From Candidatus Poribacteria bacterium (GTDB lineage Bacteria; Poribacteria; WGA-4E; WGA-3G), in NCBI GenBank assembly GCA_965197475.1, contig CBDANF010000003.1:3424001-3488000 (forward strand): 64,000 bases of DNA. The letters are read 5' to 3'. Both the position numbers and the translations under genes were made by a program. Under the pieces are notes generated by a model. That model was not told where the DNA came from. It searched no databases and saw only the letters and a list, made by a program, of their open reading frames with translations. Shown here piece by piece: positions 1-64,000 of this stretch; the first letter of the stretch is position 1, and the number at the start of each line of letters is the position of its first letter.

Positions 1-48
1 GTTGTTCTTTACTGCGTGGTCCTTCTTTTCTTACTTCAATTTGTTCAC

Positions 49-929
49 TCATCTCATACTTTCATTGACAAACTTATCAAAGATGCTGTCAACGCTCCTA
101 TAGTTATACTTATAGCACGCTTCCGCCACATATAGCGGTGTGTATCCTGTCTGATAGTGGTGATGACTTCCATACCAAGCGCGTTTGAGAAGCGACCAGA
201 AGCCCTCAATCGTGTTCGTATGGACATCACCCTCAGCAAACTGCACCTTGTGGTTGATAACAGCGTGCTTCATTTCTTTCCCAATAGCGTTGTAAGCCTG
301 ATATTCATCGGTTATTAGTTCCGATTTTTTAGGTTTACAGCACTCCGAATAAACTCAAGGATAGTGCGTCCTGTGAGGTTGTGTGCCACTTGTGCGACAA
401 CCCTACCTCCACGCTGCACTGCTCCTATTATAGCAGTTTTTTCAGTGCCTCTGCCACGTTTATGTGGTTCATCATCTTCACGTTTGTTCTTTTTACGAGG
501 TTTACCGCCAATATAGGTCTCATCTGCTTCAATGATACCTTGTAGTAAAGCCCCGCCTTTCTTCGCCATTTCAGCACGGATACGAGTCATTATAAACCAT
601 GCTGTCTTTTGATTCAAGTCTAAATCGCGCGCAAGTTGATGACTTGACAAACTTTTCTTCGCATTCGTTATCAACGAAATAGCTAAAAACCACTTCTGTA
701 ACACTACCTTTGTCCCGTGAAACACCGACCTGCACGTCACCTTGAAACTCACTTGGCACTCGTGGCAGTTCCAACGACCGATACGACCGATCTTTGTCTC
801 CTCACGCCTGCCCACATGACCGCTTTCACAATGCGGACACACAGGTTTACCTCGCCAACGAATCTTCTCTAAATGCGAAATACAACTCTCTTGATCCGGG
901 AAACGTTCCATCACCTTCAACAAATCCAT
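49..929 (-). mobile_element. IS1595-family transposase, split by a frameshift
   Basis: ORF 315-929 has an N-terminal Zn ribbon (CPHC..CHEC), an HTH and EADETYIGGK. ORF 49-273 continues with HTNTIEGFWSLLKR. The frames join at a T6 run (325-330). The element ends were not resolved. Confidence 0.85.
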
Positions 930-1032
930 CAGATAACTCCTTGAAATAGGAGTTGCTTTTTCTGACGGACTTCTGATACAATATCAGATAAGATTAAACC
1001 TTCAGAAAGCAACTCTGCTTTTTGGGTTAATT

Positions 1033-1057
1033 GGGAGGCTACAACCTCCCTTTTTTC
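1033..1057 (+). terminator. GC hairpin plus T-run, antisense to the IS1595 leader
   Basis: GGGAGG-CTACAA-CCTCCC followed by TTTTTT. Confidence 0.5.
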
Positions 1058-1345
1058 TTATCTATATTATACCATATAAACCCAGTGGACACAAGGCTTT
1101 ATAGCGATTTTTAAAATTTTTTATCAAGTCCAAAACTACTCATTGCGTTTTTTAATCGTGTATAAAACATCACAGATAAAAAATAAATGCGGTCATGATG
1201 CAACCGGTATGCAAATTTTTGATAATGGTATACACAAAACTTGGTAAATTATAGGTTAATTAATATTGTACTGCCACCGGAAATTCGGGCCGCTCTCTAA
1301 GACAAGATTATGGTATAATATCCATCTCCTTGAAAGGAGTATCCG

Positions 1346-1636
1346 ATGGCGAAACGAAAACGAAGAAACTTCACCCCCGAGTTTAAAGCCGAAGTTGTTC
1401 TTGAGGCTCTCAGCGTTGAAAGTTCCCAAGCAGAAGTGTGTCGGCGACATAACCTCATCGATGAACAACTTTCAAAGTGGAAGCGACAGCTTCTTGAAAA
1501 AGCGGCGACCCTCTTTGAACCCGCTGATAAACAGTCTGATGCCTCTGCGGAGCGGATCGCCCAACTTGAGCAACTCGTTGGGCGGTTGACCTTGGCACTT
1601 GACATCCAAAAAAAAGCCTCAACTTACTTGAGTTAG
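1346..1636 (+). CDS. IS3 OrfA (HTH)
   Basis: RRNFTPEFKAEVV..W HTH_Tnp_1-like motif. An A8G slippery site at 1608-1616 leads into the open -1 frame of orfB. Confidence 0.9.
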   Translation: MAKRKRRNFTPEFKAEVVLEALSVESSQAEVCRRHNLIDEQLSKWKRQLLEKAATLFEPADKQSDASAERIAQLEQLVGRLTLALDIQKKASTYLS

Positions 1637-1641
1637 CCTCG

Positions 1642-2472
1642 ATGGAGCAGCGAGAAATGGTTACGGCATTACGGACAGACTTTTCGGTTCGGCAGATATG
1701 TGAGACACTCGGTTTCAACCGAAGCAACCTCTATTATCACTCCAAGCAGGCCCCGTGTGAAGCGGGCCTCCAGGATGAAATAGAGACGTTATCTTTGCTA
1801 TATCCAACATACGGATATAGGCGTCCCACACAGTTGTTGGTGCGTAGCGGATACACCATCGGGTATAAACGTGTTGCCCGATTGATGAAGTCCGCCAACC
1901 TCTCGGTTTCTGTCAAGCGTGTCTGTCAAACCACGACATCCGTTGCGGGTGTGCGTCCCTGGAGCAATCGCCTTGAAAACCTTGATGTCTCCCGATGTGA
2001 TCAGGTCTGGGTGGGCGATATCACCTACGTCCGCCTCAAAGGACACTTTATCTATGTTTGTCTGCTCATGGATGTCTTCACTCGCATGATCAGAGGGTGG
2101 TATATCAGTCAACACTTGACGCAATCTCTAACGTTGAAACCTTTGGAGACAGCATTATGTCAAAATGTCCCAGAGATCCATCATTCTGATCAAGGCGTTC
2201 AATATCTTTCAAATGCGTCCATCTCACTGCTTAGGCATCATGGGATTGAGATTTCAGTCGCCCGGAGAGGGTGTCCTTGGGAGAACGGATATGCTGAAAG
2301 ACTTATCCGCACGCTCAAGGAAGAAGAAGTTCATCTCAACGACTATGAGGACATCCACGAAGCGAGAGCCCGCATTGGGCATTTTATTACACAAGTATAT
2401 AATCACAAACGCCCTCACTCTGCGTTAGGGTATTTGACACCTGTGGAATTTGAGCAAAAAAACTTGTCTTAA
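1642..2472 (+). CDS. IS3 OrfB DDE integrase
   Basis: WVGDITY, HHSDQG and ENGYAERLIRTLKEE (rve motifs). Confidence 0.95.
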   Translation: MEQREMVTALRTDFSVRQICETLGFNRSNLYYHSKQAPCEAGLQDEIETLSLLYPTYGYRRPTQLLVRSGYTIGYKRVARLMKSANLSVSVKRVCQTTTSVAGVRPWSNRLENLDVSRCDQVWVGDITYVRLKGHFIYVCLLMDVFTRMIRGWYISQHLTQSLTLKPLETALCQNVPEIHHSDQGVQYLSNASISLLRHHGIEISVARRGCPWENGYAERLIRTLKEEEVHLNDYEDIHEARARIGHFITQVYNHKRPHSALGYLTPVEFEQKNLS

Positions 2473-2511
2473 CTTTGCTAAATTTTGGTCTGAATAAACG
2501 GTAGCACTTCA

Positions 2512-2902
2512 ATTGGTTATCTTGAGAAAAATGGAGGTTCAAAAACCCTCCTGTCGTTGCCTCTACATTCTTGCGGTGGTCTATCTTTGCAATGCACTGT
2601 AGGTTTTGTGTATTCCAAATCTTTACAACACCATCAAAATTACTGGTTGCAATCAATTGTGTGTCGTGCGAAAAGATAACAGCAGAAAGCATCCCGCTTT
2701 CTGTATCAAATAAAGCGATCGGTTTCAGCGATGATCGGTCATACAACCAACAACCTATAAGCGTTGCGACAGCAAGATATTTACCATCAGCAGAAAAGGA
2801 CATATCCTTTACTCGTCCTCGCGCTAATCTACCGATCGCACCTTCAGTAAGGTGCCAAGTTGTCTCATCCGTGTCAACAGACTGCATTTGATTATCTTGC
2901 AT
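2512..2902 (-). pseudogene. WD40-repeat protein truncated by IS3
   Basis: The N-terminus (W.L.EGAI.RL.RG.V.D..FS.DG) is paralogous to the neighbouring WD40 gene. The reading frame runs into the IS3 right end. Confidence 0.8.
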
Positions 2903-2989
2903 GAATTTTCTCCTCATAGCAATTGCTAACTTGTTTAGGCACTAAGTAATAACCTAATGCCTACTATTGACAAATAAACAGGGTAAGGT

Positions 2990-4996
2990 TTATGAATTTA
3001 TGAAGGGTTTCAGATTCCAGAGGTAAATCGCACCATCATGTCCCCCGCTTGCGAGAACGGTGCAGTCCTGGGAAAATGCGAAGCACTGTACATCAGTGGT
3101 ATGTCCCTTGAACGTGGTGATATTCTTACCTGTTGCGACTTCCCATAAACAGATGGATGTCTTTTTTAGTCCACCTTTCCACCAAGCACCCGCAACCAAA
3201 TATTGACCGCACGGCGTGAAACGAAGTGTAATTGGTCGCTGATTCTCTTCCGATTGTGGAATCGTCATAAGCGTTTTGCCGTCTGTTGCATCCCACAGAA
3301 CAATCTCGTTCCAAAATCCACCAGCGATTATGTTGCCATCTGGTGAAAACGTTATTCCCGCCTGGTAACTGTTATATCCTCCCCGTTCCGGCGTAGTTAG
3401 GGGTAACTGGGTAATCTGTTCTTCAGCATCAACATCCCATAATAGAGCGGTTCGTTCTTGTGGACGACGCACTATAGGGATACTTGCAAGCCGCTTTCCA
3501 TCGGCACTCAATGCCAACGCATTAACATATTCTGCGTGTCCTATAAGGACGGCACACTTTTCCCAGTTTCCTCCATCGTTTATTTCATTAGATGAAGGTG
3601 TGTACTCCCACACATAGATGTTGCGATCTTTGCCAGCACGTGCCAACCGTTGACCTGTCAGTGCTAACGCATCGGTCCCCGTTCCCGATGACAACCCAGA
3701 TTCAGGGATAGGGATTTCAGCGATGGATTCACCGCTTCCAAACTCACATACCTCTAATGTTTTTTCGTCTCCGCCAACAGCAAAGATTGTCCCGATTGAA
3801 GTCGGGTAAACATCACGTATACTATTGAGCAGTTCTTTTTCGGTCAGATGTCGGACACACTGACTTGAAACATCCCATAAAACCGTGTTCCTACCCCAGT
3901 AGGCAGTCACTAACGTTTTTTCATCCGGTGCGAAGACTAATGAACCGACAGTCCCAGTGTGTCCCTGAATAGTCGGGCATGCTTGAGCGATGGGTCTACC
4001 TTCTATCCAGACTTTGATTTCACCACTATCAGTATAGGCGAATTGTGTACCACTCTCCGAAAAACGAACAGAACTACCCTTGCTCTGATGTTCACATGTG
4101 TCGATTTTTTCGCCTTTTTCTAAATTCCAGACTTCAAGTTTAGGCTGAGATGGAAAGACTACCGCGGCTATTAATTCACCTTCCGGTGTATAATATGGAT
4201 GTATTTGAGCATCCTCGTGATCGGTATAGGTTTCCTCAAGGTTTCCAGTCTCCACGTCCCACACATGTAACCTTCCTTCTGAACCAGTGGCAGCAAAAAA
4301 TCGTCCACACGGCGAAAAGCAATGACGACCCCACCTTTCAGTCCAATCAAGACGAGTGATTTGTTCTCCCGTTTCTACCTGCCACACTGCAATGAATTCA
4401 GCGGTACGGTTTCTATGATCGTAACACGTCCCTGCCAACAAACTCAAATCTGGAGAAAAGTAGCTTGGATAGATGGCATTTATGGATTTGATGTCAGTAT
4501 CACTTAATTTCATTTCTATTTCATTTTTTAACGTGCCGGTGCGCGGACACCAGATATAAACCCTCCTGGTGGGATAATTGAAAGCGACGAGTTGTTCTCC
4601 ATCTTGAGAAAAGATCGGTTTTATAGAAGACAAACGAATCTGCCCTTTCGGTAACTCCATCTCCGCAACACACATCTGATTATGGATGTCCCACACTCTG
4701 AGTGCTTGGAGATATGTATATGCAGCAATCCATTGACCATCGGGCGAAAATGTAACTTTGTCAATATACCCTCTATCTGTTTCCCACAGGGCAATAGGGG
4801 ATAACGTGGCGTATTGATAGATCCAAAGCCCCATAGTTGATCCAACAGCGAAGTACTGTCCATCCGGTGAGAATTCCATATCCCGGACACTACCGCGTCC
4901 TAATCGGGCGATTGCGCCTTCGGGAAGTGCCCATTTAGATACTTCGCTATCGTCAAAATTAAACGGAATAGGTGTTTGTATTTTTGTGGATTCCAT
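2990..4996 (-). CDS. WD40-repeat beta-propeller protein
   Basis: Multiple GH..V..L.FSPDG..LASG..D..I.LW repeats. Confidence 0.9.
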   Translation of the reverse strand: MESTKIQTPIPFNFDDSEVSKWALPEGAIARLGRGSVRDMEFSPDGQYFAVGSTMGLWIYQYATLSPIALWETDRGYIDKVTFSPDGQWIAAYTYLQALRVWDIHNQMCVAEMELPKGQIRLSSIKPIFSQDGEQLVAFNYPTRRVYIWCPRTGTLKNEIEMKLSDTDIKSINAIYPSYFSPDLSLLAGTCYDHRNRTAEFIAVWQVETGEQITRLDWTERWGRHCFSPCGRFFAATGSEGRLHVWDVETGNLEETYTDHEDAQIHPYYTPEGELIAAVVFPSQPKLEVWNLEKGEKIDTCEHQSKGSSVRFSESGTQFAYTDSGEIKVWIEGRPIAQACPTIQGHTGTVGSLVFAPDEKTLVTAYWGRNTVLWDVSSQCVRHLTEKELLNSIRDVYPTSIGTIFAVGGDEKTLEVCEFGSGESIAEIPIPESGLSSGTGTDALALTGQRLARAGKDRNIYVWEYTPSSNEINDGGNWEKCAVLIGHAEYVNALALSADGKRLASIPIVRRPQERTALLWDVDAEEQITQLPLTTPERGGYNSYQAGITFSPDGNIIAGGFWNEIVLWDATDGKTLMTIPQSEENQRPITLRFTPCGQYLVAGAWWKGGLKKTSICLWEVATGKNITTFKGHTTDVQCFAFSQDCTVLASGGHDGAIYLWNLKPFINS

Positions 4997-5510
4997 TAAA
5001 TCTCCTTTATTTTAAATCTTTATAGTCTATCTAATAAATCGTAAGCTTGATTTACAATACGCAGCAATTGTATAAGCACAATTCATTGTGCGTTATAGGT
5101 TGGGTTAACACTGTGAAACCAGCAAATTTGGGATTTATGAGATACGTTCTAATAAAATAGACACTTCAAGGCATAGGTGCCTCGCGCTGCAAAGGAACAG
5201 GAAATGGGTGGTAAGAAAGTTATTCTTTATATTGAAAATCAGGTGAATAAGGTAATCAACTGAACTCTACTCTCAGTAACGCGGATGCGTAAATATATAG
5301 TCAAATAGGATGAAAAGTCTACTCGCAACTATACATCTGTTTCCCTATTGGGATGACATTCGGTGCGATGAAACTAAACACAAATTGAAGATATTTCCTT
5401 TATAGGAAAGATATTGTTGGGTGGATAATGACAAAAACTATACAAAATCTGATTAAAATGTGGGGTTGGATGTTAATTAATCGGAATGGTTGGAGAATTT
5501 AAAAAAGAAA

Positions 5511-5584
5511 TGGGCTTACCTGGAATCGAACCAGGGACCTCGCGCTTATCAGGCGCGCGCTCTAACCTTCTGAGCTATAAGCCC
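5511..5584 (-). tRNA. tRNA-Ile(GAT), CCA not encoded
   Basis: Minus strand reads GGGCTTATAGCTCAG..CTGATAA..GGTTCGATTCC..AAGCCCA and folds as a cloverleaf. Confidence 0.95.
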
Positions 5585-5604
5585 ATAGGAGAAGGCAGAA
5601 AGCG

Positions 5605-7346
<1,742 letters not shown>

Positions 7347-7378
7347 ACTTCACCTTCCTGAATCGAAAGGTAATGTTA

Positions 7379-7407
7379 ATTATACACCCTAAAAGTAGGT
7401 TTGTCAA
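7379..7407 (-). promoter_or_regulatory. sigma70 rRNA promoter
   Basis: TTGACA-17 bp-TATAAT on the minus strand upstream of 16S. Confidence 0.85.
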
Positions 7408-7563
7408 ATAAAATTGTAAAAAAAGCATAATTATGCCAAAAATTATGTGTATTAATGAATTTAAGCGTTTATATCAACTTGTGATCGTGGAATAGAGGTA
7501 TTTCATCCGCAGAATTCATTAATACAAGCGGTTAAATGTCCTGTTTTAGAGTTTAACGCATCT

Positions 7564-8262
7564 TCATTCCTCTACATTCTCTGGTTCTTGAACCTGGATA
7601 CTAATGTGGACTGGACCATCACCTCCAAGAGCTTTTACCTGATTGATCTGCGTAAGCACATTCATCAATTGTCGGCGGCTTTCATGCTGTTCCTCGGGCA
7701 AAACCTGAATCCATGCCTCAAAAAGCGCGGTAACCTCCTCAAGTTGAACCGGACGACCAGACATCTGTTTCAGTTTGTCAATTATCGCTTCAACTTCGGG
7801 AGATGGACCGAACTTCTCCGTGAGATGTGCCTGTGCCTTTTCAAAGTCTGCAGCTTCAGCATCCTCGTCAAGCAGTGAGCTGATTTCTTCTGGTATCCCA
7901 AACGCGGGAAGTAGGGACGTAGCATCGAACTCGGACGCAGGTTCAACTGCCTTTGCCATTTCTGCAGGCATTTCCTTTGCTTCTATGGTTTTAATCAACT
8001 CTGGCTCAACTACAGGTTTTGGTTCAATCTCAAGATTTTCGTTAACTGATTTTGGTGATAGTGCCGACTTAGACTGTTCGGAAGGTTTAATTATATCGTT
8101 TTCCGAAGCAGGGCCAGATGACGTAGTGGATTGGGGAGGTTCCCGAATGTCTGATACGAAACGATCATAACTCCATCGTGAGAAAAAATGGGTGCCTGCT
8201 AAGAGAAGAATAGCGATAATTACCATGCCCCCGATCACCCTTAAATCAAGTTGTTTGAACAT
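7564..8262 (-). CDS. Hypothetical protein with an N-terminal membrane anchor
   Basis: Long ORF with an AGGAG RBS before ATG 8262. A hydrophobic N-terminal segment is followed by a low-complexity linker. Confidence 0.65.
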   Translation of the reverse strand: MFKQLDLRVIGGMVIIAILLLAGTHFFSRWSYDRFVSDIREPPQSTTSSGPASENDIIKPSEQSKSALSPKSVNENLEIEPKPVVEPELIKTIEAKEMPAEMAKAVEPASEFDATSLLPAFGIPEEISSLLDEDAEAADFEKAQAHLTEKFGPSPEVEAIIDKLKQMSGRPVQLEEVTALFEAWIQVLPEEQHESRRQLMNVLTQINQVKALGGDGPVHISIQVQEPENVEE

Positions 8263-8531
8263 TGTCTCTCCTTTCTCTAAAGTAGTTAATTCACGATAGG
8301 ACATTTTGGTGCGCGATATGCGTGCCGAAGTGCCACGTCTTTAAAATGACACACTTGATATATCAAAATGTTCCAATATATTGTAATGTTTGTTCATTCA
8401 ATTTGTGCGGCAAGAGTCGTGACCGGGAGGTCGCTCCTACAGAAGATGTGTTGGTGTTGGCAACGGTATCCGATATCTAAACAATTTACCCACAATTGAA
8501 AATAGACAGAACAGTAGGGTTAATTGGAAGT

Positions 8532-8801
8532 TTATCTGACACCGCCGCTGATGGCAGGCAGAAAATGGAGTTCTGCGTCTTCGTCAACGCGTTCACGCAA
8601 ACCTTCTCGGATGAGGATGCCGTTAAGATAGACAGCAATCCCAGGGCGAATTCTACCACCTTCACAGAGTTTTTCTTTTGTTCCTGGGTAACAGATCTCA
8701 AGGTTGTCAATAACCTCTCGGATCGTTGTTCCGGAGATAGTGACGCTATCTTCACCATTTGTTAGGCTGCGCATGAGTGCGGGAATAGCTACAATCGGCA
8801 T
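8532..8801 (-). CDS. MoaD/ThiS-family ubiquitin-like sulfur carrier
   Basis: About 90 aa, beta-grasp pattern ending LPAISGG(VR). Lies downstream of the Mo-enzyme genes. Confidence 0.85.
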   Translation of the reverse strand: MPIVAIPALMRSLTNGEDSVTISGTTIREVIDNLEICYPGTKEKLCEGGRIRPGIAVYLNGILIREGLRERVDEDAELHFLPAISGGVR

Positions 8802-8914
8802 TGGAGGAGTTCCATTAATTATGATGCTGTCAGCATAAGTATTTTAGACTTTCATGTATCGGGCGAGGCAAGGATACCTCACCCGATACATGAAAGCTCC
8901 GAATACGAAACGAA

Positions 8915-11170
8915 TTAGATTTTGCCCATCGCTTTTAGGAGGCGGTCGGGGGACATCGGTAATTCAGTCATGCGGATACCGACAGCATTATAAATTGCAT
9001 TGGCAATCGCAGCGGGTGGTGGGACAATCGGAACTTCACCGACTCCACGGACACCATACGGATGTCCTGGATTCGGTACCTCTACGATAACAGCGTCAAT
9101 CATCGGCAGGTCTAAGCAGGTCGGCATACGGTAATCAAGGAAACTTGCGTTTGTCATTGTGCCTTCTGCGTTGTAGATGTATTCCTCGTTTAATGCCCAA
9201 CCGATACCTTGAACGACTCCACCCTGAATTTGCCCTTCAACATAACTCGGATGGATGGCTTTCCCCGCATCTTGCGTTGCGGTGTAACGTAGAATTTCAA
9301 CCTTGCCGGTTTCTACGTCCACTGCCACATCAACAACGTGTGTTGCGAATGCGCCGCCAGCTCCTGCGGGGTTCATTGTGGCTCTGCCAATAACGGGACC
9401 GCCGGTTTCACCGAGTCTCGCAGATAGGTCACGGAAACTAATCTGTTCCTCTTTACCGTTGATACTTGAAAATTCGCCATCAGAAAACTGCACATTAGCT
9501 TCATCAACATCCCAGAGTTTTGCAGCACGAGCAATCATCTGTTGGACTACATCTTGTGCTGCTTCATAGGCAGCATAGCCAGTCGCATAAGTTGTGCGAC
9601 TGCCGCCAGTCACAGCAGTGTAGCCGATAGAATTAGTATCAACAACGGTTGGGTTTACCGATTCAGCGGAAATACCAAGTACTTCCGCCGCTTGCATCGC
9701 AATTGAGGCACGGGTGCCGCCGATGTCCGTAGAACCTTCAACGAGGTTAACTGTGCCATCGGGGTTGACGTTAATTGTAACGCTGGATTCCAAACCTATG
9801 TTAAACCAGAAACCGGATGCAACACCGCGTCCATGATATTTTTTCCCATTCGGTGCTGCGTAGTGGGGATGTGTCTTTGCCGCTTCAATCGTTTCAATAA
9901 AGCCGATGCGCGGGAAAACAGGTCCGTCTGCGCGCCGATCCCCTTCTTTAGCACCGTTGCTAAGACGTATCTCAAGCGGATCTATGTTTAGTTTTTCTGC
10001 CAGTTCGTCAAGCACGGTTTCTGAACCGAACGCTGCGTTGGTCGCACCTGGCGCACGGTAGGGAGCAGTCTTCGGTTTATTGACAACAACATCGTAGCCA
10101 TCAATTAGGACGTTTTCAATGTTGTAGGGTGCGAAGATACACATTGCACCTGCACCGACAGGTGAACCGGGATATGCGCCTGCTTCAAAGACGAGAGATG
10201 TTTGGGCAGCGGTGATTTTGCCATCTTTGGTAGCCCCCATCTTAACCGTAATATAAGACGCGGGGGTCGGACCTGTGCCTTCAAATACATCGGCACGGTT
10301 CATAAGGACTTTAACAGGTTTACCGGTTTTCTTCGCAAGTAGTGCCGCGACAGGTTTAACGTAAACGTTGATCTTACCGCCAAAACCGCCACCGATCTCC
10401 AATGGAACAACCTTGATTTTGGAAATCGGGTATTGTAGAATTTCGGCAAGTTGTTCACGAACGGTAAACGCGCCTTGCGTGCTACACCATACCGTTAAGT
10501 GTCCATCGGGATTGTAAAGTGCTGTGGCGTTGTGCGGTTCAATATATCCTTGATGAACGGTGCCGGTAACGAATTCTCGTTCAATCACGATATCTGCCTC
10601 GTCGAAGCCTTTTTCAATATCCCCTTTTTTAAACTGGAGGTGACTGGCGACGTTGCTCGGTTTGTCACCTGTTTCACCAAGTGAAGATGTTCTCAAGCTT
10701 TCATGGAGTATGGGTGCATCTGGTTCCATCGCTTCGCGCACTTCTAACACAGGCGGCAGCACCTCATATTCAACATCAATGAGTTCACACGCTTCTTCGG
10801 CGATATGCGGATTCGTTGCTGCGACAGCGGCGATGGCGTGTCCCTTATAAAGCACCTTATCACTTGCTAAAATGTTATCGCAAAGATATTTGAGATTAAC
10901 TGGACCTTCCCCAAGGTCTGCCATTTTGTCCTCTGCCGCGGGCAGGTCTTGCGCAGTGACAACACCTTTAACACCAGGCTGTGCTTCGGCACGGCTTGTG
11001 TCGATTGAGACAATTCGTGCATGGGCATGCGGACTCCGGAGGACCCTGCTGTGCAGGAGTCCGGTAATCTGAAAATCAGCCCCATAAATTGCCCTACCGG
11101 TGACTTTATCAACGCCATCGTGCCGGATGGGTCGAGTTCCGATAACTTTATACTCTTTCTTTTCAGACAT
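8915..11170 (-). CDS. Xanthine dehydrogenase-family molybdopterin-binding large subunit (CoxL/CutL-like)
   Basis: KVTGRA.Y, GGGFGGK, YRAPG, GQIQGGVVQGIG and GVGE motifs. AGGAG RBS before ATG 11170. Confidence 0.95.
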   Translation of the reverse strand: MSEKKEYKVIGTRPIRHDGVDKVTGRAIYGADFQITGLLHSRVLRSPHAHARIVSIDTSRAEAQPGVKGVVTAQDLPAAEDKMADLGEGPVNLKYLCDNILASDKVLYKGHAIAAVAATNPHIAEEACELIDVEYEVLPPVLEVREAMEPDAPILHESLRTSSLGETGDKPSNVASHLQFKKGDIEKGFDEADIVIEREFVTGTVHQGYIEPHNATALYNPDGHLTVWCSTQGAFTVREQLAEILQYPISKIKVVPLEIGGGFGGKINVYVKPVAALLAKKTGKPVKVLMNRADVFEGTGPTPASYITVKMGATKDGKITAAQTSLVFEAGAYPGSPVGAGAMCIFAPYNIENVLIDGYDVVVNKPKTAPYRAPGATNAAFGSETVLDELAEKLNIDPLEIRLSNGAKEGDRRADGPVFPRIGFIETIEAAKTHPHYAAPNGKKYHGRGVASGFWFNIGLESSVTINVNPDGTVNLVEGSTDIGGTRASIAMQAAEVLGISAESVNPTVVDTNSIGYTAVTGGSRTTYATGYAAYEAAQDVVQQMIARAAKLWDVDEANVQFSDGEFSSINGKEEQISFRDLSARLGETGGPVIGRATMNPAGAGGAFATHVVDVAVDVETGKVEILRYTATQDAGKAIHPSYVEGQIQGGVVQGIGWALNEEYIYNAEGTMTNASFLDYRMPTCLDLPMIDAVIVEVPNPGHPYGVRGVGEVPIVPPPAAIANAIYNAVGIRMTELPMSPDRLLKAMGKI

Positions 11171-11183
11171 AAAGACGCTCCTT

Positions 11184-11654
11184 TTAGGTAGCTGCGGCTG
11201 CATCAAGCACAGCGCGGACGATTTTATCGTAACCGGTACAGCGGCATAAATTTCCAGCCAACCAGTATCGGATTTCATGTTCCGTTGGGTTTGGATTTTT
11301 ATCAAGTAGGGCTTTTGCACTCATAATAAAACCTGGGGTGCAAATACCACACTGTAGTGCTGCGTTTTCGAGGAAGGCATCTTGGATCGGGTGCAATTTA
11401 TCTGGGTCAGCGAGTCCTTCAATGGTTTCAACAGATTTACCATCAGTTTCTACGCCGAGGACAAGGCATGAGTTAACGAGTCTACCATCAAGAATAACAC
11501 TGCATGCACCGCAGTTCCCGTTGTTGCATCCCTCTTTTGCGCCAGTGAGGTGGAGTTCATCTCTGAGGACTTCCAGTAGACTTTGCCGAGGTTCGCAGAG
11601 AAATTCTACCGCTTCGCCATTGATTGTGGTTTGAACGTGCGATTTTCTCGCCAT
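11184..11654 (-). CDS. [2Fe-2S] small subunit (CoxS-like)
   Basis: GC..G.CGAC, QCG.C.PG and NLCRCTGY motifs. Confidence 0.95.
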   Translation of the reverse strand: MARKSHVQTTINGEAVEFLCEPRQSLLEVLRDELHLTGAKEGCNNGNCGACSVILDGRLVNSCLVLGVETDGKSVETIEGLADPDKLHPIQDAFLENAALQCGICTPGFIMSAKALLDKNPNPTEHEIRYWLAGNLCRCTGYDKIVRAVLDAAAAT

Positions 11655-11855
11655 AGTATCGGTTTCCTTTCGTATTTATAGTAGATTTTTGAATTACTTC
11701 GGCACTCTGCAGTAGGCGTGGTTAAGAACCTTGTCTACCGCAGAGTGTCTGAGGCGCAGCATGCCACACGCACATGCTGCCTGGATTTGTCAATGAATTG
11801 CGCGACTTCAAACGCCGCAAATGCCAAGAAAATGTTTGCTTATTTTCATAATTCG

Positions 11856-12203
11856 CTATTTTAGAATAAGCATTCTACGGGTAGCCGTAAAATCGCCCGC
11901 TGTCAATGTATAGAAATAGAGACCGCTTGCCACAGGCTCACCTACGGCATTCCTGCCATCCCAATACGCAGCACGGCTCTTGGCTTGGTACATACCGGCT
12001 GGCTGCTGTCCCAAATCCAGTTTCCGAACTAAAGCACCATTCGCAGCATAGATCGTGAGTGTGACATCTGCCGGCTTCGCAAGGTGATAAGGTATCCATG
12101 TTTCGGGGTTAAATGGATTTGGATAGTTTAGCAGCAGTGCGTTTTTGACTGATTGTAGTCGGGGATTTGTGGTTGTGCCAAGATAGAGTAGTGTTTGTTG
12201 CAT
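11856..12203 (-). pseudogene. Orphan FlgD/T9SS-like C-terminal domain fragment
   Basis: LL.NYPNPFNPETWIPY...YWDGRN..GE.VASG.YFYTL with no N-terminal cargo. Confidence 0.7.
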
Positions 12204-12212
12204 ATATACCCT

Positions 12213-12857
12213 CTATAGTGATTTTTTGACTTGCGGAAAATCTTGTGGGCATAAATTCGGTATGAAGTCACCAATAAATGTCACTATTTTTATCACTTCA
12301 TCGGGAGAAGTTTCAAACCACTTTGTCCCTTTTAATTTTCTCCCTTTATATTCCTTCCGTTTGCGCTTAAATATCTTCAGGGTTTCATGTATTTTCGTTT
12401 CCAATTCTTCGTAGTCATCATTCATTTTGATAATGAGTCCGATTGTAGGGTCTTTGAGCCATTGATCTGTTTGCTCATTAACTCTTTCCTCAACAGTACG
12501 AGCAGTTGAACCGACATTGCATAGCCAAATAGCACTTCCTTCCTGTTCTACTTGGCGGTCATAGAAAACATATACTTTTCCCTCTCCTTCTCCGAAAATA
12601 CGTTGAGATAATGGATAGATTTCCCAAATATCATTTTGTTTAGGAATCTGTTTTACATACCCCCCTGATTTCAGGCTCAACAGAACATTACTAATTACGC
12701 TATCCACGTATGTACTATCTTCAGGTGGAAGGTGCTTTTTCACTTGTTCCTCGATCTCTGTTATACTAGCTGTTCCTTTCAATTCATTTTTGATAATTTT
12801 TTTAACACTTTTTCCAACTCTACTACGATCTTCATAGGTATTCTTTGTCTCGGACAT
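12213..12857 (-). CDS. wHTH plus GIY-YIG-like (T5orf172-type) protein
   Basis: G.VYVFY..(K/N)VGST.R.VEERV..LE..IH..KWF pattern. Confidence 0.6.
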   Translation of the reverse strand: MSETKNTYEDRSRVGKSVKKIIKNELKGTASITEIEEQVKKHLPPEDSTYVDSVISNVLLSLKSGGYVKQIPKQNDIWEIYPLSQRIFGEGEGKVYVFYDRQVEQEGSAIWLCNVGSTARTVEERVNEQTDQWLKDPTIGLIIKMNDDYEELETKIHETLKIFKRKRKEYKGRKLKGTKWFETSPDEVIKIVTFIGDFIPNLCPQDFPQVKKSL

Positions 12858-12874
12858 TCCATCTAAACTCCTTT

Positions 12875-13668
12875 CTATTTAAGATTGTTGAGTAAGCGTT
12901 CAATTTTATTTTTGAGTTGTACATCGCCCTCTTTCGGTACAAACTTCAATGCGGAACGCCAATCCTGTTCCGCCTCATCTATTCGATCAAGAGCTGCCTT
13001 TGCCAGTCCCCGATAGTAATAAGCCTCTGCATTATTAGCATTTTGTTTTATCTCTGCATCAAAATCCGAGATTGAGGATTCATATTTCCCAAGACAGTAT
13101 TTTGCAAAACCACGCTCATAGTAACCAAGAGCAGGCAACTTCTTACCCGCATTGAGTTTTATAGCCATATCAAAATCCGAAAGCGCAGCCTCATATTGCT
13201 TAAGGGATACTTTCACCTGCCCCCGAAGGTAGTATATATCGCCTCAGAAGAATTGAGTTTTATCGCAGTATCAAAATCCAAAAGCGCAGCCGCATAATCA
13301 CCGAGTTTTTGCTTCACTATTCCACGAAGGGTGTAAACATACGCATCATCGGGGGTAAGACAGATAACATTATCATAATCAGAAATCGCAGCCGCATATT
13401 CATTTTCTTCTTCTTTTGCAACCCCCCGCTCAAGAAGTGCTTCTACATGATCAGGATTGAGACGGATCGCAACATCAAAATCCGACATCGACGCTTTGAA
13501 TTGACATAGAAACCCCTTTGCCACACCCCGATAGTAGTAGGCTTCTGCGAAGTTAGGATCAAGACTTATAGCGGTATCATAAGCCTGAATCGCAGCCGCA
13601 TATTTATAATGTGCTGCCTCTGCTTTCCCCCGATTTAGATAGACTTGTGCTGAATTCGGAACTGACAT
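12875..13668 (-). pseudogene. TPR protein split by a frameshift
   Basis: TPR repeats in two overlapping ORFs. The repeat continues (YYLRGQVKV) if the frame shifts near the TATATA run at 13233-13239. Confidence 0.75.
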
Positions 13669-13726
13669 GGTTTATCTCCTTTACTTCCATTAACAAGCTG
13701 TCCATTTTGTTATCCTTCTTGGTTTA

Positions 13727-14236
13727 TCAATCAACAGCAACTGTTTTGGATTTCAAACCACCATTACTTAACTTAATTTCCGCCTGCTTGTTAATTGACA
13801 AAGTTATCTTTTTGCCATTAGGTAGGCGCATTTCAATTTTGGGGAGGAGATCCTTTAGACTCAATGTTAGTTTTGACACGGTTTCTAATTTTCTATTGGT
13901 TCTTTTTAAATATTCAAGGTCTCTAAAGTCTCTCTTTGGATCCCCCATGATTTGTAACAATTGTGCAACGGATTCCATATCCATGAATACTATTTCATCT
14001 GGTGATAATATCAATTTATTCAGGTTTTCATCACTTACATGGACGATGTTATTATTTATGAATACATGGTCTTCGGAGTTTTCATCCCCTACAGTAATAC
14101 TTTCACTAACAATCAACTTTTTAACCCGTGCAACTTCGTCTTCAGCGTTTAGGTTATTCATGGTGCCGATAAAGTATCCGATAGACGCGATAAGCGCGCC
14201 CAGTGCCATATATGCTAATTTCTGTTTTAAAATCAT
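13727..14236 (-). CDS. Hypothetical exported or membrane-anchored protein
   Basis: GAGGAG RBS. N-terminal hydrophobic segment KLAYMALGALIASIGYFIG. Confidence 0.65.
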   Translation of the reverse strand: MILKQKLAYMALGALIASIGYFIGTMNNLNAEDEVARVKKLIVSESITVGDENSEDHVFINNNIVHVSDENLNKLILSPDEIVFMDMESVAQLLQIMGDPKRDFRDLEYLKRTNRKLETVSKLTLSLKDLLPKIEMRLPNGKKITLSINKQAEIKLSNGGLKSKTVAVD

Positions 14237-14409
14237 AGTTATCTCCTCTTATTAGTGTTATTTGTACGGGGGTTTACATCTCCCCGCAGAACGCGTCATA
14301 ATCTACTTATAGTTTGTATCAAATGACCCCATGAGTTATACTATTAGTATTCGTTAAACTAACGAGTAGATGTCCTCGGATCCCCGATAATCTATTCATG
14401 GAGGTCAAT

Positions 14410-15210
14410 ATGAACCGCAAGAAGGATACCGCTTACGGTATCACTCGGCTCGAATCCAAGAATGCCAGAGCCGCGATTATTCAGAAGATTTCAGCAGACT
14501 TTAATCTCATGCCTCTCGTTGCTGAAGCCTACTATAAACAGATTTCCACCTACTTTGAACAACACGCCGATGTGCACCTGACATCAGGGCAAATCTGCTA
14601 CGAGGCAGTCGCCGCAGAGGAACCCGCAGGTAAACATATCGCTTTAGCGAAAAAAGTTTCCTGTCGGCTAACTCTCAATGACACAAACGCCGATCTTGAA
14701 GTCTTAGCGAATTATGGTCTCGCAGGACTCAGACGGCATCGGATCCTCCGATTGACCCAAGAAGCTTATGACCAAGATGCCTTACTGAGCTACGAGGATT
14801 TAGCTGTATTATTAACCACCAGTCCTGCTACAGTCAAACGCGACATTCGACACTTGAAGCAGGATAGGTATTTCGTTATGACGCGCGGGACGAAACACGA
14901 CATGGGCCCCGGCACTTCTCATAAAACCCAGGTCCTGGAGTTATATTTCAAAGCCTATACCTTCACCGAAATCGAGAAAAAGACGAACCACAGCGAACGA
15001 GCTGTCTACCGCTACTTGAAAGACTTTACACAAGTCGCTACGCTCCATCATCAAGGCTTTCCTAACGCACAGATACGCCTGATCACACATCTATCTGACC
15101 GGTTGATCCGCGAGTATCTCTCACTCTATGAGGAATACCAACACACAGATCGCATGACCCAACTCCTTCACCCAGAACCTGAGGACACAAAAAAGGGGGA
15201 CCTCTCATGA
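14410..15210 (+). CDS. DUF1670-like protein A
   Basis: EAYDQ.ALL..EDLA.LL..S..TVKRDI...TRG..HD.GPG.SHK...HS..AV.RY. GGAGG RBS before ATG 14410. Confidence 0.75.
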   Translation: MNRKKDTAYGITRLESKNARAAIIQKISADFNLMPLVAEAYYKQISTYFEQHADVHLTSGQICYEAVAAEEPAGKHIALAKKVSCRLTLNDTNADLEVLANYGLAGLRRHRILRLTQEAYDQDALLSYEDLAVLLTTSPATVKRDIRHLKQDRYFVMTRGTKHDMGPGTSHKTQVLELYFKAYTFTEIEKKTNHSERAVYRYLKDFTQVATLHHQGFPNAQIRLITHLSDRLIREYLSLYEEYQHTDRMTQLLHPEPEDTKKGDLS

Positions 15211-16091
15211 GCAAACCTCTAACCCGCACGCAAATCAACGAGAAGAAATTCAGACGCATCAACGATAAGTCCCTACGACAGTTGCTGATCCATCGCTTTC
15301 TCAATGACTACGGGTATGACAAAGGCGAAGTCACGGCGACTGCCATTGTTGATGACATTCTCAAGACCGTTGAGGACTATTTCGTAATTACCCTCCCTTT
15401 GGAGAAACTCGCCACGGGCGACTCACTCCCTGAGGAGCGATACCTGAGTTATGGACACCTCGTTTGGATGGCTGTCCCCATTGAGGAACATCCAGAGAGA
15501 GGAAAATCCATCGTCAAAACCCGCATGAAACCTGTCATCCTGACTTACCTCGCCGCAGAGGATATTGAATCGTTTCGCAATGGCTTTACCTCCCGGCAAC
15601 TGCGGATCAATCGCTTGGTCCGCTGGTGTCATCAAGCTTATGACCAAGGGGCATTATTGACCCAACTCGACTTGGCAGTTTTGCTCAATGTCTGTGATGC
15701 TGTCGTCAGTGATTATGTCAATGAATGGCAAAAAACCACTGGAGAACTCTTGCCCACCCGTGGCAATATCCATGACTTATCGGGTGCTATTACCCACAAG
15801 AAAGAGATCATAACCCTCTATCTTCAAGCACATCTCACCCCCAGGATTGCCGCAAAGACCAAACACTCTAAGGAGGCAGTTGACCGATACATTCGCGATT
15901 ATGAGAGCGTCAAAGTCGTGCGAACCGCTACCGCAGATATTGACAAAATCTCACAGATCACCCGACTTTCTAAACGCGTCATCTCTCAATATCTCGACCT
16001 CATACCGCAGCACCAACTCCAAGCCATAGATGCAGACCTTGCCAATTCAGACTCAAACGATGAAGCCACTCACCAAGGAGAAGCCCAATGA
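15207..16091 (+). CDS. DUF1670-like protein B (paralog, ATGA-coupled to A)
   Basis: QAYDQGALLTQLDLAVLL...LPTRG.IHD....THK...HS.EAVDRY. Confidence 0.75.
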   Translation: MSKPLTRTQINEKKFRRINDKSLRQLLIHRFLNDYGYDKGEVTATAIVDDILKTVEDYFVITLPLEKLATGDSLPEERYLSYGHLVWMAVPIEEHPERGKSIVKTRMKPVILTYLAAEDIESFRNGFTSRQLRINRLVRWCHQAYDQGALLTQLDLAVLLNVCDAVVSDYVNEWQKTTGELLPTRGNIHDLSGAITHKKEIITLYLQAHLTPRIAAKTKHSKEAVDRYIRDYESVKVVRTATADIDKISQITRLSKRVISQYLDLIPQHQLQAIDADLANSDSNDEATHQGEAQ

Positions 16092-16158
16092 GACCCTAAT
16101 CCTATGTTCCCGACGAACTTTACTTCGCAAAACCGGGGCAGGTGCCTTGAAAATATGG

Positions 16159-16187
16159 TTGACAACCGCTACTGGTTTTGCTATACT
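16159..16187 (+). promoter_or_regulatory. Internal sigma70 promoter facing the right end of the DUF1670 element
   Basis: TTGACA-17 bp-TATACT with a TGn extended -10. Confidence 0.75.
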
Positions 16188-16318
16188 TTAGACACGTTTA
16201 TCGCTAAACGCATCATTTCTCAAAGAGGATGCTCGCGATCCCAACGCAACCCACTCATCAACGATCGCTGGGAAGCCAATAAACATCAGCCTTCCAGCTA
16301 TCCTATGGTCATTTGATA

Positions 16319-16460
16319 CTATTTCATTATCAACATCTTCCGCGTCGCGGTGAAGTCGCCTGCGGTGAGTGTATAGAAATAAACACCGCTTGCCACAGGT
16401 TCACCGACTGCGTTTCTGCCATCCCAATACGCAGCACGGTTTTGAGTTTGATAAATCCCA
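16319..16460 (-). pseudogene. Second orphan FlgD/T9SS-like C-terminal fragment
   Basis: GIYQ...RAAYWDGRNAVGEPVASGVYFYTLTAGDFTATRKMLIMK*. Its stop codon overlaps the TIR. Confidence 0.7.
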
Positions 16461-16466
16461 GTAGAA

Positions 16467-17345
16467 TTACGCTGCGTCTTTGACTCTTTGAATTGCTCCA
16501 TTAAGTGCACGTCGCGTCAGGACACCAACGAGATGTGTTCGTTGTTCGGCAGTGCCGCGCATGTCGCTAATCGGACGGGCGATAGATTGTGCGGCTTGTG
16601 ATGCTTCGTCAATAGCGGCATCAGAAATTTCTTTCCCAGCGAGAAGCGCGCTGGCTTCCTCAGCAAAGAGCGGCGTGGGAGCGACAGCACCGAGCGCAAT
16701 GCGGGCAGAGACAATCCGCTGTTTCGCATCATCTAATACGACAGCGGCACCTGCACCGACGACCGCAATATCCATTTCGTTGCGCGGGATAAATCTGAGA
16801 TAGTAGGAGCTGGAATTTTGCTGCGGTGATGGGACTTTCACAGAGACAAGTATCTCACCTTTTCCGAGTACAGTCTGTCCGGGGCCGGTGCAGAAATCTT
16901 CAACAGGTACTTCGCGTTCTCCATTTGAACCAGCGATGACACAAGTAGCGTTTAGGACAATTAGAGGCGGTATACAATCGGCAGCAGGTGAAGCGTTGCA
17001 AAGGTTCCCTCCTACCGCAGCGCGTCCCTGAATGGCGGTGCCTCCAATAATTTTGGTTGCATCTACTAAACCGGGATAAGCATCGCAAATTACATCCACA
17101 GCATAAATCTGATAGCACGGCACCGCAGCACCAAGGGTCAACCCTGTTTCCGAGTCATAGGCTAATACATTAACTTCAGGAATGGATTTGATGTCTACCA
17201 TCCAGTCTAAAGTACGTTTGCCTTCTCTCGCTTGAACGATGAGGTCCGTGCCACCAGCGAGAATTCGGGCTTGGTCACCTTTTTCATCAAGCAGTGCGAC
17301 AACTTCAGATACCGTTTTCGCAGCGATATACTCAAATGCTTGCAT
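16467..17345 (-). CDS. FAD-binding medium subunit (CoxM-like)
   Basis: LAGGTDL, GGNLCNASPAAD and PISDMRGTAEQR motifs. AAGGAG RBS. Confidence 0.95.
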   Translation of the reverse strand: MQAFEYIAAKTVSEVVALLDEKGDQARILAGGTDLIVQAREGKRTLDWMVDIKSIPEVNVLAYDSETGLTLGAAVPCYQIYAVDVICDAYPGLVDATKIIGGTAIQGRAAVGGNLCNASPAADCIPPLIVLNATCVIAGSNGEREVPVEDFCTGPGQTVLGKGEILVSVKVPSPQQNSSSYYLRFIPRNEMDIAVVGAGAAVVLDDAKQRIVSARIALGAVAPTPLFAEEASALLAGKEISDAAIDEASQAAQSIARPISDMRGTAEQRTHLVGVLTRRALNGAIQRVKDAA

Positions 17346-17603
17346 GGCAACAATCTCCTTCATTTTAATACTGGATTATCTGTTATTTTTAATTAGATTA
17401 TACCACAAATGCGAAAAGATGCAAGTTTTTTCGTTGATGCCATACCGATCCTCTTTTTACTTTGGAAACCTACAGAATACTATACACATTTGACGTTGAT
17501 CCACATGGTTTTTTTAAAGGTATTACCCGCTTTTGCAGGCTAAAATACCAAAACGAAACTTTTTTCAAAAAAATTTGCGTTTTGCTTTATTTCGTGTTAT
17601 GAT

Positions 17604-17756
17604 TAACGTGAGTTCGGTATAAGTCTACTTTCACAAGTTCGTGGGTATTTTTCCACTGATTCCCCCTGTTTTAGGGGTTTAGGAGGTAAAAAACAGGTAA
17701 AAAATCCTTCTATCTATACCGAAACTCACGTTATTTCTTACACCGAGCTCACGTTA
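17604..17756. mobile_element. MITE-like element with TAACGTGAGTTCGGTATAAG termini
   Basis: Left IR at 17604-17623. Two right-hand copies at 17715-17733 and 17737-17756. Confidence 0.6.
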
Positions 17757-17917
17757 ATACTAGAACGACTAAAACATTACTTGCCAATATGGGTACCCTT
17801 TATCTAAAATTAAATTTAGGTAGTAATGGTTTAGTCGCCAGGGTGCCCTAACTTTTTAAGTGGACACCCAAAGTGACTAACGAATACGCCACACCATGCG
17901 CAAGTGTGTCATAACAA

Positions 17918-18960
17918 TAGACATTATAATGATTTAAATAACAGGAGTTTCATAACGCCAGGGTCTGAAGTTTAGGCGAAAATTGTGTAAACCACAATAG
18001 GTTTCCATAACTAAATCACAAAACCCTTTCTTCCAATTCCTGAGTTTATCTTTGACAATGCGGCATCTTTTGACACCACTAATCGCATGTTCAACGCGTA
18101 TGCGTATAGACGCTATCTTTCTATTGTTTTCTTTTTCTTCATTCGTCCGTTCTCTACCTCTCGGTTTTTTCTTCGGTTGAATGATGTTTATATCCGGGAG
18201 AACGAAACCCTGAAAACCGGTATCTTGGGACAATGTGCTACCCTGTGGCACACAATAGCCCACCATATCGGCTATGTGTTTGTCATGGTGTCTTCCTTCA
18301 AAAGAAGGTGTCAATAGGACGACTTTGCAGGTCTCATTGATAATCAAATTATTTTTCACTGTATGACATTTCTTTTTACCACTATAATAACCCTTTTGAG
18401 TTTGTGGGTCTTTGGGGCATCGTATCGGGCGTTCGGTGCTATCATGAAAAAAATGTTCTCCTTCTTGATTTTGAGTTGATACTTTTGATGGAGCACATAT
18501 AGGGGCGGGGTCTGTTTCCCGAGATGGCAACTCTTCAAGTTTTGCTAATGCTTTGTTCAATATTGATAAAAGCAAGTGAATCCATCTATTAGCAAGAGGT
18601 TGAGACATACCAAAGAGCGCACCCAATAGAACTTGTTTCGGAGCATCACGCAGGTAAATCAAGATAAATAGCAACATATCTTCATGGCAAGCAAAACGAC
18701 TATTTTTATAGGGTTTATATCTCCGATTTTTGCGTGGTTTGCCATCAAGGGTATGTGTTCGCATATATTCTAAAAAACAACAAGAAAAATGAGGTAATAG
18801 TTCTGTAAACTCTTCTAATGTATATCCGGTGAGGGACAGAAACGCATCAGGTCTGTCCTTGAGATCTTGAAAATTGGTCATGAGTTAACCTCCTATCGTA
18901 AGATAATAAGTCAGTATAACAGAGGTTAACAAATTTAAAACTAATTCATTATAATGTCTA
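17918..18960 (-). mobile_element. IS5-family (ISL2-like) insertion sequence
   Basis: Perfect 15-bp IR including the terminal TA: TAGACATTATAATGA / TCATTATAATGTCTA. Confidence 0.9.
17934..18881 (-). CDS. IS5/ISL2 DDE transposase
   Basis: F..LTG, D.TERPI, YSGKKKCHT.K, D.GFQG and RIRVEHAI motifs. Confidence 0.9.
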   Translation of the reverse strand: MTNFQDLKDRPDAFLSLTGYTLEEFTELLPHFSCCFLEYMRTHTLDGKPRKNRRYKPYKNSRFACHEDMLLFILIYLRDAPKQVLLGALFGMSQPLANRWIHLLLSILNKALAKLEELPSRETDPAPICAPSKVSTQNQEGEHFFHDSTERPIRCPKDPQTQKGYYSGKKKCHTVKNNLIINETCKVVLLTPSFEGRHHDKHIADMVGYCVPQGSTLSQDTGFQGFVLPDINIIQPKKKPRGRERTNEEKENNRKIASIRIRVEHAISGVKRCRIVKDKLRNWKKGFCDLVMETYCGLHNFRLNFRPWRYETPVI

Positions 18961-19126
18961 ATGATGTTTGTCGTGGTGCTGCTGTCGGGTGCTTATCTCG
19001 CGTTTGTACGTGTTGAGGTTTAGCGCAGGTGAATCTTTCTTGTCTAAATCCTATTCGCCGAAGGGATCGGAATAACAAAGGTTCACTTTCACCAACTTAT
19101 CGATCTCACGTTCCATCAAGTATATA

Positions 19127-21661
19127 CTAAAAATTAAGTTTGTACAAAAACTTTACATTCCTACCCGGTTCTGGCATCACAGATTTGATGCGAGATAGGT
19201 GATCGTGGTAGGTAGTATCTAATATATTTTCTACCTCAAAAACAAATAGATTTTCAAGCTGCCACCACATAAAATTGAGGTAAAACCCTGCATCATGGAT
19301 GATATATCCGTCTGTTGGCTCTTCAAATTCTCCGAGTCGAGTTTGGCTTGCAGAATAGCGGGAAGTCAGGTGAAATTGAAAAGGGGCTAAAGTATAATTG
19401 AAACCGAATTTTCCATTTAGTGGTGGAATGCGTTCTAAGGGTTCACCAACAGCTTCAAGTGTTCCGTTGACATAACTCATATCTATTTGCACGTTAAAGC
19501 GAGGCAGAATTTCTGTTTCAATGTGCATCTCCGCGCCATTCATGACCACGTCGCGTCCCGTGTATTGATAGATCCACAACCAACCTGCAGCACCGCTTCC
19601 CCACTCTTTCTCACCCGTATTGGTTGGAATAAGGTAACCATGAATGTGATTTTGGAACAGTGTGAGGTTTAGCTTAAATTTGTCGCTTGAATATTCTGCG
19701 AAAAGTTCACTGCCAAACCCGTTTTCTGGTTCCAATTCAGCATTACCGATTTCGTAAGAGTAGACTGCAAGATGCGGCCCATCAGAAAAAAGTTCTTCTA
19801 TACCAGGGGCGCGAAAAGTTTTCATTATAGTTGCACCAGTGTTAATGTTGTGATGCCAGTGGTAGATGCCAGAAACAGCCATTGATAAACCGCCAAAGTC
19901 ACGACGTTCAACTGTACCTGCTTGAATGACAGTGCCGGGGCTAAACGGTTCTGCACGTCTTATATCGTAGCGGATAGCCCCCTGTAACGTTAGACGATCA
20001 AAATCTTGCTGGCTCAGATAGAATCCTGCTAATGCGAATTCACGGGTATGCGGTGTCCAGTAAAACCCTCCTGTTGCGTGATCTCTGTATTCTCCCCACA
20101 TGCCAGTGATAACGTTGTCAAATAGGTATACCATCGCCGAAAAGTTGTGGGTAAGCACACCGAATTCCACACCAAGTGAACCATTTGACTCTAATTCTTG
20201 ATGTTCATAGCGGGTATACGCTGTCTGGAATTTCACTTTATTAATCCACTCATGGTTGAAACGAAACTCCATGTGTGCATCGTAGCGTTGACGGTCAAGT
20301 GCTATGTTAACACCGCTGATATGTCCCTCAGGTGACCCTGGAATACCGTAATCAGAACGGTAACGTCCCCCCGATGCACCGATAAATCCCCATGGTTTGA
20401 TTAGGGAAGTGCCGGCAGAAAAATTGAAATTTGAAAGTTCAGTGTTTTCAAGGACACCTATCGGCGTTTGGGTATCCGAGGCGATACGACGATTCCACTG
20501 AAGATTTCCAGCGAAGTCACCGAGTGGCACCATGAATCCTGTCGTTGCCGTTAGACCGGTATTGACAGATTCGCCTTGAAACGTCAACCTCATGGTAGGG
20601 TGTTCCGGAAGGATTTGAGGGATGCTGTTCCGTTTAACATTGATAACACCCCCTAAGGTGCTGGACCCGTAGATAAGCGAGGCGGGACCGCGGGTAACTT
20701 CAATCCCTTTAGCAGAGGTAGGGTCAATTGCAACAGCATGATCAGCACTTGATGCGGATTTGTCGCCGGTGCGTTCACCGTTTTCAAGGATGAGCAACCT
20801 GTCTCCACCTAAACCTCTAATGACTGGTCGTGCTACAGCCTTTCCCATTGTTCGTTGCGAGATTCCAAGCTGATCCGACAACGTATTTGCTAACGTCATA
20901 CCCATCCGTTTTTCGAGTGTTACTTCATCCAAAGCAATATCAGTTGTTTTCTCATACTGATCAAGTGATCGGTTTGAGCCAAGAACCGTAACCGTTTCAA
21001 GTTGAAATGCTGACAGTTTCAATTCAACCTGCAAATAACTGGTAGATGAATTTACATCTACAACTTGTTCAACCGACAGATAGTCGGATTTGGTGAACTG
21101 AAGTGTATATTGTCCTTCTGGCACTGCTTCAAATTGAAACTGGCCGTTTGCGTCTGTCTGGGTTGTCTTATCTACCTCGATTATACTTACAGTTACCTCC
21201 CCGAGTCGGGAATGACTTTGATTGTCAATAACTTCCCCACGCAGCTGCCATGTTTTAACCTGCTCACTTTGAACGTTTCTGATATAGCAGAACAAACAAC
21301 AAATTCCCAATGCCAGTGCCAATAGGTAGGCACGCTTTAAAAGCACACCATAGGCATCAATTTTAGCGATTCTCCACCCCTGGTAGGTGCGGTTTCCTAA
21401 CCGCACCGAACTTACACAAGATAAATTAACTGCACTTTCCAGTCCGTAAGTTGGGTAGAGCTTGCGAGACCCAACAAATTCCAAAAGAGGCGTAATGAAT
21501 TGCGCGACTACAAACTCGGTTCTTTTCAATGCGCGCTTACAAAGCGCGCCTACGGTCTTGTGGAATATGTAGATATCCTTTAAATTGACACCCATGGCAC
21601 GCTTTAATAGCGCACCTACTGAAGCACATTTACAAATACATGAATCTCCAAAAATACGCAT
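19127..21661 (-). CDS. TonB-dependent receptor (probably metal uptake) with an N-terminal in-frame repeat insertion
   Basis: Carboxypeptidase-like N-domain, plug motifs (RPVIRGL, IEVTRGPASLIYGS..LGGVIN) and C-terminal PGRN...F. Confidence 0.9.
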   Translation of the reverse strand: MRIFGDSCICKCASVGALLKRAMGVNLKDIYIFHKTVGALCKRALKRTEFVVAQFITPLLEFVGSRKLYPTYGLESAVNLSCVSSVRLGNRTYQGWRIAKIDAYGVLLKRAYLLALALGICCLFCYIRNVQSEQVKTWQLRGEVIDNQSHSRLGEVTVSIIEVDKTTQTDANGQFQFEAVPEGQYTLQFTKSDYLSVEQVVDVNSSTSYLQVELKLSAFQLETVTVLGSNRSLDQYEKTTDIALDEVTLEKRMGMTLANTLSDQLGISQRTMGKAVARPVIRGLGGDRLLILENGERTGDKSASSADHAVAIDPTSAKGIEVTRGPASLIYGSSTLGGVINVKRNSIPQILPEHPTMRLTFQGESVNTGLTATTGFMVPLGDFAGNLQWNRRIASDTQTPIGVLENTELSNFNFSAGTSLIKPWGFIGASGGRYRSDYGIPGSPEGHISGVNIALDRQRYDAHMEFRFNHEWINKVKFQTAYTRYEHQELESNGSLGVEFGVLTHNFSAMVYLFDNVITGMWGEYRDHATGGFYWTPHTREFALAGFYLSQQDFDRLTLQGAIRYDIRRAEPFSPGTVIQAGTVERRDFGGLSMAVSGIYHWHHNINTGATIMKTFRAPGIEELFSDGPHLAVYSYEIGNAELEPENGFGSELFAEYSSDKFKLNLTLFQNHIHGYLIPTNTGEKEWGSGAAGWLWIYQYTGRDVVMNGAEMHIETEILPRFNVQIDMSYVNGTLEAVGEPLERIPPLNGKFGFNYTLAPFQFHLTSRYSASQTRLGEFEEPTDGYIIHDAGFYLNFMWWQLENLFVFEVENILDTTYHDHLSRIKSVMPEPGRNVKFLYKLNF
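21329..21616. repeat. MITE/REP cluster inside the TonB receptor 5' coding region
   Basis: 21-bp direct repeats 267 bp apart. Imperfect TIRs at 21348-21364 and 21581-21597. Internal GTAG palindromes. Confidence 0.7.
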
Positions 21662-21671
21662 GGAAATTTCC

Positions 21672-22280
21672 TTATTGCACAGTTACTGGTATCGGAATTG
21701 CCGTGAAATCGGGATGGTCGCCGTGCAGCAGTTGAAGTTTGATCGTTGTATTGCCTGCTTTTAGTCCAACGACTTCAAAACTCAACTCATATTCTTCTTC
21801 ACCATGCACATCTTCGGCATGCCCATCCTCTTCGCCTTCTTCCGACATGTGGATTTCAATAATGGTTGAATCGTACTCGGTTATTGCTAAACCAAAGGCT
21901 TCCTCATCACCGTGCTCATCTTCTTCAGCATCAGCAATCTCGTCAAGACGCAATCCTTCCTCATGGCGGTCGAGGAAGATAACTTGTACCTCAATTTCGT
22001 CGTTTTCGCCGAGGGTGATCTCCCCGGTTTGAGATTCTTGAAACTGACGATAGACCTCCACACCATCAACTTTAAGTAAAACACCGTCCGCATCAACGTG
22101 AAGCGTTTCCTCTCCCTCATGGCCGTGGTCATCCTTGATAGGGTTGTCATCTTCACCGCAACCACCGATAAAGGGTAGCATCACGACAAAAGTAAGTAGG
22201 AGTAATCGAGAAATGGCTACAGAAAAGTTCCGTTCAAAAAAGTATATAATCATTATATTCTCCAATTGTTTACGGCACAA
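21672..22280 (-). CDS. His/acidic-rich lipoprotein (start uncertain)
   Basis: Lipobox-like FIGGC followed by DHGHEGEE and EHGDEE tracts. Ends H.DH.DF.A.PIPVTV. Confidence 0.75.
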   Translation of the reverse strand: MCRKQLENIMIIYFFERNFSVAISRLLLLTFVVMLPFIGGCGEDDNPIKDDHGHEGEETLHVDADGVLLKVDGVEVYRQFQESQTGEITLGENDEIEVQVIFLDRHEEGLRLDEIADAEEDEHGDEEAFGLAITEYDSTIIEIHMSEEGEEDGHAEDVHGEEEYELSFEVVGLKAGNTTIKLQLLHGDHPDFTAIPIPVTVQ

Positions 22281-22572
22281 AATACGTGCCTAAAAATTTA
22301 TGACTATCAGCACAAAGTGTGCAGATACAATAATAGATGTATAGGTACAACGATAGCACTTAGGAAGACGCTCGAAAATGTTGCACTTCCTAAACATCCA
22401 TAAACCAGATATGAGGCACAGAAGGAGGACAAAAACAGTGGATACAAAGGCGCGCAAATCTACACAAGAACAGTTGTATCTACACATTGTCCCTCATAAT
22501 GGCTTCTACAAATTCCTACTTCCTGCGCGAAATTATAACTAAAGACAAATTGTATCCTTAGAAATGAAAATC

Positions 22573-22890
22573 TTAGATTGAATTGGAGAATATAGGCGGT
22601 GCCCGACTCTGGATGTTTGCTGTATGGATTAAGGGGAGAAAAACAACTTCGCTTAGTGGAAGCGTTCCACTGCAAAGTATAGGAAGGATTATTGCAATTG
22701 GTTGGATTTCGAACTCGACGTGGGTATTGATGAATACACACGCTACACAACTTTCATCTGAATGTGAAGATTCAGCATGCTCATGCTCATGGTCATGATC
22801 GTGCAGCAGTGGGGTGAAACCGAGCAGTACTACATAACAAACTATCCAAAAAAAAATGAGAATATTAGAAACAAATTTGTCGTGTTTCAA
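22573..22890 (-). CDS. DUF2946-like leader protein (His tract, CxxC, C-terminal RAPP)
   Basis: TM segment, HDHDHEHEH, CVAC and SRAPP. Lies upstream of the lipoprotein and TonB receptor. Confidence 0.75.
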   Translation of the reverse strand: MKHDKFVSNILIFFWIVCYVVLLGFTPLLHDHDHEHEHAESSHSDESCVACVFINTHVEFEIQPIAIILPILCSGTLPLSEVVFLPLIHTANIQSRAPPIFSNSI

Positions 22891-22928
22891 GAATCCGGAC
22901 CTATCGGTAACTGCGTATTATGAAATAT

Positions 22929-22957
22929 ATTATACTATACAAATGGCATGATTTCAA
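22929..22957 (-). promoter_or_regulatory. sigma70 promoter of the metal-uptake locus
   Basis: TTGAAA-17 bp-TATAAT on the minus strand. Confidence 0.6.
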
Positions 22958-23311
22958 TTGTTTTTAAAAGAGCGTGTTAGGTTGGACATCACTTGCGTTC
23001 AACCCAACCTACGACTTAACCTAAATTCATGAAACTTACTGTTCCACCTCAATGATGACTGTTGCGCGTTTTTAAGGTATTAAATATATTATATACTTAA
23101 ATAATATTAAAGTCAAGTTTAATTTTATTAAAGTTGGGGTTATGAAAGATTTTGACGGTGAGGATAGTTCTCAATTAGCCGTTCTCCAGGTCCGGTAGGT
23201 TCGTGGAGTGTCAGGCGTTTCGCGGTTTTCTTAAATTGATATCTATGGGAGATTTTGACAGGATGGCGTTGGAATAGATTATTCAAATGCTGAGTCTTCG
23301 GTCTATCCCTT

Positions 23312-25216
23312 TTAATCAGCAGCAATAGTTTCCAACGGAGGAAGTTCGGGGTAATTACCTCGTGCATTTCGCCATGCGATGACACCTTCAACTATCATCC
23401 AGAGCTGCAATGCCTCAACGACAAGACCGAACCCGAAGAGAAGATATTTTCCTTCAAATAACCAACCCGATTCCGGATTGAACATCTGATATAGCATTGC
23501 CCAAGCAGGCATGAGGAGCATGACTACCATCGGAAGGAAAGCGAACCAGATTGGCTTGTTACGGCGCACGAGATAGAAGACAATCACCATAAAGGCTAAT
23601 CCAGCCAAGAGTTGATTTGTCGCCCCGAAGAGAGGCCAAAGTGTCAACCCACCACTACCTGGACCACTCGGCCCCTGCAGCAATGCCACTGCAGCTGCAA
23701 GCACCAAAGCGAAAGCAGTAGCAATGTAGCGATTAGTTAAAGGTTTAAAATTGGCAGTTTCTGCTAACTCTTGAATAACGTAACGTTGGAGTCGCGTTGC
23801 AGTATCTAATGTTGTGGCAGCGAAACTGGCAACAAGTACAGCCATTATCGAAATGCTCATCTTAAGCGGAATACCGAGGGAGGCAAGGAAATTCCCACCA
23901 CCATCCACGAATGCACTCACCTTCTCTCTGAGATTGTGACTTGCCCAACCTCCGACGACCTTGGTAGTACCATCAGCGTTTGTCACAGTTGTGGTAGTAG
24001 CATATCGCTCTCTCCATGCATCTTGATTAACAACGGGTTGTGTGCTTCCTTCTTTGACGACTGCTTGGAACGTATAACCTCCTGCACTGGCAGGGTCAGA
24101 GGTGCGGGTGAAAATGCCCATGCCGATACCCGCACAGCACGCAATAATAACGACAACGGCAAGTCCACCCTCAAGCAGCATTGCTCCATACCCAACGTAT
24201 TGTGCATCTCCTTCAGATGCGACTTGTTTACTTGAGGTACCGGAACTGACCATGCAGTGGAAACCGCTCACAGCACCACACGCAATTGTGATAAAGAGGA
24301 AGGGCCAAATAGGCGGGGCATCGGGCGGGATGTCTGAAGCTACTGCGGGGGCAGAAGCAAAAAGGTCCGCTTTACCTGTCAATCCTGCAACAGCAAGTCC
24401 AAGCACTAAAAGAACCAATGCTAATACCAATTCATGGCTGTTGATGAAATCACGGGGTTGTAAGAGCGTCCATACCGGTAGCACTGATGCGATGAAGCAG
24501 TAGACAAAAAGAACTAATGTCCAAATTACAACAACGTTCAAGTAGGTTGGTCCCAGCAGAGGTATTCCTAACCATTTTCCTAAGTCAACAGGCAGGAGAT
24601 ATGCACCGAGTGCCATCGCTAGGTACATGACACCGAGTGCAATGATAGAGGGGATGAGGATATTGCCGCCTCGGCGATAAATCCAGATGCCGATCACTAC
24701 AGCAAGCGGAATTTCTACCCAGACAGACAATACTGACTCAGGATAGTAGGAAAATATTAGGGCTATGACCAAGCCGAAGATTGCAAGGACAATAGTCAAG
24801 CCCATAAAAAGTACGAAAAGGAAAAGAAATTTGGCGCGTGGACCGATCATCCGACCAGCTACCTCACCGACGCTTTGTCCTCGATTACGTAGTGAGACGA
24901 CAAGCGCGCCAAAATCATGAACCGCACCAATGAAAACCGACCCGATAACAACCCATAACAACGCTGGCAACCAACCCCAAAAAACAGCGATGGCGGGACC
25001 GACGATTGGACCGGTACCGGCGATGCTAGTGAAGTGATGTCCAAAAATTATCTCTTTTTTGGTAGGAACATAATCAACATCATCTTTAAGTTCTTCACTT
25101 GGAACCTTAGCCTGAGGATCTAAACCGAAAATCTTTCTCGCTAACCACTTCCCATACGTATTGTATGCAACAATAAAGCCGACAAAACTCAAAACAGCGA
25201 TTATCAGTGTACTCAT
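23312..25216 (-). CDS. cstA: Carbon starvation protein A family transporter
   Basis: FGHHFTSIAGTGPIVGP, FITIACGAVSGFH and TTLDTATRLQRY motifs. Confidence 0.95.
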   Translation of the reverse strand: MSTLIIAVLSFVGFIVAYNTYGKWLARKIFGLDPQAKVPSEELKDDVDYVPTKKEIIFGHHFTSIAGTGPIVGPAIAVFWGWLPALLWVVIGSVFIGAVHDFGALVVSLRNRGQSVGEVAGRMIGPRAKFLFLFVLFMGLTIVLAIFGLVIALIFSYYPESVLSVWVEIPLAVVIGIWIYRRGGNILIPSIIALGVMYLAMALGAYLLPVDLGKWLGIPLLGPTYLNVVVIWTLVLFVYCFIASVLPVWTLLQPRDFINSHELVLALVLLVLGLAVAGLTGKADLFASAPAVASDIPPDAPPIWPFLFITIACGAVSGFHCMVSSGTSSKQVASEGDAQYVGYGAMLLEGGLAVVVIIACCAGIGMGIFTRTSDPASAGGYTFQAVVKEGSTQPVVNQDAWRERYATTTTVTNADGTTKVVGGWASHNLREKVSAFVDGGGNFLASLGIPLKMSISIMAVLVASFAATTLDTATRLQRYVIQELAETANFKPLTNRYIATAFALVLAAAVALLQGPSGPGSGGLTLWPLFGATNQLLAGLAFMVIVFYLVRRNKPIWFAFLPMVVMLLMPAWAMLYQMFNPESGWLFEGKYLLFGFGLVVEALQLWMIVEGVIAWRNARGNYPELPPLETIAAD

Positions 25217-25259
25217 AAGCGAAATCCCGACTTTTTATGTAGCAGCTGCAAAAAAACGT

Positions 25260-26429
25260 TTATCGGACTCCAGTTAAAATCTCAAAAGTAAGTTGGTCTA
25301 ACTTTTCGTATCCAAGCCCTTTCTGAGCAATAGTATCCGGTTGGAAATCAATCTTTCTAAGTTTTTCTGTGTTCTCAGCACTATAATTCGCCATAAGTGC
25401 CTCAAGTACAGCATCACCTGCATGCAGTTCAGAGAGAATACCTTGGATCTCAGCGTCTTCATTGAATCGACGCGCTTTTTCTTTCAGAATCAGATAACTA
25501 CGCATACAGCCTGCAGCGAAATCCCAAACACCTTCTTCATCTTCAGTTCGGTAGGCGTGTGCATCAAAGTGTCTATTGCCATCCCAGTTGACATCTTCAA
25601 GAAATTTTACGAGGAAGAACGCGCTTTTTATATTCTCCGATGCAAAACGTAAGTCCTGATCAAAACGGCTCATCTTCTGGTCATTGAGATCAATATGGAA
25701 AAGTTTCCCTGCTTCATAAGCCTGCGCGACACCGTGGATAAAACTCAAACCAGCCATCGTTTCATGAGCGAATTCGGGGTTAACACCAACCATTTCCGGA
25801 TGGTCAAGCGTTTCAATAAAGTGAAGCATATGCCCCGTTGTCGGTAGATAGATGTCACCGCGAGGTTCATTCGGCTTCGCTTCTAAAGCAAATTTGAGAT
25901 CATATTCTTGGTCTTTGACGTAGTACGTGAAGTAGTTCATCGCCTCACGGTTCCATTTTACGGTGTCCGTACCGTTTTTAGCGGCATCTACTTCTGCACC
26001 TTCGCGTCCTCCCCAGAACACATATACTTTTGCCCCAAGTTCAACACCGAGATCAATAGCATTCAACGTTTTCTGAATTGCAAATGCTCTGACCTTTGGA
26101 TCATTTGAGGTAAACGCCCCATCTTTAAAAATTGGATGATAAAAGAGGTTAGTTGTTGCCATCGGCACTTTCATACCGTGATCGGTAAGTGCCTTCTTGA
26201 ATTCACTGACAATTTTGTCGCGTTCAGCAGCTGAAGCATCAAATGGTACCAGGTCATTATCGTGTAAGTTGACTCCGTACGCCCCCAATTCGCTTAATTT
26301 TTTGACGCTATAGGTGGGTTTCAAGGGGGGTCTAACAACGTCACCGAATGGATCACGTCCTGGATTTCCCACGGTCCACAGCCCGAAAGTAAACTTATGC
26401 TCAGGCTTAGGCTGATACTGTTCTGACAT
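25260..26429 (-). CDS. xylA: Xylose isomerase (short, actinobacterial/Thermus type)
   Basis: [31 protein letters not shown] and FHIDLNDQ motifs. Confidence 0.95.
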
Positions 26430-26570
26430 TCATTAACTCCTATCGTTTGTCGGTTTGCGTTGGATTATAACATATTTCAATAATTTTAGCAAAATATTTT
26501 TTACTTATCGGCAGGGCAATTTAGTTTCGGTTTTTCTACTATATTTTTCACATTTCTATATAAACTACCT

Positions 26571-26840
26571 ATAGGAGCGATTTGCGGATCGTGACCTATT
26601 ACGCATGGTCGCGATTAGGAAATCGCTCCTACAAAGACGGGTCGTGATTAGGAGGACCCGACACGGTCGCGATCCGCAAATCGCTCCTACAAAGACGGGT
26701 CGTGATTAGGAGGACCCGACACGGTCGCGATCCGCAAATCGCTCCTACAAAGACGGGTCGTGATTAGGAGAACCCGACACGGTCGCGATCCGCAAATCGC
26801 TCCTACAAAGACGGGTCGTGATTAGGAAATCGCTCCTACA
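26571..26840. repeat. REP-type tandem array, ~58-bp period
   Basis: GGTCGCGATCCGCAAATCGCTCCTACAAAGACGGGTCGTGATTAGGAG... repeated about 4 times, plus one inverted copy at 26571. No unique spacers. Confidence 0.9.
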
Positions 26841-27162
26841 GAAGATGATCTGTCTTCGTTACACACCCACCCCAAAATGCCTGTAATAATCCTTTTTTGA
26901 GCAAATTAGGTCCTTTTCAGCGATTTTATCTTGGCATTTGCGTGAGATTTTGGCATAATTAATCATATTAAGTCTATTATTAATTAAAATAAAAATAATA
27001 AGACTTAATAGGATTAACAGGTTCATTTTGAGATTCATAGTTTAGCATTTTAGACCATAAAGCGTGTAACCTGAACTAACCCCTGGATAATTAACGAAAG
27101 TATTGTAAAGAAATTCAAAAATTCTAAATGCCCACGATTGGGCATTTAAGGAGATAAGATCA

Positions 27163-27678
27163 ATGAAAGGATTAGTTTTATTTGCAGCAGTGTTAATCGT
27201 TCTTGGCTCATGTAAAGAATGAGTGCAAATGAAAATTTAACCCGTGTGGCCATTGCCTTCATGAAAATAACCGCACACACCTTTTACATGAGCGTCGTTC
27301 TTTTATCAATTCCATTAACAGTTCAGTCTTCGTTTGTTTCTCATGGCACTAAATATGATCCGATTGCCGGTCGGTATCAAAATGGTATGGTAGGCGAGTA
27401 TCTGCCGAAAACGCTTAAACTGAAAGTTACGAACAACACTACTGGTGTGGCTCTTGAAGGTGTAGAGATAAAGTTTGCAGTCACTCATGCAGTGCTACGC
27501 TGTCACCTCAAGTTACACGTACTAATGAACAAGGAATAGCGGATACCGCGGTGACTGCTGGAAACGTAATCGGTTATTTGACTATTAAGGTATATAAAGG
27601 TATATAAAGTTGAGGGAGGCGAGGCTATAGTTGCAAACTATACTCATTGGATAGTCGGTAGACCGGTCACCGACAGAT
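27163..27678 (+). pseudogene. Degraded exported/lipoprotein gene remnant, cut by IS3
   Basis: AAGGAG RBS, then MKGLVLFAAVLIVLGSCKE*, then frameshifted Ig-like fragments. Confidence 0.5.
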
Positions 27679-28923
27679 TGAAGTGCTACCGTTTATTCAG
27701 ACCAAAATTTAGCAAAGTTAAGACAAGTTTTTTTGCTCAAATTCCACAGGTGTCAAATACCCTAACGCAGAGTGAGGGCGTTTGTGATTATATACTTGTG
27801 TAATAAAATGCCCAATGCGGGCTCTCGCTTCGTGGATGTCCTCATAGTCATTGAGATGAACTTCTTCTTCCTTGAGCGTGCGGATAAGTCTTTCAGCATA
27901 TCCGTTCTCCCAAGGACACCCTCTCCGGGCGACTGAAATCTCAATCCCATGATGCCTAAGCAGTGAGATGGACGCATTTGAAAGATATTGAACGCCTTGA
28001 TCAGAATGATGGATCTCTGGGACATTTTGACATAATGCTGTCTCCAAAGGTTTCAACGTTAGAGATTGCGTCAAGTGTTGACTGATATACCACCCTCTGA
28101 TCATGCGAGTGAAGACATCCATGAGCAGACAAACATAGATAAAGTGTCCTTTGAGGCGGACGTAGGTGATATCGCCCACCCAGACCTGATCACATCGGGA
28201 GACATCAAGGTTTTCAAGGCGATTGCTCCAGGGACGCACACCCGCAACGGATGTCGTGGTTTGACAGACACGCTTGACAGAAACCGAGAGGTTGGCGGAC
28301 TTCATCAATCGGGCAACACGTTTATACCCGATGGTGTATCCGTTACGCACCAACAACTGTGTGGGACGCCTATATCCGTATGTTGGATATAGCAAAGATA
28401 ACGTCTCTATTTCATCCTGGAGGCCCGCTTCACACGGGGCCTGCTTGGGGTGATAATAGAGGTTGCTTCGGTTGAAACCGAGTGTCTCACATATCTGCCG
28501 AACCGAAAAGTCTGTCCGTAATGCCGTAACCATTTCTCGCTGCTCCATCGGGGTTAGCTCAAGTAAGTTGAGGCTTTTTTTTGGATGTCAAGTGCCAGGG
28601 TCAACCGCCCAACGAGTTGCTCAAGTTGGGCGATCCGCTCCGCAGAGGCATCAGACTGTTTATCAGCGGGTTCAAAGAGGGTCGCCGCTTTTTCAAGAAG
28701 CTGTCGCTTCCACTTTGAAAGTTGTTCATCGATGAGGTTATGTCGCCGACACACTTCTGCTTGGGAACTTTCAACGCTGAGAGCCTCAAGAACAACTTCG
28801 GCTTTAAACTCGGGGGTGAAGTTTCTTCGTTTTCGTTTCGCCATCGGATACTCCTTTCAAGGAGATGGATATTATACCATAATCTTGTCTTAGAGAGTGG
28901 CCCGAATTTCCGATGGCAGTACA
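27679..28923 (-). mobile_element. IS3-family insertion sequence, copy 2 (inverted; orfA 28554-28844, orfB 27718-28548)
   Basis: Near-identical to 1267-2511. Confidence 0.95.
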
Positions 28924-29790
28924 ACAATCAAAATGCATAACTTTATACCAGAATTCTACAAGCATTTATTTACAACCCCTTGGAATTCAGGTCTTCCAGG
29001 TGCTACTCAATCTCAAGGAGACTATCCTAGAGGTGTCAAGTCTTTTGAGGTGGTTGATGCCAGCGGTTTCGTAGGTCGTAAATACCTTGCTATTGCAGCA
29101 AGCGGATTAATGGGTGATGATTGGGCAGATCATTCATCAAAAACAAGGAGTCAAATCGACTCTAATTTTACGACGATACGTGCAAATGGAATAACAATTC
29201 AAGAGTATCATGAAATTGATAGTGTTGTAGGTAATGTTATCACTATAAAGTCTCCAACGATGACACCTCTTAATGAAAATTACAGTATCGCGCCCGGTAG
29301 GTTGCAGGAGAACTTTGGATTCGAAGACCTGCATTTTGATACTGCTTTTAATAAGGATTTTGAGCATAATGTTGATCACGGCTGGAATTTCATTAAACTG
29401 TTCGGGGTGTCGCATTCTTGGGTTCGACGTTGTAGATTTTCGAACACAATCTCACCTATTGCACTACAATCCTGTTCTACAGTAACTATATTATCTGTGA
29501 TTATGGATGAGAGATATGGCCATAATTCTATAGGTGGATTAAATGGGACTACAAACTGTTTCTTTGGTTTGTTTGAAGACAATACAAACAAAGGTGCAGG
29601 CCACGGTGCTAGTGCTACAAGTAAATCGGTAGGCTTAGTTTTCTGGGCTAATGGCGGGGATAAAATGACAGGCCCAGATTGCCATGGCGATCAACCACGC
29701 TATACATTATATGATAATTATTTCAGTAGAACACATGAATCAAATAGTGGAGCCGACGATCGTTCGCCTCACCATTTGGACGGTTATTTA
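28924..29790 (+). pseudogene. Internal fragment of a pectate-lyase-like beta-helix (DUF4955-like) protein
   Basis: GFEDL.F, SWVRRCRF and TLYDN pattern. The 5' end is cut by IS3 and the 3' end by IS630. Confidence 0.55.
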
Positions 29791-30697
29791 TAGTAAATCC
29801 CGTAATTACTTATACACTTTTATAATATCATCAATAGAAGTCTGAGCATTGTATTGACGTATCCGCTTGATGTTGGCGAAATCCTTCTCAATCGGATTCA
29901 ACTCCGGTGAATACGGCGGTAAAAACAACAAACTCACACCGCAATCCCGGATCAATGCCGCCGTCTGTGAACCTTTGTGGAAAGACGCATTATCCATAAT
30001 CACAACATGGCTATCGTCAAGCAATGGACACAACATTTCCGAAAGCCAACTGTTGAAGGCGACCGCATCGCAACTGCCCTTGAAAAGCACAGGTGCTGTG
30101 AAACATCCATCAAGCCGTGCCGCAATCAGCGTCGTGGTGGTATACCGATGGCTTGGCACTTTATCTTCAACACGGACACCTTTCGGGGCATAAGCATACC
30201 GACGGAAAGTGGTTTCAGTGAAACCACTTTCGTCAAGATAAACCGGTTTTTTGCCATGCTCCTGTGTCTCTTGTTGAAGTGCCGAAAGATACTCTTGGCG
30301 TTTTATCGGACACTGTTCTTTGTAGGTCGTTGTCTTTTTTTCGCGTAATATTGAGTTTTGAGAAGGCATAAAAGATGCCGTTTGTTGAAACACCGAAGTG
30401 TTTGGCACGTTCGGCGAGTGTGGAATCTGGGAAATCGGCAACATGTTGCTGAAGTGCGTCATAATCAATATCTCGGGGACCTTTGGGTCCCGGTTTTTCA
30501 CAGGCGAAGGGGTCTTCTGCTTCCAACCAGTTATAGATCGTTCTTCTTGAGACACGAAAAGTGCGTTCTGCGGCGGCTTTACTGCCACCATTATTGATGA
30601 AATCAAGCACGCGTTTGCGTCCATCTGTTGAATATGCCATAATCATAAAGGCTAACATAAATCACAGAAAATGTAAACTTATTTTCAGGATCTACTA
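29791..30697 (-). mobile_element. IS630-family element (orfA from 30640, DDE orfB to 29806, joined by a frameshift)
   Basis: MAYS.D.RKRV HTH. YLDESGF, MDNASFHK and LPPYSPELNPIE motifs. Imperfect IRs flanked by TA. A7G slippery run near 30334-30341. Confidence 0.9.
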
Positions 30698-30699
30698 TA

Positions 30700-30821
30700 A
30701 AACTGAGCGCGTGTTGCGCGGTGGTTGGAGTGCTTCACCACAAGGCATCTGCGTTGCCCATCGCTTTCTGCTTTCACCCATGAACACAATCTATGACTAC
30801 GGTTTCCGTTGCGTGCGGTAA
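30700..30821 (+). pseudogene. C-terminal fragment of a formylglycine-generating-enzyme (FGE-sulfatase) domain
   Basis: RVLRGG(S)W....R........GFRCVR*. Confidence 0.7.
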
Positions 30822-30825
30822 CGCC

Positions 30826-31224
30826 TTAGAGGTAGTAACTCCTTTTCTTGTTCTTTCTTCTATAATAAAAATAAACGCCTACCACACCCGCAATTGCACC
30901 GAATACATCAGAAACCCAATCTGCGACCGTAGCAAATCTGCCAGGAACAAAAGTTTGATGCCATTCATCACTTGCCCCGTAGAGAATTGAGATGAGCGCA
31001 GCAGCAACCCATATCCAACCTGCAGGCAGCCATTTTGGTGTAACGTTCACAAACGCTATAGCCAGCAACACACCGAGAATGCCGTATTCTATGAAATGGT
31101 AGAGTTTGTCAATTGTCAGCCACTCAAACTTCGGCATCGGAAGCGGCGGTTGTTCCATAGACGAAATGACAAAAATGAGTGCCATGTAGAGTAAGGGTGG
31201 TGCCCAATATTTCAATTTTTTCAT
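30826..31224 (-). CDS. VanZ-family membrane protein
   Basis: IDKLYHFIEYGIL and YGASDEWHQTFVPGR...D motifs. Confidence 0.9.
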   Translation of the reverse strand: MKKLKYWAPPLLYMALIFVISSMEQPPLPMPKFEWLTIDKLYHFIEYGILGVLLAIAFVNVTPKWLPAGWIWVAAALISILYGASDEWHQTFVPGRFATVADWVSDVFGAIAGVVGVYFYYRRKNKKRSYYL

Positions 31225-31246
31225 AGCAAATTTCGCCAAATCGTCC

Positions 31247-33214
31247 CTATTTTAACGCGTTCAGAATCGCATCCACGTCGTAGACGCAACCACCCCATGT
31301 GCCACCACCAACAGATTGCAATGCTGCCCACAGACGGGTATCGTCAGGTAACGCATCATCCGGTGAGAGGTCGGGGCGCGGTTGCCGTTCTGCTAACGCA
31401 CGTTCCCCCGCAGCCGCACCAAAATGCTCACTGCCATGTCCTACCAGATCAATGCTCCCTTCCAGCCGCAGGGTATCAATCTCAATTTGAATTATGTCGC
31501 CATCAAGCACTTTCCCTATCGGACCACCCGCAAGTGCCTCTGGCCCAACATGTCCGATACAAGCACCTGTTGAGACACCGGAAAATCGCGCGTCCGTTAT
31601 TAAAGCGATTTGCTTTCCAAACGATAGATGTTTGAGTGCTGATGTAAGTTGATATACCTCTTCCATTCCGGTGCCTTGTGGACCACGACAACACAATACC
31701 ATGATGTCTCCAGGTTTCATGTTATTTTTACCTTGACCTTTGAGTGTCTGTATCGCATCAGATTCCCGAACGAACACACGCGCCGGTCCTGTCATCCGAT
31801 ACACGCCATCTGCATCAACAACGCTCGGATCAATGGCAGTGCTTTTGATGACAGAACCCTCTGGTGCGAGGTTCCCGCGTGGAAACGTGACAGTGCTCGT
31901 CAATCCCGCTGCTTTAGCGGTATCTGGACTCAGAATTACTTCATCAGGTGCAACGTTATCCCGTTCTTCAAGCAATTCCCGTACGCGCTGCCGTCGTTCC
32001 GAAGTTTCCCACCAATCAAGATTTCTACCGAGAGGTTCACCTGTTGCTGTCCGCACATCTTCGTTGAGGAGACCTCCCAATTTGCGTAGGTGCAGCATAA
32101 CTTCAGGCACCCCACCCGCAAGAAAAACACGAACTGTGGGATGTCCTACCGGACCATTCGGCAACACATCAACGAGGCGCGGAACTTGTTGATTGACCTC
32201 CGTCCAGTCGTCTACTGTTGGACGTTGCAGTCCAGCAGCATGCGCTATCGCAGGAATATGTAACAGCAGGTTCGTAGACCCACCAAACGCAGCGTGCACT
32301 ACCATCGCGTTTCGAATTGCTTCAGGTGTAACGATATCCTTCATCGTCAACCCCTTTGCGGCTAAATTCACCACTGCACGCGCAGAACGCAATCCCATAT
32401 CCGACCAGATGTTCTGTCCTGATGGTGCTAACGCTGTGTGTGTCAAACTCATCCCTAACGCTTCACCGACAACCTGCGAAGTTGCCGCAGTTCCTAAGAA
32501 TTGACATCCGCCACCAGGAGTAGCACACGCACGGCATCCCATATCCGCTGCATCTTGCAGGCTAATTTCACCGTGTGCGAAACGCGCACCGATTGTCTGA
32601 ATCTTCCCGGCATCCTCGCCTGTCGTCGGTGGCAACGTGACACCTCCCGGAACGAGGACAGCCGGTAATTCTCGCATTGAAGCAAGTGCCATCATCATCG
32701 CAGGCATGCCTTTATCGCAAGTAGCAACACCGACAACACCTTTTCGTGTCGGCAAAGAACGGATGAGTCGGCGAAAAATCTGTGCTGCATCGTTCCGATA
32801 GGCAAGACTATCCATCATACCGACGGTGCCTTGTGTCCGCCCATCACATGGATCGGAACAGTAACCTGCAAACGGAATTGCTGCAAGTTCTTTAAGCTCA
32901 TTCGCGACCGCCTGCATCAGAAGTCCTACTTCCCAATGTCCGGTATGATATCCAAGTGCAATAGGACTACCATCAGGCGCGCGGATACCGCCTTGCGTGC
33001 TGAGAATCAGAAATTCCTCTCGTCGCAGTTCTGTCGGTGCCCACCCCATCGCCGTATTGTGGCTCAAGCCGAAAATATCCCCGCTTGGACGGTTGAGAAG
33101 CATCTCTGGTGTGAGTGGCAGGCTGCCTTCCGGGCCGGCGGCGTGCGTTTGGATGTCGTAAATATCGCTGTCGCCTGTTTCTAAGATGTCAGTGTAGTTA
33201 ATCGGTTTTGCCAT
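31247..33214 (-). CDS. YjhG/YagF-family D-xylonate dehydratase (IlvD/Edd family)
   Basis: [27 protein letters not shown] and [11 protein letters not shown] motifs. Confidence 0.9.
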
Positions 33215-33353
33215 TGGGTATTCCCTTTCTGGTGCTAGTTGAGAACTTCAATCTTTTGTCGGTATAGACATAAACTTGCTTCTTATTGCAAACGTACTAG
33301 AGGTTAATTTCGTTACGGCAGCGAAAGGTAGATAAAGACTAACAGATTACTTT

Positions 33354-33719
33354 AATTAATTGGTTCTTGGTGCTAATGTCCACCCTCTTTTTGTCGCAAG
33401 TCTAGCAAGTGCCTTCTTTAGTTTATCGAATGTTCTCTTTTTTTGCTATCTGTGTCAAAAATGTCTGTGCGAAAAAAATCAGGGTTTACGATAATTTGTG
33501 AATGGGCGTAGTTTTCTGGATCGGATTTTGGATTGGGGTCGTAAATGGGGTAAAATCTTTCAACTTCGCTCTGTCTACGGACGGTTTTTTACCTATATCA
33601 CGAAAAGCATCGCTACGAATTCGTAGTTTTCCTTCATAATAGATGTACTCTACCCCAAGTTCATTTCGTACGCTTCGATAGAGTTCCTCATCGTCCCATA
33701 CGGGGGCGTTTTTATACAT
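33354..33719 (-). pseudogene. Degraded small protein, possibly an ART-fold toxin
   Basis: E.LYRSV...AF.....SVDR. Other frames continue DPENYAHSQI and FDKLKKALARLA..GW. Confidence 0.45.
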
Positions 33720-34317
33720 GAAATAACCATTCCCAAAGTGCTAGATAATTGTCACAACTAAGAAAACCTTCCCGCATCTCCGTGTCAATATTGGTTCCCC
33801 AGACTTGGAGGTATTCTGCTTCATTTTCTCCGATTAACAGATGTAATTCTCGTTCTCCTTCGTACCATTCTGCAGTTATATAACCATTTTCATCACTGGA
33901 GATGAACGGAGTCAGCAACTGGTGTCCAGCAGAAATAATAGAGGCTAACAATTCTTCTATAATAAGTTTAGCATGGACTAAGGTTAGCTGGGTTGGCTTT
34001 TTTGATTCGTACCCATCCCAGTTGTCTTCCCGCTGCGCTAGGACATTAAATCGCGCTAATATTTCAGGCCTATGACAGAATAGGATAAGATCCTTTAGTT
34101 CTGAATTGGCACTTGTGACCCATCTTCGCTGGAAAACTATAGGTGCGTACAACCACGTAGTTAAGTCCGTATAATCATCCAATTTTGATGTCCCAAGTAG
34201 AATATTGGCTTTCTCATGACCCTGACTCTTCCATTGTTTCGCGTAAGGCATCAGTGATACTCCACTGGAAGATGTTCCAGTTAAGTCGTTTGAATATATC
34301 ACATTTTGTAAGGACAT
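33712..34317 (-). CDS. Hypothetical protein (middle gene of the TIGR04255 module; start uncertain)
   Basis: L...NWDGY....P....P.I.....G.I..EW pattern. Confidence 0.6.
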   Translation of the reverse strand: MSLQNVIYSNDLTGTSSSGVSLMPYAKQWKSQGHEKANILLGTSKLDDYTDLTTWLYAPIVFQRRWVTSANSELKDLILFCHRPEILARFNVLAQREDNWDGYESKKPTQLTLVHAKLIIEELLASIISAGHQLLTPFISSDENGYITAEWYEGERELHLLIGENEAEYLQVWGTNIDTEMREGFLSCDNYLALWEWLFHV

Positions 34318-35002
34318 TTTTTATTTCCTTTGTTTTGCTTTCAAGAAAGCAGTCAATGTCAATTATATATGATTTCTCATTAGCGAATTGCTTTTGTCTA
34401 AACCTTCCAGATACCTTGGACAAGATATGGACTACGTTCGCTTTCATTTCACCATCATTGAATTGAATTATTTTTTGCAAAGCCTCAATATCTTTTGCTA
34501 TGAAGGTTGCTAATTCTGGAAATATATATTCTGGGATAAAAACCTCAACACTATGTTTTACGTGGGGAAGTGAAGTTCGATTAGCTATATTTTTATGTCT
34601 TAGACCAGTCCGAATGAAATAGGAAGGTTCATAAATCCCAGTAAATATTAGTAAAACCTTTTCCAATCTTTCTCTAAAGTCTTTATAATTATTGTAATAC
34701 CCATTACAAGTAAGAGCGATAAAATTTTGTGCTAAAGACACTTTCCAATCTCTTTTCTCAGAAAAGAAATGCAAAACTTTAGCGGTAGAAATCTTATCTT
34801 CGAGTTCTTTAGATAGCATATTGTTGGGCAAAGCAGGAATATCTGAGACAAGTTCTGGGTACCCTTCTTTCCTTAATATTTCCTGAAATTCAACAGGTTC
34901 CTCCTGCAAGATTCTAAGAATTTCAGGAAAACGCGCCTGAAATAGTACTTCAAATAGGATATTGTGTTTATATTCTACTCTTTCAAATTCCTTAAAGTTC
35001 AT
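34214..35002 (-). CDS. TIGR04255-family protein
   Basis: Y....L.EV.FQ.RFP, R.GLR..N and Y.IDID.F motifs. Confidence 0.75.
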   Translation of the reverse strand: MNFKEFERVEYKHNILFEVLFQARFPEILRILQEEPVEFQEILRKEGYPELVSDIPALPNNMLSKELEDKISTAKVLHFFSEKRDWKVSLAQNFIALTCNGYYNNYKDFRERLEKVLLIFTGIYEPSYFIRTGLRHKNIANRTSLPHVKHSVEVFIPEYIFPELATFIAKDIEALQKIIQFNDGEMKANVVHILSKVSGRFRQKQFANEKSYIIDIDCFLESKTKEIKNVLTKCDIFKRLNWNIFQWSITDALRETMEESGS

Positions 35003-35265
35003 AAATAAAGAACCTCAACGACTGCATGGGAATAAGACAAAGTTTCTTTGCAAATATTTAGATATGATCCCTTAAAAACAATATTGCGGGGTTGAGCACA
35101 ACCACCTGTACATAAACTTAGGAATAAAATCAATGGAAAAACCGAGTGTAACAGACTACACCAGACATCTCATAAACTGACGTGGAAAATATTTTATCAC
35201 ATCGCAGAAAAATTAACAATTTATTTTCAATGTTTGTCGTAACTTGTTTCGGTTTTCTTCAAAAT

Positions 35266-35832
35266 CTACTCAAAAAGTTCCGCGACTGCACACGAAAACC
35301 CTTCCACAACATCCTCACCTGTTAGTGTATCTTCATAGTTTAGCAGTGTAAAGTCCGTTTCAGCACGATAGATCATCACCGTCTTCGCAATCGGTTCAAT
35401 AACCCAGACAAGCCGTGTCCCCGCCTTCAGATAGGCTAATGCCTTTTCTGTAACATCATAATGCTTATCTGAAGGCGAAACTATCTCAATAGCGAGATCA
35501 GGAGCCACAGAGAATCCTTTTAATTTATCTTCTGACAACCGTTCTGTCGATACAAACGCAATATCAGGTTTAACAACTCGGTCCCCCAATTGAAACGTCG
35601 TTTCAAGAGAATACAAACGTCCTAACTTATTTTCACGAACGTACAATCCTAAAAGTAAATGAACGTTAGAACCTATTTCACCATGGACAATTGCTGCAGC
35701 TGCCATCGGCACTAATTCTCCTTTTACATACTCATATCCCTCTAAATCGTTTTCAAGAAATTCCTCCATAGTCATAGTGCTTGGCACTGGTAGTTCTTGA
35801 ACAGATTCTGGGTTCGTTTGCGAATTCAGCAT
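35266..35832 (-). CDS. Uma2-family endonuclease-fold protein
   Basis: YEYVKGEL, PDIAFV, PDLAIEIVSPS and YL.AG.RLVWVI.P motifs. Confidence 0.9.
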   Translation of the reverse strand: MLNSQTNPESVQELPVPSTMTMEEFLENDLEGYEYVKGELVPMAAAAIVHGEIGSNVHLLLGLYVRENKLGRLYSLETTFQLGDRVVKPDIAFVSTERLSEDKLKGFSVAPDLAIEIVSPSDKHYDVTEKALAYLKAGTRLVWVIEPIAKTVMIYRAETDFTLLNYEDTLTGEDVVEGFSCAVAELFE

Positions 35833-35887
35833 CAGATTCCTCCTTATACTATAGATGGAATGGTTTCAATTTCCGAATGCCCACAGC

Positions 35888-38572
35888 CTATTTTTTCTGA
35901 TTTGAAAGAAGTTTTATAACCTCAACTCTGCCAGCTTTAACTTTTTTCTCATCCACTTCCATCTGTAAAAGTCCAACCACAAACTCTGTCAAACCCCAGT
36001 CGATTTGTGCCACATCCATAGGTGTCATACCATCATTTTTTCGGATGTTAATATCTGCCCCTTTCTCAAGAAGTAGTTTCACAGTTTCAACGCGTCCGAG
36101 AAATGCCGCACCATGCAACGCTGTTGATCCGTCTCGATGCCGAGAATTGACAGTTGCGCCCTTCTCAAGAAGCAATTTCGCCACATCTGTTTGTCCGCTC
36201 AACGCTGCCCATCCTAACGGATTTATTCCGAATTGCGGATCAAGCGTGTTCAAATCCGAGCCATTATCCAAAGCGTTTTTGATAGCTGAAAGATCGCCTT
36301 CCGCAGATGCTTTCCACAGGTTGTGTGATTGCGAAACATTTTTCATCCGTCCAGTGAGAAGTCTCACTACCTTTGCTCTACCTGCTTTGACTTTTGCCTC
36401 ATCCACTTCAATTTGGAGAAATCCCAATATCCCTTGTGTGATTCCCCAGTCAAGTGTCGCGCTGTCCATGGCACTACCCCCGTCATTATTTCGGACATTG
36501 ACATCTACATCATGTTCCATGAGCAATTCCACCGCTTCAGCACGTCCAAGGAATGCTGCGGCGTGTAACGCTGTATTGCCATCTCCATTCCGGGCATTGA
36601 TATCCGCACCCTTCTCCAGCAGGAAAGTAATAATCTCTGTGTGTCCCATCAGCGCAGCTGTGGATAACATCGGTTCCCCAAACTGCGGATTCCTCGCATT
36701 GACATCCGTTCCATCGGCTATTGCCTGCTTAACCACTTTGAGGTCACCGATGAACACAGCTTCCCATATGTCATTCGCGACTCCTTGCGGTTTTGAGGAG
36801 CGGTTGACATTGAGCATCTCCGCAATTTTGGCTCTACCGGCTTCAACCTCCTTCTGTTCCAACTCAATATCAAATATTCCTGTCATGAATTTAAGCATTC
36901 CCCAAGGAATGTGTAAAGCACTCGCCGGAACATCACCGCGACGGTTCTTCGCGTTAACATCTGCCCCTTCTTTGATGAGAAGTTCAGCGATTTCGGCGCG
37001 CCCTAAAGCGACTGCAACGTGCAAAGGAGTTCCCCCATCCTCCTGCCTTACGTTAACATCTGCACCGAGTTGAAGAAGCAATTCGGCAGCTTTTGTGTGT
37101 CCCATCATAGTTGCCCATGATAGAGGGGATATGTTCGTTTCTGGAGAAAGCTCATTGATATCCGCACCTTCTGCAAGATAACGTTTAATGCCTTTAAGGT
37201 CGCCAGTCCTCGCTGCACCCCACAAATTGTCTTCCGGCAACTCAATAAACTGTCTCATAAACTTACTATCAAACCCATCAGGTCCCATAACAATTGGAGG
37301 GTTCGGTCTCCTTTTCCAGACAGGCATGCCGCCAGCTACCTCAGCTAAAACCTCGCTTTTGCGCGTCCGGATAAAGTCGCGAGTCTCATCTAACTTATCC
37401 GCAAAAGAGATAGTTTTTCCTTCACCCCATCTTCCTTCCTCTCGAAACGAACGTTGTGCGGGGATCATGTGTTGTTCAATCATCGCAGATATTCTGTCCA
37501 CTTCGGCAAGCAGCGTAACCTCGTTCCAGTGTTTTTCAAGAATTTCCATCATCGTTTTGGCATACCGTTCTCTACCCGCTTCAAGTTGATAGAGGCTATA
37601 GGCAATCAAACCTTGTGTCTTGACTGAAATCGGTGCGCGTGAATTTCTCTGGTGTGCAAGTATACTAAATTTAGTGAACAATGAGTCCGCGCCCCACGGT
37701 AAGAAATGAAACTTATCTGTTTCCGGATTGAGATAGACGAAGAAGTTGTTATTGTTCCCAGAATACCCGTCCCAAAAACCGAGTAGCCCTTCCGTTGCCC
37801 AGAACCGATAAAAACTATCTAAATCAACATGTTCGCCGATAGCTTGTTCAGTCACCTGATCATCTGCGAGAACATCAATCAACGCTTTTATTTTTTCTCT
37901 ACCGCGCGCATCGTCACCTCTTTTATGTTCAAAACTATTCTCCCACTCTTTATAAAAATCAACCACTGAACTTTCATAGAGTGTGCCGTTGTCATTTCCG
38001 AAAGTGCCTTTCAGCAACGGTTCGCGCATGCTCTCCACATGGGAGTATATCCCCAAGTTTTCACCGTTCACCGTTACCTTCGCATAAGCGCAACGTGGTG
38101 CTGGAGAACTGATCGTATTGAATAAGGCGTATCCCATGAATTGACTGACCTGGCTCGCATCCTGCTGGTTGTTATTAAGCGTCAGGTTCTTCAGTCTGTC
38201 AATGCCGCCTTTTTTATCAACATGATTCAATTTGATTTTAAGTGATGGGCGCGTATGGCTTTGAGAACCGATGAACCCTTTTTTGCGGAGGCCTACTTTT
38301 GGAAACACCACACCATCAATACTCACACTCGCTTCAACGTAAGTATACGGATGTTCCGGTGGTTTAAATTGCCGAGACTCGTTCAGCACCTCAACAAAAT
38401 TCCGAGACTGAAACCGAATCTTATTCCAATCCTGTTCCGAAACGGTGATCTGTATATCTAAAACCTTGTCGGTTGGAAAAATATCGTCCAAAGTCAGTTC
38501 CTTTGCATCGCTACTGCAGACAGCAACTCCTAAACAGAGGATTGTTGCCAAACATACTATCCATTTTTTCAT
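35888..38572 (-). CDS. Secreted CotH-kinase plus ankyrin-repeat protein
   Basis: Signal peptide. CotH motifs (VGLRKKG, WDGY..N.NNF, FLPWGAD). Three ankyrin blocks (G.T.LH.AA). Confidence 0.85.
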   Translation of the reverse strand: MKKWIVCLATILCLGVAVCSSDAKELTLDDIFPTDKVLDIQITVSEQDWNKIRFQSRNFVEVLNESRQFKPPEHPYTYVEASVSIDGVVFPKVGLRKKGFIGSQSHTRPSLKIKLNHVDKKGGIDRLKNLTLNNNQQDASQVSQFMGYALFNTISSPAPRCAYAKVTVNGENLGIYSHVESMREPLLKGTFGNDNGTLYESSVVDFYKEWENSFEHKRGDDARGREKIKALIDVLADDQVTEQAIGEHVDLDSFYRFWATEGLLGFWDGYSGNNNNFFVYLNPETDKFHFLPWGADSLFTKFSILAHQRNSRAPISVKTQGLIAYSLYQLEAGRERYAKTMMEILEKHWNEVTLLAEVDRISAMIEQHMIPAQRSFREEGRWGEGKTISFADKLDETRDFIRTRKSEVLAEVAGGMPVWKRRPNPPIVMGPDGFDSKFMRQFIELPEDNLWGAARTGDLKGIKRYLAEGADINELSPETNISPLSWATMMGHTKAAELLLQLGADVNVRQEDGGTPLHVAVALGRAEIAELLIKEGADVNAKNRRGDVPASALHIPWGMLKFMTGIFDIELEQKEVEAGRAKIAEMLNVNRSSKPQGVANDIWEAVFIGDLKVVKQAIADGTDVNARNPQFGEPMLSTAALMGHTEIITFLLEKGADINARNGDGNTALHAAAFLGRAEAVELLMEHDVDVNVRNNDGGSAMDSATLDWGITQGILGFLQIEVDEAKVKAGRAKVVRLLTGRMKNVSQSHNLWKASAEGDLSAIKNALDNGSDLNTLDPQFGINPLGWAALSGQTDVAKLLLEKGATVNSRHRDGSTALHGAAFLGRVETVKLLLEKGADINIRKNDGMTPMDVAQIDWGLTEFVVGLLQMEVDEKKVKAGRVEVIKLLSNQKK

Positions 38573-38745
38573 TATTTTCTCCTATTGTGATGTATTCCAG
38601 TGATGTAATTAGTTTAGCACATTTCGGATTTTTATGCTTGCTATTTTTATGTGTACTTGGTATCATAAAATTCGTTCGGAATGAATTCAAGGTTATTATG
38701 TCGCAATTATACATATACTCATGAAGGATTCCAAAAAGAAACACG

Positions 38746-41700
38746 ATGTCACAAAACTCCCGCATTCGAGACAACAAAATGTACGGCACCGTCGCAGATT
38801 TTCTGCGTGATAAAATCCAAGACGGGTCATCACTCTCCTTTGTCTCAGCCTATTTCACCATCTACGCTTTCAACGCACTCAAAGACGAACTCACTAACAT
38901 AAAAGGCCTCCGTTTTCTGTTCGGCGAACCGAGTTTTATCCAAGGTATGGACCCCAGTAAAACAGAAAGCAAAGTCTTTCGTCTTACAGAAGAAGGTTTA
39001 GAACTAAAGAATTACCTGCCCCAAAATGCGATTGCTAAAGCATGTTACGATTGGATTGAAGATAAAGTAGAAATCAAGTCGGTCGCTAAATCCAATTTCT
39101 TACACGGCAAGATGTATTATATTGAGAAGGACGGGAGTGAAGACGCAATTCTCGGCAGTTCCAACTTTACAGTGCGCGGTTTGGGATTGAATGAAAAAGC
39201 AAGCAACATTGAACTCAACCTTGAAGTGGATAGCAAAAGCGACTGTGCGGACCTGAAAAAGTGGTTTGATAACCTCTGGGAATCGGATCAGGTGCATGAT
39301 GTAAAAGAAGCAGTTAAACAATACCTTGAAAATATATACACAGACAAAGACCCGGAATTCATCTATTTTAAGACCTTGTACCATGTCTTTGAAGACTTCT
39401 TGGAAAATGCGACGGATGCGGATTTCGCACAAGAAAATCCAAAGTTCCAGCTATCAGAAATCTGGAAAAAACTATACGAATTTCAGAAACACGGTGTTCA
39501 GGCATGCATCCAAAAACTTAAGGCATATAACGGCTGTATCATCGCCGATAGTGTAGGATTAGGTAAGACCTTTGAAGCACTTGCCATCATAAAATACTTT
39601 GAAATACGGGGCGCGAATGTGTTGGTGTTGTGTCCAAAAAAGTTAGAACAGAACTGGACACTCTATTCATTAAACTATCAAAGAAAAAATAATCCATTAA
39701 GAAAAGATAACTTTCGTTACAACGTCCGCGCACACTCAGACTTGACAGACAGAGGTCCATCAGATTATGATTGGGAAAATTTCGACCTCGTCGTTATTGA
39801 TGAATCACACAATTTCCGAAACCGACCGACTGATAAATATGAGGAAGGGCTACTATTACGCAGAAGTCGATATAACAAACTATTGGAGGAGATTATCAAA
39901 AATGGGTGTCAAACACAGGTGCTTATGCTATCTGCAACACCCGTGAACAACAAACTGACCGACCTCGAAAACCAGGTCCGCCTTATCACTGAGGACAATG
40001 ACGATGCTTTTCAAAATACAGGTATAAATAGCGTTAGAGAAACACTGAGAAACGCTCAAAATCGGTTTGAAAAATGGACAGAACGAAACGGTGATCTTTC
40101 TAATCAAGCGCAAAGACAGGATAGTCTCGCTGAAAGCTTGAATACTGATTTTTTCAATTTATTAGATAGACTCACCATCGCACGATCCAGAGAACATATT
40201 ATTAAATTCTATCATGATACTGAGGATGCAAAGATCAAGTTCCCCGATAGGGAAAAACCGGTACCTGTCTATCCTGATATTGATACGGATGGCATATTCC
40301 CCAGTTTCCAAAACATAAGCACCCAGATTGATGGTTATAAACTCGCTCTCTTCAACCCCTCCTTTTATATCAAACCGGATTGTCTGCACCATTATGATGA
40401 TAGAATTCTAAAGCATCGTGAGAGTAACCTTATCGGTATGATGAAGGTGAACTTTCTCAAACGGCTTGAGAGCAGTGTCTACTCCTTCGATTCAACATTA
40501 AAACGCACCATTGAAAAAATAAATAAACTTGCAATTGACATACAAGATTTCTTACATGATGAAACTGAAAGTGATGTAGATTACAATGCGTTTGCAGAAG
40601 CAGAAGGAGAATATGGAGAGGATGAAGACCTGCTGAATGGCATAGAAGATGCGGAAAATGATATCTACCAATATGAACACCTTAACCTTGAAGCATGGCT
40701 GGAAGACCTACAGAACGATAGAGAACAACTAACAAGAATACAACGCGCTGCAGCTAACATTACGCCTGACAGAGATGCTAAATTAGAGCAACTCAAGGAG
40801 CTTATAACCAATAAGGCACAAAGCCCAACGAAAAATGTGGAGGGAAAACTAAACCCCAAAGTCCTTGTCTTTACCGCTTTTGCCGATACTGCCAATTATC
40901 TATATGAAAATCTCTATGAATGGGCAAAAGAAACACTACAGATTGAGTGTGCTGTCGTAACAGGTTCAGCAAATAAAACGACCTACGGTAATACAGATTT
41001 CAATGAAATTTTGACCAATTTCTCTCCTATCTCCAAAGAACGAACAACAGATGACACAGCAGAAGAAACACCAGAAATTGACCTCCTCATCGGAACGGAT
41101 TGTATATCTGAAGGGCAAAACCTACAGGACTGTGATTATCTTATTAATTACGATATACACTGGAACCCTGTGCGGATTATCCAACGTTTCGGACGGATTG
41201 ACCGAATCGGTAGCAAGAACAAAACAATCCGTATGGTTAACTTTTGGCCTACACCTGAACTTGACGCGTACATCAATCTGAAAGTTCGGGTTGAGGCACG
41301 CATGGCTCTCGTTAATCTAACGGCTACAGGTTACGACAATCCACTCACACCGGAAAACAGAGATGATAATTTGGAGCGCGTCTGGTCACATCGAGATGAA
41401 CAACTCCGACGTATGCAAACCGATAACCTTGACTTTGATGATTTGGATGAGCAACTGAATATCAATCAGTTCACACTCGACGATTTCCGCGCACAACTCC
41501 TCAACTATTTACAGACCAGAGAGGACGAGTTACGCCAAGCGGATTTGGGTTTATATGCTGTAACCGAACCAATTGATCAGCACGGAAAACCTGTTGATAT
41601 AAAACCGGGTGTTATCTTCTGTTTAAAACAGGTCTTTACGGAAGAGGACAACAAAGAAGGCGAAAAACTGAATCCTATCCATCCATATTATCTCGTGTAT

Positions 41701-42021
41701 GTCACCGATGATGAAGTGGTTTCTATCGGTTTCAACAATCCAAAACGGATATTAGAACGGTTCAGTGCACTCTGTATTGGAAAATCTGAACCAGACACCA
41801 ATCTGTGTGACAAATTCAACGAATATACCAACAACGGCAGTGATATGGACATATATCAGATACTTTCTGACGCTGCGTTAGAGTCCATTCAGAAAGAGTA
41901 TATTCGGAAGGTAAACGATCAGCTTGATTCAAGCCCTGATGCGCTCCTGCCCACTGCCGATAGTCAGATTACAGAGGAAACTGAATTTGAGTTGGTCACG
42001 TGGTTGGTCATTAGACATTAG
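38746..42021 (+). CDS. PLD-nuclease plus SNF2-family helicase
   Basis: HGKMY..GSSNFT, ADSVGLGKT, DESHNFRN, SATP and QRFGRIDRIG motifs. Confidence 0.9.
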   Translation: MSQNSRIRDNKMYGTVADFLRDKIQDGSSLSFVSAYFTIYAFNALKDELTNIKGLRFLFGEPSFIQGMDPSKTESKVFRLTEEGLELKNYLPQNAIAKACYDWIEDKVEIKSVAKSNFLHGKMYYIEKDGSEDAILGSSNFTVRGLGLNEKASNIELNLEVDSKSDCADLKKWFDNLWESDQVHDVKEAVKQYLENIYTDKDPEFIYFKTLYHVFEDFLENATDADFAQENPKFQLSEIWKKLYEFQKHGVQACIQKLKAYNGCIIADSVGLGKTFEALAIIKYFEIRGANVLVLCPKKLEQNWTLYSLNYQRKNNPLRKDNFRYNVRAHSDLTDRGPSDYDWENFDLVVIDESHNFRNRPTDKYEEGLLLRRSRYNKLLEEIIKNGCQTQVLMLSATPVNNKLTDLENQVRLITEDNDDAFQNTGINSVRETLRNAQNRFEKWTERNGDLSNQAQRQDSLAESLNTDFFNLLDRLTIARSREHIIKFYHDTEDAKIKFPDREKPVPVYPDIDTDGIFPSFQNISTQIDGYKLALFNPSFYIKPDCLHHYDDRILKHRESNLIGMMKVNFLKRLESSVYSFDSTLKRTIEKINKLAIDIQDFLHDETESDVDYNAFAEAEGEYGEDEDLLNGIEDAENDIYQYEHLNLEAWLEDLQNDREQLTRIQRAAANITPDRDAKLEQLKELITNKAQSPTKNVEGKLNPKVLVFTAFADTANYLYENLYEWAKETLQIECAVVTGSANKTTYGNTDFNEILTNFSPISKERTTDDTAEETPEIDLLIGTDCISEGQNLQDCDYLINYDIHWNPVRIIQRFGRIDRIGSKNKTIRMVNFWPTPELDAYINLKVRVEARMALVNLTATGYDNPLTPENRDDNLERVWSHRDEQLRRMQTDNLDFDDLDEQLNINQFTLDDFRAQLLNYLQTREDELRQADLGLYAVTEPIDQHGKPVDIKPGVIFCLKQVFTEEDNKEGEKLNPIHPYYLVYVTDDEVVSIGFNNPKRILERFSALCIGKSEPDTNLCDKFNEYTNNGSDMDIYQILSDAALESIQKEYIRKVNDQLDSSPDALLPTADSQITEETEFELVTWLVIRH

Positions 42022-42029
42022 CCCATGTC

Positions 42030-42261
42030 GTACCACAATCTGTCTTTCTGTAGCACAATCTTCCAGATTGTGTCTTCTGTAGATTCTCTTTTTCGCAAAC
42101 TGTAAGTGGACGCTACAGGGATGCACATGCGCAAACTGTAAGTGGACGCTACAGGGATGCACATGCGCAAACTGTAAGTGGACGCTACAGGGATGCACAT
42201 GCGCAAACTGTAAGTGGACGCTACAGGGATGCACATGCGCAAACTGTAAGTGGACGCTACA
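42030..42261. repeat. REP array left of RAYT (36-bp unit, ~4.6 copies)
   Basis: GCAAACTGTAAGTGGACGCTACAGGGATGCACATGC in tandem, identical units. Confidence 0.9.
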
Positions 42262-42295
42262 AAAAAATATAGATGTAAAACGGAAAAAACTAAAA

Positions 42296-42967
42296 ATGAA
42301 TCAATATAACTACAAACCATATTATCGTCGTAACTTACCACATATACAACCTCCAGGTGCAACCTTCTTCATAACATTTAACCTGACAGGATCAATACCG
42401 AGACACATCTTACAACAGTACATTACAGAAAAGAGAAAACTTGAAGCAGTAGAACAGATAACATTCAAACAGAAACAAGATATCCGAGAAAAGAAACGTG
42501 AGTGGTTCCGAAAATTCGAAGAAACATTAGATCAGGCACATAACGGGCCAATATGGCTCAAAAACGAACAGATTGCTAAATTGGTAACTGAGAGCCTTCA
42601 CCACCTAAATGGAAAAGTATATTCTTTAATTTCATACTGCATTATGGCAAACCATGTCCATGTCGTATTTACACCACTGAAAATCCAACCTTCTGTAACA
42701 GGCGATAAACAGACTGACAATATTAGTTATCATTCGTTATCTTCCATCATGCATTCACTCAAAAGTTATACAGCACAAAAAGCAAATCAAATATTAGGTC
42801 GTAGTGGTGCATTTTGGCAACAGGAAAGTTACGACCATTGTATCCGTAATCCAGATGAACTGCATCGGATTATTATGTATGTCCTCAACAATCCAGTAAA
42901 AATAGGTTTAGTCAAAGAATGGAAAGAATGGAAGTGGAACTATCTATCCAAAACATGCGATCTTTAG
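42296..42967 (+). CDS. REP-associated tyrosine transposase (RAYT, Y1 HUH)
   Basis: RRNLPH...TFFITF, MANHVH, FWQ.ESYDH.IR and YV.NNPVK motifs. Confidence 0.9.
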   Translation: MNQYNYKPYYRRNLPHIQPPGATFFITFNLTGSIPRHILQQYITEKRKLEAVEQITFKQKQDIREKKREWFRKFEETLDQAHNGPIWLKNEQIAKLVTESLHHLNGKVYSLISYCIMANHVHVVFTPLKIQPSVTGDKQTDNISYHSLSSIMHSLKSYTAQKANQILGRSGAFWQQESYDHCIRNPDELHRIIMYVLNNPVKIGLVKEWKEWKWNYLSKTCDL

Positions 42968-42984
42968 CGACATCTGAAATCTTT

Positions 42985-43358
42985 GTGACGTAAACTTCCA
43001 GTTTGCGTTCTATGGATGCACAAACTGGAAGATTGTGCTACAAAAAGATTTATACAGAGTTGTGTATCTTTGTACCACAATCTTCCAGATTGTGTCTTCT
43101 GTAGAGTTCTCTTTTTCGCAAACTGGAAGTTTACGCTACACAGAGGCACAAACTGGAAGTTTACGCTACACAGAGGCACAAACTGGAAGTTTACGCTACA
43201 CAGAGGCACAAACTGGAAGTTTGCGCTACAAAAAGACTTATACTGAGTTGTGTATCTTTGTACCACAATCTTCCAGATTGTGTCTTCTGTAGAGTTCTCT
43301 TTTTCGCAAACTGGAAGTTTACGCTACACAGAGGCACAAACTGGAAGTTTACGCTACA
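42985..43358. repeat. REP array right of RAYT (30-bp unit plus a larger duplication)
   Basis: CAAACTGGAAGTTTACGCTACACAGAGGCA in tandem. A block shared with the left flank occurs twice. Confidence 0.9.
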
Positions 43359-43379
43359 AAATAACACGAAAGGTAGCCT

Positions 43380-46300
43380 ATGAATTCAGAAAGAACAATC
43401 AAACAGAACATTGAAAACGCCCTAAAGGAATTTGATAGCCAACCGATAAGAGACGCTGCAACACAACTCTTAGATATCCTCGGTTATCGTAGTAAGCGGA
43501 TCAGTAATGATGCGTTAGATAATGAGAAGTATAACAATCTCCTTGAATCTGCTCTTGAAACTTCTAATCCATCCAAGAAACTCCGCCTTGAAAAATGGCA
43601 AAGCTATAGTCGCATCATGCAAATAACAGATGAAGAGATTAACCAGCAACGAACACCTGAACGCCAATTCTTATTTGAGAGCACTAACATAAACGAAAAT
43701 CTCAGAACATCTTATATGTTCGTGGCTGTCGAACTTGATGGTCCTGCCTTTACACGCACCCAACTTGCAGACATTACCCGTTTTATTTGTAAGGAAGTAC
43801 CATATTCAATAATGGTAATGTTCCGATATAGTGATTATCTTTCCCTTGCAATCATCAATCGCAGACATCACAAACGAGATAAGTCCAGACAGGTTTTGGA
43901 GAAAGTTACACTCATCAAGGATATAAACCTAAATAAACCTAATCGCGCCCATATTGAAATAATCTATGACCTTTACCTCCGCAATCTCATCCAGACTCAA
44001 GAGGTTAACAACTTTGATACGCTCCACGATGAATGGGAAAAGATTCTCAATACAGAAGAGCTTAATAAACAGTTCTACCGGAAACTGTTCGCTTGGTATG
44101 AATGGGCAGTAGAAACAGCAACGTTCCCGACAGATGAGAATCGTGTGATAAAACCGGAAGAGCATGTCATTCGCCTCATCACACGCCTACTCTTTATCTG
44201 GTTTATCAAGGAAAAAGGATTGGTGGCAGATGCGTTGTTTAACAAAGCACAAATCCAAGACCTATTGAATGAAGATGACTTTGATAACGGCGATTCCTAC
44301 TATCGCGCCGTGCTACAAAACCTCTTTTTCGCCACGTTAAACACGGAGATTGACAAACGGACGTTTAGTAAGGGAGGCAATGCTAATCATCGCAATTTCT
44401 CACGGTATCGTTACAAAAAGCAGATGCAAGACCCTGATAAACTGCTATCTGTCTTTGCACAAACGCCGTTCATCAACGGCGGCTTGTTCGATTGTCTGGA
44501 TAGTTTTAAGGCAACAGGTGAAGGTGGTTACAGAATAGACTGCTTCTCTGATAATCAGTACCATAAGTTATCCATCCCGAACCACCTCTTTTTTGATGTC
44601 CAGCAAGGATTGATTCCCCTCCTCGAACATTACAAATTCACTGTTGAGGAAAACACACCGATAGATCAGGAGGTTGCATTGGACCCCGAACTGCTCGGCA
44701 GAGTGTTCGAAAACTTACTCGCCGCTATCAACCCAGAAACAGGAGAAACGGCGCGCAAGATGACAGGTTCCTACTATACCCCGCGCGCCATCGTAGACTA
44801 TATGGTGGAGGAGGCTCTCATCGCTACGTTATCCCAAAAGTGTCAACCGACTGTTGACAATGAAGTCCCTTGGGATGAACGATTGCGGTATCTGTTTGAC
44901 TATGCACAGATATTTGACGATGCAAGCGAATGGTTTGATGACCGCGAAACAGATGACATTGTGAAAACAATCTCTGAATTCAAGATATTGGATCCAGCGG
45001 TCGGTTCTGGGGCGTTTCCGATGGGCGTGTTGCACAAGTTGACTCTTGCACTGCGGCGACTTGACCCCGATAACAACCGATGGGAAGCATTACAGAAGGA
45101 ACTTGCCGGAAAACGCGCTGCTGCGGCATTCAACACCCAAAATCAACAGGAACGCGATGATGAACTGACCGAAATCAGTGAGACTTTTGAACGTTACCGA
45201 GATTCTGACTTCGGACGGAAGTTGTATCTGATACAAAATAGCATCTTCGGTGTAGATATTCAACCGATTGCGTGTCAAATTGCCAAACTTCGCTTTTTTA
45301 TCTCTCTTACGATTGAGCAGAAACCTGACAGCGGCGCGGAGAACTTTGGTATCAAGCCTCTGCCGAATTTGGAGACGCGGTTTGTTGCTGCAGATACATT
45401 GATAGGGCTTAAATTGCAGATGTCGTTGAAAAGCCAAAAAGCAGTGAATTTGGAACAAGAACTATGCAACAATCGTGAACGACATTTCCACGCGACCACA
45501 CGAAAACAGAAGCGAGACTGCAAAACTAAAGACGAAAAATTGCGCGCTGAATTGGCAGCAGAACTAAAGAGTCTCGGTGCGTTTGCTGATGACGCAGATA
45601 ATATCGCGCAGTGGGATATCTATGACCAGAATGAAATAGCAGAATGGTTTGATCCTGAATTGATGTTTGGGGTTACGGATGGGTTTGATGTGGTGATTGG
45701 CAATCCGCCTTATGTCCAATTGCAAAAGGATGGTGGGAGACTTGGAAATCTCTATCAAAATGTGGGTTTTGATACCTTTGCCCGCACAGGTGACATTTAC
45801 TGCCTGTTCTATGAAAAAGGGCATAAACTCTTGAAAAGCACAGGACATCTCTGTTTCATAACTTCCAACAAATGGATGCGCGCTGGCTATGGTAAAAAGT
45901 TGAGAAATTATTTCATCTTACACATACAACCCGTTCAATTACTGGATATGGGACCTGACGTGTTTGATGCTACTGTGGACACGAACATTCTTCTTGTACG
46001 AAACAACTCAATATTTGATGATGTTAATTCCTTTAGAGCTGCAACCATTGGTGCAGACTTTGACAGACAGACCGATAATATTGCCCAACACCTAAAAGAT
46101 AATGGCGTGGATATGGAGATGCCCACAGAAGATGAACCGTGGGCGATTCTTTCATCTGCTGAACTCAACATAAAACGCAAAATTGAGGATGTCGGAACAC
46201 CGCTTAAAGAGTGGGATATAAACATCTATCGTGGAATTGTGACAGGTTGTAATGAGGCGTTTATTATAGACGAGGCAAAACGTGAGGAACTTATTGAGCA

Positions 46301-46994
46301 AGATCCGAGGTCGGCCGAAATCATCAAACCCGTTTTGCGTGGACGTGATATTAAACGCTACTACGCCAGACCATCGGGATTTTATATTCTTGCAACTGGT
46401 TACGATCTGGATATTCCGAATAGGTATCCTGCTATCTTCGGTCACCTTGAAGATATTGGAGAACAGATCGACTCTGGAAGAATAAGAGTGAAAGGAAAAG
46501 GACTATTTGAAAGAGATGACCAAGGTGAAAATTGGTGGAATCTTAGGGCTTGTGCTTATTATTCCGAATTTGATAAGGAAAAGATAGTTTGGGGAAACAT
46601 CGCTTATAGTAGCACTTTTTGTTATGCGGCTCCGAGTGTATTTATCAATGCACCAGCAAATCTTTTAACCTCAGATTCTAACGATATCAAGTATCTATTA
46701 GCATGCATGAACTCAAATATATTTAATTGGGAGTTTGTAAAGTTAGGGATTCCTTTAGGTTATGCTTTTGAGTGGAAAAAGCAATACGTTGAGTTGATAC
46801 ATGTTCCACCTATCACAGATGCAAATCAACCTATTATCGAACAGATTGAAATACGAGTTGACAAAATCCTTGACGCAAAACGCACTGCCCCGGACGCTGA
46901 CACTTCCTCCCTTGAAGATGAGATTGATAAACTGGTATACGGCTTATACGACTTAACTGACGGTGAGATTGCTATTGTGGAGGGGAGTGTATGA
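43380..46994 (+). CDS. Large Eco57I/TaqI-like N6-adenine methyltransferase with target-recognition domain
   Basis: GSYYTP, DPAVGSGAF and GNPPYV motifs. TaqI_C-like C-terminus (LR.CAYY.EF.KEKIVW). Confidence 0.9.
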   Translation: MNSERTIKQNIENALKEFDSQPIRDAATQLLDILGYRSKRISNDALDNEKYNNLLESALETSNPSKKLRLEKWQSYSRIMQITDEEINQQRTPERQFLFESTNINENLRTSYMFVAVELDGPAFTRTQLADITRFICKEVPYSIMVMFRYSDYLSLAIINRRHHKRDKSRQVLEKVTLIKDINLNKPNRAHIEIIYDLYLRNLIQTQEVNNFDTLHDEWEKILNTEELNKQFYRKLFAWYEWAVETATFPTDENRVIKPEEHVIRLITRLLFIWFIKEKGLVADALFNKAQIQDLLNEDDFDNGDSYYRAVLQNLFFATLNTEIDKRTFSKGGNANHRNFSRYRYKKQMQDPDKLLSVFAQTPFINGGLFDCLDSFKATGEGGYRIDCFSDNQYHKLSIPNHLFFDVQQGLIPLLEHYKFTVEENTPIDQEVALDPELLGRVFENLLAAINPETGETARKMTGSYYTPRAIVDYMVEEALIATLSQKCQPTVDNEVPWDERLRYLFDYAQIFDDASEWFDDRETDDIVKTISEFKILDPAVGSGAFPMGVLHKLTLALRRLDPDNNRWEALQKELAGKRAAAAFNTQNQQERDDELTEISETFERYRDSDFGRKLYLIQNSIFGVDIQPIACQIAKLRFFISLTIEQKPDSGAENFGIKPLPNLETRFVAADTLIGLKLQMSLKSQKAVNLEQELCNNRERHFHATTRKQKRDCKTKDEKLRAELAAELKSLGAFADDADNIAQWDIYDQNEIAEWFDPELMFGVTDGFDVVIGNPPYVQLQKDGGRLGNLYQNVGFDTFARTGDIYCLFYEKGHKLLKSTGHLCFITSNKWMRAGYGKKLRNYFILHIQPVQLLDMGPDVFDATVDTNILLVRNNSIFDDVNSFRAATIGADFDRQTDNIAQHLKDNGVDMEMPTEDEPWAILSSAELNIKRKIEDVGTPLKEWDINIYRGIVTGCNEAFIIDEAKREELIEQDPRSAEIIKPVLRGRDIKRYYARPSGFYILATGYDLDIPNRYPAIFGHLEDIGEQIDSGRIRVKGKGLFERDDQGENWWNLRACAYYSEFDKEKIVWGNIAYSSTFCYAAPSVFINAPANLLTSDSNDIKYLLACMNSNIFNWEFVKLGIPLGYAFEWKKQYVELIHVPPITDANQPIIEQIEIRVDKILDAKRTAPDADTSSLEDEIDKLVYGLYDLTDGEIAIVEGSV

Positions 46995-47099
46995 ATCGCG
47001 GATTTGCGCGGATTACACGGATTACGCGGATTTTTGAGTTTGTAGCGTCTCTGTAGCTGCTGTGAAAAAATTAACTATTTAGATTTTGGAGGATAAATT

Positions 47100-48341
47100 A
47101 TGAGTACTGAAAATGACTTGAGCAAGGTTAAGGAAAAAATCAACGAAATTGAGGAAAAATCTGGTGATGGGGGTTACATTTTCCGCGGTGAACGTCAATG
47201 CAATAAAAAAGTGTCCTCAAACCTTTACCGAGATTTTGATGTGGGAGATATGCAAGGATTTGATATAGAGGTTGTCCAAAAAGAGATGCTTAACGGTGCT
47301 AAAAAACATACAGGACATCTTCCGCTGACAGGTGATTTGCCCAAGGATTTTCGCCCGATTTTCGCAAGAATGTTTAGCGTGAGAGAAGAAGATACTGCTG
47401 AAACTGTAGATTTTGAGATTCTTACTGAAATCCAGCATTATGGAGGAAAGACTAATCTAATTGACTTCACAACTGACTACTTGGTTGCGCTATTCTTTGC
47501 TTGCGATGGTCACCATGATAAAGAGGGTCGAGTGATACTTCAAAAAGCGGATGAAATACAGGACATGATAAGGTATCCTCGGAATCCACGACATCGCGTC
47601 GCTGGGCAAAAAAGTGTGTTTGTTCGTCATCCTAAAGGCTTTATTGAACCGCATAAGGACAACATAGTTATTATTCCGGCAAATCTAAAAAAAACTATGC
47701 TACAACATCTACGAAAGTACCATGGCATTTATACGGAGACAATCTATAATGATCTTTATGGATTTATTAGAAATCAAGACATTCATGGAGATGCTTACAC
47801 GCAGTTTTATAGAGGTGTAACTTGTCAAAATAGAGCAGATGAAGCGACAACCACTGAAGTGAAACAGCAAGAATATGAAAATGCCATTCAGTATTATACC
47901 GAGTCGATAAAATATAAACCAGATTACACACCTGCCTATAATAATCGTGGGAATGCTTACTGCAGAATAGGTAAGTTTCAAAAGGCAATTGAAGACTTCA
48001 ATAAAGCGATAGAAATACAACCTGATAATGACAAAGTCTATTACAATCGGGGTGTCGTTTATAATAAAAAAGGACTGTATGGCAAGGCGATTGAGGACTA
48101 TAACAAAGCAATAGAAATACAACCTGATAATGACAAAGCCTATCATAATCGCGGAGAAGTGTGGTTGCATCTCAAAGATTGGGAAAAAGCCAAAGCCGAT
48201 CTGATAACTGCGAAGGAGATGGGAGTTGATATCGTTGCTGCATTTCGTAACGACTATGAAAGTGTTGCGGATTTTGAGCAGAAAACGGGTATTCAGTTAC
48301 CAGAAGACATCGCCGCACTGCTAACACCCCCGCAGGCATAG
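47100..48341 (+). CDS. FRG-domain plus TPR protein
   Basis: YIFRGE, QHYGG.T.LIDFT....ALFFAC and R...Q.SVF motifs, then TPRs. Confidence 0.85.
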   Translation: MSTENDLSKVKEKINEIEEKSGDGGYIFRGERQCNKKVSSNLYRDFDVGDMQGFDIEVVQKEMLNGAKKHTGHLPLTGDLPKDFRPIFARMFSVREEDTAETVDFEILTEIQHYGGKTNLIDFTTDYLVALFFACDGHHDKEGRVILQKADEIQDMIRYPRNPRHRVAGQKSVFVRHPKGFIEPHKDNIVIIPANLKKTMLQHLRKYHGIYTETIYNDLYGFIRNQDIHGDAYTQFYRGVTCQNRADEATTTEVKQQEYENAIQYYTESIKYKPDYTPAYNNRGNAYCRIGKFQKAIEDFNKAIEIQPDNDKVYYNRGVVYNKKGLYGKAIEDYNKAIEIQPDNDKAYHNRGEVWLHLKDWEKAKADLITAKEMGVDIVAAFRNDYESVADFEQKTGIQLPEDIAALLTPPQA

Positions 48342-48357
48342 CAGTCCAACAAAAAAT

Positions 48358-48540
48358 TGTCAGAATCGCAGATTTGCACAGATTACGCGGATGACGCTGA
48401 TTAGTCTTCTGCTGTACGTATACGCCAATCCTGTAAAAAGCACCTTGAAATACCAACAAAAAATCCGCGTAAATCTGCGTCATCCGCGTAAACCGCGATT
48501 CAGACAAGAGAGACAATCTGCGCCATCCGAGATTCAGACG
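48358..48540. repeat. Inverted CGCGGATT/AATCCGCG-type repeat cluster (relatives at ~46995-47035 and ~59835-59890)
   Basis: TGTCAGAATCGCAGATTTGCAC.. pairs with ..CCGCGATTCAGACA. Confidence 0.65.
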
Positions 48541-48607
48541 GCTCCACAAACCGCGCAACTATCACTTGACAGTGTTAAAATTAATACGGTAAAATGGATA
48601 ATAGGGA

Positions 48608-48949
48608 ATGGAAATCAGCGGCTTAAGAATTCCGGACGATGCTCTCGTTGTTCGTGGCGGCAGAAACCAAGCGAGCGACATTCAACGAGGGACTAGCACG
48701 CATCCGGCTGGAATCACTGGTGTGTCGGTAGAAAGTGCCGAAGGTGTTTCCGTTGCGGAATTAGCACAAACCATTCCGCACAGACAAATTGGCATAACAG
48801 CCGTTGCGGAGGTCCGGAAAGCAGGTGGTGATGTGGTACGAACTGCTGGTCGGAGTCCTCATCATGCAACGTTGACAGGACTGACACCCAAACAAGTTAG
48901 TAAACTACTGACACCGACAGTTCCAAATCCTGGGAGGGAAAGAAGATGA
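48608..48949 (+). CDS. Small putative toxin-like protein
   Basis: VVRGG..GVSV..PH..IG...GGDV.....HATL. Own promoter TTGACA-18-TAAAAT at 48566-48595. Confidence 0.55.
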   Translation: MEISGLRIPDDALVVRGGRNQASDIQRGTSTHPAGITGVSVESAEGVSVAELAQTIPHRQIGITAVAEVRKAGGDVVRTAGRSPHHATLTGLTPKQVSKLLTPTVPNPGRERR

Positions 48950-49236
48950 ACGAACTCAAAGTTTTCGCAGACTTCCACAACACAGACGTAAAAGGCAGGG
49001 TGCGGTTGAACTGCGCTGGTACGATAGCAGATCTCGAACGTCAAGGAATTGAACTGCAAGATGGACAATCCCTTATCATCTATAGCGAAGAGTTAGAGGT
49101 TGAGGGCATCGTTCACTATTCAGAAGAAGAAAAATTGTGGACAGCCGTGATTGATTGGAATGCCATTCGAGAAGTCCAACCTATAATCCCTCAGTCCGCA
49201 ATTCAAGCCATCAGCCACATGAGGGAGAAAAAATAG
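48946..49236 (+). CDS. Small acidic putative immunity/antitoxin protein
   Basis: ATGA-coupled to the previous gene. ADFHN.D..GRVRL..GT..DL..W.AVIDW. Confidence 0.55.
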   Translation: MNELKVFADFHNTDVKGRVRLNCAGTIADLERQGIELQDGQSLIIYSEELEVEGIVHYSEEEKLWTAVIDWNAIREVQPIIPQSAIQAISHMREKK

Positions 49237-49744
49237 GCAAACGGTGGCTACATTACCGCGGGAAAATGAATACTATGTGGGGCGATTCAGACAACATCTT
49301 GTAGTGAATAAACATCATACACGCTTGCATATTCTCAACTTGCCCCTACCAACTTGCCTTCAAATCACCCCAAGTTGTTCTTCACAACTGTTCATATTTT
49401 GTCCGAGGGATCTCCGAATCGTGACACGGTGTCGGGATTCGGAGATCCCTCCTACCTTTGGATGTCGTCAGTAATCGGAAAAGTTGCGGAATTCAAAACC
49501 AAACGAGACAAACATCTGAAATATAAACATACCAAATGTTAACTATCACAACGCGTTATGTAGAATAAAAAATACACTACATAATGTAAACATTATCCAA
49601 ATATATTACGTTATTGATATCAAATTCAGAAGTTGTTGCGTTCTGGTTCATATAAACAGAATGTAGTAATTGAATTTGTTCCAGTCAACATATCAAATGC
49701 ATATCTATATCGTCAGCCAATTTTATCTCTAAAAGGAGTTACCA

Positions 49745-50131
49745 ATGAAAAGATCAATCGCTATTTCCGCAATTGTGTTGATGTTGTTCAGCATCTTTCT
49801 GTATCCCATCGCACCACAAGCGCAAGAATCTGAAATCCAACGTGCAGAAGCAGATGCGAAACGTGATGCGAGCCAGGATATTTCAACAATCTCTTGGGGA
49901 ATTGGAGGCTTTTTTTGTAGTGTGTGTGCCGTGGCTTATGTCTATGTCAATAAACCTACAATACCTGCCTCTCGATTTGTTGGAAAGTCTGCGGAATATA
50001 CTAACTTCTATACAGAAATTTACCAGCGAGAAGCACGAAAGCAACGCAGTCAGGCCGCCATGATTGGCTGCCTCGCCGGTTCTGTTTTCAACACTATAAC
50101 ATACTATCTTTACGATCAATCACAACAATAA
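49745..50131 (+). CDS. Hypothetical membrane protein
   Basis: AAGGAG RBS, signal peptide and two hydrophobic segments. Confidence 0.7.
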   Translation: MKRSIAISAIVLMLFSIFLYPIAPQAQESEIQRAEADAKRDASQDISTISWGIGGFFCSVCAVAYVYVNKPTIPASRFVGKSAEYTNFYTEIYQREARKQRSQAAMIGCLAGSVFNTITYYLYDQSQQ

Positions 50132-50141
50132 CTTTTTGTGA

Positions 50142-50172
50142 AAAAGGGCATGACTATACAAGTCATGCCCTT
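50142..50172. terminator. Strong hairpin (terminator-like)
   Basis: AAGGGCATGACT-ATACA-AGTCATGCCCTT. Confidence 0.7.
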
Positions 50173-50442
50173 CCTTATCCCGATTCCTGCATTCAAAACC
50201 GAAAACTGAATGCCTCTGACACTTCTTATATCAAATTAACCCGATTTGTCCTATTTTCCCGACGGTAGGTGCGGTTTCCTAACCGCACCGAGTGGGATCC
50301 TGTTAATTTGGTATTACACCCAAGCAAGGTGCGTAAAGTTTTTGACATTAACCTGCCTCTCTTTTGTAGGAGGGGTTTTCAACCCGATATATTGCCGTTG
50401 ATTTGGCGAAAATCCGAGATTCACACAGAAAAAACGCATGAA

Positions 50443-50528
50443 CAATATATATCCAATATAATCCCAATATATATCCAATAAATCACCACACTTTTTATTT
50501 GATTTAACACAAAAAAGCATCGTATAAT
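50443..50528 (+). promoter_or_regulatory. Four 11-bp direct repeats followed by a sigma70 promoter
   Basis: CAATATATATC-like x4 at 50443-50486. TTGATT-18 bp-TATAAT at 50499-50528. Confidence 0.65.
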
Positions 50529-50532
50529 TAAC

Positions 50533-51166
50533 ACGTGTTTAGAATGCAACGCCCAATACGGCAACACGAGCTTTTGATACTCTAAGAGGGGGTGAGGTTC
50601 CCTGACGAAGCGACCACACGGGAACACAACTTTACAGCCACAACAGTCGCTCGAAATCTCGATTAGGAGCCGTGGGCAGTCTCTTTGGATCCGCGACACC
50701 AAACGGAGACGAAACAACACCAACACGGAAAAGGATCGCGTAAATTCTCACGAAGTCGTGGGGGATTTCCGTTGCCCAACGGCATCAATGGAAACTCAGA
50801 TATGTATGAAACATCTATTTCATAAATCTTGGAGGGTTTGTAACCCCGACAATATCCTACATTTCTTGTAGGAGGGGTTTGTAACCCCGATTACAATCGG
50901 ATTTATGAGATATGTTCTACATACCCACAGGAATATGTCGTTTAAAATCTCACAGAGTTGCGGAGGTTCAACTGACACTAACGGCCCCAGAAACCGAACC
51001 AAACATAATTCCGTAGAAAAGGACCGTTTAAAATCTCATAGAGTCGTGGCATTTTCAGAGACACCGCAGCTTCTCAGAAACGACCATACCTCACGTCAAT
51101 AGCTGCAAACTCCCAGTCCGTAAAGCTGGAACTCGTAAAGTTGTATTTGGGCTTTGCATTCCACGT
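50533..51166 (+). ncRNA. Candidate large structured ncRNA with five tandem pseudoknot modules
   Basis: The 5' and 3' ends are complementary over ~35 nt. Five ~80-90-nt modules show co-varying loop-tail pairing. No credible ORF. Confidence 0.7.
50801..50923. mobile_element. Small MITE/REP insertion inside the candidate ncRNA
   Basis: Imperfect IRs TATGTA..CATAAATC / GATTTATG..TACATA, with TA at both ends. Internal GTAGGAGGGGTTTGTAACCCCGA REP. A related end is at ~5131. Confidence 0.65.
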
Positions 51167-51304
51167 TTTCTGCGCGTCTTGCTACCATGCCCGTTACATT
51201 GTAGAGCGGGGTCCCTGTGTTTCCCGCCATCTGTCTTAACTAAGATTATCAGTATTGTATTGGATTGAACTTACGAAACCGAACAAGAGCAAAAAACATG
51301 AAAA

Positions 51305-51365
51305 CACGTCCTAATTCTTGTACCGCTTGACATTAGCACGTCCGTGGGACGTGCAAAACGTCCCA
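51305..51365 (+). promoter_or_regulatory. Operator-like palindrome overlapping the promoter of the HTH gene
   Basis: TTGACA at 51327, GCACGTCC-GTG-GGACGTGC at 51336-51354, and extra ACGTCC half-sites on both sides. Confidence 0.6.
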
Positions 51366-51378
51366 ATTTACACACAAT

Positions 51379-51978
51379 ATGAGGAACATTATGAACATTG
51401 ATGTAGAAACCTTGGATGAGGAAACCCTGAATATAGAAACCTCGGATAAGGAAACGCCGGATATTGAAACCCTTGAAGAATCACTAATTGAAATTGCAAA
51501 GACACTTGGATGCGAAGAAACCGTTGAGACATATCACAACATGATGAATAACACAACCGAGGAAGGCAACGAAACTAACGCAGAAGAGGAGCTCTTTGAT
51601 GCCGAATCTTACTCACTTGATGCTACCCTCGTCCGTGTCCGAATGAAAGAACGCAATCTTGCACTCACAGACTTACAAGAAAAAATCGGTGTCGCCTATC
51701 GAACCCTTACCCGATGGCTCAGCAAGGACGACTTCCCAAAACATCGGAACATCCTCAAACTCGCGGAAGTACTAAACCTTGAACCTTATCAGTTGGTATA
51801 TAGGTGGAGGAGGTACGGGAATAACCGACCCAATAATAATAATGATGCACTCCGCTATGTCCAAAGACGAATCGAAACCATCGTCACCGAAATCCTTGAC
51901 GACAAGGAAACTTCTAAGGAGAAAAAACTTGACGCACTCGTCAAATACCACAACATCCTCCTCAAGGCAACAAGGTAA
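51379..51978 (+). CDS. XRE-family HTH protein with an acidic repeat N-terminus
   Basis: L...M.E..L...DL...IGV..RTL.RW....FP...NI.KLAEVL. Confidence 0.8.
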   Translation: MRNIMNIDVETLDEETLNIETSDKETPDIETLEESLIEIAKTLGCEETVETYHNMMNNTTEEGNETNAEEELFDAESYSLDATLVRVRMKERNLALTDLQEKIGVAYRTLTRWLSKDDFPKHRNILKLAEVLNLEPYQLVYRWRRYGNNRPNNNNDALRYVQRRIETIVTEILDDKETSKEKKLDALVKYHNILLKATR

Positions 51979-52251
51979 AAATGAATTATACATTATTGGA
52001 ACGGAAACAAATATGGCTGGAGCATACAGTGCCGCCTCAGTTGTCTAAACGTGAAGGTACCCGTAAAATCAAAATCTGCTGAATAGAAATACGCGTTTCA
52101 AACTAATACCATAGCTACTAATCCGCGTTGGGAAGAAGTTTGGGATATAGACTTCGATCTTAACGTTGGCACAGAGATTCGGAAAACACGTCTATCCGTG
52201 GCCAGAGTGTAAAAGGAAAGATTAAAGGCAAAGCAAGATGCTATTTTGTGT

Positions 52252-53277
52252 CTAAAACACCTTTCCAATTCCTACCCTATTTATTATTTTCTCTGCCAAA
52301 ATCTTGAAGTCAAGGGATGCAGAATAGGCAGCAGTGGAATGGGCACCAATAGCTCCGTCAGCTGGTTTGAGATGAAAAATAGGTTTGCGCGCCTCTTGTG
52401 CCATCGGGACAAGACTACGATAGTGTTTGACGGTAGCAAGGGCATTTTTTTCATCTTCTGTCGGGGTTTCGGCATACGGACCCTTGTGATCGCCTAATAG
52501 ATTCCGAGCGTATTCAGCGGGCATCCGATTAACCCATTTGTCGTAAGCCTTGACCGGACACCCTAAACGAACACCGTGTTGTTGGACCACATAGCCAATC
52601 GGTTGAATCAATCCTTTAGGTATAAATAAATCAGAAATAGGGTTTCGACTATACCTGTCTTTCCAACCGTTTCGCCAATCTTGTAGCGTCGGACCGAGGT
52701 TCCGCAGCCCTTGAAGAGAGAAAAGATCAGCCCCGAGTGGAACAATAACGTAATCAGTAGCAACTAACACTGCCCTGTTCAAGGCACCTAAGTTGGGACC
52801 TACATCCACCAAGATAATATCGGTTTGCCGATCATTTGCCGCTTTTTGCAAAATTCGCCATAGTGCCGAAATCACTCGGAAGGCACGCGGACGACGGTCC
52901 AAACATTCCGGCCATTGACTTGAAAGTTCGTCTTCGGTCGAAGATAGCAGGAGATCTCCGACAATGAGGTTCAGTCCAGGAGTAAACATGTCCTGTGTTA
53001 TATTTTCTAAGTGAGGCGATTCAATGTCTCCTGTTCCATCCAAAAGTGGTTGGAGTGCATTATAGATAGTTTTTCTTTCCCCACTGTCAGGCCATAGTAC
53101 TTCCAGGCGTTCCTCATTGATAAACATACTAGTAAGGTTTGCCTGCGGATCAAGGTCGCACGCGAGTACACGATAACCCATGTCGGATAGCATCCACGCA
53201 AGATGATAAACAAGGGATGTTTTACCAACACCGCCTTTGTTATTAAAAAAAGTTAAAACTGGCACAGACATCGTCAT
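52252..53277 (-). CDS. ParA/AAA_31-family ATPase (non-partition type)
   Basis: FNNKGGVGKTS, DLDPQANLT and DVGPNLG motifs. No parB nearby. Confidence 0.85.
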   Translation of the reverse strand: MTMSVPVLTFFNNKGGVGKTSLVYHLAWMLSDMGYRVLACDLDPQANLTSMFINEERLEVLWPDSGERKTIYNALQPLLDGTGDIESPHLENITQDMFTPGLNLIVGDLLLSSTEDELSSQWPECLDRRPRAFRVISALWRILQKAANDRQTDIILVDVGPNLGALNRAVLVATDYVIVPLGADLFSLQGLRNLGPTLQDWRNGWKDRYSRNPISDLFIPKGLIQPIGYVVQQHGVRLGCPVKAYDKWVNRMPAEYARNLLGDHKGPYAETPTEDEKNALATVKHYRSLVPMAQEARKPIFHLKPADGAIGAHSTAAYSASLDFKILAEKIINRVGIGKVF

Positions 53278-54497
53278 GCCCTCTTGGTATTTGACACCGC
53301 TTTTATTGTAGCGATTGCATTAGCATTATCAATCTCAAATTGCGGTTCTGGCTGACCGGCTTCTTCCAATAATCTTCTTGCTATTAATATACCCATACCG
53401 AAATGCTGCACAAAGCCGAGAGTTCGCATCGCTTCCGCCAAATTGGGGTTCCGATAGTCAGTAAGACCTGGTTTACCAAAATTCTCAGGGGTTACAGCAC
53501 CGAATATACCTCCGGGGCTAAAAACCTCAATCCGGTTGTTGAACCAGTACACACGTACTGGTGCATTTGTCCCTTCATAAGTCCTGTGCATGATCGCATT
53601 TCGGGTAATCTGTTGCAGTGCCTCAATCGGATAAAGTGCAGTTCGCTTCTCAACAGGACCCGACATAATATCAACGGCAACTCGGTTATGCGCAATCAGT
53701 TTATCGTCTAAACGGCGAATTTGGTCAGAAATAGCCCCACGAATCTCTTCGCTGTCAAGAATCGGATCTACGAGTTCATTCCCATCAATTCTGAGGAACT
53801 GCACATAAGCCCCATATAGAAAATCTTGAGGATTCTTTCCGATAGTGAGAATTCCAAGTACAGTAGGCGTTGGTTGGTCGGCAGCAGTGATCATCTTTGT
53901 AGCTGCCAATTGTTCATTCAAAGTTCGTTCGTTAAGTGCTAATATCTCTTCAGAAACAGCTTGCGGTAGATACTCGTAATTGAACAAGGCAAGATTGAGG
54001 TCAGAAATGCTGGCGGTGGGGATAGGATACAAGTCAAATGGACGGTCCCCATATCGGCGTTTTTCGTTGAGAACCCTTTCATCTTGTATTGTTGCGGTGC
54101 CTCGCCGTGGTCCAATACGTATATGGATGGCACTTTTATATCGCACTGGCGGTGAATCGGAAGGTTCCACTTTAACTACGGCAACTTCCTTTCCTCGCAA
54201 CACACGTTTTTCAACGGCCAGCGACGGTGGCGGCACGGTATTTCCATCTGTTTTCATATCTGCCAATTGTCGGAGTAATTCGTCCGTAACCGATAGACCT
54301 GCAATAGTTTTATCTTTCCTTATCCCGATAAAAACGAATCCTGGTTTTTCGTGGCGAGGCAGATCGTTGGCAAAAGCGCAAATAGCCTCCCTAATTTCTT
54401 TTGGAGCACTGCCGGACAGAGACTCCTTGAACTCAATTCGATCAGATTCATCGTCCTCAATAATTTGTAGCAACTCCGCATCTGTAAACTGCCGCAT
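53274..54497 (-). CDS. AlbA_2 (Schlafen-like) plus HATPase_c_4 protein
   Basis: ESDRIEFKES, ICAFAN, NAIMHR.Y and RNPNLAE motifs. Likely start MRQFT at 54497. Confidence 0.85.
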   Translation of the reverse strand: MRQFTDAELLQIIEDDESDRIEFKESLSGSAPKEIREAICAFANDLPRHEKPGFVFIGIRKDKTIAGLSVTDELLRQLADMKTDGNTVPPPSLAVEKRVLRGKEVAVVKVEPSDSPPVRYKSAIHIRIGPRRGTATIQDERVLNEKRRYGDRPFDLYPIPTASISDLNLALFNYEYLPQAVSEEILALNERTLNEQLAATKMITAADQPTPTVLGILTIGKNPQDFLYGAYVQFLRIDGNELVDPILDSEEIRGAISDQIRRLDDKLIAHNRVAVDIMSGPVEKRTALYPIEALQQITRNAIMHRTYEGTNAPVRVYWFNNRIEVFSPGGIFGAVTPENFGKPGLTDYRNPNLAEAMRTLGFVQHFGMGILIARRLLEEAGQPEPQFEIDNANAIATIKAVSNTKRA

Positions 54498-54621
54498 TTC
54501 GATTCCTATTAATTTGATGCCTGTTAGCCGTCTGTATTTTTTACAACAATCAACTATCGTCCGTATACTAAGTATATAGTGGGAAGTAACCGTTGTCAAC
54601 GCTAATTTCCATGTTAAAAAA

Positions 54622-56274
54622 TCAATACAACACATGCACCCGATTTTTACCACGTAGCGTCTCATCAGGCATCACAATCGGCATCTCAACGATAGCGATA
54701 AACGATCCATCCTGACTAATAGCAAGCGCATCGTAAGGGAGCTGCCCCTCCGTGCGATAGGTGTAAAGATATTTTGCCAACCCATCACCCTTTACAGTCA
54801 GATCGAACATAGAAACGCCATGGAGACTTTCGTTCGGATTTTGACTCCGCTTAGAAACAGCCAATGCAGCATACCGTCCCTTCGTATCAATACGTAAACC
54901 TTGCGGCATATTCTCAAGCTTCCACTGCCAAACCTTTTCTCCACCCCACGAATACGCAAAAACCGTCATTCCGTTAGGATGCAGTGTAGACGGACGTTGT
55001 GCCCCCTTTTGAAGATGGTATGGGATATACGTATCGCCTGTAACAAATAGAGCGGCAGCGTCTGTTGCACCAATCGTGCCGGTTGTCGCAATAATCGGCA
55101 CACCGCTCACTTCCATCGGTGTTGCTAAATTCTGTTTCCATATCGGTTCCGAAAGGTTTACATCAAAAATGAAAGCGCGTCCATCATCCGTTGTAATGTT
55201 GATAAACTTACCATCCGATGACATGCTGACTCCGCGCCAAAAAGTAACCCCTTCAAAATACGGAGTAAGCGGTTCAATATCCGCGTGCCAATTTTCTGTT
55301 CCAGCCGCCACATCAATCACAGATAGTGTCCCATTCCCCTTACCACTTTCATCTGAAACAAGTGCAAGCACTTTTCCATCAGCACTGATGTCAAACCATC
55401 GAAATATCTTATGCATAGCCTCCTCACGAGGCCATTTCCATTTGACATTCCCCGTTTTAGCGTCAAACCGATAGAGCATAGACCACTTTTGAGGCATTTC
55501 ATTATGTGTCCACGAATGCACGCCTGCAACTAATAGATCTCCGTTAGGCAGTGTCCGCATACACGACTGACCGGGATAACTAACCCACGCATATACACTC
55601 CCTGGATTACTCGGCATAGAGGTCTCAATATCGTCTGCTGTCCGGTATTTCCAACGAAACTCTGGAGTCGCACCTGTCAGGTCATAACAATAGATAAATC
55701 CGTCCGCCGCTTGTTCGCCAATGTAAAGTACGGAATTATCAACACTAAATGCGATGTGCCTAACATAACCTTCTGAAATACGGGTTTTCCAAACCGTCTC
55801 ACCTGTCATCGGTTGGATAATCGCAAGGTGTCCCCTATCTGTAGCAACTGCAAGTTTATGTGTCCCAGTTCCGTCCCCAAAAGCAACTGCAGTCGGTTTT
55901 GCAGGTTGACGTAGATTTTCCATCAGCGACAAGAGACCATCTAACTCAATCGTCCGGATGAGGTAAGGAACAGGTTTCAGCGGAGAAATCGCTTTAATTG
56001 TGTTTTGACTTAAACGGAATTTATAACTTTTATTCGGATGCCAAGCAAATTGCAGTAAAACCCGTTTCTCATCAATTTTTTGTGATGACACCGTTTTAAA
56101 TCTTGTGGTATCCTGTCCGATAGCAACTTCAATTTTCTCGCTAAGTTCGCCTTTCGTTTCAGATTCAAGCACTACACCTGTCCGAACCCAGACGACGTTT
56201 AAATCAGCCATCACCACACTGATCGGCAGAATAAAAAACAAAAATAGTAAACAAAAAATTCGGATCTGTTTCAT
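54622..56274 (-). CDS. Secreted PQQ/WD40-like beta-propeller protein
   Basis: Signal peptide and repeated D..TG...W motifs. Confidence 0.7.
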   Translation of the reverse strand: MKQIRIFCLLFLFFILPISVVMADLNVVWVRTGVVLESETKGELSEKIEVAIGQDTTRFKTVSSQKIDEKRVLLQFAWHPNKSYKFRLSQNTIKAISPLKPVPYLIRTIELDGLLSLMENLRQPAKPTAVAFGDGTGTHKLAVATDRGHLAIIQPMTGETVWKTRISEGYVRHIAFSVDNSVLYIGEQAADGFIYCYDLTGATPEFRWKYRTADDIETSMPSNPGSVYAWVSYPGQSCMRTLPNGDLLVAGVHSWTHNEMPQKWSMLYRFDAKTGNVKWKWPREEAMHKIFRWFDISADGKVLALVSDESGKGNGTLSVIDVAAGTENWHADIEPLTPYFEGVTFWRGVSMSSDGKFINITTDDGRAFIFDVNLSEPIWKQNLATPMEVSGVPIIATTGTIGATDAAALFVTGDTYIPYHLQKGAQRPSTLHPNGMTVFAYSWGGEKVWQWKLENMPQGLRIDTKGRYAALAVSKRSQNPNESLHGVSMFDLTVKGDGLAKYLYTYRTEGQLPYDALAISQDGSFIAIVEMPIVMPDETLRGKNRVHVLY

Positions 56275-56385
56275 TGAAATATGTCCTCACAATAGATAGA
56301 AAATAAGAGATAAGTAGGATCTGGTAGGCACGCTTTGATGAAGTTTAATTTTTTAATTCGGTAATTCTAATTATTCCCAATCCCT

Positions 56386-56670
56386 GTAGGTGCGGTTTCC
56401 TAACTGCCCATAAGCGTCAATTTTAGGAAATGCATCTGTTTTTTATAGTTGTGTAAGCCCCAGCGGGGCGAAAGGTATATAGAAAAACGATACCCTAAAG
56501 GATTGAGCCCCAGCGGAGCGAAATGTGTATAGAAACGCGGGTAAACAACCCTCTTATACCAAATTAACCCGATTTGTAGCGCGAGGTCTCCGTGCCTCGC
56601 AATACTGACTTTATCAGAAAAATACTAATCCCGTTAATTTGGTATTAGCCCCAGCGGGGCGAAATGTGTA
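56386..56670. repeat. REP/MITE cluster
   Basis: AGCCCCAGCGGGGCGAAA x3, a truncated GTAGGTGCGGTT REP, and a MITE end CCCATAAGCGTCAATTTT. Confidence 0.7.
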
Positions 56671-57047
56671 TCAATAAATCTTATGTTGATGTCTACGGTG
56701 TTTCTATTAACACAGACTATCACTCAAGAACTCTAAAAATTGTTCAAAAGTAATTCTACAAAAGAGGTATACCAGTGTCTATACTAACACAGGTTTCCGA
56801 TAAAATGCAAGATATACTTCACCTTCAGAGCCATTCAATTGTCACGAAATACTCTTGTGGGAGGCCTTCTATCCCGATTTATGTGGATGGCAGACCGTAG
56901 GTTGGGTAGAGCTTGCGAAACCTAACTTTTTTGGCAGCTGTGCATCGTAATTCCGACAAACCGCCCACCAATTCCACCTTGACAAAACCGACAAAATCCG
57001 CTATCATAAATCGCACAATAACACATCGGAACCGCAACAGGAGAAAC

Positions 57048-57803
57048 CGTATTTACGAAATAATCATTTTATGTTTTGGGACATGGCTCACAGGTGTAAG
57101 CAAAGCAGGCTTCGGCGGCGGCATCGGCATGATAGTTGTCCCGCTATTTACGCAGTTCCGGCCTGCACGAAACGTCATCGCACTCATGCTCCCTTTACTT
57201 TTCTCAACAGATGTCATCTCACTGGGACACTACTGGAAACAGTGGCACCGCAAAAGCATCTAGCAATTGATTCCCGGAGCCATAATCGGCATTGCACTCG
57301 CCAGTTTCATCTTAAAAGACATTTCAGATGTCCACCTAAAGAAGATAATCGGAGGGATTGCTTGTCTATTTGCCACATTAGAATTTTCTCGATCCCAACT
57401 GAAACAGCGACTGAACCCAGATGCTGCGGAAGAACCGGTGATACACTTCAAAACATGGCATGGCTTACTATTAGGCACCCTTGCAGGCATATTTTCAACG
57501 CTCGCACACATGGCGGGACCGGTCATCGTCATGTATCTTCTACCACAAAGGTTAGGCAACCGAACATTCGTTGCAACAACAACATTACTTTACTTTTTTA
57601 TCAATCTGGCTAAGATTCCGGCATATTTTCAACTCGGAATGTTTTCGTTCGAACTCATTATTGAAGCTTTAGCACTTCTCCCGTTTGTCGGACTCGGCGT
57701 ACAGGTCGGGGTATTCCTGAACAATCGATTCCCAGAACGAATCTTTTCCAGAATCATACTAATCGTCCTATTTGCAACCGGCATACATCTATTAATGAGT
57801 TGA
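57048..57803 (+). pseudogene. TauE/SafE-family exporter with an in-frame TAG and a damaged start
   Basis: G.SKAGFGGG.G and K.PAY..LG motifs. Two same-frame ORFs separated by TAG at 57261-57263. An AGGAG RBS is present but no start codon follows it. Confidence 0.8.
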
Positions 57804-57838
57804 GGAGTACACTGAATAGTTTTCAATAGTAAGTTCAA

Positions 57839-58330
57839 CTAATCTATCTCACCTGCTTCTTGTAAGACTTTATTGATGAGCGATTCACTCAGTCGCATGC
57901 CGTTAGCCCGCAACTGAATTAAAAGTGGTTTGGTAGCAACAATCAAACCCTCTTCCTTTGCCTCCAGCAAAACGCCTAATGTGCCCTTAACCTTTAATCC
58001 AACTTTTGTGGCTCTCCGTCTTCCCTTATTTTCATCAAGAATAACAAGCCGTGCATCATGTTCAACTGCTAGCGCGAAAACTTCGGCTTCTCCAGCGTCA
58101 ATACCTTGATAAATTGTAGCACTTTGGGAATTTGTCACATCTACAACTTTAATCCACGGTGCTTTGTTGAGTACTTCCCGATAGAATGTTTGATCTACTA
58201 CTAAAAACTCTTTTTCAACTTCTCTTGGAATCCACACCTCGGTGTAGAGATCTCGTAATAACGGAAGGCAATTGAGACCCGAAAGACCAATAAGCGGACT
58301 CGTATTGCTAATAACTGGTTGTATCGGCAT
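57839..58330 (-). CDS. DUF3368-family PIN-domain protein (putative toxin)
   Basis: VISNTSPLI, IP.EV..E, D.GEAE..ALA, ILDE..GRR and GTLGVLL.AK motifs. Confidence 0.9.
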   Translation of the reverse strand: MPIQPVISNTSPLIGLSGLNCLPLLRDLYTEVWIPREVEKEFLVVDQTFYREVLNKAPWIKVVDVTNSQSATIYQGIDAGEAEVFALAVEHDARLVILDENKGRRRATKVGLKVKGTLGVLLEAKEEGLIVATKPLLIQLRANGMRLSESLINKVLQEAGEID

Positions 58331-58332
58331 TC

Positions 58333-59763
58333 TTAAAATCCGCTATTGATGAGCTCTTCTTCATTAACATACAAAGGAGAGAGTCCATAATCCCCCATCA
58401 GCAATATGAATTCAACGCGTGGCACCCTCGCAAGGCGCGCCGCGAGTCCACTGCTGAGTATATCGTCTCCGTAATACTTCATGCCTAATGCTATCCGCGC
58501 CTCTTTATCAATTTCAAACGGCTCGCTTCGTGGTGTCAACAGATCAACAATCTCTTTTGGCAAACGATCCTCTATTTTCTGTTCAAAAGCATCTATGCTC
58601 CTGTATGTATTGTGAAACACATCCGCGACATCTACGTCTTGTAGGAGTGCAGCTGTCAGGTCGGTTTTCGCTTCTTCCCAATCTTTCGCAAGCAGCCACG
58701 CTTCGCCTCGTGTGTAATAGTATTCGGCAACCTTCGGTCTGAGTTTTAGTGCTTCAGTATAATCCGCAATTGCATTGTCTAACTCAACTTTGGCACGATA
58801 CGCGTTGCCCCGATTATAATAGGCGTTGATATAATCGGGTTGTAGTTGTATTACTTTATTATAGTCTTTTATGGCATTATCTAAATCGTCTTTATTGGCG
58901 TAAGCAGTGCCCCGGTTGTTGTATACCTCGGCATAATCCGGTTTGAGTTGTATTGCTATGTTATAGTCTTTTATAGCATTATCAAAATCGTCTTTATTGG
59001 CGTAAGCAGCACCCCGATTGTAATAGAACCCCGCACACTCCGGTTTGAGTTGTATTGCTATGTTATAGTCTTTTATAGCATTATCAAAATCGTCTTTATT
59101 GGCGTAAGCAGCCCCGCGACCGTTATATGCCTCAGCATAATTGGGTTTAAGTTCTACAGCGGAAGTATAGTCTTTTATGGCGTTATCAAAATCGTCTTTA
59201 TTGGCGTAAGTAAATCCACGATTGTAATAGGTGTTTGCATCATTGGAATTTAGTTTTACTGATCTATTATAGTCTTCTAGAGCATTGTCTAAATCGTCTT
59301 TATTGAAGTAAACAGTACCGCGATTATAGTATGCTTTAGCATCATCGGGATTGAGTTGTATTGCTTTATCAAAGTTTTCTATGGCGTTATCAAAATCGTC
59401 TTTATTGGCGTAAGCAAATCCGAGACCGTTGTAAGCATTGGCATAATCAGGTTTGAGTTGTATCGTCTTATTGAAGTTCTTGATAGCGTTGTCGAAATCG
59501 CCTTTGCGAGCGTAGGTGATGCCTCGATTGTAATAGGCATTGGTAAACTCTGGAACCAGTGCGATCACATTGTTAAACTGTGCGATTCCCTCGTCATACT
59601 TTCCTTTTTCACAATAAGCAATACCACGTTTGTTGTACGCATCCGCTTCATCATTGATGGCAGTTGCTGTCTTTATATACTCTCCAATGGCCATGTTAGG
59701 CTTACCTATATGGCTGTATGCGCTGCCGGCAGCAGAAAGATCCGAGTTCGGTTGTAGCATCAC
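58333..59763 (-). CDS. TPR-array protein fused to a C-terminal UPF0175-like antitoxin domain
   Basis: About 9 TPRs (102-bp internal repeats). C-terminus RIAL..K.Y....LSSG.AARLA.V.RVEF...M..YG. Confidence 0.8.
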   Translation of the reverse strand: MMLQPNSDLSAAGSAYSHIGKPNMAIGEYIKTATAINDEADAYNKRGIAYCEKGKYDEGIAQFNNVIALVPEFTNAYYNRGITYARKGDFDNAIKNFNKTIQLKPDYANAYNGLGFAYANKDDFDNAIENFDKAIQLNPDDAKAYYNRGTVYFNKDDLDNALEDYNRSVKLNSNDANTYYNRGFTYANKDDFDNAIKDYTSAVELKPNYAEAYNGRGAAYANKDDFDNAIKDYNIAIQLKPECAGFYYNRGAAYANKDDFDNAIKDYNIAIQLKPDYAEVYNNRGTAYANKDDLDNAIKDYNKVIQLQPDYINAYYNRGNAYRAKVELDNAIADYTEALKLRPKVAEYYYTRGEAWLLAKDWEEAKTDLTAALLQDVDVADVFHNTYRSIDAFEQKIEDRLPKEIVDLLTPRSEPFEIDKEARIALGMKYYGDDILSSGLAARLARVPRVEFILLMGDYGLSPLYVNEEELINSGF

Positions 59764-59985
59764 TTTTCACCCGCACAATGTGAGTTGTTTAAAGGTAATA
59801 ATAACATGCAAGATCAGCAGATGTCAACCGAAATCTGAATTGCGGATAATCCGCGATTCAGACAACAATCCCGAAAATCATGGTTCAGACAGGTATCTAC
59901 AGTCCCTTGATTTCATTCGAAAAATATGATATGCTATTTATCAATGTGAAAGTCTGCACAATCTATACATGTCGGAGTTGCTGTT

Positions 59986-61416
59986 ATGAACGTTAAAAAC
60001 AGAACCCTTTTTATTGCTGATAATCTTGACATTATGCAAGGTATAGATTCTCAAACAGTTGACCTTATTTATCTTGACCCACCTTTTAAATCGGGTAAAC
60101 AGTGGAAAGCCCCCATCGGTTCACCCGCAGAAGGCGCAGAATTTAAGGACATCTGGACGAATGAGGATGTCAAAGACGGTTGGTATAGTGAAATCGCTGA
60201 GCACTATCCACATATCCATCAGATTATCCAAGCCGCCGAGTATACCTACGATCATTCTATGACGATCTACCTTATGGCAATGAGTATCAGACTGATTGAA
60301 ATGCATAGAATTCTAAAATCTACGGGTTCAATCTATCTCCATTGTGATCCCACCGCAAGTCACTATTTGAAATTAGTATTAGACAGTCTATTTGGCAGAA
60401 AAAACCTTCGGAACGAAATTGTGTGGCAGCGCGCATCAGGGCGCGCAAAGGGTAGTCAATTCGAAAGCAGATCACTTGGCAGGGACACCGATAATATATT
60501 TCATTATTCTAAATCAGAAATTTTTACACATAATAAAGTCACTCAATCTTTAACAGAAGCAGAGATACTTGAAAAATTCCCCCATACCGATTCAAATGGG
60601 CGCAGATATAACACACAAACTCCGCTATTCTGTCAACCGTCAATGGGAGCTCGTCCAAATTTATGTTATGAATACAAAGGTGTAAAAAACCCTCATCCAT
60701 CAGGTTGGCGCGTCAGTAAAGAAAAATTGATAAAAATGGATGAAGCTGGCGATATTATTTGGCGTGAAGAAAAACGTCCCCTACGTAAATCTTACGCAGA
60801 CCAATATGCAGGTAAACCCATAGGTTCATTATGGATCGATGTGTCTATTGCAGCAGGAAAAGAACGAACAGGATACCCAACACAAAAACCGCTTGCCCTT
60901 CTTGACCGCATTATCAAAGCCTCCTCCAATGAGGGTGATTTTGTGTTAGACCCATTTTGTGGTTGTGCCACTGCTTGCGTTGCTGCAGAGAAACTTCAAC
61001 GGCAATGGATCGGTATAGACATTTCACCCGCCGCAGAAGTTATCACAAAAATCCGTCTTGATGAAGCAAGCGAACAAGGTGCTTTATTTTCTCCTCTTCA
61101 GATATCAGATGTCACTGTTACGCGCGAACCCCCAATTAGAACCGACACTGAACCGCAAGCAACTCAACAAAAAAAGTTGCCAAACTACACAGTCCACAAA
61201 AACTATCTTTACGGTGAGCAAGAAGGATTCTGCAATGGCTGCCGAGATCACTTCAAAATCAGAAACCTCACCGTAGATCATATCGTGCCACAATCTAAAG
61301 GAGGCACCGATCATCCAAAAAACCTGCAACTACTTTGCCACACGTGTAACGCAACAAAAGGCAAAAGCACACAAGAAAAATTAATTGAGCGATTAAAAAC
61401 ACAAGGAGTCATATAA
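59986..61416 (+). CDS. Beta-class N4/N6 DNA methyltransferase fused to a C-terminal HNH nuclease
   Basis: YLDPPF, YPTQKP and DPFCGCAT motifs, then C.GC...VDHIVP.SKGG..NLQLLC..CN..K. Confidence 0.85.
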   Translation: MNVKNRTLFIADNLDIMQGIDSQTVDLIYLDPPFKSGKQWKAPIGSPAEGAEFKDIWTNEDVKDGWYSEIAEHYPHIHQIIQAAEYTYDHSMTIYLMAMSIRLIEMHRILKSTGSIYLHCDPTASHYLKLVLDSLFGRKNLRNEIVWQRASGRAKGSQFESRSLGRDTDNIFHYSKSEIFTHNKVTQSLTEAEILEKFPHTDSNGRRYNTQTPLFCQPSMGARPNLCYEYKGVKNPHPSGWRVSKEKLIKMDEAGDIIWREEKRPLRKSYADQYAGKPIGSLWIDVSIAAGKERTGYPTQKPLALLDRIIKASSNEGDFVLDPFCGCATACVAAEKLQRQWIGIDISPAAEVITKIRLDEASEQGALFSPLQISDVTVTREPPIRTDTEPQATQQKKLPNYTVHKNYLYGEQEGFCNGCRDHFKIRNLTVDHIVPQSKGGTDHPKNLQLLCHTCNATKGKSTQEKLIERLKTQGVI

Positions 61417-62397
61417 ATGACACTAAAATGGGGCGTACTCGGTGCAGGAAGCGTAGCACAACGCCGAGCAATGCCCGCCATCCAAAAAGCAACAGGCGCA
61501 GAACTGCATGCCCTTTTTTCACGAGACGTAGCACGCGCCAAACAACTCGCAACAGAGCATAACGCTACAGTAGGATATAACAACGTTAACGATCTACTCG
61601 CTGACTCCGAACTTGACGCGATATACGTCGCAACTCCGGTCAATTTGCACTGTGAACAAGTCATCAATGTCGCAGAACACGGTTTACATGTCCTCTGCGA
61701 CAAACCGATGGCACTCACGCCACAAGAATGTGAACGGATGATCGCTGCATGTGAAGCAAACGACGTGCATCTACAAGTCTGCTTTCTCTTCCGATTCCAT
61801 TCCTGTTTTCAGCAGATTAGAACGTGGGTTGACGAAAACCGCCTTGGACGGATAGTTCACGGCAGGATGCCATTCCTGAAAAAATACCTATTAACCACCG
61901 ACGAGTGGCGCGCACAACCCGATAAAGGCGGCGGTGGATGTATGATGGATTTGGGACCGCATAGTATTGATATGCTCCGTTACCTCATCGGAGAGGTCAC
62001 AGAGGTCGCCGCATTTTGTAACAGTCCAATCTACAACTACCAAGTCGAGGAAACCGGCGGTATTCTAATGCGGTTTCACAATGGCGCACAAGCGTTCACA
62101 GACCTCAGTTTCTCTGTCGCACAATGCGATATTGTCCTTGAACTCTACGGCACAGAAGGCACCGTATCCGTTTTGAACGACGACGGGTGGAAAATCCACA
62201 CCTGTTTTAATGGTGAAAAACAGGTTATCACATCTCAATTTGAGGACCTGTATCAACACCAGTTTGCACATTTTGCGGAATGTGTTGCGACAGACACCGC
62301 ACCGCTTGCCAGTGGCAACGATGGCTTAAGGGCAAACACCATCATTGCCGCAGCATACCAATCTGCCAGCACCGGACAGGTTGTTCAATGTACATAG
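61417..62397 (+). CDS. Gfo/Idh/MocA-family oxidoreductase
   Basis: WGVLGAG, YVATP..LH, LCDKPMA and GGG.MMDLGPH.ID motifs. Confidence 0.92.
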   Translation: MTLKWGVLGAGSVAQRRAMPAIQKATGAELHALFSRDVARAKQLATEHNATVGYNNVNDLLADSELDAIYVATPVNLHCEQVINVAEHGLHVLCDKPMALTPQECERMIAACEANDVHLQVCFLFRFHSCFQQIRTWVDENRLGRIVHGRMPFLKKYLLTTDEWRAQPDKGGGGCMMDLGPHSIDMLRYLIGEVTEVAAFCNSPIYNYQVEETGGILMRFHNGAQAFTDLSFSVAQCDIVLELYGTEGTVSVLNDDGWKIHTCFNGEKQVITSQFEDLYQHQFAHFAECVATDTAPLASGNDGLRANTIIAAAYQSASTGQVVQCT

Positions 62398-62553
62398 TGC
62401 TTGATGTTCACCCTCAAGGAAACTAAAAACAACTATGCCAAAATGGCACACTTTTCACGAAACTTCAAAGAATATAGACAAATTGTCACGATTTTACACA
62501 GTGAAAAATATAGAAAACCCCGTCAAGTGTGAGTCCATCTATATTCCGAGAAT

Positions 62554-62569
62554 TGGCACGTATCTTGCT
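62554..62569 (+). promoter_or_regulatory. sigma54-type -24/-12 promoter upstream of groESL
   Basis: TGGCAC-N5-TTGCT with exact GG-N10-GC spacing. Confidence 0.6.
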
Positions 62570-62667
62570 ATACTATAAAACGTATAAGATTATCTAACCG
62601 GGTTTTACAACAAAATTTAAACAAAACCCGTAATACGTTAATAACTCATTAGGAGGAAATTATAGAT

Positions 62668-62958
62668 ATGGCACTTGTACCCCTTGGCGATCGAATCCTC
62701 GTCAAACGTTCCGAAGAGGATGAACAGAAAACCAGTGGCGGGATTATCATCCCTGACACCGCCAGAGAGAAGCCTCAAGAGGGCGAAGTTGTTGCGGTCG
62801 GCAAAGGCCGTATGCTTGATAACGGCGAACGGCAAGCAGTTGATGTTGAAGTCGGCGATAAAGTCCTATTCGCAAAATATGGCGGTACCGAAGTTACTTA
62901 TGATAACATTGAATTTCTCATCTTGCGCGAAGATGATATCTTAGCCAAGGTTAACTAA
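62668..62958 (+). CDS. groES: Co-chaperonin GroES
   Basis: [21 protein letters not shown] and KYGGTEV motifs. Confidence 0.98.
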
Positions 62959-62966
62959 TTAAGTAA

Positions 62967-64000
<1,034 letters not shown>

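Follow-up and report, generated by a model that had tools for sequence, protein, structure and literature searches.

Type III antitoxins (ToxI, CptI, TenpI, antiQ) are promoter-driven arrays of tandem H-type pseudoknot units, which are built from a short, near-identical repeat, separated by A-rich linkers and located near defence-type genes. According to the available portion of a review on these toxin-antitoxin (TA) systems (PMC5086642), the array is followed by a rho-independent terminator and then, in the same operon, by a gene for a ToxN/CptN/TenpN-type endoribonuclease. A locus of similar layout is found in the 64,000-nt stretch of a Candidatus Poribacteria genome analysed here (the window), in which a promoter, tandem pseudoknot units (94-99% of cells paired in the pseudoknot helices of the family) and A-rich linkers also occur in the vicinity of defence-type genes. 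However, its units measure 76-88 nt, are only ~38% identical and carry two extra helices each, and the array is enclosed in a closing stem of ~35 bp, appears to be transposon-borne and reaches up to 17 copies. Moreover, no terminator and toxin gene follow the RNA, the next gene encoding an XRE-family helix-turn-helix (HTH) protein. The preliminary description of the locus had separated it from ToxI, with its shorter and near-identical units, and had pointed to an XRE HTH gene in the place of the ToxN-type RNase; these reasons hold.

The DNA that carries the RNA has its own relatives. MITEs and mobile insertion cassettes likewise share their exact terminal repeats with a resident autonomous IS, show 8-9-bp duplications and lack an internal transposase gene, and those of the ISKra4 group are likewise inserted just upstream of sigma-70 promoters. 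A typical MITE is smaller than the RNA-bearing element (1.35-1.7 kb), whose passenger, unlike theirs, is the gene of a large structured RNA, driven by a promoter of its own and conserved through compensatory changes; as far as we know, the passengers of mobile insertion cassettes described to date are protein genes. The pneumococcal BOX elements (boxA-boxB(n)-boxC) are dispersed, probably mobile, and combine variable internal modules with terminal parts that pair, a layout like that of the RNA element. Compared by layout from their description, BOX modules are shorter (~45 nt) and have no promoter of their own, and we know of no pseudoknot or covariation evidence for them.

Among stand-alone RNAs, tmRNA also has paired 5' and 3' ends around a ring of several pseudoknots, and HEARO/omega RNA, GOLLD and ROOL are large structured RNAs that travel with mobile DNA and whose function is unknown or recently found. 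The window RNA differs from tmRNA in having neither a tRNA-like domain nor a tag frame, with no Rfam or ARAGORN match, and from HEARO, GOLLD and ROOL in giving no Rfam match and adjoining no IscB/TnpB-type nuclease gene; in contrast to all of them, its modules are repeats of one design. The sponge RNAs CsrB/RsmZ (for CsrA) and CrcZ (for Hfq/Crc) share with the family repeated units in variable number per transcript, sometimes several gene copies, and A/C-rich single strands. Nevertheless, their GGA-loop hairpin design is not that of the window RNA, whose units are complex pseudoknots. A sponge titrating CsrA or Hfq was considered and rejected: in the window genome (92.7% complete) CsrA (PF02599) had no match, the control being matched in three genomes, and Hfq (PF17209) reached 24.7 bits, under the cut-off of 27.

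We propose that the (+) strand of positions 50533-51169 encodes a member of an uncatalogued family of promoter-driven, highly structured ncRNAs of ~340-960 nt, carried as transposon cargo, a reading to which, as a whole, we assign a probability of roughly 0.55. That the structured RNA family is real can be stated with great confidence, and it is highly probable that it travels as the cargo of a transposon. The novelty lies in the RNA class, the vehicle (a MITE or insertion cassette) being of a known kind. Bacterial RNAs that are both large and elaborately folded, and whose function is unknown, are rare; the cases that have been solved (ribozymes, IscB/TnpB guide RNAs, bridge RNAs, RNA cages) opened new biology. 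This family has unusually clear comparative support, its repeating, variable-unit design suits dissection, and its vehicle, a cut-down ISKra4/Mutator-type transposon landing beside promoters, is unexpected.

Architecture of the RNA gene

The window RNA, of ~640 nt, consists of five modules of 76-88 nt each within the closing stem P0, module 3 being exceptional in length (202 nt including an insert); other family members have one to six tandem, diverged modules of ~80 nt, and their 5' and 3' ends also form a long closing stem. Each module combines an AAAAU linker with a CUC-NNN-GAG hairpin of 3 bp, two stems (P1, the outer one, and P2, the inner hairpin) and a pseudoknot, in which the P2 loop pairs with the 3' tail of its own module. 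The strand between P1 and P2 is A/C-rich, lies on one side only and tolerates large insertions. The module head, AAAAUCUCANAGAGUCGUGG, is near-invariant, and mean column identity among the five window modules is 38% (alignment A1). Tandem Repeats Finder reported no array within 50533-51166, since the modules are too diverged. The coordinates of all features are given in Table 1.

Table 1. Features of the RNA gene and its surroundings, numbered from the first letter of the window
Feature	Position	Strand	Remarks
Left terminal inverted repeat GGTGCGTAAAGTTTTTGACA of ISKra4-type element	50328-50347	+	Exact match of end pattern
REP-like dispersed repeat copy TTGTAGGAGGGGTTTTCAACCC (family D2), inserted just inside the left transposon end	50355-50390		Same unit matched genome-wide
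11-nt tandem repeat CAATATATATC, 3.5 copies, immediately 5' of the -35 box	50443-50484	+	
Sigma-70-type promoter TTGATT-18-TATAAT	50499-50528	+	Scored 10/12; conserved in homologues
P0, 5' strand	50533-50572	+	In MFE fold; covariation count
Module 1: hairpin CUC-UAA-GAG, P1, P2 GUUCCC/GGGAAC, pseudoknot AGCGAC (50609)/GUCGCU (50646)	50574-50653	+	
Module 2: hairpin, P1 CCGUG/CACGG, P2 GUCUC..UUUGG/CCAAA..GAGAC, pseudoknot CGCGA (50692)/UCGCG (50736)	50654-50741	+	
Module 3: P1 50758-50762/50924-50928, P2 50769-50774/50786-50791, pseudoknot 50778-50784/50936-50942	50742-50943	+	
Module 4: P1 UGCGGA/UCCGUA, P2 GGUUC/GAACC, pseudoknot AACGG (50980)/CCGUU (51024)	50944-51029	+	Reading and RNAduplex
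Module 5: hairpin CUC-AUA-GAG, P1 CGUGG/CUCACG, P2, pseudoknot GCAGCU (51066)/AGCUGC (51101)	51030-51107	+	Helices 13-16
Terminal hairpin CCAGU-CCGUAAA-GCUGG	51113-51129	+	Helix 17, 98.9% paired
P0, 3' strand, then UUUU	51130-51169	+	In MFE fold; covariation count
Trailer: A-rich stretch, TTGACA, direct and inverted ACGTCC/GGGACGT repeats	51289-51380	+	8 further genome copies
XRE-family HTH gene, 199 aa	51379-51978	+	

Most of what the preliminary description had read from the letters stands. The promoter it had placed in front of the RNA is read directly and conserved near consensus across homologues; the pairing of the two ends of the gene (50533-50572 with 51130-51166) is present in the (+) strand MFE fold; all five of its loop/tail pairs remain as described; and the next gene is indeed that of an XRE HTH protein. 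Its inner stem for module 3 (TTTCC/GGAAA) has to be replaced by CCGUUG/CAAUGG. Of the T-run placed after the closing stem, the T's are there, the run being only four T long. The region had also been called free of ORFs; open frames of up to 101 aa are listed in it, and 1-nt indels in alignment A5 argue against their coding for protein.

The insert of module 3 (50792-50923) is variable and contains two copies of a dispersed REP-like repeat, and module 4 is confined to some lineages. The bulge of module 1 contains CUUUACA, to which the loop of the terminal hairpin, (C/U)GUAAA, is complementary.

The promoter reads in the same direction as the RNA plus strand. Across the family its consensus is TTGACA-17-TATAAT, kept in most of 17 aligned homologues; the window promoter is weaker, and the score of this copy alone is at chance level (1 found vs 2.7 expected in shuffles). 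Homologues have related ATCCAATA motifs at the site, upstream of the -35 box, that matches the 11-nt repeats of the window, and both could be regulator or UP-like sites.

Comparative evidence for the structure

The family appears, from its alignments, to be conserved through compensating mutations, and it matched no catalogued family. The preliminary description had asked for an Rfam covariance-model scan: in 50200-51500, Rfam 15 gave 0 matches at gathering scores or at E<=10, and in the whole window only 16S rRNA and a tRNA were matched. Three chance-level matches, far under gathering, were all that Rfam returned for five homologous loci, and ARAGORN found neither a tRNA nor a tmRNA in 50000-51600. 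Published descriptions of the RNA were not found at title and abstract level, a search in which subscription journals are thinly covered.

The counts of paired cells come from alignments A2, A5 and A6. Alignment A1 was left out as too diverged, and A3 and A4 because MAFFT had shifted the 3' strands of insert- or indel-bearing rows into other columns. In module 1, 93.8% of cells are paired vs 35-43% in slid controls, and 5/21 pairs are changed on both sides. For the set of 100 pairs formed by P0, the terminal hairpin and modules 1, 2 and 5 with their three pseudoknots, 93.6% of cells are paired vs 33-39% slid, a comparison biased towards the structure, as this was derived from the window sequence. 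Double changes affect 23 of these pairs and 78 cells, compared with 6-10 pairs and 7-17 cells slid, the cells belonging to related copies (19 rows, 9 genomes) and not being independent events. None of 500 shuffles matched the observed paired share, double-change cells, covariation score or double-change pairs. Within this set, the four helices of P0 (helices 1-4) have 82-100% of their cells paired and double changes in eight pairs.

Module 3 behaves similarly, with 95.5% of cells paired vs 25-60% slid and double changes in 6/18 pairs, and its pseudoknot helix is 99% paired despite spanning inserts of very different length. Here, 0/500 shuffles equalled the paired share, the double-change cells or the covariation score, but 49/500 equalled the number of double-change pairs. 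The pseudoknot helices as a whole, 94-99% paired, also carry double changes. Module 4, of which there are only eight instances, is outside these formal counts and is supported by reading and RNAduplex. The co-variation of stems and of hairpin loops with tails, claimed earlier from the single sequence, is seen in 23/100 and 6/18 pairs of the two sets; together with the absence of an Rfam match, such compensatory changes, spread over five or more lineages and also present in another genus, uphold the proposal of a new large ncRNA with tandem pseudoknot modules inside a closing stem.

The pseudoknots are specific to their own module. RNAduplex gave the own tail as the best partner of the own hairpin region in 5/5 window modules, and, in 13 homologues, a mean of -9.40 kcal/mol for cognate combinations (n=59) vs -6.39 kcal/mol for non-cognate ones (n=220).

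As for the strand, paired columns contain 101 G:U vs 51 A:C, which fits a (+) strand RNA, though the excess is only 2:1. The predicted (+) strand fold has an MFE of -193.3 kcal/mol (z -3.7; 0/20 shuffles as good) and that of the (-) strand is at least as good (-213.6 kcal/mol, z -4.65), so that predicted thermodynamic folding cannot separate the two strands.

The probable transposon vehicle and its distribution

Judging from its ends, the vehicle is a non-autonomous element of 1.35-1.7 kb with the terminal inverted repeats of an IS of the ISKra4 family (Mutator-superfamily DDE). There are 121 such ends in the genome (<=2 mismatches), and the same ends flank a gene for a 460-aa ISKra4-family transposase (NF033572, E 1.8e-63, above cut-off), homologues of which occur in 30/40 genomes of the genus. 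The preliminary description overlooked this transposon context.

Copies from G005, G021 and G012 have the RNA between two end repeats, and their target duplications read CAAGTCCAG, AAGGTTAC and CTAAAAGA. Both ends are present at the homologous loci L018, L023, L027, L030, L033, L019 and L024; L030, L033 and L019 have duplications of 8-9 bp and L018 has one of about 7 bp, and none was seen at L023, L027 and L024. The element contains neither a conserved ORF nor a transposase gene, and the genes beside it differ from copy to copy. In all nine RNA-bearing copies that have a right end (9/9), a hexamer starting with TTG begins 16-21 nt past it; these -35-like hexamers agree with the accessible text of PMC3942029, which reports that elements of the ISKra4 group target promoters for insertion. 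Small elements of ~150-300 nt have the same ends without the RNA, which is therefore dispensable for movement, and the RNA-bearing elements accumulate REP-like insertions.

The window copy has a left end only, with no matching right end nearby, and appears to be an immobilised derivative. The right end is considered gone because the trailer is continuous with the leader of the syntenic XRE gene, and it was probably lost by recombination through the trailer, a sequence common to small MITEs and to the native XRE-gene leader in the sister species. With its weaker promoter and missing right end, this copy may be decaying. The XRE gene is syntenic in two sister genomes, which have no RNA upstream of it, and its product has no paralogue in the window genome. 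Taking into account that it has no homologue in G005, G021 or G127, all of them RNA-bearing, the RNA does not have it as a constant partner; at this locus it is a neighbour and no proven partner.

A search of related genomes with a model (R1), a check of the kind proposed in the preliminary description, finds module 1 in 12/40 genomes of the genus and in 14/56 of the sister genus, and the structure holds in both genera. Carrier genomes have 1-17 copies of the homologue, with the maximum of 17 in G005. The family is accessory: in both genera, ~70% of the genomes searched lack it, and deletion derivatives occur frequently, which together argue against an essential role. The number of modules varies from one to six while the RNA ends are kept, as expected of additive repeated units. 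Dispersal as an ordinary MITE had been named beforehand as an observation that would count against a new RNA; it is found in part in relatives (up to 17 copies, in G005), but the RNA is single-copy in the genome of the window. This partial dispersal is not taken as a refutation, because numerous small derivatives without the RNA move and yet the RNA helices are kept by compensatory changes.

Beyond these genera, a distant-match blastn search with 50531-50800 gave no match in phage and plasmid collections. Matches to 16-mer patterns in viral sequences (11 stretches) and in metagenomes (at least 120, with 80 loci listed) were rejected as chance matches, 0/91 loci matching R1.

Possible functions

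The roles first suggested for the RNA, a protein sponge, a processed multi-unit RNA or a multi-aptamer RNA, are guesses. Our own tentative proposal is that it would be a trans-acting scaffold or decoy for a protein, multivalent and resistant to nucleases. Protein binding would fall to the repeated module head, which the pseudoknot bodies would keep in shape. Should the RNA be cargo that benefits the host, ncRNA genes could spread as passenger genes do.

It is unlikely, although this is the best of the alternatives, that the element is a portable cis-acting cassette, delivering upstream of host promoters a promoter, a structured leader (stem and U-run) and an operator-rich trailer, with the RNA serving as an insulator or terminator or as a riboswitch-like (multi-aptamer) leader with conditional read-through, in the window that of the XRE gene. 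In every two-ended copy the RNA promoter reads toward the right end and the host -35-like box, and the trailer contains, by reading, mutually exclusive hairpins (ACGUCC/GGGACGU/ACGUCCC). In the window, the RNA takes the position of the XRE leader, for which G012 and G022 have a short promoter-palindrome-trailer leader instead. However, the gene downstream is a different one at every copy, which suggests no common regulated function or ligand; a ~35-bp stem between the 5' and 3' ends is a typical feature of stable RNAs that stand alone; the distance from the RNA to the right end is 330-860 nt; and we know of no precedent for five diverged aptamers in series.

An improbable reading is that the RNA regulates the transposition of its own element, by titrating the ISKra4-type transposase or pairing with the transposon ends. 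It draws on the contact between the module 1 bulge (CUUUACA) and the terminal loop (UGUAAAG), whose duplex equals the transposon-end core TGTAAAG, a 7-mer that the inverted repeat contains at positions 7-13. Complementarity between the bulge and loop motifs extends to 83% of cells vs 20-53% slid; in G024 both motifs are shortened by 1 nt, and in genus g9 (by reading) the bulge has an extra U where the G of the loop is replaced by A. Against this, both motifs are near-invariant, leaving almost no true covariation, and chance alone would give a 7-mer match in ~600 nt in a few cases per hundred. Moreover, DDE transposases bind double-stranded DNA ends, and three RNA-bearing genomes (G010, G025, G036), two of them fragmented assemblies, have no transposase match at E<=1e-20.

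At its most far-reaching, and as a long shot, this would be the first family of DDE transposons with its own large regulatory RNA, a multivalent pseudoknot 'string of beads' whose long-range UGUAAAG/CUUUACA duplex would mimic the transposon end. Working in trans, this RNA would influence the ISKra4-type transposase or the way it targets sigma-70 promoters, and so determine copy number or the choice of target; or else it might use that contact to self-assemble into a higher-order particle. Were the transposition machinery, RNA-binding proteins of the host or nearby promoters to be its targets, a DNA transposon would here carry regulatory RNA in a new way.

Very improbable is the view that these are ordinary repeats with no function at the RNA level, that is, DNA palindromes of a MITE-like repeat comparable to BOX, in which covariation reflects the shared ancestry of the copies. 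The element is mobile and multicopy, gains and loses internal modules, accumulates REP-like insertions and is missing from most genomes, and its (-) strand folds well too. Nevertheless, the modules are not needed for mobility, as small derivatives that share these ends transpose while lacking the RNA, and 94-96% pairing is kept via double changes (23/100, 6/18), including pseudoknots that go beyond a DNA cruciform. The structure common to two genera, the 2:1 ratio of G:U to A:C and the near-consensus promoter conserved exactly in front of the RNA also speak against this view.

The least probable reading is a type III TA-like antitoxin, a precursor cut at its AAAU linkers by an endoribonuclease encoded elsewhere, each pseudoknot unit neutralising one enzyme: conserved A-rich linkers (AAAU/AAAAU) between tandem pseudoknot units, which resemble the ToxN cleavage site AA/AU given in the available portion of PMC5086642, and the defence-type genes around the locus favour it, but an XRE HTH gene and no toxin gene follows the array, the units, of 76-88 nt and only 38% identity, lie within a closing stem, an antitoxin dispersed in up to 17 copies per genome would be odd, and the ToxN Pfam family PF13958 matches 0/5 RNA-bearing genomes, a weak point as the control genomes are silent too. 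An open frame that follows the RNA in G005 (68-149 aa) was tried as a gene and rejected; it has no coding signature, with no codon-position bias (47, 44 and 50 of 110 columns variable at the first, second and third codon position) and 45% A on its strand.

Nine sequencing runs contain part of the stretch, two of which are RNA libraries (shares 0.11 and 0.06). In the contigs of these libraries, coverage falls mostly on the REP-like repeat and on the trailer/XRE start. Within the RNA they cover only 50692-50729 and 51111-51164, with 3-8 mismatches that denote a relative and not this locus, and they give neither the strand nor the ends of a transcript; joined as they are to sequence resembling module 5 of genus g9, they hint that a relative of the window RNA may be transcribed.

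Layout and conserved pairing of the RNA

Reading of the sequence between 50300 and 51500 reproduces the layout proposed in the preliminary description, in which a promoter precedes a closing stem that surrounds five pseudoknot units; the inner stem assigned there to module 3 was wrong, CCGUUG/CAAUGG taking its place. The closing stem is part of the minimum free energy (MFE) fold of the + strand, at -193.3 kcal/mol (z -3.7). Folding energy alone cannot name the strand, since the - strand does equally well (-213.6 kcal/mol, z -4.65).

Features of the RNA and of the element carrying it in the window
Feature	Position	Strand	Observation
Left end of element	50328-50347		End-motif match
REP-like unit copies	50364-50385, 50826-50847, 50866-50887		Just inside transposon end and inside module 3
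Sigma-70-type promoter TTGATT-18-TATAAT	50499-50528	+	10/12 consensus positions
Closing stem	from ~50533 (5' strand) with 51130-51166	+	Interrupted, ~35 bp, then UUUU; sequence reading, MFE fold
Unit 1	50574-50653	+	A-rich linker, then CUC-NNN-GAG hairpin at start
Unit 2	50654-50741	+	A-rich linker, then CUC-NNN-GAG hairpin at start
Unit 3	50742-50943	+	A-rich linker, then CUC-NNN-GAG hairpin at start
Unit 4	50944-51029	+	A-rich linker, then CUC-NNN-GAG hairpin at start
Unit 5	51030-51107	+	A-rich linker, then CUC-NNN-GAG hairpin at start
Terminal hairpin	51113-51129	+	Sequence reading

When the 3' half of the RNA served as BLAST query against 60 other genomes, nine of them, all belonging to the same genus, contained relatives at E<=1e-13; 19 full copies from nine genomes were cut out and parsed into modules. 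Pairing was counted on a structure drawn from the window sequence; since the alignment rows are related copies, the cells counted are not independent events. In the alignment of module 1 (A2, four helices), 93.8% of cells are paired, against 35-43% when slid, and 5 of 21 pairs changed on both sides. The largest count (A5; 100 pairs in 17 helices, comprising the closing stem, the terminal hairpin, modules 1, 2 and 5 and three pseudoknots) gives 93.6% against 33-39% when slid, with double changes at 23 pairs (78 cells) as opposed to 6-10 pairs (7-17 cells), values reached by none of 500 column shuffles. For module 3 (A6, which takes in two sequences of the second genus) the figures are 95.5% and 25-60%, and 6 of 18 pairs changed on both sides (29 cells); its pseudoknot helix is 99% paired despite bridging inserts that bring the module length to 88-375 nt. 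The double changes include CGUG/CACG to CAUG/CAUG in module 5, CUC/GAG to CUU/AAG in the module 2 hairpin, GUCUC/GAGAC to AGCCU/AGGCU in the genome G024, and, in module 3, loop AACGACA with tail UGUCGUU to GAUGACA with UGUCAUC. Module 4 (eight instances) was judged outside these counts, by reading and duplex energy. The alignment-free duplex energy of the hairpin region averages -9.40 kcal/mol with its own tail (n=59) and -6.39 kcal/mol when matched to tails from other modules (n=220), the own tail being the best partner in all five window modules. In paired columns G:U outnumbers A:C by 101 to 51, an excess in favour of a + strand RNA. On this comparative evidence the helices and pseudoknots of a promoter-preceded RNA family are under selection. 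We put the probability of a genuine structured RNA family at about 0.9.

The number of modules differs between copies, both RNA ends being kept. There is one in a G021 copy, three in G024b, four in most copies of G005, G010, G021, G025 and G030 (modules 1, 2, 3 and 5) and in G012 (1, 2, 4 and 5), five in the window and G022, and six in G024a and, in the second genus, in G127 and G096. Across module types, conservation is highest in the head, AAAAUCUCANAGAGUCGUGG. The A/C-rich strand that separates P2 from the 3' strand of P1 on one side takes up foreign repeats of 70-260 nt, and the helices are left undisturbed. In the window, one such insert, with two ~25-nt REP-like repeat copies, occupies the middle of unit 3 (50792-50923); every one of the 42 non-self matches in the window's genome lands on it, the RNA itself being single-copy there. 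This REP-like unit, TTGTAGGAGGGGTTTGTAACCCC, stands at 40 or more places in that genome. In G022 several copies stand in tandem at the corresponding site of module 3 (L010, ~1119-1312), and G005 and G021 have another hairpin repeat, TTTGTAGCACAAAC...GTTTGTG, at the equivalent sites.

A further contact may join the module 1 bulge (CUUUACA) to the terminal-hairpin loop ((C/U)GUAAAG), which are 83% paired as against 20-53% when slid. Both are one base shorter in G024, and in the sister genus (g9) they show a matched change. This possible contact stays a lead because both motifs are nearly invariant.

The transposon that probably carries the RNA

The repeated unit of G005 extends beyond the RNA, and the neighbouring genes differ from copy to copy. 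In copies of G005, G021 and G012 the RNA is preceded at 200-320 nt by an end, GGGTGTGTAAAGTTTTTG, and followed at 400-860 nt by the inverse of that end, the whole element measuring 1.35-1.7 kb. Target duplications of 8-9 bp flank three loci (CAAGTCCAG at L030, AAGGTTAC at L033 and CTAAAAGA at L019) and one of ~7 bp another (L018); none was seen at L023, L027 and L024. The end motif occurs 121 times in the window's genome, where a 460-aa ISKra4-family transposase (NF033572, E 1.8e-63; 215 bits, cut-off 205) lies between pairs spaced ~1.4 kb and pairs 150-300 nt apart are small MITEs. All nine RNA-bearing copies having a right end show a TTG-starting -35-like hexamer 16-21 nt beyond it, TTGACA in four. 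These hexamers fit the targeting described in one report, according to which ISKra4-group members enter the DNA in a fixed orientation, upstream of sigma-A promoters (PMC3942029). The homologues have the features of a non-autonomous ISKra4-type element, and the window copy only half of them. The RNA is very probably transposon cargo, and the vehicle is of an already known kind.

An open frame after the RNA in G005 was rejected as a gene on its even variation over codon positions (47, 44 and 50 variable columns of 110) and a strand with 45% A. Four further G005 loci (L047-L050) form a sister element family with the same promoter, first ~70 nt (the 5' end and module 1 head) and trailer around an unlike interior of ~350 nt; some 25 other G005 places match just the common 5' part. 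Most full-length transposase matches in G020, G022, G031 and G034 have exactly one in-frame TGA/TAA. This codon may simply be the natural stop, beyond which the alignment continues into the end repeat, or else a site of recoding.

Distribution and possible roles

A covariance-model search found relatives in the genus and its sister genus. The module 1 model (R1) matches 12 of 40 genomes of the genus, 1-17 times each; in a 151-genome phylum sample it matches 11 of 38 in the genus, 14 of 56 in the sister genus and none of 56 from 20 other genera. Three of five sister-genus loci read have the whole layout (six modules and closing stem), and the remaining two lack the 3' part or have it interrupted. 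Of the 40 genomes, 30 have transposase homologues, as do 9 of the 12 bearing the RNA. Nothing similar to the RNA was found in phage and plasmid collections. Viral and metagenome contigs were also scanned for a sequence pattern; none of 91 loci among the matches listed fits R1, and these matches were rejected as chance.

In contig-level data, two sponge metatranscriptome runs contain 0.11 and 0.06 of the sampled words. Of the contigs, one of 175 nt is identical to the trailer/XRE start; the REP-like repeat is covered as well, and so, with 3-8 mismatches, are 50692-50729 and 51111-51164, the last continuing into sequence resembling module 5 of the sister genus. These matches hint that a relative is present in RNA libraries.

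The RNA matches no catalogued family: Rfam 15 is silent at gathering scores and at E<=10, and ARAGORN finds nothing in the region. The class is new to Rfam 15 and to the literature searched. Comparative support is strong and the architecture unusual, and the tie to a promoter-targeting transposon was unexpected. tmRNA has a pseudoknot ring, which the RNA resembles in layout, as it does BOX elements, yet it is neither.

Taking into account that the helices and pseudoknots are selected and that the mobile element moves without needing the RNA, a function of the RNA itself, serving element or host, is argued for. A stable, trans-acting, multivalent protein-binding scaffold or decoy fits best, if tentatively, because of the repeated design with a near-invariant head on each unit, the variable unit number, the paired ends and the insertion-tolerant strands. 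As to candidate partners, a profile search of the window's genome did not find CsrA and gave no more than a sub-threshold match for Hfq. A portable cis-acting promoter, leader or insulator cassette is unlikely. That the RNA would regulate or decoy its own transposition machinery through an end-like duplex appears improbable, and a repeat without RNA function, in the face of the compensating changes, very improbable. Least credible is a type III-like processed antitoxin: the RNA works most like a ToxI-type pseudoknot array, but it departs from what defines type III systems, much as the preliminary description held, in the size and identity of its repeats and in the terminator and toxin expected after them.

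The window copy and its surroundings

An end-motif search of the window element found no right end. Its trailer (51289-51380), with ACGTCC/GGGACGT repeats, runs directly into the XRE HTH gene. Orthologues of this gene in G012 and G022 (77-78% identity, same neighbourhood) have a short leader without the RNA, made up of a promoter, a palindrome and a trailer like that of the window copy, and small MITEs have matching promoter and trailer content. The RNA-bearing element may thus have recombined with the XRE leader through the common trailer, thereby losing its right end.

At eight places (L054, G000:C3:1043519-1043818, and seven more), MITEs of ~300 nt with ISKra4-type ends have an ACGTCC-repeat trailer and a sigma-70 promoter whose -10 is overlapped by a palindrome. 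Because they land beside host promoters, they could, speculatively, spread operator sites for the XRE regulator. The trailer hexamer varies by lineage in all copies together (window 51305-51365; G005 copies), being ACGTCC/GGGACGT in the window's genome and CGTACC/GGTACG in G005; this joint variation suggests co-evolution with a sequence-specific binder, or copies that pair as RNA.

The 5' part of the XRE gene (51404-51472) has 15/30-nt tandem repeats encoding an acidic ETLD/ETSD-like repeat ahead of the HTH domain (residues 88-136). Defence-type neighbours at 43380-48341 and 52252-54665 include a 1204-aa Eco57I-type fused restriction-methylase, an FRG+TPR protein, a ParA-like AAA_31 ATPase and a Schlafen AlbA_2/HATPase_c_4 protein, the genes of the last two (~2.6 kb) having no counterpart at the syntenic G012 locus. 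Upstream of the element, at 48391-49236 (+) and 49745-50131 (+), are four small ORFs of 96-128 aa that have no Pfam match; three were compared with NCBIfam too, again without a match; of this region only 49284-49370 is common to the syntenic G012 and G022 loci. The window also holds a complete 16S rRNA gene (5511-7258, -) with an adjoining tRNA.
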